A stretch of DNA of 64,000 nt from Deferribacteres bacterium (GTDB lineage: Bacteria > Zhuqueibacterota > Zhuqueibacteria > Zhuqueibacterales > Geothermadaptataceae): NCBI GenBank assembly GCA_020633655.1, contig JACKDF010000001.1:264700-328699 (forward strand), written 5' to 3'. A model generated the notes under the pieces. The model saw only the letters and a list, made by a program, of their open reading frames with translations, made no database searches and was not told the origin of the DNA. The position numbers and the translations under genes were made by a program. This document shows positions 1-64,000 of the stretch, in pieces (within the stretch, counting starts at the first letter, position 1; the number at the start of each line of letters is the position of its first letter).

Positions 1-173
1 GCAAAAAGTGTATTTTCCGGCCACAAACCGCGCCCGCCGCGGTGGGCAATAACCAGGGGTTCTTTTTTTGCCGTAAAATAATGCGGTGGAATTCGCAGCA
101 TCCAAATACGAATTGAAAGAACGATTGCGATAGCTAATATGACAACAACAAACCACAAAATGGAGGACAACAT
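1..173 (-). CDS. glycerophosphodiester phosphodiesterase family protein, N-terminal fragment (gene continues past left edge)
   Basis: Absent from the ORF track because it is under 60 aa inside the window. The minus-strand ATG at 173 gives MLSSILWFVVVILAIAIVLSIRIWMLRIPPHYFTAKKEPLVIAHRGGRGLWPENTLF. That is a TM anchor followed by the GDPD hallmark IAHRGG...PENT. It lies 28 bp downstream of the TraB-family gene on the same strand. Confidence 0.6.
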   Translation of the reverse strand, partial: MLSSILWFVVVILAIAIVLSIRIWMLRIPPHYFTAKKEPLVIAHRGGRGLWPENTLF

Positions 174-201
174 AGTGTAGGACGACTTCCTTACAGACCT
201 T

Positions 202-1395
202 TTAAAATAAGTTTGAAAAAATTTCCATTGCTCCCACCCAGGTTCCCACTATACTTCCAATACCAGACAAGAGAAACACCAAAAAAATGCGCAATAGTTT
301 ATTCTGCCACCAGCGCGGAAATGAGCCAAAGTCTTTACTCACCGTTTGAAATTCCCGCACAACTGGAGGACGAAAATAAGCTTGCACAAATGCAGTAACA
401 TAGCCCGCACCGATCAATGGCGTCAGACTTGTAAATGGTGCAGCAATGAATGCTGTGATTATTGTTATTGGATGACCGAGCGCCACAATTGTGCCGATCA
501 TGCTCGGCAATCCATTGGCAATAATCCAGAATAATGCGTTATCCCCCGCCGCTTCAGGGCCTTTTTGAAATCCGATATAAACGATCGAACCGACGATCAA
601 AGCGGGTATGCCCCATCCAATAATTTTCCACATGGGAGAAATGGGCGGAATGACTTCGATTTGAGCAAGATCGATCGGTTTATGATTCTGCAGCGCATGA
701 ACAATGCCCTTCACATGGCCGGCACCAACAACGGCAACAATTTTTTCTCCCTCGGCGGCAAGAATATTTTGGGTTAAATAAGTGTCACGTTCATCGATCA
801 GGACTCGTTTGAGCACCGGCATGGCTTCACCCAGTTCCTGCATCAAATCATTGAGAACGTCTTTTTGTTTTATTTCTTTAAGCTGCGCTTCGGAGATATC
901 CGGATTTTCTAAAACGCCAACCAGCCCGCTTGACATGAACTGCATTTTTTTGAAAAAGGACATGCTGTTCCATGCTCGCCGTAAAGTGATGCGCACGTCA
1001 CGGTCACAAAGCTTAATCGGAATGCTGTGTTCTTCAGCTACTTTTGTCGCTTCGAGCAGCTCCAGGCCGGGTACAACACCCAACTTTTCCCCCAAACGTT
1101 TTTGATACGAGCCAAGAAGCAAATTAACCAGCAGTGTCGCCAGTTGTTTTTGTCGAATAATCGTTTTAAGATCGAGTTCTTCCCAGCGTTGTTTCTGTGC
1201 CAATGCCTTGTGGCGTTTTTCATCCAACTCAACACAAACACAATCCGGTTTTTCATTTTCAATTACTTCACGAACCAGGTCCGCACTTTCCTGAGAAATG
1301 TGTGCTGTTCCAACAATGATAAACTCACGGTGTCCGACAGTTAAGGTTTGCACATCACTCGGATATTCTCGCCGGGGACGTTCACTGCTGTGCAT
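202..1395 (-). CDS. TraB/GumN family protein
   Basis: 397-aa ORF. The N-terminal block IIVGTAHISQESADLVREVI...PDCVCVELD is typical of TraB/GumN proteins, and the C-terminal third is hydrophobic with multiple TM helices. An AAGGAG RBS lies about 11 nt upstream of the ATG. Confidence 0.85.
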   Translation of the reverse strand: MHSSERPRREYPSDVQTLTVGHREFIIVGTAHISQESADLVREVIENEKPDCVCVELDEKRHKALAQKQRWEELDLKTIIRQKQLATLLVNLLLGSYQKRLGEKLGVVPGLELLEATKVAEEHSIPIKLCDRDVRITLRRAWNSMSFFKKMQFMSSGLVGVLENPDISEAQLKEIKQKDVLNDLMQELGEAMPVLKRVLIDERDTYLTQNILAAEGEKIVAVVGAGHVKGIVHALQNHKPIDLAQIEVIPPISPMWKIIGWGIPALIVGSIVYIGFQKGPEAAGDNALFWIIANGLPSMIGTIVALGHPITIITAFIAAPFTSLTPLIGAGYVTAFVQAYFRPPVVREFQTVSKDFGSFPRWWQNKLLRIFLVFLLSGIGSIVGTWVGAMEIFSNLF

Positions 1396-1437
1396 TTGGT
1401 ATAAATCTCCTTCTCTTCAATTTATTTCAAGTAGCTG

Positions 1438-1445
1438 CAAAGATA
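1438..1445 (-). promoter_or_regulatory. candidate Bacteroidetes-type -7 promoter box (TATCTTTG = TAnnTTTG) for the TraB-family gene
   Basis: The minus strand reads TATCTTTG 42 nt upstream of the ATG at 1395. The identical octamer is found upstream of yhbY at 3121-3128. I found no convincing -33 TTTG. Confidence 0.3.
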
Positions 1446-1602
1446 GAATTTGGATTGGTTAAATGAAATAGATTTTTAGAAATTCCAATAAATTCTTCAT
1501 TTATGAAAATTTATAGATTTCCATTGGATATTTGGTAAAAACTTGATATATATTCAGCTCACAAATTTGCAGTTTAAAACAGAGTAAAACCGACCTTATA
1601 TA

Positions 1603-2505
1603 ATGTATAAATTTGCCCCTTTTTTTGTTGTTCTTGCCGCCGTTCTCTGGGGAGTTGATGGAATTATACTACGTCCGGCTTTGTATGGTTTACCCGTTGC
1701 GCTGGTCGTTTTTTTAGAAACGACCTCCGTGAGCTTAATACTTACTCCCTTCCTTTTTCGCAAGCTAAAAGCGGTTAAAAACCTGCAGCTTATGGATTTT
1801 TTAGCTTTTTTTGTCGTCGCGGCAATTGGTGGTGTTGCCGGAATCATGGCGATTACAAAAGCTTTGTTTTACGTCAACTACATCAATCTTTCCATCGTCG
1901 TGTTGATTCAAAAATTACAGCCGGTGTTCGCTATTGTTCTGGCAGCACTCCTACTGCGGGAAAAACCATCACCACAATTTATTCTATGGGCGATTCTTGC
2001 AATTGGCGGCGCTTATTTGATGACTTTTGGCCTCACATTGCCCAATTTTCACACTGGCGATAAAACGACAGAAGCTGCCGGCTATGCACTCCTCGCAGCA
2101 GCATCGTTTGGTTGCTCAACGGTCTTCAGTAAACGTGCACTGAAAAATGTTGAGTTTGAGTTTGCGACCTATTTTCGTTTTCTAATTGCCAGTACAATTT
2201 CCTTTATTATTGTCCTTTTTATGGGATATCTGCCAGAGATTCCTACCATTTCCAAAAGCCAATGGAGCGTATTGGCTACAATCGTCATGACAATTGGTGT
2301 TCCAGCAGTTTTTCTTTATTATTACGGCCTTAAGCGCATCAAGGCCAGTGTCGCAACCATTTGTGAACTGGCCTTCCCGATGACGGCAGTTATTCTGGAA
2401 TATTTCGTACACGAAAAACTCCTGAGTTGGATACAATGGCTCGGGGTCTTCCTTCTTTTACTCAGTATAATACGTGTAACCCGCATGCAGCACAAAAGAC
2501 GTTAA
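1603..2505 (+). CDS. EamA/DMT-family transporter
   Basis: 300-aa ORF that is almost entirely hydrophobic. About 10 predicted TM helices fall into two similar halves, which is the EamA-repeat architecture. It is transcribed divergently from the TraB-family gene. Confidence 0.8.
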   Translation: MYKFAPFFVVLAAVLWGVDGIILRPALYGLPVALVVFLETTSVSLILTPFLFRKLKAVKNLQLMDFLAFFVVAAIGGVAGIMAITKALFYVNYINLSIVVLIQKLQPVFAIVLAALLLREKPSPQFILWAILAIGGAYLMTFGLTLPNFHTGDKTTEAAGYALLAAASFGCSTVFSKRALKNVEFEFATYFRFLIASTISFIIVLFMGYLPEIPTISKSQWSVLATIVMTIGVPAVFLYYYGLKRIKASVATICELAFPMTAVILEYFVHEKLLSWIQWLGVFLLLLSIIRVTRMQHKRR

Positions 2506-2525
2506 TTAAAGTTGGAGAATGCGGT

Positions 2526-2765
2526 ATGTCGAAGAATATTCCAGATCGTCACAAAATGACGAGTTTTATCCAGGAAGAACTTGGTGCTTTATTACGGGCA
2601 ACTAGGGAAGATAAGGGCATCTCTATTGCTCAGGCGGCTGAAATGCTGGGGACGACTGAAGAGGAAATTATCAAAATCGAAAAAAATATTGGTCTAATCC
2701 CCCTGAGCCTTATTCAACGATATGCTGACGTACTCGGTAAAAAACTTCAGCTCAAATTTCTGTAA
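2526..2765 (+). CDS. XRE-family helix-turn-helix transcriptional regulator (79 aa)
   Basis: The ORF-track entry 2427..2765 overlaps the transporter gene. The internal ATG at 2526 follows a GGAG at 2513-2516. The sequence LRATREDKGISIAQAAEMLGTTEEEIIKIEKN is a classic XRE/Cro HTH. Confidence 0.75.
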   Translation: MSKNIPDRHKMTSFIQEELGALLRATREDKGISIAQAAEMLGTTEEEIIKIEKNIGLIPLSLIQRYADVLGKKLQLKFL

Positions 2766-2773
2766 ACGAAATA

Positions 2774-3073
2774 TCAATCGGGTAAAACTATCTCCGGTTC
2801 TTCATCATTCTGCTTATAAAGTAAAATCGTTCGGCCGATCACTTGTACCAATTCTGACGCTGCCGCTTCTGCTAAAATATCCCCTGCTTTTTTTCGGTTA
2901 TCGAGGTATCCATCCTGCAATCGAATTTTTACCAATTCCGAAGTCTGAAATGCCTCATTTATCGATTGAATTACGGATTCAGTAATGCCATTCTGGCCAA
3001 TAAAAACAGTCGATTTCACCTGATTTCCCAATCCCCGAAGATAACGTTTTTGTTTTCCGCTTAATTCGCTCAT
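2774..3073 (-). CDS. yhbY: ribosome assembly RNA-binding protein YhbY (CRM domain)
   Basis: LSGKQKRYLRGLGNQVKSTVFIGQNGITESVIQSINEAFQTSELVKIRL aligns along its length with E. coli YhbY as I remember it. The track start at 3094 is a TTG. The ATG at 3073 has a GGAAGGA RBS 5 nt upstream and gives about 99 aa, the usual YhbY size. Confidence 0.85.
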   Translation of the reverse strand: MSELSGKQKRYLRGLGNQVKSTVFIGQNGITESVIQSINEAFQTSELVKIRLQDGYLDNRKKAGDILAEAAASELVQVIGRTILLYKQNDEEPEIVLPD

Positions 3074-3100
3074 ATATCCTTCCATATCTTTCAAATTGAC

Positions 3101-3129
3101 CTATCTTTCAAAAAAGAGTGCAAAGATAG
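3101..3129. promoter_or_regulatory. perfect 8-bp inverted repeat CTATCTTT-N13-AAAGATAG in the yhbY upstream region (contains minus-strand TATCTTTG box)
   Basis: 3101-3108 CTATCTTT and 3122-3129 AAAGATAG are exact reverse complements. The minus-strand TATCTTTG at 3128-3121 matches TAnnTTTG. The repeat is either a promoter, an operator, or a 5-prime leader hairpin. Confidence 0.3.
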
Positions 3130-3630
3130 CTGCTTGGTGTCTCCTTTCCAATGAAAAAATCAACATGCAATACAGAAAAACGGCATATTTGTGGAAATGC
3201 GTGTAAATTTTAACAAATGGAAAATAGTTTCATTTTGAATCTTTCACAAACACAATCCGGCGAGGCATTTTTAGATGCAACTTTAAAATTTTCATTGATT
3301 TTTCGGTATTAATTTTCCATATTTGTAACCAGTATTTACATATCACTACATCCATTTCTAAAAACCAAAATGTTTTGCGCGCACGAAAAAAAAACAGACA
3401 CAGCAGGGTAGATTAGTAACAATGTTATAACAGCATCATATGTGCTTTTCCGGATTACCTGAAAGGAACTTTTTATTATTTCGGTCGGGTATAACTATCC
3501 GTCCTTAAGCGTCAATTGTTGAGCCAGAAACTTTGAAAACCGAATTAAAGACAGGTATGTCAATGTGGCTATAAAGTGATGAAAGCGTTCAATTTAATGC
3601 CACAACTTAACTCCCACCAGGAAAAATAAT

Positions 3631-6537
3631 ATGCATAGAGGATTTTACGCACTCAAACATCAGAGATTAAGCATGCGCCATTTTTTTATACTGACGTTCA
3701 TTGCGTTATGCCTTCCGAGTTTTGCACTTGCCTGGCAAACACCGGAATGGCAGGATGGAACACCGGCTTTCACCAAAATTGATTCCAGCAGTTTTGTTGC
3801 CATCGGTTCAACCGTCACATTGCAAAGCATCAATACCACGAATTCTAATGCCAATACAATGCAACAAATTTTGACCGGTGGATTGGGTTATATCGACACC
3901 GTCGTCGTCGAAAACATTGATTTTCCCGTTGATTTTAATAAAGTTCCGATTCCCAATACGGACATTTACCTGGTAACCGATGCGAACAGACGGAAAGTAT
4001 ATGCAATAAATTCGGATCACCAGGCTGTCACCTCCTTTGGTTCTGATAAAGTTTCAGATCCAGCTTATTTATCAGCTCCTGTAAGAGCACGTGCTTTTGA
4101 TGGGAGTCCAATCGGCATGTTTAGCGGGATGCTGGTAACGGATGCTGGTAATGACAAAGTATTGATGTTCAACTATCTCGAGAGTAAGTTGGTTTGGACA
4201 TACGATTCGGGTTTGAATGAGCCAGCCGCAGCAATAACAGTGGTCGATAGTTCCCGTATCATAATTTGCGATAAAGGCAATTCGCGTATCGTATTTTTAA
4301 GCATGACCCCTGATACAGCAACTTTTCTGCGTTCAGGTGGAAACAGCATTTTATCAGAACCGGTTGACGTTGAATATCGTCCCGGGCAACTACTTGTCAC
4401 TGACAAATCGAAACATGCCGTATATATTTTACGCGAAACGGATTTTGGTATTATCCAGCAATTCGGCGTTGATGACGAAGCTGGTGCTGGTGCGACACAT
4501 TTGAATGAACCAGTTGATGCGCAATTTTTGACCAACGGTAATGTCCTTATCGCCGATGCAGGCAATAATCGCATTATCGAAGTCAACATGGCACTTGGTA
4601 CAATCGTTTGGGAATTCATTCCACGTATTCCGAAAATCCTTTCAGCAACCCGGCAATCGAATAATCAAATGTTAGTTGTCAGTGATCGAAATGTACTCAT
4701 CATGGGCTACAAAACTCGGGATTTCGAGCTGGGGGCTGCACGTGATTTGGGCAGAGAAGTCGACTTTGATTCACTTACATTCAACGCTGATCTTGAGGAT
4801 GGGACCACTATTCGTTTCCAAATGCGCACATCGCTTACCTTATCAGAATTAAATGTTGCTGAATGGCTGGGTCCGGACAGTACATCAAATACATGGTATG
4901 AAGAGGACAATACGAACCTTGCAAATGTGCACGATGGGAAAAGATTTTTCCAGCTGAAAGTTGAAATGGCGACGAACAGCCCCCTCAGCACGGCACGGCT
5001 CAATAATATCGCGGTGCATTATCACTATTTTGATACTGAAGCTGAGGGTCGCATCTTAACCGAGGTCATTGCAGATACTGCAGAAAACACGATCACCAGT
5101 TGGCAAAGATTGCGTGGCAAAACCATCCTGCCTGTCAATGCCGCTGATCGGGATGAAATCTCACTTGAAATTTTTATTGTTAATGCGGATAACAACGAAC
5201 CTGTTTACAATTTCAGGGTTGTGAATGTTGATACAATTTTTAATGAAGTATTAACCAATATCCCCACACTTGCTTCTGTTGGCCGAATTCGTCTTGAAGC
5301 AATTTTCAACACAAACAATACGGCTGTTGCCCCCATCCTTACGGAATGGTCTCTCGATTGGGAAACCGAAGCATCACTTGCTTCCAATATTCGGTTTGTT
5401 GACAAGCAAGGTACAAGTGACGTTGAGGTTGTACGGCTTAGCCCGGACATCGCTTTCGGTGAATCCAATGTTATTTTTGTCTTCCTGCAAGACCAAAATC
5501 TGGCGCTGCGATCCGTACCACGCATCAAAGTTGGTTTGCATGCTTTGCAAAGTGGTGATTTAGACTCGCTGCAATTAACAAGAAACGGTGTTTCAAATGA
5601 ATATATAACCAGCATCGGCATGCCAGGGGTCATTCGCGAAACTGCCGGTACCAATAATGGATTACTCGAACTCCACAACGGTGATACACTTGTTGTGCGT
5701 TATGTTGATCCGATAGATCCAAATGATGTTTCGACGGATTCTGTACTCGTCGTCCAAAGAACCCGTGCCATCCTGACCGTTGAAACACAAAATGGGCCCG
5801 TAAATACAGAAATCAATCAACGCATTCTTCCCTCTGACTCCCTGTATCTCCATGTCATTAATGAAGGAGACCATGATCTCTCTCCTGCACGGGATAGCAT
5901 CTATGCTGAAGTATTTGACAACACGACAAAAGACTTTGAAACCGTACTGCTTTATGAAGTGCCAAATCAAAATGATCCCAATGTATATCGCACAGGTATT
6001 TTTCATAGTCGAAGAGGCTTGGGTATCGCTACAAATCAAGGAACGCGAATCGAAAATGGCCGTCTGGAAACATTGCGTGGTGATTTATTTACAGCACAAT
6101 ACATCGATATTGACACAACGGATGTCTTCTTGTACATGCTTCCACCCGACACTTCCGAAGTCCCCGTTGATGGGCCAGGTGCTTTCAATTTATTATTCGC
6201 TCCCAATCCCTATAAATCGAATTCCGGCGAAACGATGCGCATGCGCATCGAAGCATATACTGGTAGCTTGACTCTGAATAAGATAGAAATTTATAACCTG
6301 GCTGGAGAGTTGGTGAAATCACTCGATGCCGGTGTTTTCGGATTGGACCATGGTGCAAGTATTACCAGCAAAACAAGATCGACGAGTTCTGGCAGATGGT
6401 GGGATTTTACAGACCAATATGGCAATCAAGTAAGCAGCGGTACCTATTTCGCACGACTGGTCGGGCGTTTTACCGATGAACTGACAATGCGAACGGAAGA
6501 TGTCACATTTCTCAGAAAATTCGTGATTGTGCGCTAA
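3631..6537 (+). CDS. large secreted NHL-repeat beta-propeller protein with T9SS/FlgD-Ig-like C-terminal domain
   Basis: A signal peptide is present (FFILTFIALCLPSFALA). There are at least four NHL-type blades: LVTDAGNDKVLMFN, IICDKGNSRIVFL, LVTDKSKHAVYIL and LIADAGNNRIIEVN. The C-terminal ~90 aa (FAPNPYKSNSGETMRM...IEIYNLAGELVKSL...SGTYFARLV) has the pattern of T9SS type-A sorting/FlgD-Ig domains. Confidence 0.75.
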   Translation: MHRGFYALKHQRLSMRHFFILTFIALCLPSFALAWQTPEWQDGTPAFTKIDSSSFVAIGSTVTLQSINTTNSNANTMQQILTGGLGYIDTVVVENIDFPVDFNKVPIPNTDIYLVTDANRRKVYAINSDHQAVTSFGSDKVSDPAYLSAPVRARAFDGSPIGMFSGMLVTDAGNDKVLMFNYLESKLVWTYDSGLNEPAAAITVVDSSRIIICDKGNSRIVFLSMTPDTATFLRSGGNSILSEPVDVEYRPGQLLVTDKSKHAVYILRETDFGIIQQFGVDDEAGAGATHLNEPVDAQFLTNGNVLIADAGNNRIIEVNMALGTIVWEFIPRIPKILSATRQSNNQMLVVSDRNVLIMGYKTRDFELGAARDLGREVDFDSLTFNADLEDGTTIRFQMRTSLTLSELNVAEWLGPDSTSNTWYEEDNTNLANVHDGKRFFQLKVEMATNSPLSTARLNNIAVHYHYFDTEAEGRILTEVIADTAENTITSWQRLRGKTILPVNAADRDEISLEIFIVNADNNEPVYNFRVVNVDTIFNEVLTNIPTLASVGRIRLEAIFNTNNTAVAPILTEWSLDWETEASLASNIRFVDKQGTSDVEVVRLSPDIAFGESNVIFVFLQDQNLALRSVPRIKVGLHALQSGDLDSLQLTRNGVSNEYITSIGMPGVIRETAGTNNGLLELHNGDTLVVRYVDPIDPNDVSTDSVLVVQRTRAILTVETQNGPVNTEINQRILPSDSLYLHVINEGDHDLSPARDSIYAEVFDNTTKDFETVLLYEVPNQNDPNVYRTGIFHSRRGLGIATNQGTRIENGRLETLRGDLFTAQYIDIDTTDVFLYMLPPDTSEVPVDGPGAFNLLFAPNPYKSNSGETMRMRIEAYTGSLTLNKIEIYNLAGELVKSLDAGVFGLDHGASITSKTRSTSSGRWWDFTDQYGNQVSSGTYFARLVGRFTDELTMRTEDVTFLRKFVIVR

Positions 6538-6557
6538 AAGATCAACAAAGGTTTATC

Positions 6558-8489
6558 ATGAAAAGAATAGAAAACAGGATTTTCAAATATATGAAAACAG
6601 CAGGAAAAGCTCGACTCCCATACATTCTCCTTGTTGGTGTATTGTTCATTTTGCACGATTCTGCAAGCGCACAAGTCCCATTTTTGCGTATCAGCCCAAA
6701 CGCCCGCCAGGTTGGTATGGGTGAAGCGTTTACAGGTATGGCCAATGACTACAACCTATTGCGTTACAATGTCGGTGGTCTTGGCCTGTTGCGCAAAGCG
6801 AAGTTGGCAACAAATTTTCATAATTGGATCGGTGATACAAAACAAGGCGATTTTGAATTTTCCGTCCCCCTGTTCTGGGGAGTGGGTGCCTTCGGTCTCA
6901 CCTATTTCAGTCATGGCGATATAGAAGATCTCAATGCGGATTTTGAAAAATTGGCCACCACGACCTCGCCAAATGATATTATGCTCTCTTTTGGCTACGG
7001 TATGGAAGCAAACGTAAGGAGCCGCAAGCTTTCATTTGGCGCCGGCGGAAAACTGATTCGGCAAGATTTAGCGGGAGAATCAGCCAGTGCCATCGGCGTT
7101 GATGTCGGTGCAATTTACCAACTCAAATACCTTTCCTTTGGGGCTACATTTCAAAATTTCACTGTAACAAAACTGAAATTCATCGAGAGGTCAGAATTAC
7201 TGCCTGAAACTTTGCGTGCTGGTATTGGTGTCCGCATTCCCTTTGCAAAAAAATATAGATGGAATCTTGCCGCCGATATTGCCAAAGTGCGTGCAGAAAA
7301 TGATTACCGGTATTACACTGGAACAGAAGTGGATTTCGGCAAAACTCTAAAAGTGCGTGGCGGATATAAATGGCATGATCTTGAAGCGTCGCGGTGGGCA
7401 GTTGGTTTTGGGCTCAACATGCCAATGGAATGGCTCTCGAATGCAAGTACCGAAATTGATTATGCTTTCTCACCACTGGATAATTTTGATGAATTTGCCC
7501 ATCGATTCTCGTTAACCTTTACATTCAACAATTTGACTGCACGTCGATTCACCCCGATCAATACAGACGAATTGACACGATTGGAAGAACAGCTTGGAGA
7601 CGAACTGCTCGCCATACAGGAAGCACGTCGACGGGCCGAGGAATCCGAAGAGCGTACAAAATTGCTCGAGGAAGAAATGCAACGCAGGTTGGAGCACATA
7701 AAACAAATTGCACTGACCTCCGAAGGGCAAATTGAAATTATCCCGGAAGGTACGGGGGATGGGAAAGGTTACGACCGTGTTCGCATGTCTCTTCGTATCA
7801 ACTTCGAATTCGACAGCTCGGAAATCCAGTCTTCACAATTCGCTACAATGAAAAAAGTAGCTGAGATACTGAATACGTACCCATCCTCCAAAGTTTGGAT
7901 TTCTGGACACACCGACAGCCTTGGAACCAACGTTTACAACATGGGGCTTTCGATGCGCAGAATGGGTTCTGTACAACAATATTTGTCCGGCCATGGCGTC
8001 AACGGAAGCCGCTTTTTCATGCCGGTGCCTTACGGCGAAGATCGACCGGTTGCAACAAATGCCAACGCAGCGGGCCAGCAGCGCAATCGTCGGGTTGACT
8101 TTACTATCTTTACCTCTGACCAGAAACCGGAAATTCCGGAGGGATCACTGGTACGTGATGTCGAAGCATTCAACGACTCAACATTCACAATTTTCTGTAA
8201 CGGCAAAGTTCAGTTTGAACTGGATGATTACAACAATCCTCCACGTGTCGTCATTGATCTACCAGGTATCTATTATCTGCGTGAGACTATGTCAAAGGAT
8301 ACTTTTGAACTCAATCGCGGCCTGGTAAAACGTGCACGGGTTGCTTACCACGAAGATGGTTTTACCCGTGTTGTTTTTGATCTTGTACGTCCAACTAAAT
8401 ACAGCGCCCGATTAGTGGATGATGCTATAGTTGTAACGATTTCGCCGGGTGGAAAAAGCGCTCCTGCTGATGTAACCCGGAAGCAATAA
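6558..8489 (+). CDS. outer-membrane fusion protein: PorV/PorQ-like beta-barrel + coiled coil + OmpA-C peptidoglycan-binding domain + AMIN domain
   Basis: A signal peptide ends in SASAQ. The N-terminal motif LRISPNARQVGMGEAFTGMANDYNLLRYN is shared with the PorV-like gene at 32386. An aromatic-rich barrel runs to about nt 7540, followed by a coiled coil (EEQLGDELLAIQEARRRAEESEERTKLLEEEMQRR). The OmpA-C block is NFEFDSSEI...ISGHTDSLGTNVYNMGLSMRRMGSV...NRRVDF (about 7795-8105). The AMIN-like block is NPPRVVIDLPG...TRVVFDL (about 8160-8450). The gene starts 21 nt after the NHL gene. Confidence 0.7.
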   Translation: MKRIENRIFKYMKTAGKARLPYILLVGVLFILHDSASAQVPFLRISPNARQVGMGEAFTGMANDYNLLRYNVGGLGLLRKAKLATNFHNWIGDTKQGDFEFSVPLFWGVGAFGLTYFSHGDIEDLNADFEKLATTTSPNDIMLSFGYGMEANVRSRKLSFGAGGKLIRQDLAGESASAIGVDVGAIYQLKYLSFGATFQNFTVTKLKFIERSELLPETLRAGIGVRIPFAKKYRWNLAADIAKVRAENDYRYYTGTEVDFGKTLKVRGGYKWHDLEASRWAVGFGLNMPMEWLSNASTEIDYAFSPLDNFDEFAHRFSLTFTFNNLTARRFTPINTDELTRLEEQLGDELLAIQEARRRAEESEERTKLLEEEMQRRLEHIKQIALTSEGQIEIIPEGTGDGKGYDRVRMSLRINFEFDSSEIQSSQFATMKKVAEILNTYPSSKVWISGHTDSLGTNVYNMGLSMRRMGSVQQYLSGHGVNGSRFFMPVPYGEDRPVATNANAAGQQRNRRVDFTIFTSDQKPEIPEGSLVRDVEAFNDSTFTIFCNGKVQFELDDYNNPPRVVIDLPGIYYLRETMSKDTFELNRGLVKRARVAYHEDGFTRVVFDLVRPTKYSARLVDDAIVVTISPGGKSAPADVTRKQ

Positions 8490-9398
8490 TTAGCCGAGTA
8501 TTCTTTTCCCCATTGCACTCAGAATGAGATGCGAAGCCAGCCTGGCAGTCTGGTTTTTCGTATCAAGGATTGGATTTACTTCCACCATCTCCAAAGAAAC
8601 CATTTGTTTTGACCGGGCAATGGCTTCCATTATAACATGGGCTTCCCGCATGGTAAGCCCACCTTCCACCGGCGTACCAACCCCGGGAGCAGCAACAGGA
8701 TCAAGGGCATCGATATCAAAGCTTACATGAAATCCTGCTGTCCCATTCGAAGCATATTCGATAGCTTCAATCATAATCTCATGAATGCCACGCCGATCAA
8801 TTTCTGACATTGTATAAACTGCGATACCAGAATTTTTTATGTGCTCCCGTTCTCTCTTGTCGATATCCCGTGCTCCCACCAAAACAGCATTCTCCGGATT
8901 GATTTTCGTATAACGACCACCTATGCTCGTCAACTCAGGGGCGCCTTTACCGAGCAAAACGGCGAATGGCATACCATGAATATTTCCCGACGGCGTGCTC
9001 TCTTCTGTATTCATATCCCCATGTGCATCCACCCAAATAAGACCAATTTTCTGACCTTTTTCTTTGAAATATGCCGCAGATCCGCTCACGCTTCCGATCG
9101 CAATGGCGTGATCTCCACCCAGCACAACAGGAAAAGCACCTCGACTTAATGTATCTCGTACTGCTTCTGAGAGCTGCGTGCTCGCCTTACTGATTTCGGG
9201 CAAATATTTTAATTTTGGATTATCAATCGAAAGTATTTCGGGGATATCGACATGCAAATCTCCCTTGTCAACCACATCGATTCCTAATTTTATCAATTCC
9301 TTTTTTAGCCCGGCGATACGTATCGCGGCCGGCCCCATATCCACACCGCGATGGTCTGCGCCCAAATCAAGAGGCAAACCAATAAGTTCAACTTTCAT
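8490..9398 (-). CDS. rocF: arginase
   Basis: 302 aa with the ureohydrolase Mn-ligand blocks GGDHAIAIG, WVDAHGDMNT, SGNIHGMP (arginase-specific) and SFDIDALDP. A GAGGA RBS is present. The stop codon abuts the stop of the convergent gene at 8489. Confidence 0.9.
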   Translation of the reverse strand: MKVELIGLPLDLGADHRGVDMGPAAIRIAGLKKELIKLGIDVVDKGDLHVDIPEILSIDNPKLKYLPEISKASTQLSEAVRDTLSRGAFPVVLGGDHAIAIGSVSGSAAYFKEKGQKIGLIWVDAHGDMNTEESTPSGNIHGMPFAVLLGKGAPELTSIGGRYTKINPENAVLVGARDIDKREREHIKNSGIAVYTMSEIDRRGIHEIMIEAIEYASNGTAGFHVSFDIDALDPVAAPGVGTPVEGGLTMREAHVIMEAIARSKQMVSLEMVEVNPILDTKNQTARLASHLILSAMGKRILG

Positions 9399-9631
9399 TT
9401 AAATCCTCACTATTTCGGATGTTTTTCAGAGGTGAAATTAATTTAACGAGACAAACGATTTCGTTCATTTTGCCCTTGCATTTCGATATTTATACGCTAA
9501 ATTACGCGTTTTTTTATTTCGAATACAGAGGCAATTTATAAAATCAATAAAATATTCTGCAAATACTTGCGCTGAAAGTACGTTTTGCTCTGGACAGGAA
9601 GTCTTATTGGTTAGTTAAAGGAATCTACATT

Positions 9632-10381
9632 ATGCAGTATCAGAACCAGCAATTAACAGCTGTGCAGCGTTTTAGTGAAGGCAATACTTATTCGAGACAA
9701 CACACTCCTTTTATCGCGCAGCATACTATCCGTCATTTCTTCAAGCGGGTAAATCGATCTTTATCCTACCTTTTAAAAAACGAAAAAAGTTTTCTCTTTA
9801 AAAATGAAACAACCCAGCTGGTTTATCCTTCCAGTGAATCATCTTATAAATTAAAAATCTATACAGGATTATCCGTTACTCCAGATGATGTGGCAGAATT
9901 GGTTCAACCGCGCGCAGGAGAAATGCTTTGTGTTCTTTACCGAGCCAACCGGATTCTCGCTTATGCCCGTGCCTCCGTAAAAAGCAGTTTTTCGAAAAGT
10001 GGTGGGATAAATGTGAGAATTAAATCAGGTGAGGTGCATATCTCCGAACTAAAATTTTTGGTGAATGAACAATTCGAAAATATGCTGGCAGTCTTCCTGT
10101 CTGCAATTTCGCGAAAACTCCACTTTATGGGCTTTAGCTCAGTTTATATTGCATGCCGTGACCAGCATCATTATGGTATCCGCAATATTGTTAAGGCTGG
10201 CTTCGAGCTGAAAACCATAACGAGTAAATATCACATGTTCGGAAGTGAAATCGCGAAAACAGTGCAGACAGTGCACTACCAGGACAAACAGTTAACCTCC
10301 CCTAAAACGACACTTAAAAAACTACCCGCCCCGGCGTTGTTAGAGCATCACGAGCAGCCTGTCTTCACATCAATCGGTTAA
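9632..10381 (+). CDS. hypothetical protein, weak GNAT-fold-like C-terminus
   Basis: 249-aa ORF with an AAAGGAA RBS. The C-terminal pattern GFSSVYIACRDQHHYGIRNIVKAGFEL resembles the beta5-alpha4-beta6 part of GNAT acetyltransferases, but the Q/RxxGxG/A motif is not evident. Its 3-prime end overlaps the convergent gene by 17 nt. Confidence 0.45.
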   Translation: MQYQNQQLTAVQRFSEGNTYSRQHTPFIAQHTIRHFFKRVNRSLSYLLKNEKSFLFKNETTQLVYPSSESSYKLKIYTGLSVTPDDVAELVQPRAGEMLCVLYRANRILAYARASVKSSFSKSGGINVRIKSGEVHISELKFLVNEQFENMLAVFLSAISRKLHFMGFSSVYIACRDQHHYGIRNIVKAGFELKTITSKYHMFGSEIAKTVQTVHYQDKQLTSPKTTLKKLPAPALLEHHEQPVFTSIG

Positions 10382-11648
10382 TTACGTCGTAGGTCAATTT
10401 CACCATCGGTAAAGAAACTTGCTTATTGGCAGCGTAGTATTCCGTTATCGATTTTGCAATTGTCCACGACATTGTCCAGTGGTTCCAGCTCGTCATATAT
10501 TCCCCGCGTACTTTGGTGATGATCATACGTGCCAGGCCTTTCACAAATTCTTTTCGTGTGCGATTTATGGGTAAAGTGTCAAGGTCTTCCTCACTCATCT
10601 CGTCCATAATATCTTCGACAACCTTTGCGATGGCCTCTGTAGTGCGCAGGACTGCTGACGTCGAATTGGCAGATTCTGTGTTGCTATTTACCACAGATGC
10701 CTGAATACCCTTCGTGCTGTCAGTGGCAGTTGTATCGACAGTGAGGCTTGCCTCGATTTCATTTGCATTTAACTTTACCAACTTCTCGGGTGTCTCATAA
10801 AAAATAACCCAGTCAGCAATAGGCTCAACAATATAGGCAATGAATTGATTTGGGCGCACATAAATTGTCGCAAGATTTACGTATTCGGAGTTTTGAACCT
10901 TGCGTGAACGTATGTAATAGGTTCCCGCCGGTAAACCAAGGTACAAATCGTAGCGGCGGCTGGTTTGCATCGCCTTCTGAAATCCTTTTACAAGTAAATC
11001 TTCTGCCATACGATACGTATAAAAGCCCGAATCCGCAGGTGAGGTGCTGTGTCGCAATAATTGCAACTGCATCGGATCAAATTTCGAAGTCACATGAAAA
11101 TTTTGAATTGCGATATGAACCTGGCCAAATGCAAATAAATCCTGCCCTTTTTCATCGAGTAAATCGATAAGACGGCTGTAATAGCGTCCGCCCACACGAA
11201 TACGCTGCGGCAGCGGTTTGAAAAGTGTAGGAATATCATCCGTATTTTCATAAAGCTGCATGGCGTCGTAATAATCATAGCATGCACGCTCAAAATACGA
11301 AACATCAATCGGTGCTTTCTCCAGGAATGTCAAGGCGCGATAGATGAGTGCACGCGCAGCAATATCCCGTGATTCGACAACATTTTTATCACTGAGCAGC
11401 ATCATTGTGTCGTATGCTTCACGCAACCGCTTGACATAGACACCCAGTAAATCTTCAAATACCAGCAATTCTTCAGCGCTCTGTTTTTTTTCATAATAGA
11501 GCCACTGGTATTCCCTATAGGTTGCGCTGGCACTTTTCTCGAAATTGGCCATTTCATAAATAACGGTATCCGTATTCTCCTGGGCGAAACTCGTCGACTG
11601 GAAAATGATAAGGATCAAACAATATATATAAAAGTGTATTTTAATCAT
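10365..11648 (-). CDS. exported hypothetical protein (long paralog of 11664..12239 module)
   Basis: Signal peptide MIKIHFYIYCLILIIFQSTSFAQE and an AGAGGT RBS. Residues ~60-190 are paralogous to the neighbouring 191-aa protein: IAARALIYRALTFLEKAP/IAARALFLKALANLDVAD, ERACYDYYDAMQLY/KSACEDYQQALALT, and LPQRIRVGGRYYSRLIDLLDEKGQD/LPYEIWIGDRLYTKLAELLDDKDKD. I recognise no family. Confidence 0.8.
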   Translation of the reverse strand: MIKIHFYIYCLILIIFQSTSFAQENTDTVIYEMANFEKSASATYREYQWLYYEKKQSAEELLVFEDLLGVYVKRLREAYDTMMLLSDKNVVESRDIAARALIYRALTFLEKAPIDVSYFERACYDYYDAMQLYENTDDIPTLFKPLPQRIRVGGRYYSRLIDLLDEKGQDLFAFGQVHIAIQNFHVTSKFDPMQLQLLRHSTSPADSGFYTYRMAEDLLVKGFQKAMQTSRRYDLYLGLPAGTYYIRSRKVQNSEYVNLATIYVRPNQFIAYIVEPIADWVIFYETPEKLVKLNANEIEASLTVDTTATDSTKGIQASVVNSNTESANSTSAVLRTTEAIAKVVEDIMDEMSEEDLDTLPINRTRKEFVKGLARMIITKVRGEYMTSWNHWTMSWTIAKSITEYYAANKQVSLPMVKLTYDVINRLM

Positions 11649-11663
11649 CGATTACCTCTGTGC

Positions 11664-12239
11664 TTAATTTCCCGAATTATTCATGCAGCGCAACAACACC
11701 CTGTCCTTATCCTTATCATCCAGCAATTCTGCCAATTTTGTATAAAGCCGGTCACCAATCCAAATTTCATAGGGCAAAGACTGGCTTAAAACGCTTGTCT
11801 TCGCACCACGTGTCAGCGCCAAGGCCTGTTGGTAATCTTCACAGGCAGACTTAAGTTTTGCTTTATCACCATCGGCAACATCGAGATTCGCCAGCGCTTT
11901 TAGAAATAAAGCCCGCGCAGCAATGGTTTTATAATTTTCCAACGTGAACGTCTTGATGCGCGTCAGGGTTTTATAAATTTCCAGCACCCGGATTGTATAA
12001 TTCGAGAGCACTTCATCAAAAGCCAGCCTCTCCTGATGTGTTTTGGGTGAGCGCTCCAACGCCTGCATTTCCTGATACACCTGGATAACTTTGCCTTCGT
12101 AATTCACCATTAGTTTTTCAAGACTCGACTCGATTTGTTGTGCCCTCGATACCGGCATAACGAAAAGCAAAAGCACAATGATGGTGAATACGCTGCGTTT
12201 GAGAATGTTAAATTTCATCGCATCTCCCCGCTTATTCAT
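11664..12239 (-). CDS. exported hypothetical protein (short paralog module)
   Basis: A signal peptide ends in VSRAQQ. The protein is predicted all-alpha and TPR-like. Its start overlaps the upstream stop (ATGAATAA, 8-nt overlap), which suggests translational coupling. An alternative start exists at 12218. Confidence 0.75.
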   Translation of the reverse strand: MNKRGDAMKFNILKRSVFTIIVLLLFVMPVSRAQQIESSLEKLMVNYEGKVIQVYQEMQALERSPKTHQERLAFDEVLSNYTIRVLEIYKTLTRIKTFTLENYKTIAARALFLKALANLDVADGDKAKLKSACEDYQQALALTRGAKTSVLSQSLPYEIWIGDRLYTKLAELLDDKDKDRVLLRCMNNSGN

Positions 12240-13674
12240 ATCGATTCGTCGAGACGTTCATGCGATTAACCAGACATTTTCGAATCGGGCGCAGCCAGTG
12301 CAGAACTGTTTGCAAACCAAAACGGTTGGCGATTTGCTGATAAACATCGACAAAAAGGATGAGATTGGAAGCTTTCTCATTTGTAACTTCATTACAGAGA
12401 TCCGTCTGGCTCAGCTTGGCAGAATGCAAAGCGGCCTTCCACGCTTTATCAATCATATCCACTGCGAACGTTTCATCGCCCGTTTCATAGCCCACATCCG
12501 CGAGACGAAGATAGAGCTCTTCGTAGCCATCCCATTTGAACTTTTGCTCCCACCCACCTTTGCGATCAGGAATAAGAAGCTCTTCGCCAACGCGACGCGC
12601 CTTGTAATAGGCATTCAAACGATCGGTCGAATCCGCCAGGCTGAAGTAATAATCGACCATACGAAAAATAGAATTCCCATAGACTTTCTTAATCTCGTTT
12701 TCCAAATCGATTGTAATGTTCGGCCGGCGCTCAACGAGCAAATTATAGGCTTGCGCTGCTTTTTCACGTGCGTACAAAAGTTCCGTTTCAGCAAGCCGAT
12801 CCGTGCTGTTTTTTTCCATGTGCAGTGCAACTTTTGTCAGCTCCTTCAGCATTTCGACCTGGCGCTCAATACTTTTTGAATAACGCAATGCCAGTTCAAG
12901 ATTGGTGCGTGTTTTCCGGTAACTGTAGTCATCCGGATTTTGGATAAACTCTTCTTCTGCAGCAAATCCGCGTGCTCGCCATTCATTCCCACGCAAATTG
13001 TAATTGTCCTCAATGGCTCTTTTCCGGTAAACATCAAAAAACAACCGGTCATCCTGACTCAAATGGCCCTGTTCCGCAAGATCGCATGCCTGACGCACCA
13101 TAAAACTCGCAAATCGACCTGTTGTCATGGCACTATCCGCCGGCGTAACCGTGAGTTCAACGGCTTGTTTTACGAATATTTTCAGATTCTTCAATAATTC
13201 ATCATCGAGCTGCCACTCCTGATTGGCATACATGCTCAATATTCCATCCCAGGACGCAACAAGACCTTCCAGCTCGTTACCGTTTTGCATTTTGATTGCA
13301 CGCTGGGTTTGCATGTAGCCAAAATTAAAAGTGACATTCGGATCCCCATACAATTCATAACTTTTTTGCAGTGAGGCAATCGCTTCTGTCAGCAAATCGA
13401 GGTCTTGTTCTTCTGTGTAAATTTTATATTCAGACAATCCTTTGTACAAATAGACATTTTTCATCACGTTTGTGTAGCGGCATTCAGGCTCCGCATAACT
13501 CTGTTCGCATTGCTGGATAATCTGCCGGCACAAATCCACAGTCTGTTTCGAATTATTGGATTCGTAGGCAGCTTTAGTTTGTTCGAAGAGATCGGCCACT
13601 TTTTGTGCCTGCACAGAAGATGTTATGCCGGCAATCATGCTGAAAATCATCAGCAGATACTGTGTTCTTTTCAT
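12232..13674 (-). CDS. exported TPR-like hypothetical protein
   Basis: Signal peptide MKRTQYLLMIFSMIAGITSSVQAQ. The 480-aa protein is helical and repeat-like with recurring Y..A..L..A patterns. It starts 2 nt after the stop of the upstream gene. Confidence 0.75.
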   Translation of the reverse strand: MKRTQYLLMIFSMIAGITSSVQAQKVADLFEQTKAAYESNNSKQTVDLCRQIIQQCEQSYAEPECRYTNVMKNVYLYKGLSEYKIYTEEQDLDLLTEAIASLQKSYELYGDPNVTFNFGYMQTQRAIKMQNGNELEGLVASWDGILSMYANQEWQLDDELLKNLKIFVKQAVELTVTPADSAMTTGRFASFMVRQACDLAEQGHLSQDDRLFFDVYRKRAIEDNYNLRGNEWRARGFAAEEEFIQNPDDYSYRKTRTNLELALRYSKSIERQVEMLKELTKVALHMEKNSTDRLAETELLYAREKAAQAYNLLVERRPNITIDLENEIKKVYGNSIFRMVDYYFSLADSTDRLNAYYKARRVGEELLIPDRKGGWEQKFKWDGYEELYLRLADVGYETGDETFAVDMIDKAWKAALHSAKLSQTDLCNEVTNEKASNLILFVDVYQQIANRFGLQTVLHWLRPIRKCLVNRMNVSTNRYE

Positions 13675-13676
13675 AT

Positions 13677-14630
13677 TTAAGACCTGGTTTTGTTTAGATT
13701 TAATCTGGTTAAGGCTGAAACGGCCTGTCTCAATTCATCAATTCGACTTCTCGTACTTTCTCCTTGCACGAGAATTTTCGTAGCTCCCCTGTTCCAAATA
13801 ATTTTCTGCGCCGTCCCGTCCGGAAAACCGAGTTGAGCAATTATTGAACGCCCCTTCCGTTGCAGGAAACCGTGTAACGTCCCATAACGTCCTTTATCCC
13901 AACGATCGAACTCAGCATTTATGCGGTTCCAAAGGGGATATTCATTGATATCAATATTGATATCCGAAGAAGTTAAAACGACCGATACATCTGCCTGCAG
14001 GAAGTCTTCATCAATAGCTTCTTTTTTTGCGATGGAGCGCTCGGTCTCAACGGGTCGTTGCTCAGTCAACTTCACCTTTGGCGCCTGATCAACACGCTGT
14101 CTTTTTTTGCTCTTTGTGTCGAGATCGAGGTCGATCTTAGCACGCCCTACATTCAATCTTCCCACATCTAAATCGGCGCCCAAGTTGACATCGGAGTCGA
14201 AAGCGCTGTTACGACCACGTTTTGCCGAATGCGATTGAATTTGTCCTAAGGCAGAATGACTGGTTAAATTAGCTGTGACTTCATCAAGATTAAACCGGAT
14301 CGATTCAGCGTCTGGTCTTTTTTTCTCCTCAGGTATCGCTTTTATTGGCGTCGTAATGGCTTCAGGCACTTCCACGACCGGTTCAATTTTTTGTACTGGA
14401 GGGAAAAATTGAATTTCCGGTTTTTTGATTTGTTTGATCAGCTCAACCTGCAAAGCTTCCAGGTCATTATTGCTGAAATCAGCGAGTCCATTCCCCCGCA
14501 ACACGATATAACGCGAGAGAAAGGAAAGCCCAAGGGCGAACAACAACGAAGCAATGAGACTGCGATACATGCGGTTATGGTGATTTTCACGGTATGCTTT
14601 ACCGGGATTGAACGTAATGTCAAACTCCAT
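13677..14630 (-). CDS. membrane-anchored hypothetical protein with Pro/Glu/Lys-rich linker (TonB/TolA-like topology only)
   Basis: A ~23-aa cytoplasmic N-terminus is followed by one TM (LIASLLFALGLSFLSRYIVL), the linker PPVQKIEPVVEVPEAITTPIKAIPEEKKRPD, a charged low-complexity stretch and a ~100-aa C-terminal globular part. I did not recognise a TonB-C motif. Confidence 0.7.
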   Translation of the reverse strand: MEFDITFNPGKAYRENHHNRMYRSLIASLLFALGLSFLSRYIVLRGNGLADFSNNDLEALQVELIKQIKKPEIQFFPPVQKIEPVVEVPEAITTPIKAIPEEKKRPDAESIRFNLDEVTANLTSHSALGQIQSHSAKRGRNSAFDSDVNLGADLDVGRLNVGRAKIDLDLDTKSKKRQRVDQAPKVKLTEQRPVETERSIAKKEAIDEDFLQADVSVVLTSSDINIDINEYPLWNRINAEFDRWDKGRYGTLHGFLQRKGRSIIAQLGFPDGTAQKIIWNRGATKILVQGESTRSRIDELRQAVSALTRLNLNKTRS

Positions 14631-14773
14631 AATTCTTTCTGTTTCAACTATTTGTAAAATGGACTAGTTTTTATGCAGGTCTATCTTGCATGTATTAAAA
14701 TCATACCGTAGTTAGCGTGTACGGTTTTGGTATTTTCAACAGTGGGCAGGAAATAAAACCAGGTTCTGGCACA

Positions 14774-15763
14774 CTATAAATTTGCTGGGAGCGCCGTTGG
14801 TTTTTGTTTGCTCGATTTAATGAAAAGGCACTGCAGAATTGTTTCTGGCGCCTGGTAATTGAATTCCACGAACTCGCTTGTTAAGCGTTGAAATTTTTTC
14901 AAATCGAGACGCAATCCATAGAGCCTTTCTTCGCCAAATTTGAAAACGATCGGGCCATGCTTCGGAGTCATCCCAAGGACAATCCCCTTGCCAAGGAACA
15001 AAGCAGGATAAGATTTCCCCGGATTAAACTCATCCAGCAGGTTAAATGTGTCGGCAAAGGATAGCTGGCTTAACCCTGCAGGTTGTTGTACATCGCTTGC
15101 TTTTTTGCTGCGGGAAAGTAAATCGTATATTTGATCGATTTTGCCTTTTTCCGTTAAATTAAGCACGCGTTCCGCCTTCTCCAGTACCTTGATAAATGCT
15201 GATTTTTCCATGGAAACCGGCAGGGCCTGATAATGATCCTCCGGATGCATAAAACGCGTTGCCACCCTCGTGAGTATCGTAACCGGAGATTCCACGGTTT
15301 TGACCACATCAAGATCAAGAATTTTTACCTGGTAACTCGCAACCTTGACCTGATTTTCGCCACGTGGCAAATTGATATATATTGTGTATTCCCGTGTGAG
15401 GTTATCCGGTCGTGGTGGTTTCGACTTCAGCAAAGAAAACAAATCATCCCGCACTTCCACGTTGCGATTGCGCAGCGATTGCAAAATAGCCCGATGAACT
15501 GCCTGAATCGCATTCTCCTCCAGCTCTATTTCTTCATAAGCACAACCGAAGGTCTGGATGTAATTGTCACGATTTAAATCTGCTTCCAGAGGTTTATTCA
15601 TGAATTCACGCATTATTTGCAAAGTGGTGGCAACATTGTGTGCCTGCCAGCAATTCTTGCGTGAAGCGTCCCCGCTTGAACCAGCACTGGTTTGAAATCT
15701 GTCATGCGAGGAAGTACAGGAGAATAAAAAAATTAAAACAACAACTTGAAAAAAACGCACCAT
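14774..15763 (-). CDS. hypothetical lipoprotein
   Basis: The N-terminus MVRFFQVVVLIFLFSCTSS carries a lipobox-like LFSC. The protein is 329 aa with no recognised family. It is separated from the next gene by 143 bp that contain a small hairpin (ACCGTA-N9-TACGGT). Confidence 0.7.
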   Translation of the reverse strand: MVRFFQVVVLIFLFSCTSSHDRFQTSAGSSGDASRKNCWQAHNVATTLQIMREFMNKPLEADLNRDNYIQTFGCAYEEIELEENAIQAVHRAILQSLRNRNVEVRDDLFSLLKSKPPRPDNLTREYTIYINLPRGENQVKVASYQVKILDLDVVKTVESPVTILTRVATRFMHPEDHYQALPVSMEKSAFIKVLEKAERVLNLTEKGKIDQIYDLLSRSKKASDVQQPAGLSQLSFADTFNLLDEFNPGKSYPALFLGKGIVLGMTPKHGPIVFKFGEERLYGLRLDLKKFQRLTSEFVEFNYQAPETILQCLFIKSSKQKPTALPANL

Positions 15764-16066
15764 AAATCCTACCTATTGATAAATACAAAATAGTAAAGAA
15801 GTTCTAATCCACCCAAAATCCAGACATGGATGTAGCATGTCTAATGTTGATCTAATACCATCAATCGAGGCGATTTGCAAAGGACGATATTCTGTTTTTT
15901 AGTAAATTCCGTTAAATCATTAAAGTTCATGATTTACCGACTGATATTTATGTGCAGATGAAAGATTTCATAGCAGAAGTAATTCCGTCTATCATTTCTT
16001 CAAATTAACATAAAAGTCCCTATGCAAAGCAGACGGTTACCTGGAAATGGCGGCTGGAGAATAACC

Positions 16067-16095
16067 TTGACAAAAGAAAGGACAATCTCTATATT
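16067..16095 (+). promoter_or_regulatory. sigma-70-like promoter TTGACA-17 nt-TATATT upstream of proS
   Basis: TTGACA sits at 16067-16072, followed by exactly 17 nt and then TATATT at 16090-16095. The predicted start near 16102 leaves a ~230-nt leader before the proS ATG. Confidence 0.5.
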
Positions 16096-16332
16096 TTACG
16101 TTCTTTAAATAAGAATCCAGGTGAGTATTCAGCCCAAAGCGGAGACTACGCCCGTCGAAGCAGAAGTATTTGTTAATCGGGAGAAAAATACACTTAGACA
16201 AGCTGAGGGTCTGTTTCACACTAAATCACACAAACAGTCCCGAAATCAGCCCAAAGCTGATGAAATCATAACAATTTTTTTAACGAAGAAAATTTTACTT
16301 AATCTTTCGCGATTTAAAATACAGGAAAACAC

Positions 16333-17763
16333 ATGGCAAAAGGAATTACAAAAAGATCCGTTGACTACTCTCGATGGTATACCGATGTTATCGCCGCAGC
16401 ACAACTTGCAGACTACTCACCAGTTAAGGGATGCATGGTAATTCGTCCCACGGGTTACGCCATTTGGGAAAAAATGCAGGCTGCACTGGATAAACTTTTC
16501 AAAGACACGGGTCACGAAAATGCCTATTTTCCAATGTTCATTCCCGAACATTTCATGAAAAAAGAAGCCGAACATGTGGAAGGTTTTGCTCCGGAATGTG
16601 CGGTCGTTACCCACGGTGGAGGCAAAGAGTTGGAAGAACCGCTTTTTGTACGCCCGACTTCTGAAACAATCATTTGGTCGATGTACAAAGACTGGATACA
16701 ATCATATCGAGATTTGCCAATTCTCATCAACCAATGGGCGAATGTTGTGCGCTGGGAAATGCGGACACGCTTATTTTTGCGGACAACAGAATTTCTGTGG
16801 CAAGAAGGACACACAGCCCACGCAACAGCAGAAGAAGCTGAGGCAGAAACCAAACAAATGCTTGAGATTTACCGCATTTTTTCAGAAGAATACATGGCAG
16901 TACCGGTTATAACCGGTAGAAAAACAGAACGCGAAAAATTTGCCGGAGCATTGCACACCTATTGCATCGAAGCGATGATGCAGGATACCAAAGCCTTGCA
17001 AGCGGGCACTTCGCACAATTTGGGACAAAATTTCGCCAAAGCTTTTGACGTAACATTCCAAAATGAAGCGGGTGAGCTGGAAAGCGTCTGGGCAACGAGC
17101 TGGGGTGTCTCAACACGTCTCATCGGTGCATTGATTATGACGCACAGCGATGACAATGGCTTGGTATTGCCTCCAAAAATGGCCGCGACACCTGTCGTTT
17201 TCGTGCCGATTTGGGCAAGCAATGAAGAGATGAATACGGTTCTTAAAAAAATCGATGAAATAACTGCTGATTGGAAAGGCAAGTTTAATTTTAAAATCGA
17301 TGACAGAAATAATATTCGGCCCGGACGCAAGTTCAACGAATGGGAGAAAAAAGGTATTCCTATCCGTATTGAAATGGGACCACGCGATATGGAAACAAAC
17401 GAGGTCGTTCTCGTCCGTCGCGATACCGGTGAAAAAATTCGTCTACCACAAGACAATCTTGTGGAGCGTATTCTTACGACGCTGGAAACCATGCAAAATG
17501 ATATGTTCAATAAAGCAAAAGAATTTCGTAAGCACAATACACATATCGTTGATGACTATGAGGAATTTAAACAGCGACTTGATAATGAGGGTGGTTTTTA
17601 TCTCATCCACTGGAATGGCAAAACGGCTACAGAAGAAAAATTGCAGGAAGAGACGAAAGCGACCATTCGTTGCATACCTTTTGATTCGCCTGATGAACCG
17701 GGGAAATGCTTAATTACAGGAGAGCCCAGCGAACGCAGGGTATTGGTTGCACGAGCCTACTAA
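16333..17763 (+). CDS. proS: proline--tRNA ligase (archaeal/eukaryote-like type)
   Basis: 476 aa. The N-terminus [33 protein letters not shown], the class II motifs ([21 protein letters not shown]) and the absence of an INS editing domain are typical of the short archaeal-type ProRS found in FCB bacteria. Confidence 0.92.
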
Positions 17764-17772
17764 AAAAACACA

Positions 17773-17800
17773 AGCCACACATAATGCGTGTGGCTTTTTT
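17773..17800 (+). terminator. rho-independent terminator of proS
   Basis: AGCCACAC-ATAATGC-GTGTGGCT forms an 8-bp perfect stem followed by TTTTT, 10 nt after the stop codon. Confidence 0.85.
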
Positions 17801-17846
17801 GCGTTAAATCAAACACCGCGAAATTAACCATTAAGGCACGGTTTAA

Positions 17847-18512
17847 ATGAAACGTTCACTTATTCTCCTCGTCCTTCTTACAATTTTTTCAGGTGCAGCG
17901 TGGTCTATTTGGGAGTTTCGTCATGCAACTATTCCAGTTACAGATATTGACGTGATGAAAAAAGTTGAATATAAAAAACACACGAACGATGAAAAAATAT
18001 TCTGGATCGATAAGTACGAAGTGACAAATGGACAATACTGGCGTTGGGATGAATCCCTCGATTTTCCGGAGAGTAAGGTTGATTTTCCTGTTACCAACAT
18101 CGACTGGTATCAGGCTATGGCCTACGCAAAACATGTCGGTAAACGTCTGCCATCGCAGGAGGAATGGCTTATAGCGGCGCATGCCACCCCCGAGGATGAA
18201 TTCAATCCATGGGATTCTTTCACCCGTATTCCCTATGTACCTGAGGCTGGCAGCAATCACGTTTACCGTGCAGGAAAATTCTGGCGTGATCGAACAGCGT
18301 TGGGAATAGCAAATATGTCCGGTAATGTTTGGGAATGGACCGCGGATACATTGCGTTTGGCAGACAGCTCGCTTGCTGCAATCGTCAAGGGTGGGTTCAC
18401 CTACAAAAAGAAAAAACTGTACTTCACCGGTATTGACAAAACAGATACCGTTCGTGTTGATGAGATGAGAGAAAATCTTGGTTTTCGCTGCATTCGGGAC
18501 AAGAAAAAATGA
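17847..18512 (+). CDS. formylglycine-generating-enzyme (SUMF1/FGE) family domain protein, membrane anchored
   Basis: An N-terminal TM/signal anchor is followed by FWIDKYEVTNGQY, NIDWYQAMAYAKHVGKRLPSQEEW, GNVWEWTAD and GFRCIRD. These are the conserved FGE-sulfatase family blocks. Confidence 0.85.
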   Translation: MKRSLILLVLLTIFSGAAWSIWEFRHATIPVTDIDVMKKVEYKKHTNDEKIFWIDKYEVTNGQYWRWDESLDFPESKVDFPVTNIDWYQAMAYAKHVGKRLPSQEEWLIAAHATPEDEFNPWDSFTRIPYVPEAGSNHVYRAGKFWRDRTALGIANMSGNVWEWTADTLRLADSSLAAIVKGGFTYKKKKLYFTGIDKTDTVRVDEMRENLGFRCIRDKKK

Positions 18513-19414
18513 TGCATGAAAAAGACTATGCAAGCTATAAATGCGGATACGTAGCGATCCTCGGACGACCAAATGTTGGCAAATCGACTTTGTTGAACAA
18601 TATTCTCGAGTTCAAATTATGCATCGTTACTCCAAAATCGCAAACCACTCGCCATCGGATTCTCGGCATTTACTGCCAGGATGATATGCAAATCATTTTT
18701 CTCGATACGCCCGGTTTGATCAAACCGCGATATAAATTACATGAATACCTGGTTAAATCTGCCGAAAGCGCTGCAAAAAATGCAGATGTTCATCTCTTCC
18801 TCATTGAAGCCGGCGATAAAATTAATCCGGAAGATGCTGCACTTTTACAAGGACTTGTTTTACAGAAAAAACCGATCATCATTGGCATCAACAAAACGGA
18901 CAAGGTACCGAAAAGCCAGCTTCTGCCCCTCATCGAACAATGCGCCAACCAACCTGGAGTCGTAGAGGTTGTCCCAATTTCTGCATTACAAAATGATGGG
19001 ATAAATGATCTCCTGTCTGGTATTAAAAAAGTCATGCCTTATGGAGCACCACTTTACCCGGAAGATCAATTGACTACCGAACCGGAACGGTTTTTCGTTT
19101 CGGAATTAATCCGTGAACAGATTTTTCATAATTACGGTGATGAAATTCCCTATTCCACCACTGTGACAGTGGAGGAATTTAAGGAACGCGCCGGCCGCAA
19201 AGATTATGTCCGGGCGACAATTTTAGTAGAACGGCCATCGCAAAAAGCAATATTGATTGGTAAGCATGGCGCCGCCCTAAAGAAAGTAGGTGCGGAATCA
19301 CGTAAAGAAATCGAACAAATGCTCGGCAGGGATGTCTTTCTCGATTTATTTGTTGCCGTTCGACCAAAATGGCGGGATAAAGAGAATATGTTACGAAATT
19401 TAGGCTATAATTAA
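18509..19414 (+). CDS. era: GTPase Era
   Basis: G1 GRPNVGKST, G2 TTRHR and G3 DTPG are present, plus a C-terminal KH domain (ILIGKHGAALKKVG). The ATG overlaps the stop of the preceding gene (ATGA). Confidence 0.92.
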   Translation: MMHEKDYASYKCGYVAILGRPNVGKSTLLNNILEFKLCIVTPKSQTTRHRILGIYCQDDMQIIFLDTPGLIKPRYKLHEYLVKSAESAAKNADVHLFLIEAGDKINPEDAALLQGLVLQKKPIIIGINKTDKVPKSQLLPLIEQCANQPGVVEVVPISALQNDGINDLLSGIKKVMPYGAPLYPEDQLTTEPERFFVSELIREQIFHNYGDEIPYSTTVTVEEFKERAGRKDYVRATILVERPSQKAILIGKHGAALKKVGAESRKEIEQMLGRDVFLDLFVAVRPKWRDKENMLRNLGYN

Positions 19415-19415
19415 T

Positions 19416-19538
19416 GTAACTATTCAGCCTGACTTGAAGAGAAATGGTCACTGAGCTTGTCGAAAGGCCATTTCTCTCAGGATGTAGTGCCGCTCCCGCT
19501 TCGACAAGCTCAGCATCCGCTAATGGCTGAGTAGTTAC
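19416..19538. repeat. 123-bp nested/pseudoknotted palindromic element downstream of era
   Basis: The outer arms GTAACTATTCAGCC (19416-19429) and GGCTGAGTAGTTAC (19525-19538) pair over 14 bp with one G-U. The inner pair GAGAAATGG (19439-19447) and CCATTTCTC (19468-19476) is 9 bp. CTGAGCTTGTCGAA (19451-19464) and TTCGACAAGCTCAG (19500-19513) form a perfect 14-bp pair whose 5-prime arm lies in the loop of the previous hairpin. Confidence 0.7.
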
Positions 19539-19658
19539 TAATTAATAATCTAACCGGCTCTATTCTTAAACGCCATGATCGGGCAAGGGATATCCACTGC
19601 CCATCATTCACATTGGTATTGCATGAATAAAACAGGCTTAAACCCGGAAATTCACTTT

Positions 19659-19892
19659 ATGAGAAGAATCTCAAAAGATAAAATCATATTGCTGGCAACA
19701 GCTATTCTGTCAATTATTTTACTTAACCAATCGTATTACCCCTTCCTTGGCAAAATTGCATTGACAAGTTTTTTTTCAGTTCTCATGCAACAACGAATAC
19801 AGGAAAAAACACCCCGAATTTTGGCCCAAAGCCTGCTTTGGGGAGGATTAATCCTCGCCGGGATTTATAATTTTTATAAAAATTTATATTGA
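19659..19892 (+). CDS. possible small membrane protein (77 aa)
   Basis: Starting from the internal ATG at 19659, the ORF has two hydrophobic helices (IILLATAILSIILL and LLWGGLILAGIY). I see no RBS and no recognised family, so it may be non-coding. Confidence 0.3.
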   Translation: MRRISKDKIILLATAILSIILLNQSYYPFLGKIALTSFFSVLMQQRIQEKTPRILAQSLLWGGLILAGIYNFYKNLY

Positions 19893-20037
19893 AAAATCCT
19901 ACGAAACCGCTTCCAGCTTTCCCTTGCTTTTTAATAAAAATATAATATTTTTTTTCTCGCAATTTTAAATAAGTCCGTGTATTTTCCGACTTTTTGAATA
20001 AGGCAAATACTGAATATAACATAGAAGGTAATAAAAA

Positions 20038-22593
20038 ATGAGTAAAGCCGCATTTGAGCGACCCTTAACCAAAAATTCACAAATTGATCTTCCGAACAGC
20101 CTTAAAGAATTAGAAACTTTATCGTATAATTTATGGTGGACATGGAATCCAGAAACTCAGGATCTCTTTGCACAAATCGATGAAAAGCAGTGGAATTCCC
20201 ATCACAATCCGATTAAACTTCTGAAGCACACGCCAATAAAACGCTTTGAAGAACTTGCAAATGACGATGCCTTCATGCAGTCATTGCACAAAGCTCGTCT
20301 GGCATTAAATGCGGAACTCTCCCGTAACACCTGGCTCGAAACCAAACATGCTCACTATGCGAATCAACTCGTGGTTTATTTGTGTGCCGAATTTGGTTTG
20401 CATGAAAGTTTGCCCATTTACTCAGGCGGTTTGGGTATCCTCGCAGGCGACCACACAAAGTCCGCCAGCGATATCGGTCTTCCTTTCATCGGTGTCGGTC
20501 TGATGTACCGCAACGGTTATTTCAAGCAGGAAATTGACCGGCAAGGCAAGCAATTGAATGTTTATCCGGAGCATGATTTTGCAGAACTCCCGGTACAACA
20601 AATCGTTGATGCGGAGGGAAATGCAGTATCCGTTATGGTAGATTTACCCGCAGGACCAGTAGTCGTAAAAGCCTGGTTATGTGAAGTTGGCCGTTCGTTA
20701 TTGGTTTTACTCGATACAGATTTTGAGGAAAATTCTGAGGAGCTCCGCAGCATTACACACCAATTATACGGCGGTGATCGTCGCATGCGCATATCGCAGG
20801 AGATTGTTTTAGGAATTGGTGGTGTACGTATGCTGGAGAAACTGCAAATCCAGCCTTCGGTTTGGCACATGAACGAAGGACACGTGGCTTTTTCATTGTT
20901 CGAACGCATAAAGCAGCTCATCGACAAAGACGAACTCGCCTTCGAAGAAGCTGCCGAGGTTATCACTGCGTCGACAGTTTTTACGACACATACACCCGTT
21001 CCCGCTGGAAATGAAGCCTTCAGCCTTCCATTGGTGGACGAATTTTTTAATGCCTATTGCCAGGAACTCGGCATTAGCATTACCGATATGCTGCACCTCG
21101 GGTTACTCGAAAACGAAGTCGGTGATAAATTTTTTAGTATGACTATTCTCGCTCTTCGTCTTTCCTGTAAAGCTAATGGTGTAAGCAAATTGCATGGCAT
21201 TGTGTCGCAAAAAATGTGGGCACACCTGTGGGAAAACGTACCGGCTCTTGAAAATCCAATCACCAGCATCACCAATGGAATTCACGCACAAACGTGGATC
21301 GCGCCAGAAATCGCAGCGCTGTATGATCGCACATTGAACGGAAACTGGCGCAAAAACCTGCATGATGCAGATTTTTGGCAGCAGGTGAACAACATACCCA
21401 ATGAAGAAATAGATAAAACAAAAGTTCTGCTGAAAAATCGTTTCATCAATTTTCTCAGATCCCGTTTAAAAGAACAGTACCAACGAAACGGCCTCGATGA
21501 AAAACGCCTCAAAGCTATCGATACATGGTTCAATCCAAAAGCACTTACTATCGGTTTCGCACGCCGCTTTGCTACATACAAAAGAGCCACACTCATTTTT
21601 AGTGATTTAAAACGCCTGGACAAAATCGTTAATAATCCGGAAAAACCTGTTCAGTTTATCTTCGCAGGGAAAGCCCATCCGGCAGATACCGATGGGCAAG
21701 CGCTGATTAAACGCGTCTGGGAAGTCTCCCAATTACCTGAGTTTCTCGGGAAAATTATTTTACTTGAAAATTACGACATGGAGGTTGGACGCCAGCTCGT
21801 ACAAGGCGTCGACGTGTGGCTGAACAACCCAAGACGACCAGAAGAAGCCAGTGGTACTAGCGGCCAGAAAGTTCCCATAAACGCTGGTCTCAATTTTAGT
21901 GTGCTGGATGGCTGGTGGCCGGAAGCGTTTGACGGCACAAACGGCTGGGAAATCGGCAAGGAAAAGGATTATGCCGACACCAAACTTCAGGATAAAGACG
22001 ATGTCACATCACTGTATAAAATCCTGGAAGAGAATATCGTCCCGAAATATTACGATATGGCAGGCAACAGAAATGCATGGTTTAAAGCTGTCAAATCCTC
22101 CATTGCGACGGTAACGCCAGTTTTCAATACCGAAGTGATGGTATCCAACTATTTTGAAGAACTCTATCAGTATGCGATGGATCGCAACAGCAAGACCAAT
22201 GAACCAGATTTCGCCATCGCACGTGATCTTTCCATTTTCAAAGAAATGCTCTATGAAAACTGGCCATTGCTGCATTTTACCAGAGTTGATTATGAAATTA
22301 AAAACAATCAGGTAAACATAGATGCCGATCTTTATCTGGGTGAGTTGGAAACGGACGATATCGAAGTACAACTTTATTTCGCTTACACGCAGGATGGCCA
22401 AAAGAATCACGATATTTTTGTCTTACAACATAAAAAAGACACGTCCAGTTTCACCAGCAATTTTGGTTTGGTAGAGAAAATTCCAACGCACTTGCTAAAA
22501 GTACATCCCCAACTTCGTGTTGTTGCCAAACACGATAGTACCAATCAAAAAATTGAGCTGGGCTTGATGTACATCAAGGATATTGCGGAATAG
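20038..22593 (+). CDS. glgP: alpha-glucan (glycogen/maltodextrin) phosphorylase, GT35 alpha-glucan family
   Basis: 851 aa. The N-terminal YNLWWTWNPETQDLF block is typical of the alpha-glucan phosphorylase subfamily. Also present are YSGGLGILAGDH, FARRFATYKR and the PLP site GKAHPAD. Confidence 0.9.
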   Translation: MSKAAFERPLTKNSQIDLPNSLKELETLSYNLWWTWNPETQDLFAQIDEKQWNSHHNPIKLLKHTPIKRFEELANDDAFMQSLHKARLALNAELSRNTWLETKHAHYANQLVVYLCAEFGLHESLPIYSGGLGILAGDHTKSASDIGLPFIGVGLMYRNGYFKQEIDRQGKQLNVYPEHDFAELPVQQIVDAEGNAVSVMVDLPAGPVVVKAWLCEVGRSLLVLLDTDFEENSEELRSITHQLYGGDRRMRISQEIVLGIGGVRMLEKLQIQPSVWHMNEGHVAFSLFERIKQLIDKDELAFEEAAEVITASTVFTTHTPVPAGNEAFSLPLVDEFFNAYCQELGISITDMLHLGLLENEVGDKFFSMTILALRLSCKANGVSKLHGIVSQKMWAHLWENVPALENPITSITNGIHAQTWIAPEIAALYDRTLNGNWRKNLHDADFWQQVNNIPNEEIDKTKVLLKNRFINFLRSRLKEQYQRNGLDEKRLKAIDTWFNPKALTIGFARRFATYKRATLIFSDLKRLDKIVNNPEKPVQFIFAGKAHPADTDGQALIKRVWEVSQLPEFLGKIILLENYDMEVGRQLVQGVDVWLNNPRRPEEASGTSGQKVPINAGLNFSVLDGWWPEAFDGTNGWEIGKEKDYADTKLQDKDDVTSLYKILEENIVPKYYDMAGNRNAWFKAVKSSIATVTPVFNTEVMVSNYFEELYQYAMDRNSKTNEPDFAIARDLSIFKEMLYENWPLLHFTRVDYEIKNNQVNIDADLYLGELETDDIEVQLYFAYTQDGQKNHDIFVLQHKKDTSSFTSNFGLVEKIPTHLLKVHPQLRVVAKHDSTNQKIELGLMYIKDIAE

Positions 22594-22620
22594 AAGCGAA
22601 AGAAGAGCCTGCCGAACCGG

Positions 22621-22709
22621 AATGAAGTGAAGAAGGCGGGCGGGATCCATGTGGCAAAGCTGCTCAACAGAAATCGGACCCATGGATTTCGCCTTCTGAT
22701 TCCTTCATT
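22621..22709. terminator. long imperfect hairpin between convergent glgP and phosphatase genes (possible bidirectional terminator)
   Basis: AATGAAGTGAAGAAGGCGGGCGGGATCCATG (22621-22651) is an imperfect reverse complement of CATGGATTTCGCCTTCTGATTCCTTCATT (22681-22709). The right arm overlaps the last codons and stop of the minus-strand gene. There is no clean U-tract. Confidence 0.4.
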
Positions 22710-24186
22710 GATTATTTAAATAAAACGGGTATTTCACCGACTTCAACGAATCATTTCCAACGAAAAATTTGATGTTTGCGGGAATCTGAAACACATCTGA
22801 TTCACTCAGACTCTCAACCGCATCGACAAAGAGTGTTTGCTCATCATTTTCCTCATATTGTCCGGTAATTACAGTGAAAATTTCCAAAGATGCGGGTTGT
22901 GCATCTTTTTCTGGCCGGACATGAATCCATTTTACCTGATTGCACGAAACACTCTGCAAGGTCCAGGGTTTATCATCATTGTTATCGCGCGGGTACGCAC
23001 CCCAACTTCCCTCACCAATAAACATCGTTCCTTTTTCATCATCCCGCACAAATCCCTGAAAACTCCCTTTCTCTGTGGAGGGCTTTAAGGGATAGGTGAT
23101 TTTGTGCATATGTGAGTCACCATCGAGGGAGATATTCAGGCCGTATTCATAAAACAAACCAGCCCATTGCTCATACTGATACTCGTTTTCGGGTTTCTTC
23201 TGCGTATGCGGGTGAAAAGGTTTGTGGTATCCGGCAATTTTAAAAACATCATTTCGGTGGGCACTTAAATCAGCTTCCAACCATTTTCGCTGATCACCTC
23301 CCTCATCCAGTTCCGAATTTAAGGCGATGATGTGAAAAAAATCGCCGCCGAACGTCAGAGAATAATAGACATTGTTCTCATTTGCATATTGAAAAGGGGA
23401 GGCAAAAATCCTGTGTAATACGGTCAAATTGCCATTCTCATGATTGCCGTGCACAGGTACTAAAGGAATCATGCGGCCGTCCGCGGTGGTTGTCAATTCA
23501 AACCAATCCGTCAGCCACTGTTGCCACCTGTCTGGATATGTCCCATCACCGCTGTTAAAATCACCGTTGAACATAACAAATAAAGGGCGAAGCCTGGCAA
23601 CCATTTTGTTCGAAGCACGCCCGGCTTCCAGTGGTTTACCGGAACTCTTCGTGTCCCCTCCGGCGATAAACGTGAAGGCTTTCGGTTTATCCGGCGCTGT
23701 ACGGAAATAATATCTGTCGCTTGTGCCCGTACAATCTTTAATGACAAAATAATATGTTGCATCCGGCTTCAAATTTTGCAGTTTTGCGTAGAATGTATTC
23801 ATGTTATAGTACAGCCATCTTTTGCTCTGTGGCGCCTGGCGCAATTTGTATTTCCAGTACTGGCGTCCGTGATCGGTCTCGCCATAGTAGACCGAAGCTT
23901 CATTACCTTTTAATTGATCCCAAATCACCGTCATTGTTGAGGTTGGATCGTCGGTCCACACAAGACGGTATTTGTTGGAGGCAGCGTGCTCATCGGAGGC
24001 ATTAGCAGCAAAAAGCGGATTTATGAAATAAAAAAGAAAGAATACTGAAAAAAATGGAACGCGAAAAAAAGGATTTATTCCAATATTTCGGTGGCGTTGG
24101 GATTGTTTATCGTTATTCCGGCAAGTATTTAGCCGGAATCCAATGAGACAAGAATAGAGTAATTGATGGATTCCATCTAAAAGCAT
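22705..24186 (-). CDS. purple-acid-phosphatase-like metallophosphoesterase (start uncertain)
   Basis: An FN3-like PAP N-domain (YRLVWTDDPTSTMTVIWDQ) is followed by the metallophosphatase blocks GGDTKSS, NGDFNSGDG, VHGNHENG, GYHKPFHP and GDSHMH. The hydrophobic signal-like segment FFSVFFLFYFINPLFAANA has no ATG/GTG/TTG just upstream of it. The nearest in-frame ATG (24186) and the track start (24291) both lie in or beyond repeat copy C. Confidence 0.8.
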   Translation of the reverse strand: MLLDGIHQLLYSCLIGFRLNTCRNNDKQSQRHRNIGINPFFRVPFFSVFFLFYFINPLFAANASDEHAASNKYRLVWTDDPTSTMTVIWDQLKGNEASVYYGETDHGRQYWKYKLRQAPQSKRWLYYNMNTFYAKLQNLKPDATYYFVIKDCTGTSDRYYFRTAPDKPKAFTFIAGGDTKSSGKPLEAGRASNKMVARLRPLFVMFNGDFNSGDGTYPDRWQQWLTDWFELTTTADGRMIPLVPVHGNHENGNLTVLHRIFASPFQYANENNVYYSLTFGGDFFHIIALNSELDEGGDQRKWLEADLSAHRNDVFKIAGYHKPFHPHTQKKPENEYQYEQWAGLFYEYGLNISLDGDSHMHKITYPLKPSTEKGSFQGFVRDDEKGTMFIGEGSWGAYPRDNNDDKPWTLQSVSCNQVKWIHVRPEKDAQPASLEIFTVITGQYEENDEQTLFVDAVESLSESDVFQIPANIKFFVGNDSLKSVKYPFYLNNQ

Positions 24187-24197
24187 GACGGAATGAC
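24113..24197 (-). repeat. repeat family copy C (shortened, ~85 bp)
   Basis: TTATTCCGGCAAGTATTTAGCCGGAATCCA...TAAAAGCATGACGGAATGAC shares its first ~33 nt and last ~20 nt with copy B (29510-29613) in the same orientation. The middle is deleted or diverged. Confidence 0.7.
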
Positions 24198-24305
24198 GCC
24201 ATCGTATACAAACTAAACGCTTATAATTTTTAATATTAGAACAGGTATTATATTTAAACACAAGTACTCCCGATTTACCAGTTCGACTCACTTCGATTTT
24301 TTTGA

Positions 24306-25313
24306 CTATAAATAGACAACTTCTCCGCTCTCGGCTGAGCGGTAAGCTGTATCAACGATGCGTTGTACCACAAGCCCTTCTTCAATGCCCGGATTCGGTG
24401 TCTTACGTTCCCGAATACACGCAACGAAATGTGCCATCTGCCGTGAGTACATTGGTTGGTCGCAGTGTTCGTCCTTTGGGCTCAAGCGCTTTACTTCCCG
24501 GCCTGCAAGACCCTCCAAAGGGGTCTCCACTGACGTTGGATAAAGACGGGCATAACCTTTCGTGCCAATCAGCTGTGTCGATGCTTCCGGGCCATCGGCA
24601 TGCGGGTGCCACCACCCGCTTTCGATGAGGGATACCGTCCCATTTTCCCAGCTGATCATGAGCATTCCCATGTCATCCACATCGTATTTTCCAAAGCAGG
24701 TTTTAAGAACGCCGTATACACTCACCGGTTGTGGATCGCCCAGAAGGAAACGTACGGTATCAATGGCGTGCACACCCATATCGGCTAATGCGCCTCCTCC
24801 TGCCAGTTTTTTTTGGGTAAACCAGCCCTGTGGTCCCCAATCGACGTGAATGCCACAGCCTTTGGTTTTGAGCACCTCACCTATTTCGCCAGCTGCAATC
24901 GCTGCGCGAACAAATCGCGTTTGCTCATCGAATCGCCACATGTGACCGATCATCACCAGACGATTGTTCTCCATCATTGTCTCTTTCAGCTGTTCCCCCT
25001 CTTCAGTGTTTATACCAAGAGGTTTCTCGATAAAAACATCCTTCCCCGCACGGACAAAATCGCTGGCAATTGGCACATGCAACGCATTCGGCAGGCACAG
25101 GATAACGGCATCGCAGGCATTCTCACGTATCAGATCACTGTGTTTTTCATAAACCTGCTTTATGTTGTAGATTTTAGCAAATTCCTGTGCCTTTTCAATT
25201 GCAGTATCACAGATGGCAGTAATTTCAACGTTTTCCTGCTCAAGCAGGCCTTTAACATGATAGTGGGCAATGAAACCAGCACCGATTACCGCTACTCGAA
25301 CTTTTGTCGGCAT
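24306..25313 (-). CDS. Gfo/Idh/MocA family NAD(P)-dependent oxidoreductase
   Basis: 335 aa. The N-terminal Rossmann motif is VRVAVIGAGFIAHYH, followed by EKPL and the C-terminal alpha/beta dimerisation domain typical of the family. Confidence 0.85.
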   Translation of the reverse strand: MPTKVRVAVIGAGFIAHYHVKGLLEQENVEITAICDTAIEKAQEFAKIYNIKQVYEKHSDLIRENACDAVILCLPNALHVPIASDFVRAGKDVFIEKPLGINTEEGEQLKETMMENNRLVMIGHMWRFDEQTRFVRAAIAAGEIGEVLKTKGCGIHVDWGPQGWFTQKKLAGGGALADMGVHAIDTVRFLLGDPQPVSVYGVLKTCFGKYDVDDMGMLMISWENGTVSLIESGWWHPHADGPEASTQLIGTKGYARLYPTSVETPLEGLAGREVKRLSPKDEHCDQPMYSRQMAHFVACIRERKTPNPGIEEGLVVQRIVDTAYRSAESGEVVYL

Positions 25314-25315
25314 TT

Positions 25316-26611
25316 TTAAACAACCTCCGGCAAAGTGATTAATTCATGGGTATGTTCCCTGATTTTTTCAATGGCTTGAACTATTTGATCCATTGCTTCC
25401 TGATTGTCCATCAAGACCAGGTGATGGAAACACACCGCCTGATCTGCAAATACTTTTTCACAAACGGGAAGTGATGCCCGATCGGGGTCGATCTTTTGCC
25501 AATATTCCCGGCCTAAATTGTGACGAGCTGGTTTTGTATGGGGACGATAAAGGGAACAATTATTTAGAGGTTCGTAGCATGACTCGATGGTGCAACCTAA
25601 TTCTGCTTCCAACGCCTGGCGAAATTTACTCGCAGGCAGCCCGTCAAAAGCATCGCAATTGTAACGAAACGAGTAATTAAAAAATGCCTTTTTTGTCTCC
25701 CGCGGATCATGGTACATGGGCTCAATGCCGGAGACATCGGCAAGTAAATTATTTAGATAGGCCGCATTTTTTTCACGCACATCCGTTTGTTCAGGCAAGC
25801 GTCGCAAGCCTTCGATGAGCAGAGAGGCTTGAAAATCGGTGATACGAAAATTTCCTGATTGAATAAAATTCCCATCATCACCATAAACTCCGGCACCCTT
25901 ATCAGCCTCTGCGTTCTCGTTTTCCGGACGACGGCCACAATTCCGCAAGGCATCTAATTTTTCCGCCAATTCATCGGAGCTTGTGGTGAGCGCACCACCT
26001 TCACCTGCGGTCATCGTTTTGGAAAGTTGAAAGCTGAAGCTGCCGATATCACCGATCGAACCGGCTTTTTTGCCATTCCACTCACCACCGTGTTTATGGG
26101 CGCAATCTTCAATGATTATCAATTCATGTTCTTCCGCGATTGCCTTGATCGCATCCATATCCGCCATGCAACCATAGAGATGCACAGGAATAATGGCTTT
26201 CGTTCGAGGTGTAATGTTTTTACGAATTTCCTCTGGACTAATGCACCAGGTACGTTCATCCACATCCGTGAGAATCGGGGTTGCATTCACATCGAGAACC
26301 GCCGCAGCCGTTGCCTGCCAGGTCAATCCCGGAACGATGACTTCATCGCCGACACCGATTCCACAGGCTTCCAAAGCCAGTTGCAAGGTCACGGTGCCAT
26401 TCGCAGCACAGATGGCGTATTTACTTCCGATGTAAGCTGCAAATTTTTTATTGAACTCGATTTCCTTTGGGCCATTGTACGACCAAACACCGCTGTGCAA
26501 CACTTCCAGCAAAGCGCGTTCTTCCGCCTGATCCCACACAGGCCATTTGGGCCAGGGATTTTTCTTTTTATCGCGAATGGGAGTTCCACCTGTGATGGCT
26601 AGCTTTTTCAT
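25316..26611 (-). CDS. DegT/DnrJ/EryC1/StrS-family PLP aminotransferase (long, StsC/scyllo-inosose-aminotransferase-like form)
   Basis: 431 aa with ICAANGTVTLQLAL, the VIVPGLTW block, and the SFQLSK PLP-lysine motif followed by AGEGGA. It ends 2 nt before the oxidoreductase gene. Confidence 0.85.
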   Translation of the reverse strand: MKKLAITGGTPIRDKKKNPWPKWPVWDQAEERALLEVLHSGVWSYNGPKEIEFNKKFAAYIGSKYAICAANGTVTLQLALEACGIGVGDEVIVPGLTWQATAAAVLDVNATPILTDVDERTWCISPEEIRKNITPRTKAIIPVHLYGCMADMDAIKAIAEEHELIIIEDCAHKHGGEWNGKKAGSIGDIGSFSFQLSKTMTAGEGGALTTSSDELAEKLDALRNCGRRPENENAEADKGAGVYGDDGNFIQSGNFRITDFQASLLIEGLRRLPEQTDVREKNAAYLNNLLADVSGIEPMYHDPRETKKAFFNYSFRYNCDAFDGLPASKFRQALEAELGCTIESCYEPLNNCSLYRPHTKPARHNLGREYWQKIDPDRASLPVCEKVFADQAVCFHHLVLMDNQEAMDQIVQAIEKIREHTHELITLPEVV

Positions 26612-26763
26612 GTTGTTATCTCCTTTTTTCTATAGTGCCCACAAGGGGAAAAGCTACAGATGGTTGTAAACTTAAAACCTGTAGCTCAGGCCTTTGTGGC
26701 CTGCCAAAACCTTGTATTTTTTCTATTTTACATATAATTTTCGGCTACTATTCAGCCTTTGGA

Positions 26764-26867
26764 TCATTCCGGAATGCTTTTATCCGAGCCAAAGACCGGC
26801 GAAGCACAATCCATCAATGATTGAGGCTACCAGAAATGGATTCCGGCTAAAAAATTGCCGGAATGAC
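26764..26867 (+). repeat. repeat family copy A (104 bp, forward)
   Basis: TCATTCCGGAATGCTTTTATCCGAGCCAAAGACCGG...GGATTCCGGCTAAAAAATTGCCGGAATGAC. It has terminal inverted repeats TCATTCCGG/CCGGAATGA and an internal 8-bp hairpin ATTCCGGC-N9-GCCGGAAT. By my eye alignment there are about 12 mismatches over 104 nt to the reverse complement of copy B. Confidence 0.85.
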
Positions 26868-26898
26868 TAAAAACAAGGCATTTCCTGATAGATTCTCA

Positions 26899-29463
26899 TC
26901 AATCTAAATTCCAGCCATTGAGCGCAATTATGGGATCAACCCTTCCGATTGCATGGCGAGGAAAACTCACTCTCACTTTACGTGATTCGCCAGGGAGCAA
27001 ACTAATGTAATTATCACTCCAGTTCGAGGGCAGCACATGGGTATCTGAGCTGGGATCGATCACAATGAATTCATTAAAAAATGCAAGAATTTCACTGTGA
27101 TTGGTTATTTCAACGCTCATTTCTATGTCGTGCTCACCTGCACTCATTTCTGCGTCAACGTCCAGACTTGTTTTGGGCATTTTGTTTAAATCATGAAAAT
27201 TAGCATAGGATTTTGTCGGTGTATAAAAGGCCCAATCGTCAAATTTCGCACCGTAATTCAGGACGTCCGGCGTTGGAGCCAGCCAATAAAAATTGTGATG
27301 CAATTCATCGCAATCCGCATCGAGCAACCTCAAATCAAGAAAGATCAGTTTATTCGGACGTTTTAAGCGAAAGACTCGGGTTGTTCCACTTTTTGGTTTA
27401 ATCCGCACCGTTTCTTCAAGTAGCAGCTGTGAGGCCGTATCATATTGTCGAATCCAGGCAATCTTTGGCGTGTTATTTTGTGCATATTCATCAACAAAAT
27501 ATACATCGCCATCCCCGTAATTGTATGCGAGTTTTTGGGGCGTGCACCCCTTTTTTGCGCCATAAAAAGCCCCGTTCGGCCGAAGGTACTGATCATACAA
27601 TTGCCATGAAGTTTTTGGCCAGGCGGCATTGAGCATCCACTGGATTATGCCTGTCGCCCGCGGGTGATTGATTTGAAATGCCTCGAACATGGGGCGCATG
27701 AGTTCATAATTGAGAACTTGTGCTTTGAACGCGAAATCTTCCGCAGATTCCGCAGTGCCATATCGCTTTGCAATGGCCTCAACGATGCGATCGAGGGTGG
27801 CAAAGGCGTTACGACCACCATGGAAATCCCACGCACTGTTCATCGGCCATAAATTTTCTTCACTCAGCATCTTTCGCAAGCTGTCGATTGGTGGCACATT
27901 CGCACCCGGACAGGTTTCACTGTTAAATCCATAGGCGCCACCGAGTCGTTTATCGGTGTACCAATATACTGGCGGCGTGTAGGCATAAGGCCCGAGCATT
28001 TTCAAGCCGGAGGAGCCGGTAATATCGCTTTCGATAACCGTGCTGGTGACAATAGCCTGCTCGCTGCCGACACCACCCGTGGAATTCAACGAAGGACGCG
28101 TTGGATCACATGATTTTAAAATTTCAATGTAGCGGGATTCAAGATCAGGGTGCGGCACCATGTCACTGGCAAGGGTCCAGCAAAAAATTGCCGGGTGGTT
28201 GCGCAACCAAAGTACCTGGTCCCGGAAAGATTTGGCAATCAGGTCAATTTCCTCCGGTTCAGTCACACCGCCAAAACGAATATCGATAGGTTTTCCCAGG
28301 TATTGCTCATGTTCCCAATGGCAGCTCCAACCAACCATCATGAGAATGCCATTTTGATCGCAAAGATCGTAAAGTTTGTGATCCTTCCCCCAAAAACCTT
28401 CCAGACGAATACAATTCAGGTTCAAATCTTTGACATAACGAATCTGCGCCGCAAGCGATTTGTCATCATCCAGCAGGAATAAATCATCCGTCCAGCCACC
28501 ACCTTTGATCAGGGTTTCTCTTCCATTGACCGCAAATACCCGGTTGCCTTCTGCATTCAGCCAGGACTCGATTTTTCGCATTCCAAACTGCACAGACTGA
28601 GAATCAGAAACACCGCTTTCCGTTTCTACCGACAAGTTCAGCTTATAAAGTGCCGGTTCCCCAAGATTATTTGGCCACCATAATCGTGGATTTTCAATTT
28701 GCAACTGAGGAAATTCCTTATGCGACAGAATAACATCCAGACTTTGGTTCGGAAGCAACTCAATGGATTTACAGACATTTATTCCGTCAACATCGATACA
28801 CAAATCACATTTTGTCTTTTCCGACGTATGATTTTCAAGTGTGGCATTGATCTGCAGGCGCACAAGCGAAAAATCATCATGAAACGCAGTGTCCACAAAG
28901 GGATGTTCGAGCTTAATTCCACCAAAATGATGCACCTGGATTGGACGAAAAATCCCCATATTTTTATCGGGAGAAGGCGGATTCCAATCGACGAATCCAA
29001 TACTGAAATCACCTGCTTGTGGCGGGGATATTTTTATGGCAAGGACATTTTTTCCAATAGTCAGTTCTTTCGCGATATCAAACTGCCAACGGCGGAATGC
29101 ACCGACACATTCCTGATCCGATGCTATCTGTTTTCCATTCAACCAGATTTCCGCACGGTAATTAACACCATCCAATTCAAGGTCGGCAAAATTCATGTCA
29201 CCGGCCTGTGCGGTTTCGAACTCCGTGCGAAACCACCACGGTTCAGCAAACATCATTTCTGGAATCTGTGCCAGATTTTTATCGCGAAACGGTTCTTTAA
29301 TGACACCCAGTTTTACCAATGCGCCAAGAACAGTTCCCGGCACAAGTGCTTCGTACCACGAGCTGGTATCACTTCCCGGAATGGATAATGCCTGCGGTGT
29401 TAGCGTAATTTTCGAGGCTGGCTGCATACGCCAGCCGTCGTTTAGTTGAATTCGATTTTTCAT
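26899..29463 (-). CDS. glycoside hydrolase family 2 protein (exo-beta-glucosaminidase/beta-mannosidase-like)
   Basis: 854 aa. It has a GH2-style N-terminal sugar-binding domain (DGVNYRAEIWLNGKQI), Ig-like linkers and a TIM-barrel block NLNCIRLEGFWGKDHKLYDLCDQNGILMMVGW. I see no obvious signal peptide. Confidence 0.75.
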   Translation of the reverse strand: MKNRIQLNDGWRMQPASKITLTPQALSIPGSDTSSWYEALVPGTVLGALVKLGVIKEPFRDKNLAQIPEMMFAEPWWFRTEFETAQAGDMNFADLELDGVNYRAEIWLNGKQIASDQECVGAFRRWQFDIAKELTIGKNVLAIKISPPQAGDFSIGFVDWNPPSPDKNMGIFRPIQVHHFGGIKLEHPFVDTAFHDDFSLVRLQINATLENHTSEKTKCDLCIDVDGINVCKSIELLPNQSLDVILSHKEFPQLQIENPRLWWPNNLGEPALYKLNLSVETESGVSDSQSVQFGMRKIESWLNAEGNRVFAVNGRETLIKGGGWTDDLFLLDDDKSLAAQIRYVKDLNLNCIRLEGFWGKDHKLYDLCDQNGILMMVGWSCHWEHEQYLGKPIDIRFGGVTEPEEIDLIAKSFRDQVLWLRNHPAIFCWTLASDMVPHPDLESRYIEILKSCDPTRPSLNSTGGVGSEQAIVTSTVIESDITGSSGLKMLGPYAYTPPVYWYTDKRLGGAYGFNSETCPGANVPPIDSLRKMLSEENLWPMNSAWDFHGGRNAFATLDRIVEAIAKRYGTAESAEDFAFKAQVLNYELMRPMFEAFQINHPRATGIIQWMLNAAWPKTSWQLYDQYLRPNGAFYGAKKGCTPQKLAYNYGDGDVYFVDEYAQNNTPKIAWIRQYDTASQLLLEETVRIKPKSGTTRVFRLKRPNKLIFLDLRLLDADCDELHHNFYWLAPTPDVLNYGAKFDDWAFYTPTKSYANFHDLNKMPKTSLDVDAEMSAGEHDIEMSVEITNHSEILAFFNEFIVIDPSSDTHVLPSNWSDNYISLLPGESRKVRVSFPRHAIGRVDPIIALNGWNLD

Positions 29464-29509
29464 TTACCTCATCTCGTGGTGGTTTGAAAAGCAATCCACT
29501 CAGTGGGAC

Positions 29510-29613
29510 GTCATTCCGGCAAGTTTTTAGCCGGAATCCATTTAATGTAGCCTCAACCAATCGTGGATTTTGCTTCACCGGCTTTTGGCTCGGATAAAAG
29601 CATTCCGGAATGA
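29510..29613 (-). repeat. repeat family copy B (104 bp, inverted relative to copy A)
   Basis: GTCATTCCGGCAAGTTTTTAGCCGGAATCCATTTAATGTAGCCTCAACC...AAAAGCATTCCGGAATGA. The reverse complement aligns end to end with copy A. Confidence 0.85.
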
Positions 29614-29641
29614 AAAAAAACAAAGCACTTCCTAATGCACT

Positions 29642-30805
29642 CTATTTCACATCCATTGCCACATGTTTTATACTTTTTTTATCTTTGTGCCACGAATAAG
29701 AGAGATGGATTCTCCCATTTGCAGCCTGAATCATCGCGGGATAGGCGAAGCTCCCTTTTCCTTTTTCGGCTTCCTCTAGTACAATTTTCTGCTGCCAGTT
29801 TGCACCATCGTCCACAGAGAAAGCGATTGTTAAGTTATTACGGCCATTTTCTGTGTTATTGTAAACCAAACACCAGCTTCCATCCCGAAGCACGAGGCCG
29901 GTTACACTTGCACCCGGATTGGGGATATCTGTATCGGTGGCGGGTGTCCAGTTTAAACCATCGTCGTCAGAATGGCTTACCATGATTCGTCCAGGTGGGT
30001 CCCCATTGTCACGCATGTAAGCTACCAGCGCTCCGGATTTTTTTCGCAAAATGACTGGCTGCACATTTCCTTTGCCAACTATTGGCGCTGAGGGAAACCA
30101 GGTTTGCCCGTTATCATCAGAAATGGCCACGAGCGATAAATTGTATCCATCGGAATAGAGTGGCAATAAAATACGCCCGGTTGGCAGAAATGTCGGCGCG
30201 ATGCGGGTCATCCATCCGGTTTCACGCCTTGTGGGATCGGCAGCAGCTTCAACTAACATTTTTTCATATTTTGGTGCGTAGGCGGCCCATGCAAGGTCTT
30301 TGTATGGTAGAGATTTAAATCCTTTTTCGATACTCGTTTGAAAAGAATCGGTATTTTTCATAAAGAGGACATCTTGCCATTGCCAAATTGGAGTGCCAGC
30401 ATTCATGTAATTTTCAGAAATTCGGTACTTCAATACAGATGTTTCCCAGCGGTTCGCAACAACAACCATCCACATAAGCACCAAACGTTGCTCGTGATCG
30501 AGATATAAAATTGGATTGCAGTCGGGATAGTCCGGCGTATCCGCCATTTCAAAAACTTCACTCCATTCGTGCTGCCCTTTTTTAAGCCGTGCCCCGCGAA
30601 TGCGCACATCATCGGCGCTGCGTTCGCCGGAGCCTTCGAACCAGCACGCCAATAAACTGCCATCGGGACATTCTACAATGCTGCTGCTGTGCACATGTTT
30701 TTCCTGGGGAGGGAAAATGAGTTCGGAATTGCTTATGATCTGTGCGTTTAAAAGCGGAAGTTTAAAAAAGAGAAAAAAAAGAAGAAACGAGAATTTTGTA
30801 TTCAT
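29642..30805 (-). CDS. BNR/Asp-box repeat sialidase-family (exo-alpha-sialidase-like) secreted protein
   Basis: Signal peptide MNTKFSFLLFFLFFKLPLLNAQ, taken from the ATG at 30805. Three Asp-boxes are present: SDDNGQTW, SDDDGLNW and SVDDGANW. The N-terminal block HSSSIVECPDGSLLACWFEGSGE is typical of BNR_2 sialidase-like proteins. The substrate cannot be inferred. Confidence 0.75.
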   Translation of the reverse strand: MNTKFSFLLFFLFFKLPLLNAQIISNSELIFPPQEKHVHSSSIVECPDGSLLACWFEGSGERSADDVRIRGARLKKGQHEWSEVFEMADTPDYPDCNPILYLDHEQRLVLMWMVVVANRWETSVLKYRISENYMNAGTPIWQWQDVLFMKNTDSFQTSIEKGFKSLPYKDLAWAAYAPKYEKMLVEAAADPTRRETGWMTRIAPTFLPTGRILLPLYSDGYNLSLVAISDDNGQTWFPSAPIVGKGNVQPVILRKKSGALVAYMRDNGDPPGRIMVSHSDDDGLNWTPATDTDIPNPGASVTGLVLRDGSWCLVYNNTENGRNNLTIAFSVDDGANWQQKIVLEEAEKGKGSFAYPAMIQAANGRIHLSYSWHKDKKSIKHVAMDVK

Positions 30806-30920
30806 ATTTCCATAAGATTCCAAGAAATAATCAACACGCAATAATCAACAAACAATTTCCAATGTTCAAGTCTTTTAAACCTGGAAATTGTAAATTGAGT
30901 GTTGATTATTGGATATTGCT

Positions 30921-30955
30921 TTTCAAAATGGATCAGGGGATATCCCCTGATCCAT
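30921..30955 (-). terminator. rho-independent terminator (28-bp perfect palindrome + TTTG)
   Basis: ATGGATCAGGGGATATCCCCTGATCCAT (30928-30955) is a perfect palindrome. On the minus strand it lies 17 nt after the stop of gene 30972..32129 and is followed by TTTGAAA. Confidence 0.7.
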
Positions 30956-30971
30956 CTCCGGAAAATTTTCC

Positions 30972-32129
30972 TTATTTCAGCAGTACCATTTTCTTGGTAA
31001 TTTGCTGTGTGGCATTCTGTAATTGATAGAAATAAACGCCACTGCTCAGGCGACGACCGTAGCCATCGAGGCCGTTAAAATTGATTTTCCACTGTCCTGC
31101 TTCCATATTCTCATTGACGAGCGTACGAACGAGCTGACCAGTAGCATTGTAAACCCGCAAAGTGACATGTTCCGCTTTTTCAAGGGAGAAATTAATGGTG
31201 GTTTCAGGATTGAATGGATTCGGGTAGTTATTTCCCAGTGCGAATTCGTTTGGCACAACTTCGTCTTCAGCTTTAACTGCGGTTAAAGGTACGAAACCGC
31301 TAACAGTAATGTCATCGACACGGAAAATGTCTTTTTCATCTTCTGTATTCGGTGGAACACCCATCATTGCGAACATAGTGTATTTACCAGCAACACGAGG
31401 ATCGGAGTCGGTAGCTTCCAGTAACCAATCATCTGGCTCATCTGTGGCTTCGCCTTCCCAGATTTTGACTTTTAAATCACCTTCGTTAAGGTAGAACTTA
31501 ATCCAGTAATAAACATCGAGTTCAAGGTCGATCTGAGCGGTTGCCAGATCCTGAAATGTTGCAGTACTCAACAAATTATATGGCGTGTCGTCGTATTTCG
31601 CAATTTGCACAAGATCAGTAACAGGATTCAAGTGAAGAACGTAGGCAGCTTCTTCTGTTGGATCAGAATCTGGTAAACTTTCATCCGGATTCGTTTGCTC
31701 CATGCGTGTTGCAATCAGAAACCATGAAGAGGCCTTCATTTTCTGAATATTCAATTTGCACTGAATAACCTGATTGGGATGACTATAGTTATTAGCTACC
31801 AATAGTTCTTTGGTTGCAGCTTCGTCCGCAGTATCCAATTTTGCAACACCGTTAGTTTCTATCAAACCTGCACCAACCAAACCAGCGTAATTTCCTTGCA
31901 AGATGTAAGCTTCGTCATTTACCTGGCGAACTTCCTGGCCGATAAGCCCATCATTGGGTCCGTAATAGAACCAGCCAACATTTTGCCATAAATCTGGATC
32001 AGTTGCTGTGTCACTGAAATTATCTTCCCAATAAAGGTAGTCTGCTGAAGGGGTTTGCGCACCCAATCCTGCTGCAAAAAACAGGCTGAAAACAAGTACT
32101 ACCAATGCCCACTTTGTAACATTTTTCAT
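30972..32129 (-). CDS. secreted protein with T9SS type-A C-terminal sorting domain (N-terminal jelly-roll/LamG-like domain, weak)
   Basis: The ATG at 32129 follows an AGGAGG RBS, and the signal peptide is MKNVTKWALVVLVFSLFFAAGLGAQ. The C-terminus NYPNPFNPETTINFSL...LRVYNATGQLVRTL...SGVYFYQL matches the T9SS CTD consensus well. The N-terminal ~280 aa is beta-rich with no family I could place securely. Confidence 0.8.
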   Translation of the reverse strand: MKNVTKWALVVLVFSLFFAAGLGAQTPSADYLYWEDNFSDTATDPDLWQNVGWFYYGPNDGLIGQEVRQVNDEAYILQGNYAGLVGAGLIETNGVAKLDTADEAATKELLVANNYSHPNQVIQCKLNIQKMKASSWFLIATRMEQTNPDESLPDSDPTEEAAYVLHLNPVTDLVQIAKYDDTPYNLLSTATFQDLATAQIDLELDVYYWIKFYLNEGDLKVKIWEGEATDEPDDWLLEATDSDPRVAGKYTMFAMMGVPPNTEDEKDIFRVDDITVSGFVPLTAVKAEDEVVPNEFALGNNYPNPFNPETTINFSLEKAEHVTLRVYNATGQLVRTLVNENMEAGQWKINFNGLDGYGRRLSSGVYFYQLQNATQQITKKMVLLK

Positions 32130-32332
32130 ACAATCCTCCTTGTGAATAAGGTTTATTCCATGCAAACAGCAGTTTATGCTGGACCTTTCACATGATTTGA
32201 AAGATCAAATTTTCAAAATGTCAGGTTTTGCATATTCTGCTGCAACATGCGTAATTTGAAACTGTTTATTTGCCGACAATTGGATCTTGTTCTGGAGGAG
32301 CCTGAAGCATTCCGTACGGTTCCTACCAATTT

Positions 32333-32378
32333 AATGAGAGTCCATGAGCAGAGGTGTCATTCTGAACAGACTCTCATT
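32333..32378 (-). terminator. hairpin just downstream of the PorV-like gene (10-bp perfect stem, no U-tract)
   Basis: AATGAGAGTC (32333-32342) and GACTCTCATT (32369-32378) are exact reverse complements with a 26-nt loop. The hairpin starts 8 nt past the stop codon at 32386. Confidence 0.35.
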
Positions 32379-32385
32379 GAACATT

Positions 32386-33420
32386 TCAGAAAGAAAAACT
32401 TAAACTAAAACGATTTATATCCTCGAAATATTCAGCCTGGGTAAAGGAATAATCGAGATGAGCTACGGTGCCGGAATAGTTGAAATTGAGGCCAAAGCCG
32501 AAACTCAAATTTTCTGTATCCTGGTTAAACTGATATCCTGAACGCAGGGCAAATTGATTTTTGTATACCAACTCCCCACCCAAATTGACCTGCTCTGTGT
32601 AATCAATCGGGTGCATTGCATCAATGGAAGCGTTAATCTGAACATCGGAAAAACCAAGATTCATCAATTGATTCATGTCCGCTGCCAATCCCATTTTCAG
32701 GACGAGAGGCATCTGGAATTTCTCCGTCCAGTAAACCATATCGCGGGAAAAATTTTGGAAAGCAACAGCGAAAACCAGGCTTCGGAAGCCGGTGTCGTAG
32801 TAGCCACCAAAATCGATACCCCACTGATTCAGTTTCCATTCTTTGTTCGCGTAGACAAATTCATCATTTTCCTCATCGATAACACCGATAGCATAATCTG
32901 CATGGCCGAGGGACTCATGAGCTATTTTAAGTTTCGTACCAAAGGAAAACCGGTCATTTACGGCATAAGCATAGGTTAAACCGATGGCATAATCTTCAAC
33001 GCCGATATCGCCCGTGGTAATATAGCCACGATCATCAACACTTTTATCCACCCGCTTGGTGCCAATGATGGTGCCGTAGTCCATATAAACGACATCCAGT
33101 CCAAGTGTACCCCAATTACGAATTGGCAGAATCGCTCCCATGCCATATACGTGCGTATCCACCAACCAGTTAACCTGATTGATGACCAGGCTGAAGTCTT
33201 CGATCTGGGTTATTGCCGCAGGATTGTAAAAAAGCCCCTGTTCGCCTCTGACTGAGGCGACACTGGCATTACCCATACCGCTCTGCCGTGCACTTAAGCC
33301 GATATTCAGATAGGTCATCCCACTTTGTGCAACTTTCTTTTTCTGTGCTGATGCTGAACCGAAATCGACAACAAGGATAGCGAGAATCAGCGCACATATC
33401 ATACTCAATTTATGTTTCAT
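32386..33420 (-). CDS. PorV/PorQ-family (FadL-like) outer-membrane beta-barrel protein
   Basis: The ATG at 33420 has a GGAGG RBS 5 nt upstream, whereas the track start at 33432 is a GTG. The signal peptide ends in SASAQ. The N-terminal motif is LNIGLSARQSGMGNASVASVRGEQGLFYNPAAI. Alternating aromatic beta-strands follow, and the C-terminus is SLSFSF. Confidence 0.7.
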   Translation of the reverse strand: MKHKLSMICALILAILVVDFGSASAQKKKVAQSGMTYLNIGLSARQSGMGNASVASVRGEQGLFYNPAAITQIEDFSLVINQVNWLVDTHVYGMGAILPIRNWGTLGLDVVYMDYGTIIGTKRVDKSVDDRGYITTGDIGVEDYAIGLTYAYAVNDRFSFGTKLKIAHESLGHADYAIGVIDEENDEFVYANKEWKLNQWGIDFGGYYDTGFRSLVFAVAFQNFSRDMVYWTEKFQMPLVLKMGLAADMNQLMNLGFSDVQINASIDAMHPIDYTEQVNLGGELVYKNQFALRSGYQFNQDTENLSFGFGLNFNYSGTVAHLDYSFTQAEYFEDINRFSLSFSF

Positions 33421-33440
33421 TTTTGCCTCCACATTCCCGC

Positions 33441-35528
33441 TTATCGTATTATCACAAATTTACCACTCGTTGAACCAAGCGGCTTGCCATCACGGTCCCA
33501 ACCCTCAACATAGTAGAAATAAACACCAGACTTGATCGTCTGATAACTGCTGGAAATCTGGTGCCAGGTTTCATCAGCCGAGCCGGGGATAGAGTTTGGA
33601 TTTTCAGGATTCGGGTGCTGGATTGTTTCGACGAGGTTGCCATTTACCGTAAAAATTCGAATAATGGCTTTTGCCGGCAATCCAACAAAGGAGAGCTGAT
33701 CTTCCGGGCGTAAGGTCTCAAGATAATCTTCCTGGAATGTGCCACCATAGGCGAGACCTTGTAAATGATAGGGATTTGGGACAACAAGTACAGAATCCAT
33801 ATTCGATGAGGGTGGAACTGTAGCCGTCGCACCCAATTCATAATTACGATTATAAAAGGGACTTGATTCTAATGTTTGCCCTGGAAAAAGTCCTGTTGTG
33901 TTGTCTGAACCGTCGTCAAAGCTGGTCACATAGTAATAGTAATTTTTGCCACGTTCAACATCATAATCCCAGTATTCATTCGTGAGCTCAACACCGGAAG
34001 TACCACCACATTCCCAAATCATCGTATACAAATTATCATTTGGACGATCGGATCGATAGACACGATAGCCGGCAAAATCTTCATCCCTTGGATGTGGATT
34101 TTCAGGATCGTCACCGGTAACCCAACTGACTTCAACCCTTCCAGGACCTGAATTCAAAGTCAGGTTTGGTGAGGGTGGAGGTGTGGGAATATTTTTCAAG
34201 CCAATTCTCCAGGCAAATTCCGCACGGGATGCATGCATAAAAAGCGAATCACGGCCTGTGGCTATGAGTGCATTTTTTGCATCGTCGCCTGATTTTCCCT
34301 CAAAGGATAAGGTACCATCTTTCCATTGCTTGCCAGCCTGAATCGCCTGTTTTTTGGAAATAGCGCCGACCGCCTCATATAGCACGATATTAATGCTTTC
34401 GCCCGGAGGCAGATCATAAGGTCCAAACGCAATTAGTGCTATTGGTTGCCGCACATCCGAGTCATAAGGATTTGGTGACACACCAACCGTGCCCTGAGAT
34501 TGATTTCCAGAGCTCAGCTCTTCGTACATTTCTCCTTCCGTGCTGCCTTTTGTGTAGGATTTAAAACGAACCTGCGGCTTAATTTCGATGGTAGATGGCT
34601 GGCTTCTGTCATCATCCTCGTTATCATAACCGGTATCCGCATGCAGAACACCAATCCCGGGGAATTGTGGTGACAAGAATTCACCTGTAAACTGATCGGG
34701 ATCGCCAATATCGTCATAGGTTTTTACCTTTGAGTCGCCGTCATAGAAATAAAGCAAGCCCCGCAGTGAATCACCCGGCTGGTTGCCATAATATTCAACC
34801 CAGTCATCGTGCTCATCCACTTGTGGGTGCCCTCGATCTCCGCCGGGAATGATGTAATACTGGAATCCGAAATATACGCCTTTGAGATTTTGACCCGCCA
34901 ACTCGCTTGTCGTCGTTGTTGCATCCACGTTACCATCATTTGTGAATTCGTATTCTAAAACGATATAGCTGTTGTGGTTGTAATTAGCAAAAGCATAACT
35001 CCTGCGGCGTACAGAAATACCGGTATTTGTCGCCCACTTGGTTTCGATTCGCTCATCCGCATCAAGACTAAACGCCTTTGTACTGCTTTCCCGCTTATCG
35101 AGAATACGCACATCGGCAGTTCCATTCACGATGACATTTGGAAGACGATTCCGAACTTGCTTTTTATTGGAAATGGGAAAAGTAAAGCCGTGAGCTTCAT
35201 CATTCGCATACCCACCCTCGGAAACATAGGTCGGATGAAAAACACCGTATTGATCCGTCCACTCTGTAACTCCGATCCATGTTCCACGACCCGCGAGATT
35301 TTTCCCGGTTTGCAACCAGAAGTCACCACCAGGATAGGTCATGCGATCATCAACAGGAGCGTAGCCGGGGATTGATCCCGTAGCATACATAGTTTCCCAT
35401 AACAGACCGATTTCATGGCTTTTTATGTCCTGTCCCCACAGGGAGTTGCCTGTAATTAGAAAGCTGAGCAGGATGAAAATCAGCAATCTGAGTCTATTTG
35501 AAAAAGGGGAATGCTCTTTCGCAAACAT
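33441..35528 (-). CDS. secreted hypothetical protein with FN3 domain and FlgD-Ig/T9SS-like C-terminal domain
   Basis: The ATG at 35528 has a GGAGGGA RBS. The signal peptide is LLIFILLSFLITGNSLWGQ. An FN3-like block is present (PPSPNLTLNSGPGRVEVSWV...FAGYRVYRS...YYYYVTSFDDG). The C-terminus reads VVPNPY...IRIFTVNGNLVETI...SGVYFYYV...GKFVIIR. The N-terminal ~430 aa is unassigned. Confidence 0.75.
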   Translation of the reverse strand: MFAKEHSPFSNRLRLLIFILLSFLITGNSLWGQDIKSHEIGLLWETMYATGSIPGYAPVDDRMTYPGGDFWLQTGKNLAGRGTWIGVTEWTDQYGVFHPTYVSEGGYANDEAHGFTFPISNKKQVRNRLPNVIVNGTADVRILDKRESSTKAFSLDADERIETKWATNTGISVRRRSYAFANYNHNSYIVLEYEFTNDGNVDATTTTSELAGQNLKGVYFGFQYYIIPGGDRGHPQVDEHDDWVEYYGNQPGDSLRGLLYFYDGDSKVKTYDDIGDPDQFTGEFLSPQFPGIGVLHADTGYDNEDDDRSQPSTIEIKPQVRFKSYTKGSTEGEMYEELSSGNQSQGTVGVSPNPYDSDVRQPIALIAFGPYDLPPGESINIVLYEAVGAISKKQAIQAGKQWKDGTLSFEGKSGDDAKNALIATGRDSLFMHASRAEFAWRIGLKNIPTPPPSPNLTLNSGPGRVEVSWVTGDDPENPHPRDEDFAGYRVYRSDRPNDNLYTMIWECGGTSGVELTNEYWDYDVERGKNYYYYVTSFDDGSDNTTGLFPGQTLESSPFYNRNYELGATATVPPSSNMDSVLVVPNPYHLQGLAYGGTFQEDYLETLRPEDQLSFVGLPAKAIIRIFTVNGNLVETIQHPNPENPNSIPGSADETWHQISSSYQTIKSGVYFYYVEGWDRDGKPLGSTSGKFVIIR

Positions 35529-35573
35529 AGTCCCTCCGTTTATTCTTTCAAGTATTGTCATCAGCAAATTGAA

Positions 35574-38500
35574 TTAGTAAGTAAAACGCATGCCAAGAAT
35601 AAAAGAACGGTATTCACCAGCATAAAGGACTTCACTGTGTGTGCGCAAAATGTCCTTGTTGGTGACTTCCTCCGTGCCCAGTCTATCTTCTTTTCCCTGA
35701 GCATAAAGATCGCTGTAATAATCTTTTCCGGCCTGACCACCAGGGATGTTGCGAAATTTCGAAACCCACAGATTACCGATGTCAAGGTAAACCTTCATGC
35801 TTGAATTGCGATTTATTTCGAAATCACGAGCCAAGCGCAGGTTGGTTGAAATTATTGGGATTGTATGGAAGTACACGTTTGGATGCTGCTCACGCCAGGT
35901 GCCATCCGGATGTTCTCTTAATTGCGGTCCGGTGTAATAAATACCAAGACTGGCCGATGTCCGGTGCAAAACAGGATAATTCATCACTCTTGGTCCCCAA
36001 TTTCGTGGTGAGGATAAAACGAAGTATCCACGGCCATAAGGCGTAATTTCTTCCACTATCGGTCGTGGAACCCCACGCAGCTCACCATTGGTTCCGATGT
36101 TTGGATCATCAGTAATCACAGGAATCTGACTGATTCCCGGGACTTCAAGATCGCTCACACTTTTGTTGGTGATATTTAAATTAAAAAATCCTGTCAGGAA
36201 GCGTCCTGATTTCTTACGGATTTCAATATCGAGACCACGCACTTCGCGATATTCCCGCTGCGCAGCCCATTCTGCGATGAGTGATTGATCGGAGTGGGCG
36301 TACACCATACCGCTTTCCACATCGCTGTAATCCTTGTAAAAAGCACCCACATGCAACTGGAATTTATCAAAAACATTTTGATCGTATCCAAGTTCGAAAT
36401 TATAGCTCTTTTGGAATCCCAGCTGAGGATTGCCCATCCATTGAACCCGAACGTTTTCACCGTCCAGAGTTGTGGGATACATGGCTTCGTTCTGCACAAT
36501 TTGTACAAAATGGCCATAGTTAAAATAGACTTTACTGTCTTCCGTAATTGGGAAGGAAACACCAACACGCGGGCTGAGATGCCATTTCGCTTCTGCGGTA
36601 GTCGTAATAAAAGAATCACCTTTTACCGCATAATAAGCATCAGCGTTGGTCGCATAATCCAGAATGCTGTGCACATCGTAGTATTCAACTTTGTTGTTGC
36701 GATCGAAGAGCAAACCGAGAGTTGCATAGTCGAGAACCCCCATTGGGCTGAATTCGCCATTCGGGTCGTAACGATCCAAACGCAGACCAAAATTTGCAAC
36801 CATACCGCTGAATTCTACTTTATCCTGGATGTAAGCAGCAAATTCGATTGGTTCGGAATGCGCTGTTGTTATGTATTCCTTTTCCGGGGAGTCATCATGC
36901 CAGTGTCTGCGGTTTTCAACAATTTTATTGGCAGTAATTTCGATTCCTGTTTTCAATTCATGGGCAGGATTGAATTGATCCGTCATTGATAGCTTCATAT
37001 TGAAGCGACGGCCATAGGAATCATCCCAGGTAACGCCACCACCGAACATGCTATAATTGGTTCCATCGTCAGAACGCGCCAAAGGATTCAATACCCAATC
37101 CTGTTTCTCATCCGACCAGATATTCTTTGGGATCCAACCGGACTGAGGATCGAGATAGAGACGCCCATGGAAATAGCGACCGTCTGCCTCAGAAGCTGCT
37201 TCCGAGTGACGGATGTCCCAATCAGAACGGAAATAGTTCACATCGGCTTCCAGAATTCTCGTATCTGAGGCCAGATACTGGTATTTTAATCCAACAAGCG
37301 ATGCTTTCCGGTCATTTAACGGCTTGCGCCCAACATAAAACATTTCACTATCACCACCGCCGTAGGAAATTTCATCATAAACATCCCAGTTACTGGTGGA
37401 ATAGTTACTTGTTACTGTATTTGTCAGGTTGTGTGTACCGAGTAAGGTAAACTTGTGTTTGGTACCAATATCATTGATTACTTTGTAAAGCAGTGTCTTC
37501 GACTGGTAGGCATCGATGGGTTGCGGATAGGCAAAGGGCTGTTTTTCCCACGAAAGTGTCGTCATGACACTCATTTTCCAATCTTTAGTGAACTTGTAAC
37601 CATCACTCAAGGTAAGGGCAATATTATGACCTGTCACATCATCGTACGTAATCGGCCGGTGGCGCCAGTTCCACAGTTCACGCGCTTCTTCTGCGGTTAA
37701 GTCATTGTCTGGATTGGTATCGGTGAGCAGTCGTTCCGTGTATGCATTCCAGCCTTCCCAGCGAATAGTGTCTGGTGTGATACCTTCGATGCGTACAACA
37801 TAATTTGGCTCCATTGATGCTTCGCTGCCATACAATAACTGAGGCCAGAAATTATTCTCGCTGTAGCGGCTGCTGCCAGCGTGGCGTTGCCGGGCAGGAT
37901 TTAACTGATAATCTAAATCAACATGAAAATCCTGGGAAGGTGTTGAGGTCACAATGTTTACAATCCCGGACCGCGCTTTGCCGTATTCCGCGTTGTAACC
38001 ACCCCGAATGACGTTTATTTCTTCCACACTACTCGGAGAAATATTAACGATGGAACGGTTAAAATTTGGATCAACCATCGAGTAGCCATCCACTAAAATT
38101 GCAGCTTCTGTCGCATCACCGGCGCGAATCTGCATCTCGCCTTCGATGAGGCTTCCCTGAATACCCGCTTGAAATGCTATGGCATCTTCCACCCGATTTG
38201 AAAATGGGGCATTGGCCATGTCTTCCTGCGTCACTCGAGTTTCAGAGGCCGAGACATCCAGTTTTACCAGTTCCACAGGAGCAACGATGACCACTTCTTC
38301 GCCTTCAAGAACGGCTTCATTCATCACAAATTCGATATGCGTACTGCGATCAGCCTCTACTTTTACATTCTGACTGATAGCTGTTTTGTAACCAATCATC
38401 GATGCTCTAACTTCATAGGTTCCGGGAGGAAGATAAAGTATGATGAATGTGCCATCTACCGCAGCAGCGGCCCCGAACGAAGTGCCAACAACGACAACAT

Positions 38501-38633
38501 TGGCACCAGGAAGCGGCTCACCCGTCTTGGCGTCTTTCACAACACCACGAATTTTTCCGGTAACCCCACCAAAGGTTTGTACCGTTTGCAAGGCAAGCGC
38601 AATTGTGAAAATAAATAGTAAGATACGTTTCAT
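35574..38633 (-). CDS. TonB-dependent receptor with N-terminal carboxypeptidase-regulatory-like domain (SusC-like architecture)
   Basis: I take the ATG at 38633 as the start because the track start is a TTG. After the signal peptide comes a CarboxypepD_reg block (GKIRGVVKDAKTGEPLPGANVVVVGTSFGAAAAVDGTFIILYLPPGTYEV), then a plug block (INVIRGGYNAEYGKARSGIVNIVT), then a ~750-aa barrel ending in ILGMRFTY. Confidence 0.85.
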   Translation of the reverse strand: MKRILLFIFTIALALQTVQTFGGVTGKIRGVVKDAKTGEPLPGANVVVVGTSFGAAAAVDGTFIILYLPPGTYEVRASMIGYKTAISQNVKVEADRSTHIEFVMNEAVLEGEEVVIVAPVELVKLDVSASETRVTQEDMANAPFSNRVEDAIAFQAGIQGSLIEGEMQIRAGDATEAAILVDGYSMVDPNFNRSIVNISPSSVEEINVIRGGYNAEYGKARSGIVNIVTSTPSQDFHVDLDYQLNPARQRHAGSSRYSENNFWPQLLYGSEASMEPNYVVRIEGITPDTIRWEGWNAYTERLLTDTNPDNDLTAEEARELWNWRHRPITYDDVTGHNIALTLSDGYKFTKDWKMSVMTTLSWEKQPFAYPQPIDAYQSKTLLYKVINDIGTKHKFTLLGTHNLTNTVTSNYSTSNWDVYDEISYGGGDSEMFYVGRKPLNDRKASLVGLKYQYLASDTRILEADVNYFRSDWDIRHSEAASEADGRYFHGRLYLDPQSGWIPKNIWSDEKQDWVLNPLARSDDGTNYSMFGGGVTWDDSYGRRFNMKLSMTDQFNPAHELKTGIEITANKIVENRRHWHDDSPEKEYITTAHSEPIEFAAYIQDKVEFSGMVANFGLRLDRYDPNGEFSPMGVLDYATLGLLFDRNNKVEYYDVHSILDYATNADAYYAVKGDSFITTTAEAKWHLSPRVGVSFPITEDSKVYFNYGHFVQIVQNEAMYPTTLDGENVRVQWMGNPQLGFQKSYNFELGYDQNVFDKFQLHVGAFYKDYSDVESGMVYAHSDQSLIAEWAAQREYREVRGLDIEIRKKSGRFLTGFFNLNITNKSVSDLEVPGISQIPVITDDPNIGTNGELRGVPRPIVEEITPYGRGYFVLSSPRNWGPRVMNYPVLHRTSASLGIYYTGPQLREHPDGTWREQHPNVYFHTIPIISTNLRLARDFEINRNSSMKVYLDIGNLWVSKFRNIPGGQAGKDYYSDLYAQGKEDRLGTEEVTNKDILRTHSEVLYAGEYRSFILGMRFTY

Positions 38634-39256
38634 GTGCAATCCTCACAGGATTTAGACCATGTTTTCTCTCTCTCCTTAAAACATCCCCAAAAAATACAAA
38701 ACCACAGCATAAAGCTTATGAAAGCAAACGATTGCTTTCACATTAAAAAAAATGTACCTTATGTCGGTTTACTCAAAAGAACAGTTTGATCACGTGAAAA
38801 TAACTTTGATTATTGCCGATTCAGGTACTTTTCTATTCAAATAAAAATTGGTCATTTAACACAACTTGATGGAAGGATAAAAACGCAAGAAAAACTCCGA
38901 TTGCAACAATTTATGTGATGTTAATTTTTAACAACCGGAAATGAATATGTAATAAAAATATTAACGATTCCTTAAAATCCAATAAAAATGTTTACAGTGT
39001 TTTTAAAAATACATTATTTTACAAAAGTTTGAACTGAAAAATTTATATTTTCCGATGTCGTTCACCTTACCGGCCTCCGCCATCTTGTATGACAGAAGAC
39101 CGTTAATAATGCTTACACCTGCCATAACTCACTTTTTATAGATAAACTTACACCGTACTTTTAAAGTCCAATATAACAAACAGGTTGCCGAATCGAAAAT
39201 AGTTCTCTCGATTTTTTAGGGTCGAGAGAGTTCACTTAACAACTGAGGAAATTATA

Positions 39257-40396
39257 ATGAAAAAAATAATGTCTTCGCTTCTTTTCATTTCAACATTTCT
39301 TATTTCCTGCAATTTAGATAATTCCTCCAGACAAGCGCTCGTAGAGAAAATCGGTGCAGGGGTCGATGAAATTCCAGTCATCGTTGTAGAAGGAACGCCC
39401 TACGAAATGGGGTACCAGTTAGGTAAAGCATTGGGAAATTCCGTTGAAAAATGCATATCAGGATATCTCGATTTTGCATACCATTATCCGGAAATATTCA
39501 GTGATGAAAAATTGGACAATACGTGGGCAACTCTTGAACCTTATATCGATTCACGCATAAAAGCAGAATTAAAAGGTCTTGCGGAAGGCAGCGGTTATCC
39601 CCTTGCCAATCTCCAGCGCGCACATGCCATTCCTGCCATTGCCGACTACGCTTGCAGCGGTGTTGCTGTTTGGGGTAAAGCCAGTGCGGATGGACATCTC
39701 TACCAAATTCGCAACCTGGATTTTGTTAAACAGGCCCATTTACAGGACTATCCGGTCGTTGTTGTTTACAAACCACAAAAAGGTAAACCGCATACTATGG
39801 CCACCTTTGCCGGATACATTGGTGCGCATTCAGGAATGAACGCTGCCGGAATAATCCTTGGAGAGAAGGGCGAATCCCCCAACTCTGAATCCCCGTTCAA
39901 CCTCGATGGAGTTCACTTCACTTTCCTATTCCGTCAAATGCTTTACGACGCCGAAACCTTATCTGAGGCTGTATCGACAATCGAAAACGCACATCTCATT
40001 AAACGCTATTTTTTCTATGTGGGCGATGGAAAACCGGAAACAATGGGGGCGGTAAAATTTTATGTTTCCACGCCTGATTCCATAAAATTGCATAAATGGA
40101 CGGATAAAGTTGAATCGGATCCATCCGTACCAGGGCTCGTGCCAGAATGCATTTATTACACGATGAATAACGAACTCGCCCACAAAGATCTTAACGAAAA
40201 CCGGGGAACTTTTAACGCAGAAAAAATGATCGATCTATCAAAAGCACTGGCAGATGAGGGCGGCAACTTATTAAATGTGGTCTACGATGGTACGGCTTTA
40301 CGAATGTGGATTGCCTATGCTGAGAAGGACGCGGATGCCAGTACACGGGATTATGTTCCATTTGAATTACGAAATTACTTAACAGGTCGTAAATAA
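39257..40396 (+). CDS. C45-family (acyl-CoA:6-APA acyltransferase-like) Ntn-hydrolase lipoprotein
   Basis: A lipobox is present (FLISCNLD). The block DYACSGVAVWGKASADGHLYQIRNLDF...YPVVVVYKP...TFAGYIGAHSGMNAAGI matches the C45 pattern: a nucleophile Cys followed by G/S, then RNLD/VLD, then GxxGxxxGMN. Confidence 0.6.
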   Translation: MKKIMSSLLFISTFLISCNLDNSSRQALVEKIGAGVDEIPVIVVEGTPYEMGYQLGKALGNSVEKCISGYLDFAYHYPEIFSDEKLDNTWATLEPYIDSRIKAELKGLAEGSGYPLANLQRAHAIPAIADYACSGVAVWGKASADGHLYQIRNLDFVKQAHLQDYPVVVVYKPQKGKPHTMATFAGYIGAHSGMNAAGIILGEKGESPNSESPFNLDGVHFTFLFRQMLYDAETLSEAVSTIENAHLIKRYFFYVGDGKPETMGAVKFYVSTPDSIKLHKWTDKVESDPSVPGLVPECIYYTMNNELAHKDLNENRGTFNAEKMIDLSKALADEGGNLLNVVYDGTALRMWIAYAEKDADASTRDYVPFELRNYLTGRK

Positions 40397-40420
40397 TTCC
40401 AAAAAATAAGGAAAAATCGA

Positions 40421-42298
40421 ATGTCCGGCAAATTGTCAAAAATAATGGCGGTGCTTCTCGGCATCATTCTCGTCGTCGGTTTCGTTTTTAAAGAAAGGAT
40501 AACCGGCTCGGTGGCAGTTTATCATCATATCACTACTATTCACCAGGCTCTGGAAAATGGCCAGGACAAGCTGGCTTTAAATGCGTCGATTGTGCAGCAG
40601 AAAAAAGAGAATAAAAAGAATTCCATCGATTTTACGGTCCGATATGAGGAAAACAGCGCCTTTGAGGGGGAAATACATTTCAATAAAAATCAATTTCTCA
40701 TCCATTCGGATAAGCAAAAAACCACTGTGCAAAGACTGCAATCGCCACTATCGATCTCAGGCGATGGACCTGATTTCATAAATTTCGATATCGCCCGGTT
40801 TTTGGGCGAGGTCATTGAAGAGCATCCCAAACTAAATCAGATTATGCAATTGAGCTGGATCGACCGCACAGGGATAGCATTCTGGAGCATGCTTAATTGC
40901 TCTTTCGGAGAAGAAAATATCGATGGCAAGCAGTTTAAAAGCATCTCATTTCCTCCGGATAAAAAGACCGGGGTAATTTTAGCTGTAAAATATATTACCG
41001 GAGACAAATACCAAATTCAATACGGTGACCAGTTGCAAGCCGAGCTCGATTTTCACCCTGAAGAAAAGCCACTTTTTGCCGCAATGAGCAACGATGATAC
41101 AAAATCATTGAACGTGGATCGGGGAGAACTGAATAGATCCATTTACCAGGGGGCCCTACGGGCTGCAGGTATTCTTCTCGACCAAAACATGCCTGTTCCT
41201 CTAAAATCAGGCACGACTTCTGTGGAAAATGGTAAGCTCATCATTCGTGACAATAAACGAATTCTCATTGCGAAAGGCAGCCACAGGCAGATTGGTGAAG
41301 TGCATGGCCGGCTTTTGCAAAAAGAAATACAAAAATTAGTCGAAGCGACGCTTTACACAATGGGTTGGGTGTATACACTTGAAAAGGGGCAGTGGTTTCT
41401 GAATGAAATGCGCAATGCCTACTCACGTTTGCAACCTTTCATTCCGCAAAAATATCAGGAAGAACTAAAAGGCTTGTCATCAACTTCCGGTGTTTCACTG
41501 CAAGAATTGCAATTGGCCAATGTCTTCCCCGCCCTATTCCATTGTTCAGGGTTTGCGGTTTTTAATCAGGCATCGAAAGATGGTGTTCTCTACCACGGGC
41601 GAGTACTCGATTACATCACAGAACTCGGTTTGCAGAATGTTGCAGTCGTATTCATACTGCAACCGGAAGGGAGCAATGGGTTTACAAATGTTGGATATGC
41701 CGGATTCATTGGTTCTGTTTCGGGCATGAACGATCAACAAGTGGCTTTTGGTGAAATGGGTGGCCGTGGTGAAGGCGACTGGGACGGTATGCCAATGCCG
41801 ATACTCATGCGTGAAGGTCTGGAAACGACTAAAACACTAGAAGATGCTGTAGAGCTTTTTCGCAACACACCACGTACCTGCGAGTATTTCTATGTTCTTT
41901 CCGATGGCAAAATACCAGATGCTGTTGGTCTGTCCACAACACCAGATCGCTTCATCACGATAAAACCAAATCAATTCCACCCACAATTGCCACACCCAAT
42001 GCAAGATGCCGTACTGATGTCTGCGGACAAACGCTATGAAAAATTAGCAGAACGCGTAAAAGATAATTATGGACAAATTGGTCAGGAAGAAGCAATCCAT
42101 TTAATGGACAGGCCTGTTGCAATGAAAAGCAATTTGCACAATGTCCTGTTTGCACCTCAGTCACTTGAGTTCTGGGTTGCCGATGCTGGCATAAACACAC
42201 CGGCATGCAATGAGCCTTATGTGCATTTCTCGTTGAAGGAATTGTTAGAAGAACCTGGAATTAAGGAATCCGACACGCTCCTAAGCAAAGCAGAGTAG
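40421..42298 (+). CDS. membrane-anchored protein with C-terminal C45-family Ntn-hydrolase domain (paralog of 39257..40396)
   Basis: An N-terminal TM (MAVLLGIILVVGFVF) is followed by ~270 aa of unassigned sequence. Then comes FHCSGFAVFNQASKDGVLYHGRVLDY...VAVVFILQP...GYAGFIGSVSGMNDQQV, which parallels the upstream gene. Confidence 0.6.
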   Translation: MSGKLSKIMAVLLGIILVVGFVFKERITGSVAVYHHITTIHQALENGQDKLALNASIVQQKKENKKNSIDFTVRYEENSAFEGEIHFNKNQFLIHSDKQKTTVQRLQSPLSISGDGPDFINFDIARFLGEVIEEHPKLNQIMQLSWIDRTGIAFWSMLNCSFGEENIDGKQFKSISFPPDKKTGVILAVKYITGDKYQIQYGDQLQAELDFHPEEKPLFAAMSNDDTKSLNVDRGELNRSIYQGALRAAGILLDQNMPVPLKSGTTSVENGKLIIRDNKRILIAKGSHRQIGEVHGRLLQKEIQKLVEATLYTMGWVYTLEKGQWFLNEMRNAYSRLQPFIPQKYQEELKGLSSTSGVSLQELQLANVFPALFHCSGFAVFNQASKDGVLYHGRVLDYITELGLQNVAVVFILQPEGSNGFTNVGYAGFIGSVSGMNDQQVAFGEMGGRGEGDWDGMPMPILMREGLETTKTLEDAVELFRNTPRTCEYFYVLSDGKIPDAVGLSTTPDRFITIKPNQFHPQLPHPMQDAVLMSADKRYEKLAERVKDNYGQIGQEEAIHLMDRPVAMKSNLHNVLFAPQSLEFWVADAGINTPACNEPYVHFSLKELLEEPGIKESDTLLSKAE

Positions 42299-42455
42299 CG
42301 GCATTTAAAAAAATAGACACAGATAATAAATGGATATTCAGTAACACAAACAAACTTCACCTGCATTTTTCACAATTACCTGGATCGGGAAGAGAAATCT
42401 CCAGCTCACCATTCACTTTGAGCACTTCATGAGTAACGCAGGTTAAATAAAAAAA

Positions 42456-42492
42456 AGCTCCCGCCAAGCAAATTTTCGGGAGCTTTTTTTTT
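42456..42492. terminator. bidirectional rho-independent terminator
   Basis: AAAAAAA-AGCTCCCG-N13-CGGGAGCT-TTTTTTTT. The 8-bp GC-rich stem is flanked by an A-run and a T-run, and it sits between the convergent genes ending at 42298 (+) and 42513 (-). Confidence 0.85.
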
Positions 42493-42512
42493 GAGGGGAT
42501 TGTAAATGGCAA

Positions 42513-42917
42513 TTACATGTTTGATTTCTCATGTTGCTTAATCATAGCAAAAATTTGCTTTTTTAAAGCGAGATTTTTCTCGTGATCGACCTGTAATTTC
42601 AAAAAGCCAATAGCCCATTCGTTGTTCATTTTATTCAAGGCACTCAACGCCAGTTGTTTCGCATGAATATTCGGATCACTGCGGTAAATTCGCATGATAT
42701 CGAAAACAGCGGCGTCAACATCCAATTTATCGCCATAACTGACGATACGTTGCAGTGCGGCGTAGCGAACACCTTCATTTCCTTCTTTTATACATTTAAC
42801 CAGGTTTTTACTGTACATTTTCCAGAATTCCGGGCTGCGTTCAACTTCATCTGCCTGCAAAGTTGTGAAAGAAAAAAGAAGTGCGATCGCGATCAAGACG
42901 AGCATTAAACGTTTCAT
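42513..42917 (-). CDS. small exported helical-repeat (HEAT-like) hypothetical protein
   Basis: The ATG at 42917 has a GGAGG RBS, and the signal peptide is MKRLMLVLIAIALLFSFTTLQA. The mature part is all-alpha with HEAT-like stretches (GNEGVRYAALQRIVSYGD). Confidence 0.6.
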   Translation of the reverse strand: MKRLMLVLIAIALLFSFTTLQADEVERSPEFWKMYSKNLVKCIKEGNEGVRYAALQRIVSYGDKLDVDAAVFDIMRIYRSDPNIHAKQLALSALNKMNNEWAIGFLKLQVDHEKNLALKKQIFAMIKQHEKSNM

Positions 42918-43268
42918 AACGGCCTCCAAAAATTAAATGGTAATTGGGTTTCTTTTTGCAATAAGAGACGTCTGATGCATCACCATTGTTTCAATAAAAA
43001 TAGGACGTTATGCTTCCATTTATTTTTGACATCAACTCTTGTGACAATGATTACACCAATATTGATGAAAAGGCACTCCTCCACAATTCATTTTTCTGGG
43101 TAATACCGCAATTTCAACAAGAAGAAGTGGCAAAAACAAAAATTTGAAATAATTTTTTCACATTATTTACGATACAAAATCTTGCACAAATGCTTGCAAA
43201 GAAACCAATGCAAGTATTCAAAAATACAAAATAAAGCTAACTCTGAATGATATAAAAGTGGATGGATT

Positions 43269-43964
43269 TTATTTCGTAAATGTACGTATTTTATATTTTT
43301 TTCTGGCAAGATCAGTTAATTGGATGGAAAACTGGAACGGCATGGAGTCTGAGGTTTTATAGATAAGGTATGTATCGAATAGTTTTAAAATAAAAATTCG
43401 TTCAAATAGCTGAAAACCAAGATGATCCAAAGAACGTCGGGAGTTAAAATTATTGCTGTCCACATAAGCAACAATGCCCCTGTAGCCCTGTTTGCGATAA
43501 ATCTGCAATGCGTGATAGAGATTTAAGCCCTGCAAACGCTGGCCACGAAATGGAATAATCGTGTAAGAACGATACGCATATTTATATTGAGGATTAAAGT
43601 GAACTTCAAGATTTTTATTTAAGCGGGTCGGCAGGTCTGAATACCAGCAATAATTAATCAGGCGTTCATTATCCAGTAATCCCAAACATTCATCCTGTTT
43701 ATCCAGCCCTAATTCAACAACATATTCAGGCATGCGCGTCGCTTCAACCTGTAAAAAATTTTCTACTTCCTCTTGTGTTAGAAAGCGCTCAGTATATTTC
43801 GGATGCAATTCTTTTATTTCGTGGTGTAAAGTCGTTTCTTCAATGGCAAGGCAATGCAATACTTTGAAAAAAGTGACTGAATTCGCAAGTCGAATGAACA
43901 GATCGACCAAAATTCCCATTATTCCAACCGAGTGAAAATCCCTTTTCAATTGATCAATGCTCAT
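43269..43964 (-). CDS. GNAT-family acetyltransferase-like protein
   Basis: 231 aa. A motif-A-like sequence IIPFRGQRLQGLNLYHALQIY is followed by GYRGIVAYVDSNNFNSRRSLDHLGFQL. The gene is visibly AT-rich (33 G+C in the 100 nt 43271-43370 by my count) and is flanked by ~340-bp AT-rich spacers. Confidence 0.6.
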   Translation of the reverse strand: MSIDQLKRDFHSVGIMGILVDLFIRLANSVTFFKVLHCLAIEETTLHHEIKELHPKYTERFLTQEEVENFLQVEATRMPEYVVELGLDKQDECLGLLDNERLINYCWYSDLPTRLNKNLEVHFNPQYKYAYRSYTIIPFRGQRLQGLNLYHALQIYRKQGYRGIVAYVDSNNFNSRRSLDHLGFQLFERIFILKLFDTYLIYKTSDSMPFQFSIQLTDLARKKYKIRTFTK

Positions 43965-44313
43965 TTTATTCCATATTATCTAATTTATTTGATGGAATTA
44001 TTTCCATATTTAAAAAGCGAGAAGATAAGTGAAGTTGCTCTAAATTCAAAGAAAAGAATAAATTATTCAAGAAATATCTTGAATTCAATGTTATTATCCA
44101 ATCTTGAGCATAAAGAAATATATAGGCACATCGCAAGCAATTTGCCTAATCGCATTTTTATCGGAAGTACAACTTAGGGCAGGATACAGCGTGTTTTTAG
44201 GAAAATCACAAACTGCAATTCGCTTGCATTTAACATATTATTACAATACTTTCAGGCTTGCTTTTTTTAAAATTCGGCACACTATTTTAAGCTAAAATAC
44301 GAACGAGGTTAAT

Positions 44314-45309
44314 ATGGCTACAAACTACAAAGATCTTGGTTTTGTTAACACAAAGGAAATGTTCAGGAAAGCCTTTGAAGGGAAATATGCAATTCCAGCC
44401 TATAATTTCAACAATTTAGAACAAATTCAGGCTATTATAAATGGTTGCGGAGAGTCGAAAAGTCCGGTAATTTTGCAAGTTTCAAGCGGTGCACGCAAAT
44501 ATGCAGACCAAACCATGTTACGTTATATGGCTGAAGGCGCCGTACAGATGGCCAAAGATAAAGGTTATGATATTCCTATCGCACTGCACCTGGACCATGG
44601 CGATACTTTTGAACTGTGTGTTTCCTGTATTGAAAGTGGTTTTTCCAGCGTAATGATTGATGGTTCCCATCATCCGTACGAAAAAAATATTGAGCTGACA
44701 CGAAAAGTTGTTGAATACGCACACAAATATGACGTCTCTGTGGAAGGTGAACTTGGCGTTCTCGCAGGTATTGAAGACGATGTTGTTGCAGCAAAATCCA
44801 TCTACACACAGCCGGATGAAGTCGAAGATTTTGTCACTCGCACTGGTGTTGATTCCCTGGCTATCTCGATTGGTACATCGCACGGAGCTTTCAAATTTAA
44901 GCCAGAACAATGTACAAAAAATGAAGAGGGCGTACTCGTTCCACCTCCACTCCGGTTCGACATCCTTGAAGAAATTGAAAAACGTATTCCTGGCTTCCCC
45001 ATCGTTCTGCATGGTGCCAGTTCGGTTTTACCAAAGTATGTGAATATCATCAATGAACATGGTGGCGCACTGAAAGCAGCCGTTGGTATTCCTGCCGAAC
45101 AATTGCGTCGTGCAGCCAAGTCTGCCGTGTGCAAAATCAATATCGATTCCGATGGCCGACTTGTTGTAACCGCCATGATTCGCAAAACATTTGCAGAAAA
45201 CACCTCGGAATTTGATCCACGCAAATACCTTGGCCCAGCACGGGATGAACTACAGAAAATGATCATCGATAAAAATACGCATGTATTGGGTAGTGCAGGT
45301 CAAGCATAG
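44314..45309 (+). CDS. fba: class II fructose-1,6-bisphosphate aldolase
   Basis: 331 aa with YAIPAYNFNNLEQ, PVILQVSSGA, LHLDHG, SVMIDGS, VEGELG and GTSHGAFKF, which are the conserved class II FBA blocks. Confidence 0.92.
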   Translation: MATNYKDLGFVNTKEMFRKAFEGKYAIPAYNFNNLEQIQAIINGCGESKSPVILQVSSGARKYADQTMLRYMAEGAVQMAKDKGYDIPIALHLDHGDTFELCVSCIESGFSSVMIDGSHHPYEKNIELTRKVVEYAHKYDVSVEGELGVLAGIEDDVVAAKSIYTQPDEVEDFVTRTGVDSLAISIGTSHGAFKFKPEQCTKNEEGVLVPPPLRFDILEEIEKRIPGFPIVLHGASSVLPKYVNIINEHGGALKAAVGIPAEQLRRAAKSAVCKINIDSDGRLVVTAMIRKTFAENTSEFDPRKYLGPARDELQKMIIDKNTHVLGSAGQA

Positions 45310-45335
45310 TAGCAAGTCTATTTAAGCATACAAAA

Positions 45336-45371
45336 AGGTGCTGTGGAGACTACTCCACGCACCTTTTTTTG
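45336..45371 (+). terminator. rho-independent terminator of fba
   Basis: AGGTGCTGTGGAG-ACTA-CTCCACGCACCT forms a 12-bp stem with a 1-nt bulge, followed by TTTTTTT. The preceding A-run means it may also serve the convergent Hpt gene. Confidence 0.85.
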
Positions 45372-45444
45372 TTTTATACCAAATGGAAATGGGAATTTGT
45401 ATTCCAAATTTGTCGTACAGCCTCACGGATGCAGAAAAAACTCC

Positions 45445-45864
45445 TTAAGCGATGTTGTTACCAAATTGTTTAATGGTTGCATGAAGGGAATCCAGCTTCT
45501 CTGCTAATTCATCATAACTTTCTGGAGCTTGATCGAGATTTTTTTCCTTTCCCATGAACTCGAGCGATCGTGCCATTTCGAACACCGGGCCAGTCGGAGT
45601 GAAATTACTGACTGAGCCTTTCAGCGTGTGCGCCGCACGAGCAAGCGCTTCGTGATCATTTTCTTCAATATGCTGTTTTATCTGATTTAACAGATCGGTA
45701 CTATTGTCCAGGAAAATATCAAAGAGTTCCTGCAGAAACTCCGCATCACCGCCGACGCGTTCCAACAGCTCATTGAAATCGATGCTGGCTTCAACGCTGG
45801 TTACCTCATGTCCGCCCGCATCTTTACCTGATAAATTCATATTTCGCTCCTGTAAAATGTCCAT
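45445..45864 (-). CDS. Hpt (histidine phosphotransfer) domain protein
   Basis: 139 aa and all-alpha, with the phospho-accepting motif AAHTLKGSVSNF. Confidence 0.8.
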   Translation of the reverse strand: MDILQERNMNLSGKDAGGHEVTSVEASIDFNELLERVGGDAEFLQELFDIFLDNSTDLLNQIKQHIEENDHEALARAAHTLKGSVSNFTPTGPVFEMARSLEFMGKEKNLDQAPESYDELAEKLDSLHATIKQFGNNIA

Positions 45865-45986
45865 TTCAGTTTAATCTTTCCTGCCTCTGCACCCGATAGA
45901 TAAACTGAAGATCGTCTGCAACCGGTATAATGTTAGTTTCGACCACGGCGTGCGTTTTTTCAAAGATTCACAGAAAGGAAACAATT

Positions 45987-46361
45987 ATGCAAAATTCGGG
46001 CGGCGGTGATGGGAGTCGGATTGAAAATCGTAATAATCCACGTTTCAACTGCTGGTGCAATCTGCAATTTCATAACAGCATGACATGGAAAAGGGGAATT
46101 GCAACGGATATAAGTGAAACCGGAATTCACATCGTAACACTGCACCCGCTAAACGAGGGGAAGAGAATAAAACTATGTTTTGATGAGCCGGGGAGCCTCG
46201 ATTACCAGACAATTGTCGGGGAAGTTGTGTGGAAAAATGACCAATCGCCCTTTGAATCGAAATCCTGGATTGCCCCTGGGATGGGCATTCAATTTCTTTC
46301 AAAACTACCGATTGAAGAAATGGAATTTGCCTTTAATATCAAAACCTACGAAGCAGAATAA
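45987..46361 (+). CDS. PilZ domain protein (c-di-GMP receptor family)
   Basis: Starting from the ATG at 45987 (AAAGGAA RBS), the protein carries RIENR (RxxxR) and then DISETG (D/NxSxxG) about 30 aa later, which are the PilZ signatures. Confidence 0.7.
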   Translation: MQNSGGGDGSRIENRNNPRFNCWCNLQFHNSMTWKRGIATDISETGIHIVTLHPLNEGKRIKLCFDEPGSLDYQTIVGEVVWKNDQSPFESKSWIAPGMGIQFLSKLPIEEMEFAFNIKTYEAE

Positions 46362-46373
46362 GCTGATAGCAAA

Positions 46374-46415
46374 GCAGTGCACACAAGGAAACATCCTGGT
46401 GCACTGCGTATTTTT
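46374..46415 (+). terminator. rho-independent terminator after the PilZ gene
   Basis: GCAGTGCAC-N16-GTGCACTGC forms a perfect 9-bp stem followed by GTATTTTT. The T-run overlaps the glgC stop codon on the other strand. Confidence 0.7.
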
Positions 46416-47706
46416 AACCTATTTCACTGTTGTGAGCAATGACGGCATCTTTTGGAACGATGAGAATCCCTTCTTTTATCGAGTAATTCTTCTCGGTTTT
46501 CTCTTTAACGCGCCCTGCAACCTTCATTTTCACATTTTCCCCAATACGTGCATTTTTATCAATGATTGCTTTCTCTATTATCGAATTTTTACCAATTCCC
46601 ACCCGCGGCAAGCCATTTTTGTCATTTTCTTTCAGCTCATGGTCGGTTTCCATAAAATCCGCCCCCATAAGCACAACACCATCAAGCTTACAACCTTTTT
46701 GCACGACACTACGCACGCCTATAATGCTGTCGTTGATTTCTGAGTTATCCAGACGTGCAGCATCGCAAACAAGGGATCTGGAAATCTTGCATTCATTGAT
46801 TTGTGCACCGGGCAAAAAACGGGCGTGCGTGTAAATTGGCCTGTTTTCCTCGTAAAAATTAAATTTTGGCGCCGGCTTGGTCAGATCGATCATTGCCTCA
46901 TAAAAGGATTTTATGGTTCCGATATCTTCCCAGTAGCTATCAAAATAATGGGCAACAACGTTGTATTTTTTAATGGCCTGTGGAAAAATGCCCTTGCCAA
47001 AATCGCTTTCATTGCTCTCTTCCAGCATATCGAACAAAGCTTTTCGGGAAAAAATATAAATTCCCATAGAAGCCAGCATACAATCCGTTGATCCTGCATA
47101 TCCTTGTGCCTTTACCCATTGCATATTTGGTGAGAACAATTTCAACAATTCAGGGCTGTCCGGTTTTTCGTAAAAGCTGACAATTTTTCCCTTATTATCT
47201 GTTTTTAAAACACCAAACTGATCTGCATTTTCTTTCCCGATGGGTAACACGGATACAGTTACGTCCGCCTGCTGTGCCTTGTGGGTATCAAGCATTTTTT
47301 GGTAATTCATACGGTACAGATGATCACCGGATAAAATGATAAAATACTCGAATTTTTTGTTACTGAGATAGATCAGATTCTGACGAACGGCATCTGCAGT
47401 CCCCTGATACCAGTTTGTATTACTCAAAGTTTGCTGAGCAGCCAGAATTTGCGCAAAACCGTTCGACCACGGTGCAAAGGGGTATGTCTGTGTCAAATGA
47501 CGATGAAGTGATTCTGAGGCAAATTGGGTAAGAACAAACATTTTACGTATGCCTGAATGCAGACAATTACTCATAGCAATATCGATGAGACGAAATTTCC
47601 CGGCAATCGGCACGGCTGGTTTGGATCTTTTTTCTGTGAGTGGGCTTAGACGAGATCCCTGTCCTCCTGCCAACACGATGGCAACAAAGTTGTCAATGAT
47701 ATGCAT
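46414..47706 (-). CDS. glgC: glucose-1-phosphate adenylyltransferase
   Basis: 430 aa with the N-terminal LAGGQGSRLSPLTEKRSKPAVPIAGKFRLID, the WYQGTADAV block and a C-terminal left-handed beta-helix region. Confidence 0.92.
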   Translation of the reverse strand: MHIIDNFVAIVLAGGQGSRLSPLTEKRSKPAVPIAGKFRLIDIAMSNCLHSGIRKMFVLTQFASESLHRHLTQTYPFAPWSNGFAQILAAQQTLSNTNWYQGTADAVRQNLIYLSNKKFEYFIILSGDHLYRMNYQKMLDTHKAQQADVTVSVLPIGKENADQFGVLKTDNKGKIVSFYEKPDSPELLKLFSPNMQWVKAQGYAGSTDCMLASMGIYIFSRKALFDMLEESNESDFGKGIFPQAIKKYNVVAHYFDSYWEDIGTIKSFYEAMIDLTKPAPKFNFYEENRPIYTHARFLPGAQINECKISRSLVCDAARLDNSEINDSIIGVRSVVQKGCKLDGVVLMGADFMETDHELKENDKNGLPRVGIGKNSIIEKAIIDKNARIGENVKMKVAGRVKEKTEKNYSIKEGILIVPKDAVIAHNSEIG

Positions 47707-47892
47707 TATTACCCTTCCCAGTTAGAATATAATTTGTAGTCAAACCCCAATTTTGAGATGTTTTGGGGGGTGGAAATTTCATCGCGCAATGTGCCTGCTT
47801 TATTCATGGAATACCCAAAATGAAGGACGGGCGGGAGCTATCTCCTGCCCGGTTCTGGTGGTTTATTTTTAAAACAGGTACTGTGGGTAAAG

Positions 47893-48402
47893 TTAATTTT
47901 CAAAATTCTGCAGTTCTTTTTCTATGCGGTCATCGTAATCCTGCAAGGTTTTGTTTTTTATTGCCGTGGATTTTTGCCCAATCTGACGTGTCCGGGACAA
48001 ATAGTGCCACACGATGAGTCCACCGATGAGCAAAGCCACAATTGGCAAAATAAAAGCCATGTAATTGAATCCTTCGAGCTTCGGCGTGGCGAGAATTCGC
48101 TCGCCATATTGTGCCACCATTGCAGCTTTAATCTGCTCTTCTGTTTTCCCCTCCTGCAAGAGCCGCGTTACTGCATCTTGTACAGCCGTCGACGCGGATG
48201 ATTTGTGCAGATTAACGGTTTCGCTCCAACAGCATGGGGCAATGAGTTGTGAAGTTATGGCTTCCACCTGATGTTGCGTGACTTCAGCTCGTTGTTTTGA
48301 GTTCCCGGTCACTGTTGAATCAACTTTTTCCTGCGCCATAGAGACGCCAGCAAGAACAAGAATTACTGGGAAAATCAATGAGCGAATTTTTAAGCGAAAC
48401 AT
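47893..48402 (-). CDS. CcmH/NrfF-family cytochrome c biogenesis-like protein (atypical Cys motif)
   Basis: The ATG at 48402 has a GGAGGAAA RBS and a signal peptide follows. The stretch LIAPCCWSETVNLHKSSAS...LLQEGKTEEQIKAAMVAQYGERIL...TM aligns with E. coli CcmH (LRCPQCQNQNL...GKS..EI..FM..RYGDFV...TM) as I remember it. The CxxC motif is replaced by PCC. Confidence 0.55.
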   Translation of the reverse strand: MFRLKIRSLIFPVILVLAGVSMAQEKVDSTVTGNSKQRAEVTQHQVEAITSQLIAPCCWSETVNLHKSSASTAVQDAVTRLLQEGKTEEQIKAAMVAQYGERILATPKLEGFNYMAFILPIVALLIGGLIVWHYLSRTRQIGQKSTAIKNKTLQDYDDRIEKELQNFEN

Positions 48403-48764
48403 GGACTGTTTCCTCCGATGAAAAAATAATTTGAGTTGGAAATGCCGCACGTGTTATTAAAAATCAGCCTGCAATTTACAAGTGAATGCACTTTTATTCA
48501 TTACACTGTTGTAAATCCTGCTAAAATGCTGCTGTATTAACTGCAAATCCGTTACATAAAAAATAAAAGTTAAATCTAAAAACACAAATGCTTTATATAG
48601 AATTACTCGTACTCTTGCAAAATCAAACTCCTTTCATACTCAACAAATCAGGAGCACCTTCCGAATGAGCGGGATGTTCCGACTTTTCCACAATGCTTGA
48701 GAGATGTCTTCAAATGCGTCGTTTTCAGTTGCAATCGACTGTAATGGAACAAAACCTATTAAAA

Positions 48765-51700
48765 TTAGAATACTCGCCCAATTCCCACAAGCCAGCGGAA
48801 GGCGAACGTATCCTCACCGGCCGACAAGAAAAATGGAAAGTCAATGCGAAAATTAGGTACATCGCCAAGTATGCCGCGTGCTTTGCTCTGCAGTCGTGGT
48901 GTCCAGAGCAGTCCGAGCCCGGCATCAAACACCGGTTCCGGTAAGGAAAAATCATCATTTCGATACGTAAATTTCGCAGCAGCACCATCCGCAAACGTAT
49001 ATAAATCGAAATGCAGCAGCGAATGAATGCCTGGCAATTTCGCAACAAATTTATTCATCGGATTCCATATTGCAAGTTCAACATTCACACTCGCCAGGCG
49101 GTTCCCGGCAAAATCCATAACAGATTCTGCTTGGCGCATCGCTTCAATAATTTCCGGATGCAAACCACGGACATTTCCGCCGCCTCCTGTATGAATATGT
49201 CCATTCCGTGCCCAGCAGGTCGGCAATGCCCCATAAGCGCTCAGCCAGCCATTTTTGATAGAATCATACGGACTTCCCATACTGCTGTAGAGTAAAGAGT
49301 GCGCTGGTGTTCCCGCAGTAGCATATCCAAAAAATGTACGGGTTTGAAGTTTTAATTTTGCGAGTTCAAATGCATTTAGTGCTTCAAAAGTGATTTTGCT
49401 GTACTGGGTATCCGTTCCCGGCAGAGAATTTTCCAAAAGCAGGTGCATCTGACCATCATGCTGCCAAGTCTTCCCAAAAGCATAATTCCGGTGAATCCCG
49501 GTGCGCATGACATGAAATGTTTTTATTTTCGATTGCGTCCCCTCCTGTTCTCTCCAAAACCAGGGCGTATTCAAATAGGATAAATCATATACCGAGGCTG
49601 TCTTAAGGTTTATTTCAAGCGTCGTTTGCTGCCGGTAATCCCATGCGTGCCCGGCAAGCATATGTGTATACGAAATGCCGTGCTCCTGGTATCCATAATC
49701 GCGCATACCAATTACTGAAAATCGGGCTTCACGATTTTGCCGGTTGAAAGGCTGAGTGTAAGAAAACCGGTAACTCACTGGTTCCTCGGGGAGTCGGCTT
49801 GCAATATTCACCTGTGCATCGATCTGATGGTCCCCGCCCCACCAACCGTTCATGTACCCACCATCAAGTTGCAAACCAATTCGGGCACCATCACGAAGGT
49901 TGTAACCGAGCTTGGGACGCCAGCGGACTTTGTATGCATCCGTCCGCCAGAAGGGATGATGCCACGCCGGTTCAAATTGCATTCGCGGAAACAAACTGCT
50001 GTAATTATCCAGGCGGTAAATATCCGCGAGTCTTCCACCTGGATCAATTTCGAGGAAAACCGGCTTTTTATCAAATTCGAGGGTGGTCGCATATTCATCA
50101 TTAAAATTTCCCCACCCCGTCCATTTGGGCAACACCACTGGATTGCCCTCTTTCTTTACATTATAATTGATTGGAACGAGTGCATTTTGTTGCGTGCCGT
50201 CCGCAAATGTCAACACCAAATCCAGCGGCATAATAGCGCTGCCCTTGCGTTTCAGCACCATTTCTGTCTGCCATTTATTTTTCTCTTGCCTGACTTTGAA
50301 TTTTTTGATTGCGTAGTCAATTGTCCGGGTTTTCTTTGCCCATTGATCAAAAAACCAGCGCAAATCCCACTTTGTAAACTCACTTATCGCCTGGTAAAAA
50401 TCGTCCCGTTGGGGGTGGCAAAATTTCCATTTGTCGAAATAATACGCCATCGCCTGATGATACAATTCATCGCCCAGAACATACTGCAAATTAAACAGCA
50501 TCACAGCTGTTTTGAAATAGGATTGCCAATATTGGTAGCGTCCTTTGTCTTCCACTAAAAATTTGTCCGAATGTGTTTCCAAAGGCACATCCCGGCCGCT
50601 TTTTACCGTATTGTAGTATTGTATGTAATTGGAATATCGTTCACGGTTTTCATTCGAATATTCATAATCCGCATCCTGATTCCGGGTTTCCGGTGTTCGA
50701 ACCAGTTTGTCCATCGCCCACCAGGTCAGGAATTGTGTAAACCCTTCGTCCATAAATGCGCTGTATGTTTCGTTGGAACCAACCATGCCATAAAACCAGT
50801 TGTGCCCGATTTCGTGGGCGAACAGATTGTAGTAATCGGGTGAAAAACCACCATCGAAGGTGATCATCGGATATTCCATACCGTCATCCACATCCGCGAC
50901 GATCATTTTATGGTATGCATATTCACCGAAATCTTCCGAGTAAACGCGAATCACATCCGCTGCAAATTGCGCTGCATCCAGCCAATAGGCCGCTTTCCAT
51001 TGCCGAACAAAAGCATAACAGGTAATGCCATTCCATTGCGCTTCACCAATACGAAACGATGGATCGGCTGTCCAGGCAAAATCATGCACATTGATAGCAT
51101 GATACCGCCAGGTTTTTGTTAAACCCGGCCCCGGCTCGATAACTTTTTTCTGTCCTGCTAGGTCTGGATCGATAAAATTTTCAATGCGCAATTTATCCCT
51201 TAAAGTATCCGGCAGAACTTCTGCGCGATTCACCAGAAACCCGGTCGCTGCGACGATAAACTCCTCGGGAAGCGTCAATGCTACTTCAAAGGTGCCAAAA
51301 TCCCCGTAGAACTCACGCTCAAGATGTTGCTCGGTGTTCCAGCCAGCCGTACGGTCATAAACGGCTATTCGCGGGTACCATTGTGCGGCATTAAATTGCT
51401 CGAAACCGCTGCTTGGATTATAATTCATGCGCCGTGTATAACTGCCAAAGTAGGTTTTGAAATCGATCTGAAGAACAGTGGAATCACCGGGCGACAATGC
51501 CTGGTTTAAATCAACTTTCATGATGGTGTTATCGAGCATGGTTGCCAGACTATCCCCTGCTTCATCGGTAATTTTCGAAATAAGAATTTGCCCCTTGCGA
51601 GTGCCGGTTAAACGGGAAATCGCCTGCGAGTGTTCGGACAGAAGGTATTGATCAAGGTAACTCCCGGGTTTAAAGGCATTCTGGTAAAGATGGAAAAAGA

Positions 51701-52031
51701 CAAAGTGAAGGGTATCTGGTGAATTATTGTAGTAAGTCAGTTTTTCACTGCCGAAAATAATTCGCGTTTCCGGGTTCAGGCGAGCGGCAATCTCATAATG
51801 TACATCCTGTTGCCAATAGCCCGCAAACGGTGGGCGATTCTTCCAGTAATAGGTATTTTCTGGGCTGCGATAAGGAACACCGAGGGAACGTTCAGGATTG
51901 TGTGGTATACTCCCCGCATAGCCGGTAGAAAACAACAGCAGAGAAAAAACCAACCAACAGTAATGCAAAGCATAACGATGAATTGTAGTCACGAATTTCG
52001 TGCCGGATTTGATTAAAATAATGAATGGCAT
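48765..52031 (-). CDS. M1-family (gluzincin) metallopeptidase fused to a large C-terminal beta-barrel-like domain
   Basis: HEIGH is encoded at 50816-50802 on the minus strand, within LFAHEIGHNWFYGMVGSNETYSAFMDEGFTQF, which gives HExxH plus an E 18-19 aa later. The N-terminal M1 beta-domain is present. The last ~480 aa are rich in alternating aromatic/Gly strands and end in WLVGIGRVF, an OMP-like terminal Phe. The start is ambiguous between 52031 and 52106. Confidence 0.75.
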   Translation of the reverse strand: MPFIILIKSGTKFVTTIHRYALHYCWLVFSLLLFSTGYAGSIPHNPERSLGVPYRSPENTYYWKNRPPFAGYWQQDVHYEIAARLNPETRIIFGSEKLTYYNNSPDTLHFVFFHLYQNAFKPGSYLDQYLLSEHSQAISRLTGTRKGQILISKITDEAGDSLATMLDNTIMKVDLNQALSPGDSTVLQIDFKTYFGSYTRRMNYNPSSGFEQFNAAQWYPRIAVYDRTAGWNTEQHLEREFYGDFGTFEVALTLPEEFIVAATGFLVNRAEVLPDTLRDKLRIENFIDPDLAGQKKVIEPGPGLTKTWRYHAINVHDFAWTADPSFRIGEAQWNGITCYAFVRQWKAAYWLDAAQFAADVIRVYSEDFGEYAYHKMIVADVDDGMEYPMITFDGGFSPDYYNLFAHEIGHNWFYGMVGSNETYSAFMDEGFTQFLTWWAMDKLVRTPETRNQDADYEYSNENRERYSNYIQYYNTVKSGRDVPLETHSDKFLVEDKGRYQYWQSYFKTAVMLFNLQYVLGDELYHQAMAYYFDKWKFCHPQRDDFYQAISEFTKWDLRWFFDQWAKKTRTIDYAIKKFKVRQEKNKWQTEMVLKRKGSAIMPLDLVLTFADGTQQNALVPINYNVKKEGNPVVLPKWTGWGNFNDEYATTLEFDKKPVFLEIDPGGRLADIYRLDNYSSLFPRMQFEPAWHHPFWRTDAYKVRWRPKLGYNLRDGARIGLQLDGGYMNGWWGGDHQIDAQVNIASRLPEEPVSYRFSYTQPFNRQNREARFSVIGMRDYGYQEHGISYTHMLAGHAWDYRQQTTLEINLKTASVYDLSYLNTPWFWREQEGTQSKIKTFHVMRTGIHRNYAFGKTWQHDGQMHLLLENSLPGTDTQYSKITFEALNAFELAKLKLQTRTFFGYATAGTPAHSLLYSSMGSPYDSIKNGWLSAYGALPTCWARNGHIHTGGGGNVRGLHPEIIEAMRQAESVMDFAGNRLASVNVELAIWNPMNKFVAKLPGIHSLLHFDLYTFADGAAAKFTYRNDDFSLPEPVFDAGLGLLWTPRLQSKARGILGDVPNFRIDFPFFLSAGEDTFAFRWLVGIGRVF

Positions 52032-52470
52032 ACAGGTTTGCTTTGTGAATAAATGATTGAAGGACGAATGCGTTCGCGCACATTTACCGGGTTGAGGAAA
52101 TCTCACCGGGTTTAACTTCGATGAAAAAAATCCTATTCAGTCAGTTTTACCTTTCGACGGCTCTGTGATGTCCTGCAACAAAAGCATGATGCGGTGTCTT
52201 TATCCGTAACTGACCGGAATTGATTCTGACAATACTAAAAAAAGGAGAAATATCCAATAACTGTTCCTGCAAGAGCCTTCTCCAGCAATAAACCAACATT
52301 CCAATCCAGCTCAAAAAAAATGCGCTTCTGTTCAACTCTATTAATTTCAATTAACCTTTATAAACACTTCTAAAGGATATACAAATAAAACCGTTAATCA
52401 AACAGATAAAGCGGACGATTTTCAACGCAAACCTTCTATTTTTTTTGAACTAACACCAGTTGGAGGACTC

Positions 52471-53487
52471 ATGTCTCCCTCAGCACTACAAATTCAAACC
52501 AGGATGTTTAAGGGGATCTTTCTTTTCGTCGCAATTCCATTGTTTTTATTTGCGATAGCCACTGAAATTTTCGCTCAGAGTAAACCTTACGACATCAACG
52601 GTTGTATTCAAACAACCGCAATCAAATCGGAAAATAACGATGGTTTTCTGTTTGGTTTTGACCGGGTACGCTTAACCGTCAAAGGTGCATTAAATCCAAA
52701 AGTGGATTTCCGACTGCAGGTAGATTTTAGTAAACAGAGTACAGACATCGATAAGGACGGCGATTCACCCGGAATTATCAAAGATGCAGAAATGAAGATC
52801 AAGGCAAATTCACATGTGGTTGTCCACTTTGGTAAATTCAAAACCCCCATCGGCACGGAGTTTAATATGTCCGGCCAGAAACTGGATTTCGTCAAGCGTG
52901 GTTTGGGGCAAGCCCTCGTGTTCGAAAGAAACCTCGGTGCAATGGTACGCGCGAGCAAACTGAATAAGATGAATCTGGGATTTGATTTGGGGGTCTTTAA
53001 TCCCGGACCCAGTAAAGCAAACGACATTGGAAGCGCGGCTGCCGGCAATGATTACACCCTCGCCGGGCGCGTGCATGCGACTCCGGTTAAAAATGTGTTT
53101 GCCGAAGCCTATTTTGGAAATGCAATGACCAGTGTAGTCGACCAGGAAAATGTCAGTATATTCGGTGCCGGCGTAAAGACAAAATTCGACAAGTTAAACG
53201 TCAATGGCGAATTCATGATGCGCAAGGATGGCAACAGCGCAGCACAGGATGGCACTGATTTCTGGTTCAGCGCTGCCTACCTCGTCACGCCTGAATTTGA
53301 ACCTGTATTAAAATTTGAAAAACTTGATGTCAGTGCAGATGCCAGCGATCAGGCCATAACTGTAATCGGCTTTAACTATTTTTTCAATCCAAAAGACCAT
53401 CATCAGTCTAAAATTCAAGTTAATTATCATATGTCTGACCTGGATGGCTATGACGCAATTCAATTTATGTTCCAGGTTAAATATTAA
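52471..53487 (+). CDS. outer-membrane porin (phosphate-selective OprO/P-like by context)
   Basis: A GGAGG RBS and a signal peptide ending in IFAQS are present. The 338-aa protein has alternating-strand barrel character and ends in FMFQVKY. It lies 10-22 nt upstream of the PstS-like gene. The family assignment is tentative. Confidence 0.55.
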   Translation: MSPSALQIQTRMFKGIFLFVAIPLFLFAIATEIFAQSKPYDINGCIQTTAIKSENNDGFLFGFDRVRLTVKGALNPKVDFRLQVDFSKQSTDIDKDGDSPGIIKDAEMKIKANSHVVVHFGKFKTPIGTEFNMSGQKLDFVKRGLGQALVFERNLGAMVRASKLNKMNLGFDLGVFNPGPSKANDIGSAAAGNDYTLAGRVHATPVKNVFAEAYFGNAMTSVVDQENVSIFGAGVKTKFDKLNVNGEFMMRKDGNSAAQDGTDFWFSAAYLVTPEFEPVLKFEKLDVSADASDQAITVIGFNYFFNPKDHHQSKIQVNYHMSDLDGYDAIQFMFQVKY

Positions 53488-53508
53488 TTCAATAAAGTGG
53501 AGAAAATT

Positions 53509-54411
53509 ATGAATTCGAAGAACATGCTAAAAAAACTGCTTGTCCTCATGGCTAGTATTGCATTGCTTTCACCTTATGCAGTATTTGCACAAAACAAAAC
53601 TTTGAGCTGGACAGGCTGTGGTATTACGAAAAAAGCCTTCATGCAGGAAATTGCTGCACAGTATGAGAAAAAAACCGGCGTTGCCATCTCCTTGAGCGGT
53701 GGCGGTGCGACCAAAGGTATTCGTGCGACGAGTGCCGGGTCTGTAGACCTCGGTGGAACCTGCCGTCATTTGCTCATGGAAGGGAACAAGCTGCATCCCG
53801 AAGAAAACAATGTGCAACTCATTCAAGTCGCCTGGGACGCAATCGTTGTGATCACCAACAAAAACAATCCAGTGGATAATATTTCCACTGAAAATCTAAA
53901 GAAGGTTTACGATGGCGATATCACAACCTGGAAAGATCTGGGCTCGGATGATAAACGTATTGTATTGTGCACACGTGAAGGCGCTATTTCCGGCGTTGGT
54001 CATATGTTTCGTCTGCTGGTGACGAATTCACCTGGAGAAGAATTCAAAGCAAAATCACTCACGTTCAAATCCAGCGGCCCATTGGAAAAGAAAGTGAAAG
54101 CAACTCCGACTGCTTTGGGTATTACAGGTGTAAGTTCAGCGCGCAAAGCCGGTGTAAAGATTCTCGCCCTCGATGGTGTTGAGCCGACAAAAGAGAACAT
54201 CGCAGCGGGAAAATACCCCCTATTTCGCCCACTTTACCTCGCTGTACATCGTAACCCATCTCCCGACGTTCAGGCATTCGTGAAGTACATTTTAAGTGAT
54301 GAAGGCCAACAGGTGATCTCCAATGAGGGGACTGTCAACCTGCAGGAAGGCAAAGGATTGGTAGCACGCTGGAGCCAGCGCAGCCAGTCGCAAAGTTATC
54401 ACACAGAATAG
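53509..54411 (+). CDS. PstS-family phosphate-binding periplasmic protein (orphan, no pstCAB nearby)
   Basis: The ATG at 53509 follows GGAG, and a signal peptide is present. The blocks SLSGGGATKGIRATSAGSVDLGGTCR, IQVAWDAIVVITNKNNPV..IS...LKKVYDGDITTWKDLG and the LAL/YPLFRPLYL block are typical of PBP-like_2/PstS proteins. Confidence 0.75.
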   Translation: MNSKNMLKKLLVLMASIALLSPYAVFAQNKTLSWTGCGITKKAFMQEIAAQYEKKTGVAISLSGGGATKGIRATSAGSVDLGGTCRHLLMEGNKLHPEENNVQLIQVAWDAIVVITNKNNPVDNISTENLKKVYDGDITTWKDLGSDDKRIVLCTREGAISGVGHMFRLLVTNSPGEEFKAKSLTFKSSGPLEKKVKATPTALGITGVSSARKAGVKILALDGVEPTKENIAAGKYPLFRPLYLAVHRNPSPDVQAFVKYILSDEGQQVISNEGTVNLQEGKGLVARWSQRSQSQSYHTE

Positions 54412-54427
54412 TTTTATAGTGTATTCT

Positions 54428-54752
54428 CAGGGGCTGAGTTAAAACATAACTTTAGAGAATAAATATGCAGTTCGATGTATGTGCGTTTTTGAATGCTTGA
54501 AAATAGGCGGAGCGAAGCGACCGCCAGTCAATTCCCCTTTTGGAAGGGGTGGGCCCGACAGGGCTCGGGGTAGGTAATTTTGAGCTCAGTACTTGCATAA
54601 ATTATCAAGTATTGTGCAGAACCCACCCCAGATCGCGAAAAACCGCTTCGCTTTTTTCGCTGATCTGTCCCCTCCCGAGAGTGGACTTTGAAAAGAAAAA
54701 TTCAGCGTTTTGTGTTTTTATACAGCATTTTTATGTTTTGATTCAGCCCCTG
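54428..54752. mobile_element. ~325-bp foldback element with 22-bp terminal inverted repeats (MITE-like or large structured RNA)
   Basis: The ends CAGGGGCTGAGTTAAAACATAA (54428-54449) and TTATGTTTTGATTCAGCCCCTG (54731-54752) are complementary at 20 of 22 positions. Nested complementary pairs include AGCGAAGCG (54512-20)/CGCTTCGCT (54644-52), GGGGTGGG (~54546-53)/CCCACCCC (~54622-29), a central AGTACTTG...CAAGTATT, and a local 9-bp hairpin GCGAAAAAA-N9-TTTTTTCGC. I found no coding potential and no obvious target-site duplication. Confidence 0.55.
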
Positions 54753-54927
54753 CTGTGATGTAAACTTGTTTTTTACCTGCGGGCACCGATTGTTTGTTGA
54801 ACTTTAACAGAGATTTGGTGCCTGCAATTCTATCTGATCAAACTTCGTTAAGTTTTGAACCAGAAAATTCACAACATCGAATCCCGAGTCGATGTTATAA
54901 TACAGCAATTAGTATAAAATATTTTGA

Positions 54928-57150
<2,223 letters not shown>

Positions 57151-57678
57151 AACGACAATAGGATTGTTCTGTGAGTCAAGGATTTACCTTTCCCCAAGGA
57201 AGTGGTGCCGTACAAATCAGACCACGATATTAACAAGCATTTGACCGGTTTTAGTGAATTCACTGCTCAGGTTTATGTAAAAGTACAGGCAATTCCCCTT
57301 CATTCCACCATGCCCCAAGGGGCAAGACTATAGATGTCCTAACATAAAATTTGATTTAAATTCCGCAAATATCGAGCTCTGAATCAGCACAAGCGCAAAT
57401 AAATTTGAACAGTTGCTTTTGTTTGCCACAAAGAGCTGAAAAAATCCAATTAACGCCTGAGATTTCTTCACTGGATTATCAGCTGGCTGGCATCGCAGAT
57501 GCCCGGAAAATCGACGACAGCACAAAGAAATTATGATATTTTTTGTACTTTTTCCTTAGAGTTCCTTATCTTTACACTGCATAAAGTCCGGGAGAAAAAG
57601 CATGAGCATCAATCCCGGAACAACTGTTAAAAATTAAATCGAAATCGTTAATCATCCCAAAGACAAACATTTTCTATT

Positions 57679-60225
57679 ATGAATAACAAACTCGTCGAGA
57701 AGGAATTTGATACCTCCATCAAAAATAAATTTAATGTCTACAACAGTTTGTTTCTGAATCTTCCCTTCCGCAAAGTACAAAACATCGGTATGTTCATTCC
57801 ACTGCTGCACCATGTTTGTAAAACCGGCTTGGAATCCGGCAGAGATCCCATTGACATTCTCGATACTTTTTTCGAATCACAGGCGGACATCAATTCCGAT
57901 GAAGAAAAAATTGATTTTATGTTCCGTGTCATTCAGTATGTCGAGCGCCAAATAGTCCTTTACGACAGTGTCGAAGACGCCGCATACATGCACATGCACG
58001 GCCTCACAGATGATCTCACCCTCAAAGATTTTATTCACTTGCGGGATAACCGAAATTTCAGTGAAAAAATGAGTGAGGTGCTATCCACGTTCAGTGCCCG
58101 CATCGTATTTACGGCGCATCCGACGCAGTTTTATCCTCCCTCTGTCCTGGAAATAATCCGACGCTTGCGAAAACTTATTTCCAATAACCGCATCGATGAA
58201 ATCGATTTAATACTGCAGCAACTGGGATTGACGCCACTGACGAACATCAAAAAACCGACACCTTTTGACGAAGCGAAAAACGTGCTCTATTTTTTCAAAG
58301 AAGTCTATTACGATGCCCTTGGAGAATTGTACAAAAATGTTCGCAAGACGATGCCGGGGAATGAATTCAACAACCATGATATCGTGCAGCTTGGCTTCTG
58401 GCCCGGGGGGGACCGGGATGGCAATCCTTTCGTCACCTCTGATGTTACCATGCAGGTCGCAGATGAAATGCGCATGACACTCATGCAATGCTATCTTCGG
58501 GATCTCGACAAACTGCAACTCAAACTGACCTTTCGTCACGTGGACCAGATTTTAAAAGATTTGCGGCGTACCATCTATCCAACCTGTTTTCAAAGCGATA
58601 AAACCGTGGCTCTCGACGCGATTCTGAGGCCGCTTCAGGACGTTAGAAACATCCTGGTCGAAAAGTACAATAGCCTCTATCTCGGGGAACTGGATGCATT
58701 TATAGACAAAGTAAAAATTTTCAAGACGCAATTTGCCACACTGGATATTCGGCAAAATCATGCAGTTCACGAAAAGGCTATTACCGAAATTCTGAAAAAG
58801 AACAATGTCATCACATCGGCACTTTCAGAATTAACAACGGCCAAATTAAGCCATATTTTACTCAATTCGGATTTCATTGTAGAGCCGGATCAATTCGACG
58901 ACAGCCTGTTGCAGGATACGATTCGCAATATAAAACAGCTCAAAACAATTCAGGCAAAAAATGGAGAAGGTGGCTGCAACCGCTATATCGTCAGCAACTC
59001 TGAGGATATCTTTGCGGTGTTGTTCGTTTATGCCCTCTTTCGCTGGTGCGGCATGGCCGCAGAGGAGATAACCTTTGATATAATTCCCCTGTTCGAATCC
59101 ATGTCCGGCATGGCCAACGCAAAAGATATCATGGTTGATCTGTTTCGTATTCCGGAATACCGTGCACACGTAAAAAGACGAAACGAAACGCAAATCATGA
59201 TGCTTGGTTTTTCCGATGGCACGAAAGACGGCGGCTATCTGAAGGCAAACTGGGCCATTTTTCGCACAAAAGAAGAGCTCAGCACCGTTTGTGAAATGTA
59301 CGGTGTGAAAGCTGTCTTCTTCGACGGACGAGGTGGTCCGCCCGCACGTGGTGGCGGTAAGACCCACCGTTTTTACGCTGCACAAAGTGAAAAAATCGCC
59401 AACCATGCCATCCAGTTGACGATACAGGGCCAGACCATCACCAGCAAATTCGGCACGATCGAGCACTTCATTCACAACAGTGAACAATTGCTGACCGCAG
59501 GATTAGCGCATAAATTCGCCTCTGGAAATAACAATATCTCGACGAGACAGCGGCGGCTCATCGAGGAACTGGCAGAACGCAGTTTTGAGAAATATACTTC
59601 GCTGAAAAATCACCCCAAATTCATTCCCTATCTCGAAAACAAGAGTACGCTAAAATACTACAGCAAAACCAACATTGGCAGCCGGCCCTCCAAACGGGGC
59701 AACAAGGATGGGCTCGTTTTTAAGGATTTACGGGCGATTCCGTTTGTGGGAAGCTGGAGCCAGTTAAAGCAGAATGTACCCGGTTATTATGGCATTGGCA
59801 CGGCGCTGGCTGAATTGCAGGAACAGGGCAAACTGGAGCAGCTCAAACAACTTTTCTCGGAAGTGCCTTTTTTCAAAGCCTTAATTCTCAACAGCATGAT
59901 GTCTTTATCCAAATGTTATTTTGAATTAACGGCGTATATCGCCAAAGATCCGGATTACAAAGAATTCTGGAACCTGCTTTTCGATGAATACACACTGGCA
60001 AAGGAAATGGTATTACGAATTTCCGGTTATGAGCAACTCATGCAGGAAGAACCGATTTCGCGCAACTCGATTCAAATTCGTGAACGCATTGTGCTGCCGC
60101 TGTTGGTCATCCAGCAATATGCATTACAGAAAATTGAGCAGAAATCAGAGAACATAGAAGTATATGAAAAAATGGTAAAACGAAGTTTGTATGGGAATAT
60201 CAACGCCAGCAGGAATGCGGCTTGA
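57679..60225 (+). CDS. ppc: phosphoenolpyruvate carboxylase
   Basis: 848 aa with VFTAHPTQ, GFSDGTKDGGYLKANW and FDGRGGPPARGGG, the catalytic PEPC blocks. Confidence 0.9.
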   Translation: MNNKLVEKEFDTSIKNKFNVYNSLFLNLPFRKVQNIGMFIPLLHHVCKTGLESGRDPIDILDTFFESQADINSDEEKIDFMFRVIQYVERQIVLYDSVEDAAYMHMHGLTDDLTLKDFIHLRDNRNFSEKMSEVLSTFSARIVFTAHPTQFYPPSVLEIIRRLRKLISNNRIDEIDLILQQLGLTPLTNIKKPTPFDEAKNVLYFFKEVYYDALGELYKNVRKTMPGNEFNNHDIVQLGFWPGGDRDGNPFVTSDVTMQVADEMRMTLMQCYLRDLDKLQLKLTFRHVDQILKDLRRTIYPTCFQSDKTVALDAILRPLQDVRNILVEKYNSLYLGELDAFIDKVKIFKTQFATLDIRQNHAVHEKAITEILKKNNVITSALSELTTAKLSHILLNSDFIVEPDQFDDSLLQDTIRNIKQLKTIQAKNGEGGCNRYIVSNSEDIFAVLFVYALFRWCGMAAEEITFDIIPLFESMSGMANAKDIMVDLFRIPEYRAHVKRRNETQIMMLGFSDGTKDGGYLKANWAIFRTKEELSTVCEMYGVKAVFFDGRGGPPARGGGKTHRFYAAQSEKIANHAIQLTIQGQTITSKFGTIEHFIHNSEQLLTAGLAHKFASGNNNISTRQRRLIEELAERSFEKYTSLKNHPKFIPYLENKSTLKYYSKTNIGSRPSKRGNKDGLVFKDLRAIPFVGSWSQLKQNVPGYYGIGTALAELQEQGKLEQLKQLFSEVPFFKALILNSMMSLSKCYFELTAYIAKDPDYKEFWNLLFDEYTLAKEMVLRISGYEQLMQEEPISRNSIQIRERIVLPLLVIQQYALQKIEQKSENIEVYEKMVKRSLYGNINASRNAA

Positions 60226-60343
60226 GGTAAATTGTAGCTCAGGCATCCTGCCCGTAAAAATCCATTCGGGATACCTGGGTTATATTTATTGTATTTTCAT
60301 ATTTTGTAAGTATGAGTTGTCATGCCACTTCAATTCACACCTG

Positions 60344-61006
60344 TCAAAAAGCACTCAACCGCTCAAGGTGTCGCTCATTAAAATCCGCCAGCGAATCCAA
60401 ACGTATGTCTGCGAGCTCAAAAACGTCTTCATGCGCAACCAGCTTTTCCGGAACCACTACGGTTTTCATCCCAGCTGTCTTTGCGCTCATTAAGCCATTT
60501 CCTGAATCCTCAAATGCCAGACACAATTCCGGCGCAACGCCGAGATTTCTTGCCGCCGTGAGATAAACTGCCGGATCGGGTTTACCGCGTTCTTCATTTT
60601 CAGCAGAGGCAAACGCCGAAAAATAGCCGGCAATCTGCAATTTTTCGATTACGGCTTCAATCAACATCATCGGTGACGAGGAAGCGAGACCAATTGTGTA
60701 GTTGCGTTTTTTAAAAAAATCGAGAATATAATCAACCCCGGGCAATGCATTCCCCTTTTCCAGCACAAGGGACTTAACTTTTTCCAACAAAAACCTTTCC
60801 ACAACAACCGGTTCCGGAGCATTCCACGGCCCTCGCTGGTACCAGTAATCCACAACTTCATCGCTGCGCAAACCCATGGTCTGCGCACACATTTCATCCG
60901 TGAGCGGAATGCCCACCTCACCAAAAACAAGTTGCTCCGCTTCACGCCACAAAGGCTCGGAGTTAATTAAAAGGCCGTCTACATCGAAGATTATTGCTTT
61001 GATCAT
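60344..61006 (-). CDS. hxpB: HAD-IA sugar-phosphate phosphatase (HxpB/YniC-like)
   Basis: IIFDVDGLLINSEPLW is HAD motif I. DEVVDYWYQRGPWNAPEPVVVERF..., LPGV, GLASSS, KPDPAVYL and EDSGNGLMSAKTAGMKTVVVP run parallel to E. coli YniC/HxpB along the full length, as I remember it. Confidence 0.8.
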   Translation of the reverse strand: MIKAIIFDVDGLLINSEPLWREAEQLVFGEVGIPLTDEMCAQTMGLRSDEVVDYWYQRGPWNAPEPVVVERFLLEKVKSLVLEKGNALPGVDYILDFFKKRNYTIGLASSSPMMLIEAVIEKLQIAGYFSAFASAENEERGKPDPAVYLTAARNLGVAPELCLAFEDSGNGLMSAKTAGMKTVVVPEKLVAHEDVFELADIRLDSLADFNERHLERLSAF

Positions 61007-61337
61007 GGTTATTTTTTATGCTCTGGAGTTTTATTGGAACGTGTTATTTTCTAAAATTATAGAAGGAATTTAGTAGATCATCAAGTTTAAAATTGTACTA
61101 CTGGAGATTGAAGTAGCCATGCAGGTTTGCATTTTTTGCAATACCGCCATCCCCCGGTTTCGTCCTGCCCAGCTGGGATGATAAGGTGAATTAATCTGTG
61201 CGACACTATTTGCGGGATTCCGGTCTTCTGCTGAGAATTACAGAAACCGGGAAGACGTGTTTGATACTTACTTTATCCACAATTTCAATCTTGTGCTTGC
61301 AAAAGTCAGCCTGAAGGCTGTACTAAGTACTTTCAGT

Positions 61338-62378
61338 TTACCCTTCCACCCGCACCAAATGCGCATTTAAGCGTTCGACTTTTTCACGGTTGCCGAGCAC
61401 GATAAGCACATTGCCGTGTTCGATTTTGGTATCGGACTGGGGATTGTAAATGTACTGCGCCTTGCCGCCAATGGTCTTTTTAATAGCAATGACAATGAGC
61501 CCCGTGCGTTGGGGGATCTCGATTTGGCGCAGTGTCTTGCCCTCGAAACTGGTGTTTTCCGGTACAGTGACTTCCTCCATCCGCAGCTCGAATTCTGCAT
61601 CGTGCATCATTACATCGAGAAAACCGACAAGGTTGGGACGCAGTACCGTTGCAGCCATGCGCATGCCTTCGGTCAGGTTCGGGGACACGACATTGTTGGC
61701 ACCAGCCTTATACATTTTTCCGGCCGTATGCTGATCCACCGACCGGGAAATGATGTTCAGTCCGTGGTTGAGATTGCGAGCCGAGATCACCACAAACAAG
61801 TTATCGCGGTCCTCGGAAAGGGCACTGATTAAACCACGGGCATTTTCAACGCCCGCCTCGAGCAAAACCTCATCCTTCGTTGCATCGCCGGCAACAAAGA
61901 GCATGTGCGGATATTGTTCATGCAAGCTCGAAATCACTTCCTCACTTTGCTCGATTACAATGAGCGGCTCGCGTGCAATTTGAAATTCATTAATAATCGT
62001 TTTTCCCGTATCCCCTGCTCCGCAAAGAATAACATGGTTTTTCTGCCGTTGAATTTTGTTCTTCATTTTTTTGGATTTAAAATTCATAATCAATTCGCGA
62101 CGCACGAAAATACTGGTTACGCTGGCCGAGAGCAATGCGATGAGCACCAATCCGGTGAGTACAATAAACATGGTAAAGAGCTGGCCTGTTGGGTGCAATT
62201 GCCTTACTTCGTGAAAACCCACTGTCGAGAAGGTGATAAACGTCATGTAAAGCGCTTCAAACCAACTCCAGTCCTCAAGAATTGTATACCCCACCATGCC
62301 AACAAGCAAAAGCAGGATTAATCCCACCAATACCAGAATTAAATTTGTCCAGCTTGGATGCTGGATAGGCTCATTCAT
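61338..62378 (-). CDS. 2-TM ion channel with RCK (TrkA-N/TrkA-C) domains, atypical pore signature
   Basis: The order is TM1, a pore helix with filter FITFSTVGFHEV, TM2, a Rossmann block (VILCGAGDTGKTI) and a TrkA-C block. This is an MthK-like layout. The filter reads TVGFHE instead of TVGYGD/TVGFGE. Confidence 0.8.
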   Translation of the reverse strand: MNEPIQHPSWTNLILVLVGLILLLLVGMVGYTILEDWSWFEALYMTFITFSTVGFHEVRQLHPTGQLFTMFIVLTGLVLIALLSASVTSIFVRRELIMNFKSKKMKNKIQRQKNHVILCGAGDTGKTIINEFQIAREPLIVIEQSEEVISSLHEQYPHMLFVAGDATKDEVLLEAGVENARGLISALSEDRDNLFVVISARNLNHGLNIISRSVDQHTAGKMYKAGANNVVSPNLTEGMRMAATVLRPNLVGFLDVMMHDAEFELRMEEVTVPENTSFEGKTLRQIEIPQRTGLIVIAIKKTIGGKAQYIYNPQSDTKIEHGNVLIVLGNREKVERLNAHLVRVEG

Positions 62379-62781
62379 TTGTCGTAATTTTTACCAGTTG
62401 TCGCGAATATTTTTTTTTTAGGAACACAAAAGACGCCGCTCCGAGAAAGATACCGAGGCCGTCTGCAATAAAATCAGCTACTTCAAAATATCGACCCGGT
62501 ACAAAGAGTTGATGAATTTCATCGGAAATTCCATAAAGTACTCCGAAAATCATCGTTAGCTTAAAGGAATAACGCCGCTCAACAAGCGGCCACTCCTGTT
62601 GTGCACTGTAGATAAAAAATCCCAGTGGCATATAAATCAGCAAGTGTGCTATTTTATCTGAAAATTCGAATGAAAAACGGTCGTGCGTTGTAAGATTTGG
62701 GATCGATGACAGTACAAAAATAAGCAAAGCCCAGACGCAGGGCAAACACCAGACACAGGTTCCCCGGATAATTTTCATCAT
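62371..62781 (-). CDS. VanZ family membrane protein
   Basis: 136 aa with 4 TM helices. DKIAHLLIYMPLGFF and DEIHQLFVPGRYFEVADFIADGLG are VanZ-like blocks. The gene overlaps both neighbours (4 and 8 nt), so it is probably co-transcribed with them. Confidence 0.8.
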   Translation of the reverse strand: MMKIIRGTCVWCLPCVWALLIFVLSSIPNLTTHDRFSFEFSDKIAHLLIYMPLGFFIYSAQQEWPLVERRYSFKLTMIFGVLYGISDEIHQLFVPGRYFEVADFIADGLGIFLGAASFVFLKKKYSRQLVKITTNE

Positions 62782-64000
62782 AATAAATTTCGTAACTCCA
62801 TAAATGTTTGTGATAAATGGGAAATAACGTCACCTGCTGTAAGCGACAACGGATCTATACTCTTGATTGCAATATCGGCAGCACGGCTGTGAATAAACAT
62901 ACCCAATAAAGCCGCCTGTGGCAAAGGCATTTGCCCGGCTAATCCAATTATCGCGCCGGTAAGCACGTCACCCATGCCAGCGGTGGCCATGCCCGGATTT
63001 CCTGCGCTGTTTATATAAACACGACCATCCGCAAATGCAAGCAGCGATGGTGCACCTTTGAGCAGCAAATGCACATTGTTGTGCGTAGCAAATTCCCGCG
63101 CTATTTCGATTGGCACAGGTTTCAAATCATCCTTCTGCAAACCACTCAGGCGCAGAAACTCTCCGGGATGCGGCGTGACCACTGTCTCCCCCTGGCGCTT
63201 TTTCAAAATATCGACCCGGCCCTGCAATAGATTCAATCCGTCTGCGTCAATAATGAGGGGACCGTGGTAATTGTGCAGGATTTCTTCGAGCCAGAATTTT
63301 GCTTCCGCGCTTTGCCCCAGACCGGGGCCAATGGCCACTGCATGTGCCCACTGCAGGCGTGTGTGCAATCTTTTCCGGCTTTCACCTGTCATCGCATGCT
63401 CTTGCCAGTGCAAAGGCTCTTTTACAACTTCCACAGGATGCGCTGCCAATTGTGCGACGATAGTGGGAGCTGTCGCCAAAACAACAAGTCCTGCACCAAC
63501 CCGCACTGCCGCTGAGCTCGCAAGCGATGCGGCACCAGCCATACCTTCACTACCTGCAACAATGAAAATCTGCCCACATTTATTTTTAAAATCCGCCGGG
63601 TGCCGATCCGGTAACAGGGCACCCATTTTTCCAGCTGGTAATAGCCATGTTTTTGGGTGAACCGATGCAAACGCTTTTGGCGGAAATCCGATATCGGCAA
63701 CATGCAGGTTCCCGGCGCACTCGCGGCCGGGTGAAAACAATAAGCCAGGTTTCGCAGCGCCGAACGTCACCGTGACATCGGCTTTGATAGCGTTTTCGTC
63801 AACTTCGCCGCTGTCTGCATCAACACCGGTCGGCAAATCCACGGCAACGACGTTCGCGGGACTCTGATTGACGAGCATGGCTGCTTTCGCGTACGCTCCG
63901 CGAAGTCCACCCCGGGAGCCAGTTCCCAACATCGCATCCACAAGGAGATCAGCATTTCCGTATTCTGATTCGGGAAAATTCTCGAAGAATAAAATTTTTT
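62778..64000 (-). CDS. nnr: bifunctional NAD(P)H-hydrate repair enzyme Nnr (epimerase/ADP-dependent dehydratase), 5-prime end beyond right edge
   Basis: The C-terminal YjeF dehydratase domain is present (KNKCGQIFIVAGSEGMAGAASLAS..., GPGLG, TPHPGEF, LLKGAPS, GNPGMATAGMGDVLTG). The frame stays open upstream of the track start (a GTG at 63941) through nt 63998 (...KILFFENFPESEYGNADLLVDAMLGTG), which matches the tail of the N-terminal epimerase domain. Confidence 0.88.
   Translation of the reverse strand, partial: KILFFENFPESEYGNADLLVDAMLGTGSRGGLRGAYAKAAMLVNQSPANVVAVDLPTGVDADSGEVDENAIKADVTVTFGAAKPGLLFSPGRECAGNLHVADIGFPPKAFASVHPKTWLLPAGKMGALLPDRHPADFKNKCGQIFIVAGSEGMAGAASLASSAAVRVGAGLVVLATAPTIVAQLAAHPVEVVKEPLHWQEHAMTGESRKRLHTRLQWAHAVAIGPGLGQSAEAKFWLEEILHNYHGPLIIDADGLNLLQGRVDILKKRQGETVVTPHPGEFLRLSGLQKDDLKPVPIEIAREFATHNNVHLLLKGAPSLLAFADGRVYINSAGNPGMATAGMGDVLTGAIIGLAGQMPLPQAALLGMFIHSRAADIAIKSIDPLSLTAGDVISHLSQTFMELRNLL

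Follow-up and report, generated by a model that had tools for sequence, protein, structure and literature searches.

A row of glycan-utilisation genes in a candidate division KSB1 bacterium contains three copies of a hairpin-bearing repeat, two of which (A and B) bracket a GH2 gene as an inverted pair, while the third (C) lies outside this pair. This arrangement raises the question of whether the repeats form a switch or mobile segment around the GH2 gene, act as RNA signals of the operon, or belong to a dispersed family whose members happen to lie on both sides of a gene. The copies were analysed within the window, i.e. the whole stretch of 64 kb of DNA, and compared with related loci in other genomes.

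Anatomy of the three copies

Copy A (26764-26868) and copy B (29509-29613) are reverse complements of each other over 104 nt with 88% identity and are separated by 2642 nt. The preliminary description had reported this relationship, and BLASTN confirmed it (88.5% over 104 nt, E 1.6e-27); the longest identical runs were 30 and 20 nt. Copy C (24111-24198) resembled B over its first 32 nt (94%) and also had the last ~19 nt in common with it. The core TTCCGGC-N7-11-GCCGGAATCC occurred three times in the window versus 0.00 expected occurrences.

Each of the three copies is composed of two palindromic units of ~32 nt, which are arranged head-to-head with their CGTC tags pointing outward and are separated by a spacer of 23-24 nt. 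A unit reads CGTC, ATTCCGGC, a 9-nt loop, GCCGGAAT and CCA. The perfect stem (ATTCCGGC/GCCGGAAT) comprises 8 bp rather than the 10 bp noted before, with no mismatch in A, B and the left unit of C and one mismatch in the right unit of C. The 9-nt loop and the CCA tail 3' of the stem were found in all four intact units. The tag is CGTC in the left unit of B and the right unit of C, and one-base variants occur in A (AGTC) and in the left unit of C (CGTT).

The intact unit of B (29509-29540, plus strand) consists of CGTC, ATTCCGGC, the loop AAGTTTTTA, GCCGGAAT and CCA (nhmmer E 1.4e-12; this and the following nhmmer E-values refer to a profile built from 114 family units). It is followed by a 23-nt spacer (29541-29563, plus strand) and by a second, inverted unit with an insertion of ~20 nt (29564-29613, minus strand), which reads TCATTCCGGAATGCTTTTATCCG...AATCCA on the minus strand. 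Alignment of this second unit to the family consensus needs gaps of ~20 nt, and nhmmer detected only its first ~19 nt (E 0.3). In copy A, the intact unit (26837-26868, minus strand; AGTC, ATTCCGGC, loop AATTTTTTA, GCCGGAAT, CCA; E 2.4e-11) is joined by the 23-nt spacer TTTCTGGTAGCCTCAATCATTGA (26814-26836, minus strand) to a second unit (26764-26813, plus strand), which carries the same ~20-nt insertion as B. Since this insertion is derived and common to A and B, the two are copies of one 104-nt pair. Copy C consists of a left unit (24111-24142, plus strand; CGTT, perfect 8-bp stem, loop AAGTATTTA, CCA; E 1.2e-9), a 24-nt spacer (24143-24166, plus strand) and a right unit CGTCATTCCGTCATGCTTTTAGATGGAATCCA (24167-24198, minus strand; E 0.0026), in which one stem pair is altered on both sides (G-C to T-A) and another is G.T on the minus strand. 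Copy C had been taken for a shortened version; it is instead the structurally intact pair, and A and B contain ~20 extra nt within their second units. Terminal inverted repeats had been ascribed to every copy. They are present in A and B, both of which carry TCATTCCGG at both ends, whereas the termini of C are imperfect (CGTT...; ...ACGGAATGACG).

In agreement with the earlier reading, no fourth copy was detected in the window by BLASTN, by the nhmmer profile or by a loose hairpin detector, nor was any copy present in contigs reaching ~4 kb and 1.9 kb (about 6 kb) beyond it. The sequence at 22617-22708 was considered as a fourth copy and rejected, being a separate long hairpin without family signal. 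A 42-aa peptide read through B gave no protein match, and a literature string search for TCATTCCGGC returned only unrelated primer-type matches.

The inverted pair around the GH2 gene

The GH2 gene (26899-29463, minus strand; exo-beta-D-glucosaminidase-like, Pfam Glyco_hydro_2 and Ig_GlcNase) lies between A and B and is a neighbour of the elements, outside of them. Two 104-nt inverted repeats surround a single gene, a geometry that had suggested an invertible or composite segment. As the two ends of such a segment or of a composite transposon, A and B would flip or move GH2, and the identical runs of 30 and 20 nt could indeed allow rare RecA-dependent inversion. However, two related genomes (GH2 63% identical) show the same gene order and the same GH2 orientation without any repeats, and in one of them (L123) the GH2 and DegT genes overlap. 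This indicated that GH2 did not arrive by way of the repeats. A second assembly, an independent MAG contig with 99.96% identity, contains the same junction at A, and the window, this contig and the orthologous loci without repeats all show one and the same orientation. Moreover, identity between the arms is just 88%, target-site duplications flank none of the copies, and copy C is located outside the supposed segment. Pfam analysis of the 45 ORFs of the window revealed no recombinase, invertase, integrase or transposase (Y1_Tnp and DDE included).

The likeness to phase-variable segments and composite transposons is therefore one of geometry, i.e. inverted repeats around one gene; the locus differs from them by the lack of a recombinase, the diverged arms, the ancestral gene order and the absence of target-site duplications. 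Given the same gene order without repeats in the relatives and no recombinase in the window, the idea of an invertible or composite segment is not supported, and we regard it as extremely unlikely. As the apparent switch is an ordinary repeat family, an annotation of GH2 as phase-variable is not warranted.

The CGTC-tagged family and its hairpin

Copies A, B and C are ordinary members of the CGTC-tagged REP superfamily, which comprises the families CGTC-1 to CGTC-4 (Di Nocera, De Gregorio, Rocco 2013, BMC Genomics 14:522, PMC3733652), includes the Neisseria dRS3/NTS as well as the Rickettsia RPE-4 and RPE-6 repeats (PMC3733652), and was later renamed Ssn-related motifs, SRM (Chenal et al. 2025, Nat Commun 16:2388, PMC11893778). 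The assignment as REP in the preliminary description thus stood, in the form of CGTC-tagged pairs. The superfamily is defined by the tag CGTC (variants TGTC, CCTC), a stem of 8-9 bp with A-T and T-A as first pairs, a CCA tail, a loop of 4-5 nt, and pairs mostly with tags outward, 20-100 bp apart; the typical site is between unidirectional or convergent ORFs, near the 3' end of the upstream ORF (PMC3733652). The tag, stem, tail, pair geometry, spacing and position of A, B and C agree with this definition, whereas their loop has 9 nt instead of 4-5 nt. Other loop lengths have been noted in Bradyrhizobium, K. olearia and M. prima (PMC3733652). With CGTC-1 to CGTC-4 the copies further share the location near an upstream stop, an occasional overlap with coding sequence and the lack of an adjoining transposase.

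The published SRM search pattern HGTCWYN(0-2)YYVSBRHN(0-5)WNVSBRGN(0-2)RNCYNB (PMC11893778) gave three matches in the window versus 0.12 expected and matched the intact units of A (26836-26868, minus strand) and B (29509-29541, plus strand). Only these two of the six units were matched; the pattern missed both units of C as well as the interrupted unit in each of A and B. As these four other units are mutated or interrupted, the elements may be inactive fossils. Comparison with the SRM/NTS repeats revealed the same CGTC, the same AT-starting 8-bp palindrome and the CCA/CYRG tail (NTS CGTCATTCCCGCGMAVGCGGGAATCYRG versus B CGTCATTCCGGCAAGTTTTTAGCCGGAATCCAT), and in both cases the units lie mostly outside genes and cluster around them. 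In contrast, the loop has 9 nt here and 4 nt in SRM/NTS; three decayed pairs are present here instead of hundreds, and no ssn gene lies within 64 kb; finally, the host belongs to candidate division KSB1, which is unmentioned in the paper text (PMC11893778).

The 9-nt-loop unit was found at more than 119 genome loci with at least 12 phylum-level labels, compared with the 5 phyla listed for the superfamily (PMC3733652), in genomes of 35 to 68% GC and in hosts including cultured Nocardia, Dasania, Undibacterium and Desulforhabdus. Copies A, B and C extend the Ssn/SRM system to candidate division KSB1, and the 9-nt-loop unit is almost invariant across very different bacteria. The G, T and C of the tag, which lie outside the search pattern, were present in 112, 110 and 111 of 114 distinct units of other genomes, respectively. 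Only 10% of the units were situated deep within long ORFs, versus 65% of random positions. An inverted partner within 130 nt accompanied 59 of 132 units, and many of these partners elsewhere have loops of 4-5 nt. The test for covariation suggested earlier was carried out on partner units chosen by tag, tail and spacing only: they were 97.5% paired, and 35 cells were changed on both sides versus 10.2 in shuffles, a value reached in 0 of 500 shuffles. These results demonstrated that the stem covaries and that the hairpin is under selection.

A selected hairpin downstream of genes might primarily act as an RNA element, i.e. as a terminator, attenuator or 3'-end stabiliser tuning the BNR, GH2, DegT/GFO and phosphatase genes. 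In line with this, the distance from the stop of a co-directional upstream gene is 30 nt for A, 28 nt for B and 107 nt for C, and REPs in general are mostly located downstream of ORFs and thought to be transcribed. The whole elements fold at -29 to -44 kcal/mol (z about -3.4 to -4.8 for A and C), and the right unit of C is fully paired on the transcribed strand only, via one G.U pair. However, the folding of B is unexceptional (z -1.6) and on the mRNA strand the hairpins lack a downstream U-tract; a T-run on the minus strand precedes those of A and B. The terminator scan gave nothing at A or B and 14 sites overall versus 10.8 expected, so that the terminator-stabiliser part of the preliminary description gained no support. 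In addition, the partner enzyme characterised in other bacteria acts on single-stranded DNA and does not bind RNA (PMC11893778), and the orthologous operons work without the elements. The 33-nt unit occurs in unrelated contexts across many phyla, which indicates that it did not evolve for this operon. A primary role as RNA is thus improbable, and a secondary effect of the elements on mRNA is conceivable. No match was found in the window at Rfam gathering thresholds. At relaxed thresholds, a speF leader (RF00518) was obtained at 26841-26954 (plus strand) and rejected, its score being 21.5 bits versus a cut-off of 37 and the hit lying on the non-transcribed strand.

All-against-all clustering of 2903 ORFs from at least 119 loci yielded sigma-54 response regulators as the only recurrent neighbours (14 loci), which we judged compatible with their abundance in those taxa. 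A sigma-54 promoter within the unit was also considered, since the loop GGCATG-N4-TAGC resembles a -24/-12 element by eye. This candidate was rejected, as GC is preceded by A or G instead of T; it is also at odds with the abundance of the unit in Nocardia, which is not known to possess sigma-54.

Probable relation to an Ssn nuclease and proposed spread of the pairs

The paired architecture of the copies is that of REPINs and BIMEs, and the inverted palindromic pair apparently constitutes the duplication unit in both. As for REPINs, BIMEs and their RAYT transposases (Bertels and Rainey 2011; Nunvar 2010; Ton-Hoang 2012), recognition of single-stranded DNA hairpins is the proposed basis. The full-length form of the present subfamily brackets an enzyme gene in the manner of a REPtron. 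The copies might therefore be mobilised, independently of Ssn, by a RAYT (Y1 HUH) transposase like REPINs or by a DDE transposase like MITEs. The lack of target-site duplications is as in IS200/IS605-type elements, and Di Nocera 2013 did not settle whether other transposases mobilise CGTC repeats (PMC3733652). However, the tag is CGTC and not GTAG, no Y1_Tnp or DDE gene is present in the window, and no recurrent transposase was found beside the unit among the matches listed (at least 119 loci). Published surveys likewise found no association of CGTC repeats with transposase genes (PMC3733652), and the gene nested exactly between units of the 9-nt-loop subfamily encodes a GIY-YIG nuclease instead of an HUH Y1 transposase. 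We consider this origin very unlikely. A further difference from REPIN/RAYT is that transposition has not been demonstrated for the CGTC/Ssn system; the enzyme that forms or moves CGTC repeats, if any, was left open by Di Nocera 2013 (PMC3733652).

Ssn proteins are GIY-YIG nucleases of ~95 aa for which binding and cutting of SRM units as single-stranded DNA only have been shown biochemically (PMC11893778). Cutting by the cognate Ssn, a few nt upstream of the tag, was shown for pairs from Neisseria and Wolbachia, and 42-71% of Ssn homologues are flanked by the motifs (PMC11893778). A corresponding arrangement was found in the 9-nt-loop subfamily: in four different contexts in other genomes (loci L104, L142-151, L152-157 and L158-159), a 96-aa GIY-YIG gene (PF01541) exactly fills the interval between two units, with 11 nt separating it from the preceding unit and 2 nt from the following one. 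These unit-GIY-YIG-unit loci have the published NTS-ssnA-NTS architecture. Among the listed unit loci (at least 119), a GIY-YIG gene was present in only one. Over its full length, the spacer of A aligned with the final 25 nt of the SRM-ssn-SRM interior of L142, with 0 of 1000 shuffles and 2 of 279 windows of that interior being as good, and is a probable remnant of the last ssn codons. This likeness was strong for one of four reference genes; it was weak for the spacer of B (shuffle p 0.016 versus L142), and the spacer of C had no significant likeness to ssn genes. The alignment of the A spacer with the 3' end of ssn makes A and B look like gene-less derivatives.

Taken together, A, B and C are head-to-head CGTC-REP/SRM pairs, and it is probable that A and B are gene-less derivatives of an SRM-ssn-SRM unit and that, by analogy with the characterised systems, the repeats are recognised by an Ssn enzyme. 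According to this explanation, each unit would fold into a hairpin whenever the DNA becomes single-stranded during replication, repair or DNA uptake. A small single-domain Ssn nuclease of the GIY-YIG type would recognise the hairpin together with the unpaired tag and tail and would nick the strand a few nucleotides 5' of the tag, acting neither on double-stranded DNA nor on RNA. The full-length form of the subfamily would be a unit of ~370 bp with two repeat units around the 96-aa GIY-YIG gene, from which A and B would have arisen by internal deletion, losing the gene and retaining ~23 nt of its 3' end. The 104-nt pair would then have been copied into two gaps of the glycan-utilisation gene row of the KSB1 bacterium, after which A and B would have diverged to 88% identity and their second units decayed. 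The bracketing of GH2 would be a by-product of landing in adjacent intergenic gaps.

An Ssn enzyme encoded by the KSB1 genome, and its cutting of A, B and C, are presumed from the characterised systems. Neither tblastn (best E 0.5) nor Pfam scans of the ORFs detected a GIY-YIG/ssn gene in the 64-kb window, and the partner enzyme may be absent from the genome. The role of Neisseria SsnA is to restrict incoming single-stranded DNA (PMC11893778); this role cannot be carried over to the KSB1 organism. Regarding the manner in which the copies would have spread, a search of JGI metagenome contigs for a further 104-nt copy of the A/B type, with a 20-mer from the interrupted unit, gave two unrelated chance matches. 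As no further A/B-type copy was found, the spread of the pair as a unit rests on two copies.

Two further features go somewhat beyond published work, namely the bracketing of the nuclease gene by the unit at fixed distances in unrelated contexts and a gene-less pair with the apparent last codons of that gene. A mobile-element origin had been raised only as a hypothesis by Chenal 2025 (PMC11893778); the fixed-distance bracketing and the gene remnant speak for CGTC-type REPs being products of a mobile element, although they fall short of proof. A more far-reaching version, which we hold to be possible yet doubtful, is that SRM-ssn-SRM is an autonomous GIY-YIG mobile element, that pairs of the A/B type are mobilised in trans, that the 33-nt unit has spread horizontally and that a 28-nt same-strand sequence flanking A and B marks a preferred landing site directly behind stop codons, which either strand of the nearly symmetric element could use. 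If so, the system would be the counterpart of RAYT/REPIN on a different enzyme fold, and horizontal spread on repeated occasions would account for the near-identity of the 33-nt unit across at least 12 phylum labels and hosts of 35 to 68% GC.

The 28-nt flank is real. The preliminary description had noted a plus-strand motif of ~21 nt after A and B, and this motif turned out to be longer: AAAAACAAGGCATTTCCTGATAGATTCT (26869-26896, plus strand), between A and the GH2 stop codon, and AAAAACAAAGCACTTCCTAATGCACTCT (29616-29643, plus strand), between B and the stop codon of the BNR-repeat gene, are identical in register and on the same strand at 22 of 28 positions, and 0 of 300 shuffles scored as high. 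The 21-nt core of the flank gave two matches in the window versus 0.05 expected, and its 16-nt core AAACAARGCAYTTCCT was found in none of 140 other loci compared. The remaining flank pairs of A, B and C showed similarity at chance level, with neither target-site duplications nor extended terminal inverted repeats. The 28-nt same-strand flank falls outside the main explanation and was counted against it.

Finally, the copies had been described as confined to intergenic gaps, which does not apply to C. The sole canonical in-frame start of the phosphatase gene downstream of C, ATG 24186 (24186-24184), is located in the loop of the right unit of C, and the public MAG annotation starts the gene at this ATG. 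In practical terms, gene callers set start codons within such repeats, of which the phosphatase gene is an example.

Structure and family assignment of the repeats

The three copies of the hairpin repeat lie where the preliminary description had located them (A, 26764-26867; B, 29510-29613; C, 24111-24198). A and B are inverted relative to each other, match over 104 nt with 88% complementarity and are separated by 2642 nt (BLASTN of A against B: 88.5% identity, E 1.6e-27), and C has in common with B the first 32 nt (94%) as well as the last ~19 nt. The core TTCCGGC-N7-11-GCCGGAATCC occurred three times in the window and in none of 100 shuffles. As previously stated, the window contains no fourth copy detectable by BLASTN, by an nhmmer profile of 114 family units taken from other genomes or by a loose hairpin detector. 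The ~6 kb past the window ends, read from near-identical public contigs, also lacked a copy.

Each element consists of two inverted ~32-nt palindromic units with the tags facing out, built in the order CGTC, ATTCCGGC, a 9-nt loop, GCCGGAAT and CCA, and separated by a spacer of 23-24 nt. The perfect stem comprises 8 bp instead of the 10 bp initially reported. C, which had been taken for a shortened copy, is the intact form of the pair; in its right unit (CGTCATTCCGTCATGCTTTTAGATGGAATCCA) both partners of one stem pair have changed, from G-C to T-A. A ~20-nt insertion within the second unit is common to A and B, which indicates that they are copies of one another made after the insertion arose and that the 104-nt pair, not a single unit, was duplicated. 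Whole A, B and C were predicted to fold into long hairpins (-29 to -44 kcal/mol); z-scores were about -3.4 to -4.8 in the case of A and C, whereas B reached only -1.6.

Searching one genome per species with the pattern ATTCCGGC-N8-10-GCCGGAATCCA revealed at least 119 loci in hosts with at least 12 phylum-level labels, including Syntrophobacteraceae and other Desulfobacterota, Desulfuromonadales, Nitrospirota, Gamma- and Betaproteobacteria, Nocardia, Elusimicrobiota, Omnitrophota, Ignavibacteria, Calditrichaceae, Bacteroidota and Myxococcales. The GTC tag, although outside the search pattern, was still found in no fewer than 110 of the 114 distinct units; the loop sequence was likewise conserved. 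Among the loci listed, whose GC content ranges from 35 to 68%, an inverted partner was found within 130 nt for 59 of 132 units, and 10% of the units lay deep within long ORFs compared with 65% of random positions; the units thus avoid coding sequence. A few of the listed contigs come from archaeal-labelled MAGs and may be mis-binned; these contigs are short (L020, L034, L064, L093, Bathyarchaeota-labelled MAG; L103, Heimdallarchaeota-labelled MAG). The unit was also observed on five viral or proviral contigs (L136-L141, IMG/VR), one of them with five copies, and in Smithella sp. M82 (L080) units are interspersed with arrays of another, GTAGGGATTGTTCCCCGAACAATCCGTAAAG-like repeat, giving a mosaic cluster.

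The covariation test suggested in the preliminary description was performed on partner units picked by tag, tail and spacing alone. Their stems were 97.5% paired, and changes on both sides were found in 35 cells compared with 10.2 for shuffled data, a count of 35 being reached in none of 500 shuffles. Shifting the partner by one column reduced pairing to 37-54%. The hairpin itself is thus under selection.

The CGTC-tagged REP superfamily is characterized by a CGTC/TGTC tag, an 8-9 bp stem beginning A-T/T-A and a CCA tail; its members are mainly arranged head to head in pairs spaced by 20-100 bp, lie between ORFs that are unidirectional or convergent, have no associated transposase and include Neisseria dRS3 and Rickettsia RPE-4/-6 (Di Nocera et al., 2013, PMC3733652). 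Tag, stem, tail, pairing and placement of A, B and C fit this superfamily, in line with the REP/MITE-like nature first proposed for them. The sole defining feature that differs is the loop, which is 4-5 nt in CGTC-tagged REPs and 9 nt here; many partners of 9-nt-loop units in other genomes have loops of 4-5 nt. A, B and C are therefore members of a genuine repeat family, the CGTC-tagged REPs or Ssn-related motifs (SRMs), and what is new in them is the host phylum and the long-loop variant.

Relation to Ssn nuclease genes and possible origin of the pairs

A search for genes bracketed by units revealed, at locus L104 of another genome, a small GIY-YIG gene exactly between two units. Its homologues numbered at least 7987 (E<1e-10, among 8000 candidates scored), many of them on contigs <2 kb, and three (80-85% identical) were looked up for genomic context. 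In every location listed for them, a 96-aa gene (PF01541) begins 11 nt after a unit. An inverted unit follows 2 nt past the stop codon in the P0150 set, the P0135 set and L104; the downstream unit of the P0140 set (L152-157) starts TTGATTCC, not TGGATTCC, and was recognised by eye only. Counting L104, the nested gene was found in four different genomic contexts.

This gene-between-units architecture is already published: the Neisseria NTS (CGTCATTCCCGCGMAVGCGGGAATCYRG, extended dRS3) and related SRMs flank ssnA genes (Chenal et al., 2025, PMC11893778). SsnA is a GIY-YIG protein of 94 aa with a single domain. It binds the motif as ssDNA only, and its cleavage site lies a few nucleotides upstream of the motif; it does not act on the reverse strand, on dsDNA or on RNA. 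The three bases that precede the palindrome are critical, as is the C that follows it. Transformation of N. meningitidis with NTS-bearing DNA is reduced by the Ssn system (PMC11893778).

The published SRM search pattern matched three times in the window, versus 0.12 expected, and two of these matches are the intact units of A and B. Only these two of the six units in A, B and C still fit, a proportion compatible with old, inactive copies. The third match (4125-4156, minus strand, TGTCATTACCAGCATCCGTTACCAGCATCCCG) is located inside a 968-aa ORF (3631-6537). The profile search detected no family signal in it, and it is probably due to chance.

The 23-nt spacer of A aligned over its full length with the 25 nt that close the interior of an SRM-ssn-SRM unit (L142), with 18 matches, a score reached by 0 of 1000 shuffles and by only 2 of the 279 windows into which this interior was divided for comparison. 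The signal was weaker with other reference genes and for B, and absent for the spacer of C against the ssn reference genes. The alignment is suggestive, not proof, of an origin of A and B from a full-length SRM-ssn-SRM unit by an internal deletion that would have kept the last codons of the gene, a parallel to the way MITEs arise from insertion sequences. The added value of these data is modest, namely the near-invariance of the unit across phyla and this hint that gene-less pairs descend from a nuclease-carrying unit.

In L142-L146, one SRM-ssn-SRM unit stands amid 5-6 more units and adjoins a diversity-generating retroelement (bAvd and reverse transcriptase). Downstream of the nested GIY-YIG gene in L153 (3292-3350) and L158/L159 (3292-3370), the 3' half of the unit (e.g. 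GGAGAGAAGACTGCCGGAATGAC) is tandemly repeated one to three times. The repeat number varies between near-identical contigs, which suggests ongoing local rearrangement at the units.

Gene neighbourhood and possible roles of the repeats

All three copies lie within one row of genes on the minus strand. Read in the direction of transcription, a TonB-dependent receptor gene is followed by two genes without a significant Pfam domain, a type-IX-secreted protein gene, a BNR-repeat protein gene (29642-30841), B, the GH2 gene (26899-29463), A, a DegT-type aminotransferase gene (25316-26611), a Gfo/Idh/MocA oxidoreductase gene (24306-25313), C and a purple-acid-phosphatase-like gene (22705-24186). The position 3' of minus-strand stop codons was confirmed, A starting 30 nt, B 28 nt and C 107 nt past the stop of the upstream gene. 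This position had led to the proposal of a terminator-stabiliser. On the mRNA strand, however, no U-tract follows the hairpins, a terminator scan was at chance level and the known partner enzyme, SsnA, ignores RNA. An RNA role is thus not supported as the primary explanation, and an effect on mRNA stability is possible as a side effect.

At the orthologous locus of the two closest available genomes (L123 and L126; labelled Calditrichaeota, with GH2 63% identical), the genes are ordered and oriented as in the window and the family is absent, so A, B and C are lineage-specific additions. In L123, GH2 and DegT overlap, leaving no gap for A. The BNR-to-GH2 gap, the site of B in the window, holds another, TATAGAGCGAAAGCGTCCCGCTGAGCGGAATG-like palindromic repeat in both genomes (L123, 8990-9030, 9620-9660 and 9900-9950; L126, 9915-9975), which in L123 flanks a 183-aa ORF without Pfam hit; an IS (DDE_Tnp_1) occupies the L123 gap corresponding to that of C. 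The small mobile elements or repeats gathered in the same intergenic slots differ from lineage to lineage.

The inverted arrangement of A and B around GH2 had also been read as an invertible or composite segment. This reading is not supported: orientation and gene order are ancestral and kept without repeats in the related genomes, the junction at A is the same in a second assembly, the arms are just 88% identical, none of the 45 window ORFs encodes a recombinase, integrase or transposase, and target-site duplications are absent. Rare homologous inversion between A and B may occur. The link of the repeats to a gene switch fails.

The flank motif described next to A and B is real: of the 28 nt between element and upstream stop, 22 are identical in register (0 of 300 shuffles as good). 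All other flank pairs were dissimilar, and a 16-nt core of the motif was absent from 140 other loci compared. Since A and B are oppositely oriented, the unit next to the motif is the intact one in A and the interrupted one in B. Possible explanations, resting on two copies, are duplication of a longer unit followed by flipping of the pair through its own terminal repeats, insertion of a nearly symmetric element by either strand at a preferred site, and local gene conversion.

The ATG of the phosphatase-like gene (24184-24186, minus strand) lies in the loop of the right unit of C. It is the sole canonical in-frame start upstream of the signal-peptide region, and the public MAG annotation begins there (493-aa product). 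The reading frame is open through all of C, no Shine-Dalgarno sequence precedes this ATG, and similarity to the L123 orthologue begins ~45 codons inside the annotated start.

A long hairpin between the convergent phosphorylase and phosphatase genes (22620-22709; -41.2 kcal/mol, z -2.6, plus strand) includes CCGGAATGA and gave no family signal in the profile search. Another, unrelated one (30829-30921) occupies the gap that separates the type-IX-secreted protein and BNR genes, with 43-nt arms that are 77% complementary and 7 nt apart (-37.4 kcal/mol, z -5.9, mRNA strand). Finally, a contig of MAG GCA_020431365.1 matches the window at 99.96% identity. The proteins at 24306-25313, 61338-62378 and 202-1395 have identical entries labelled 'Deferribacteres bacterium' (that MAG) and 'candidate division KSB1 bacterium' (NCBI), and the nearest GH2 homologues carry the label Calditrichaeota; one of these labels is likely wrong.
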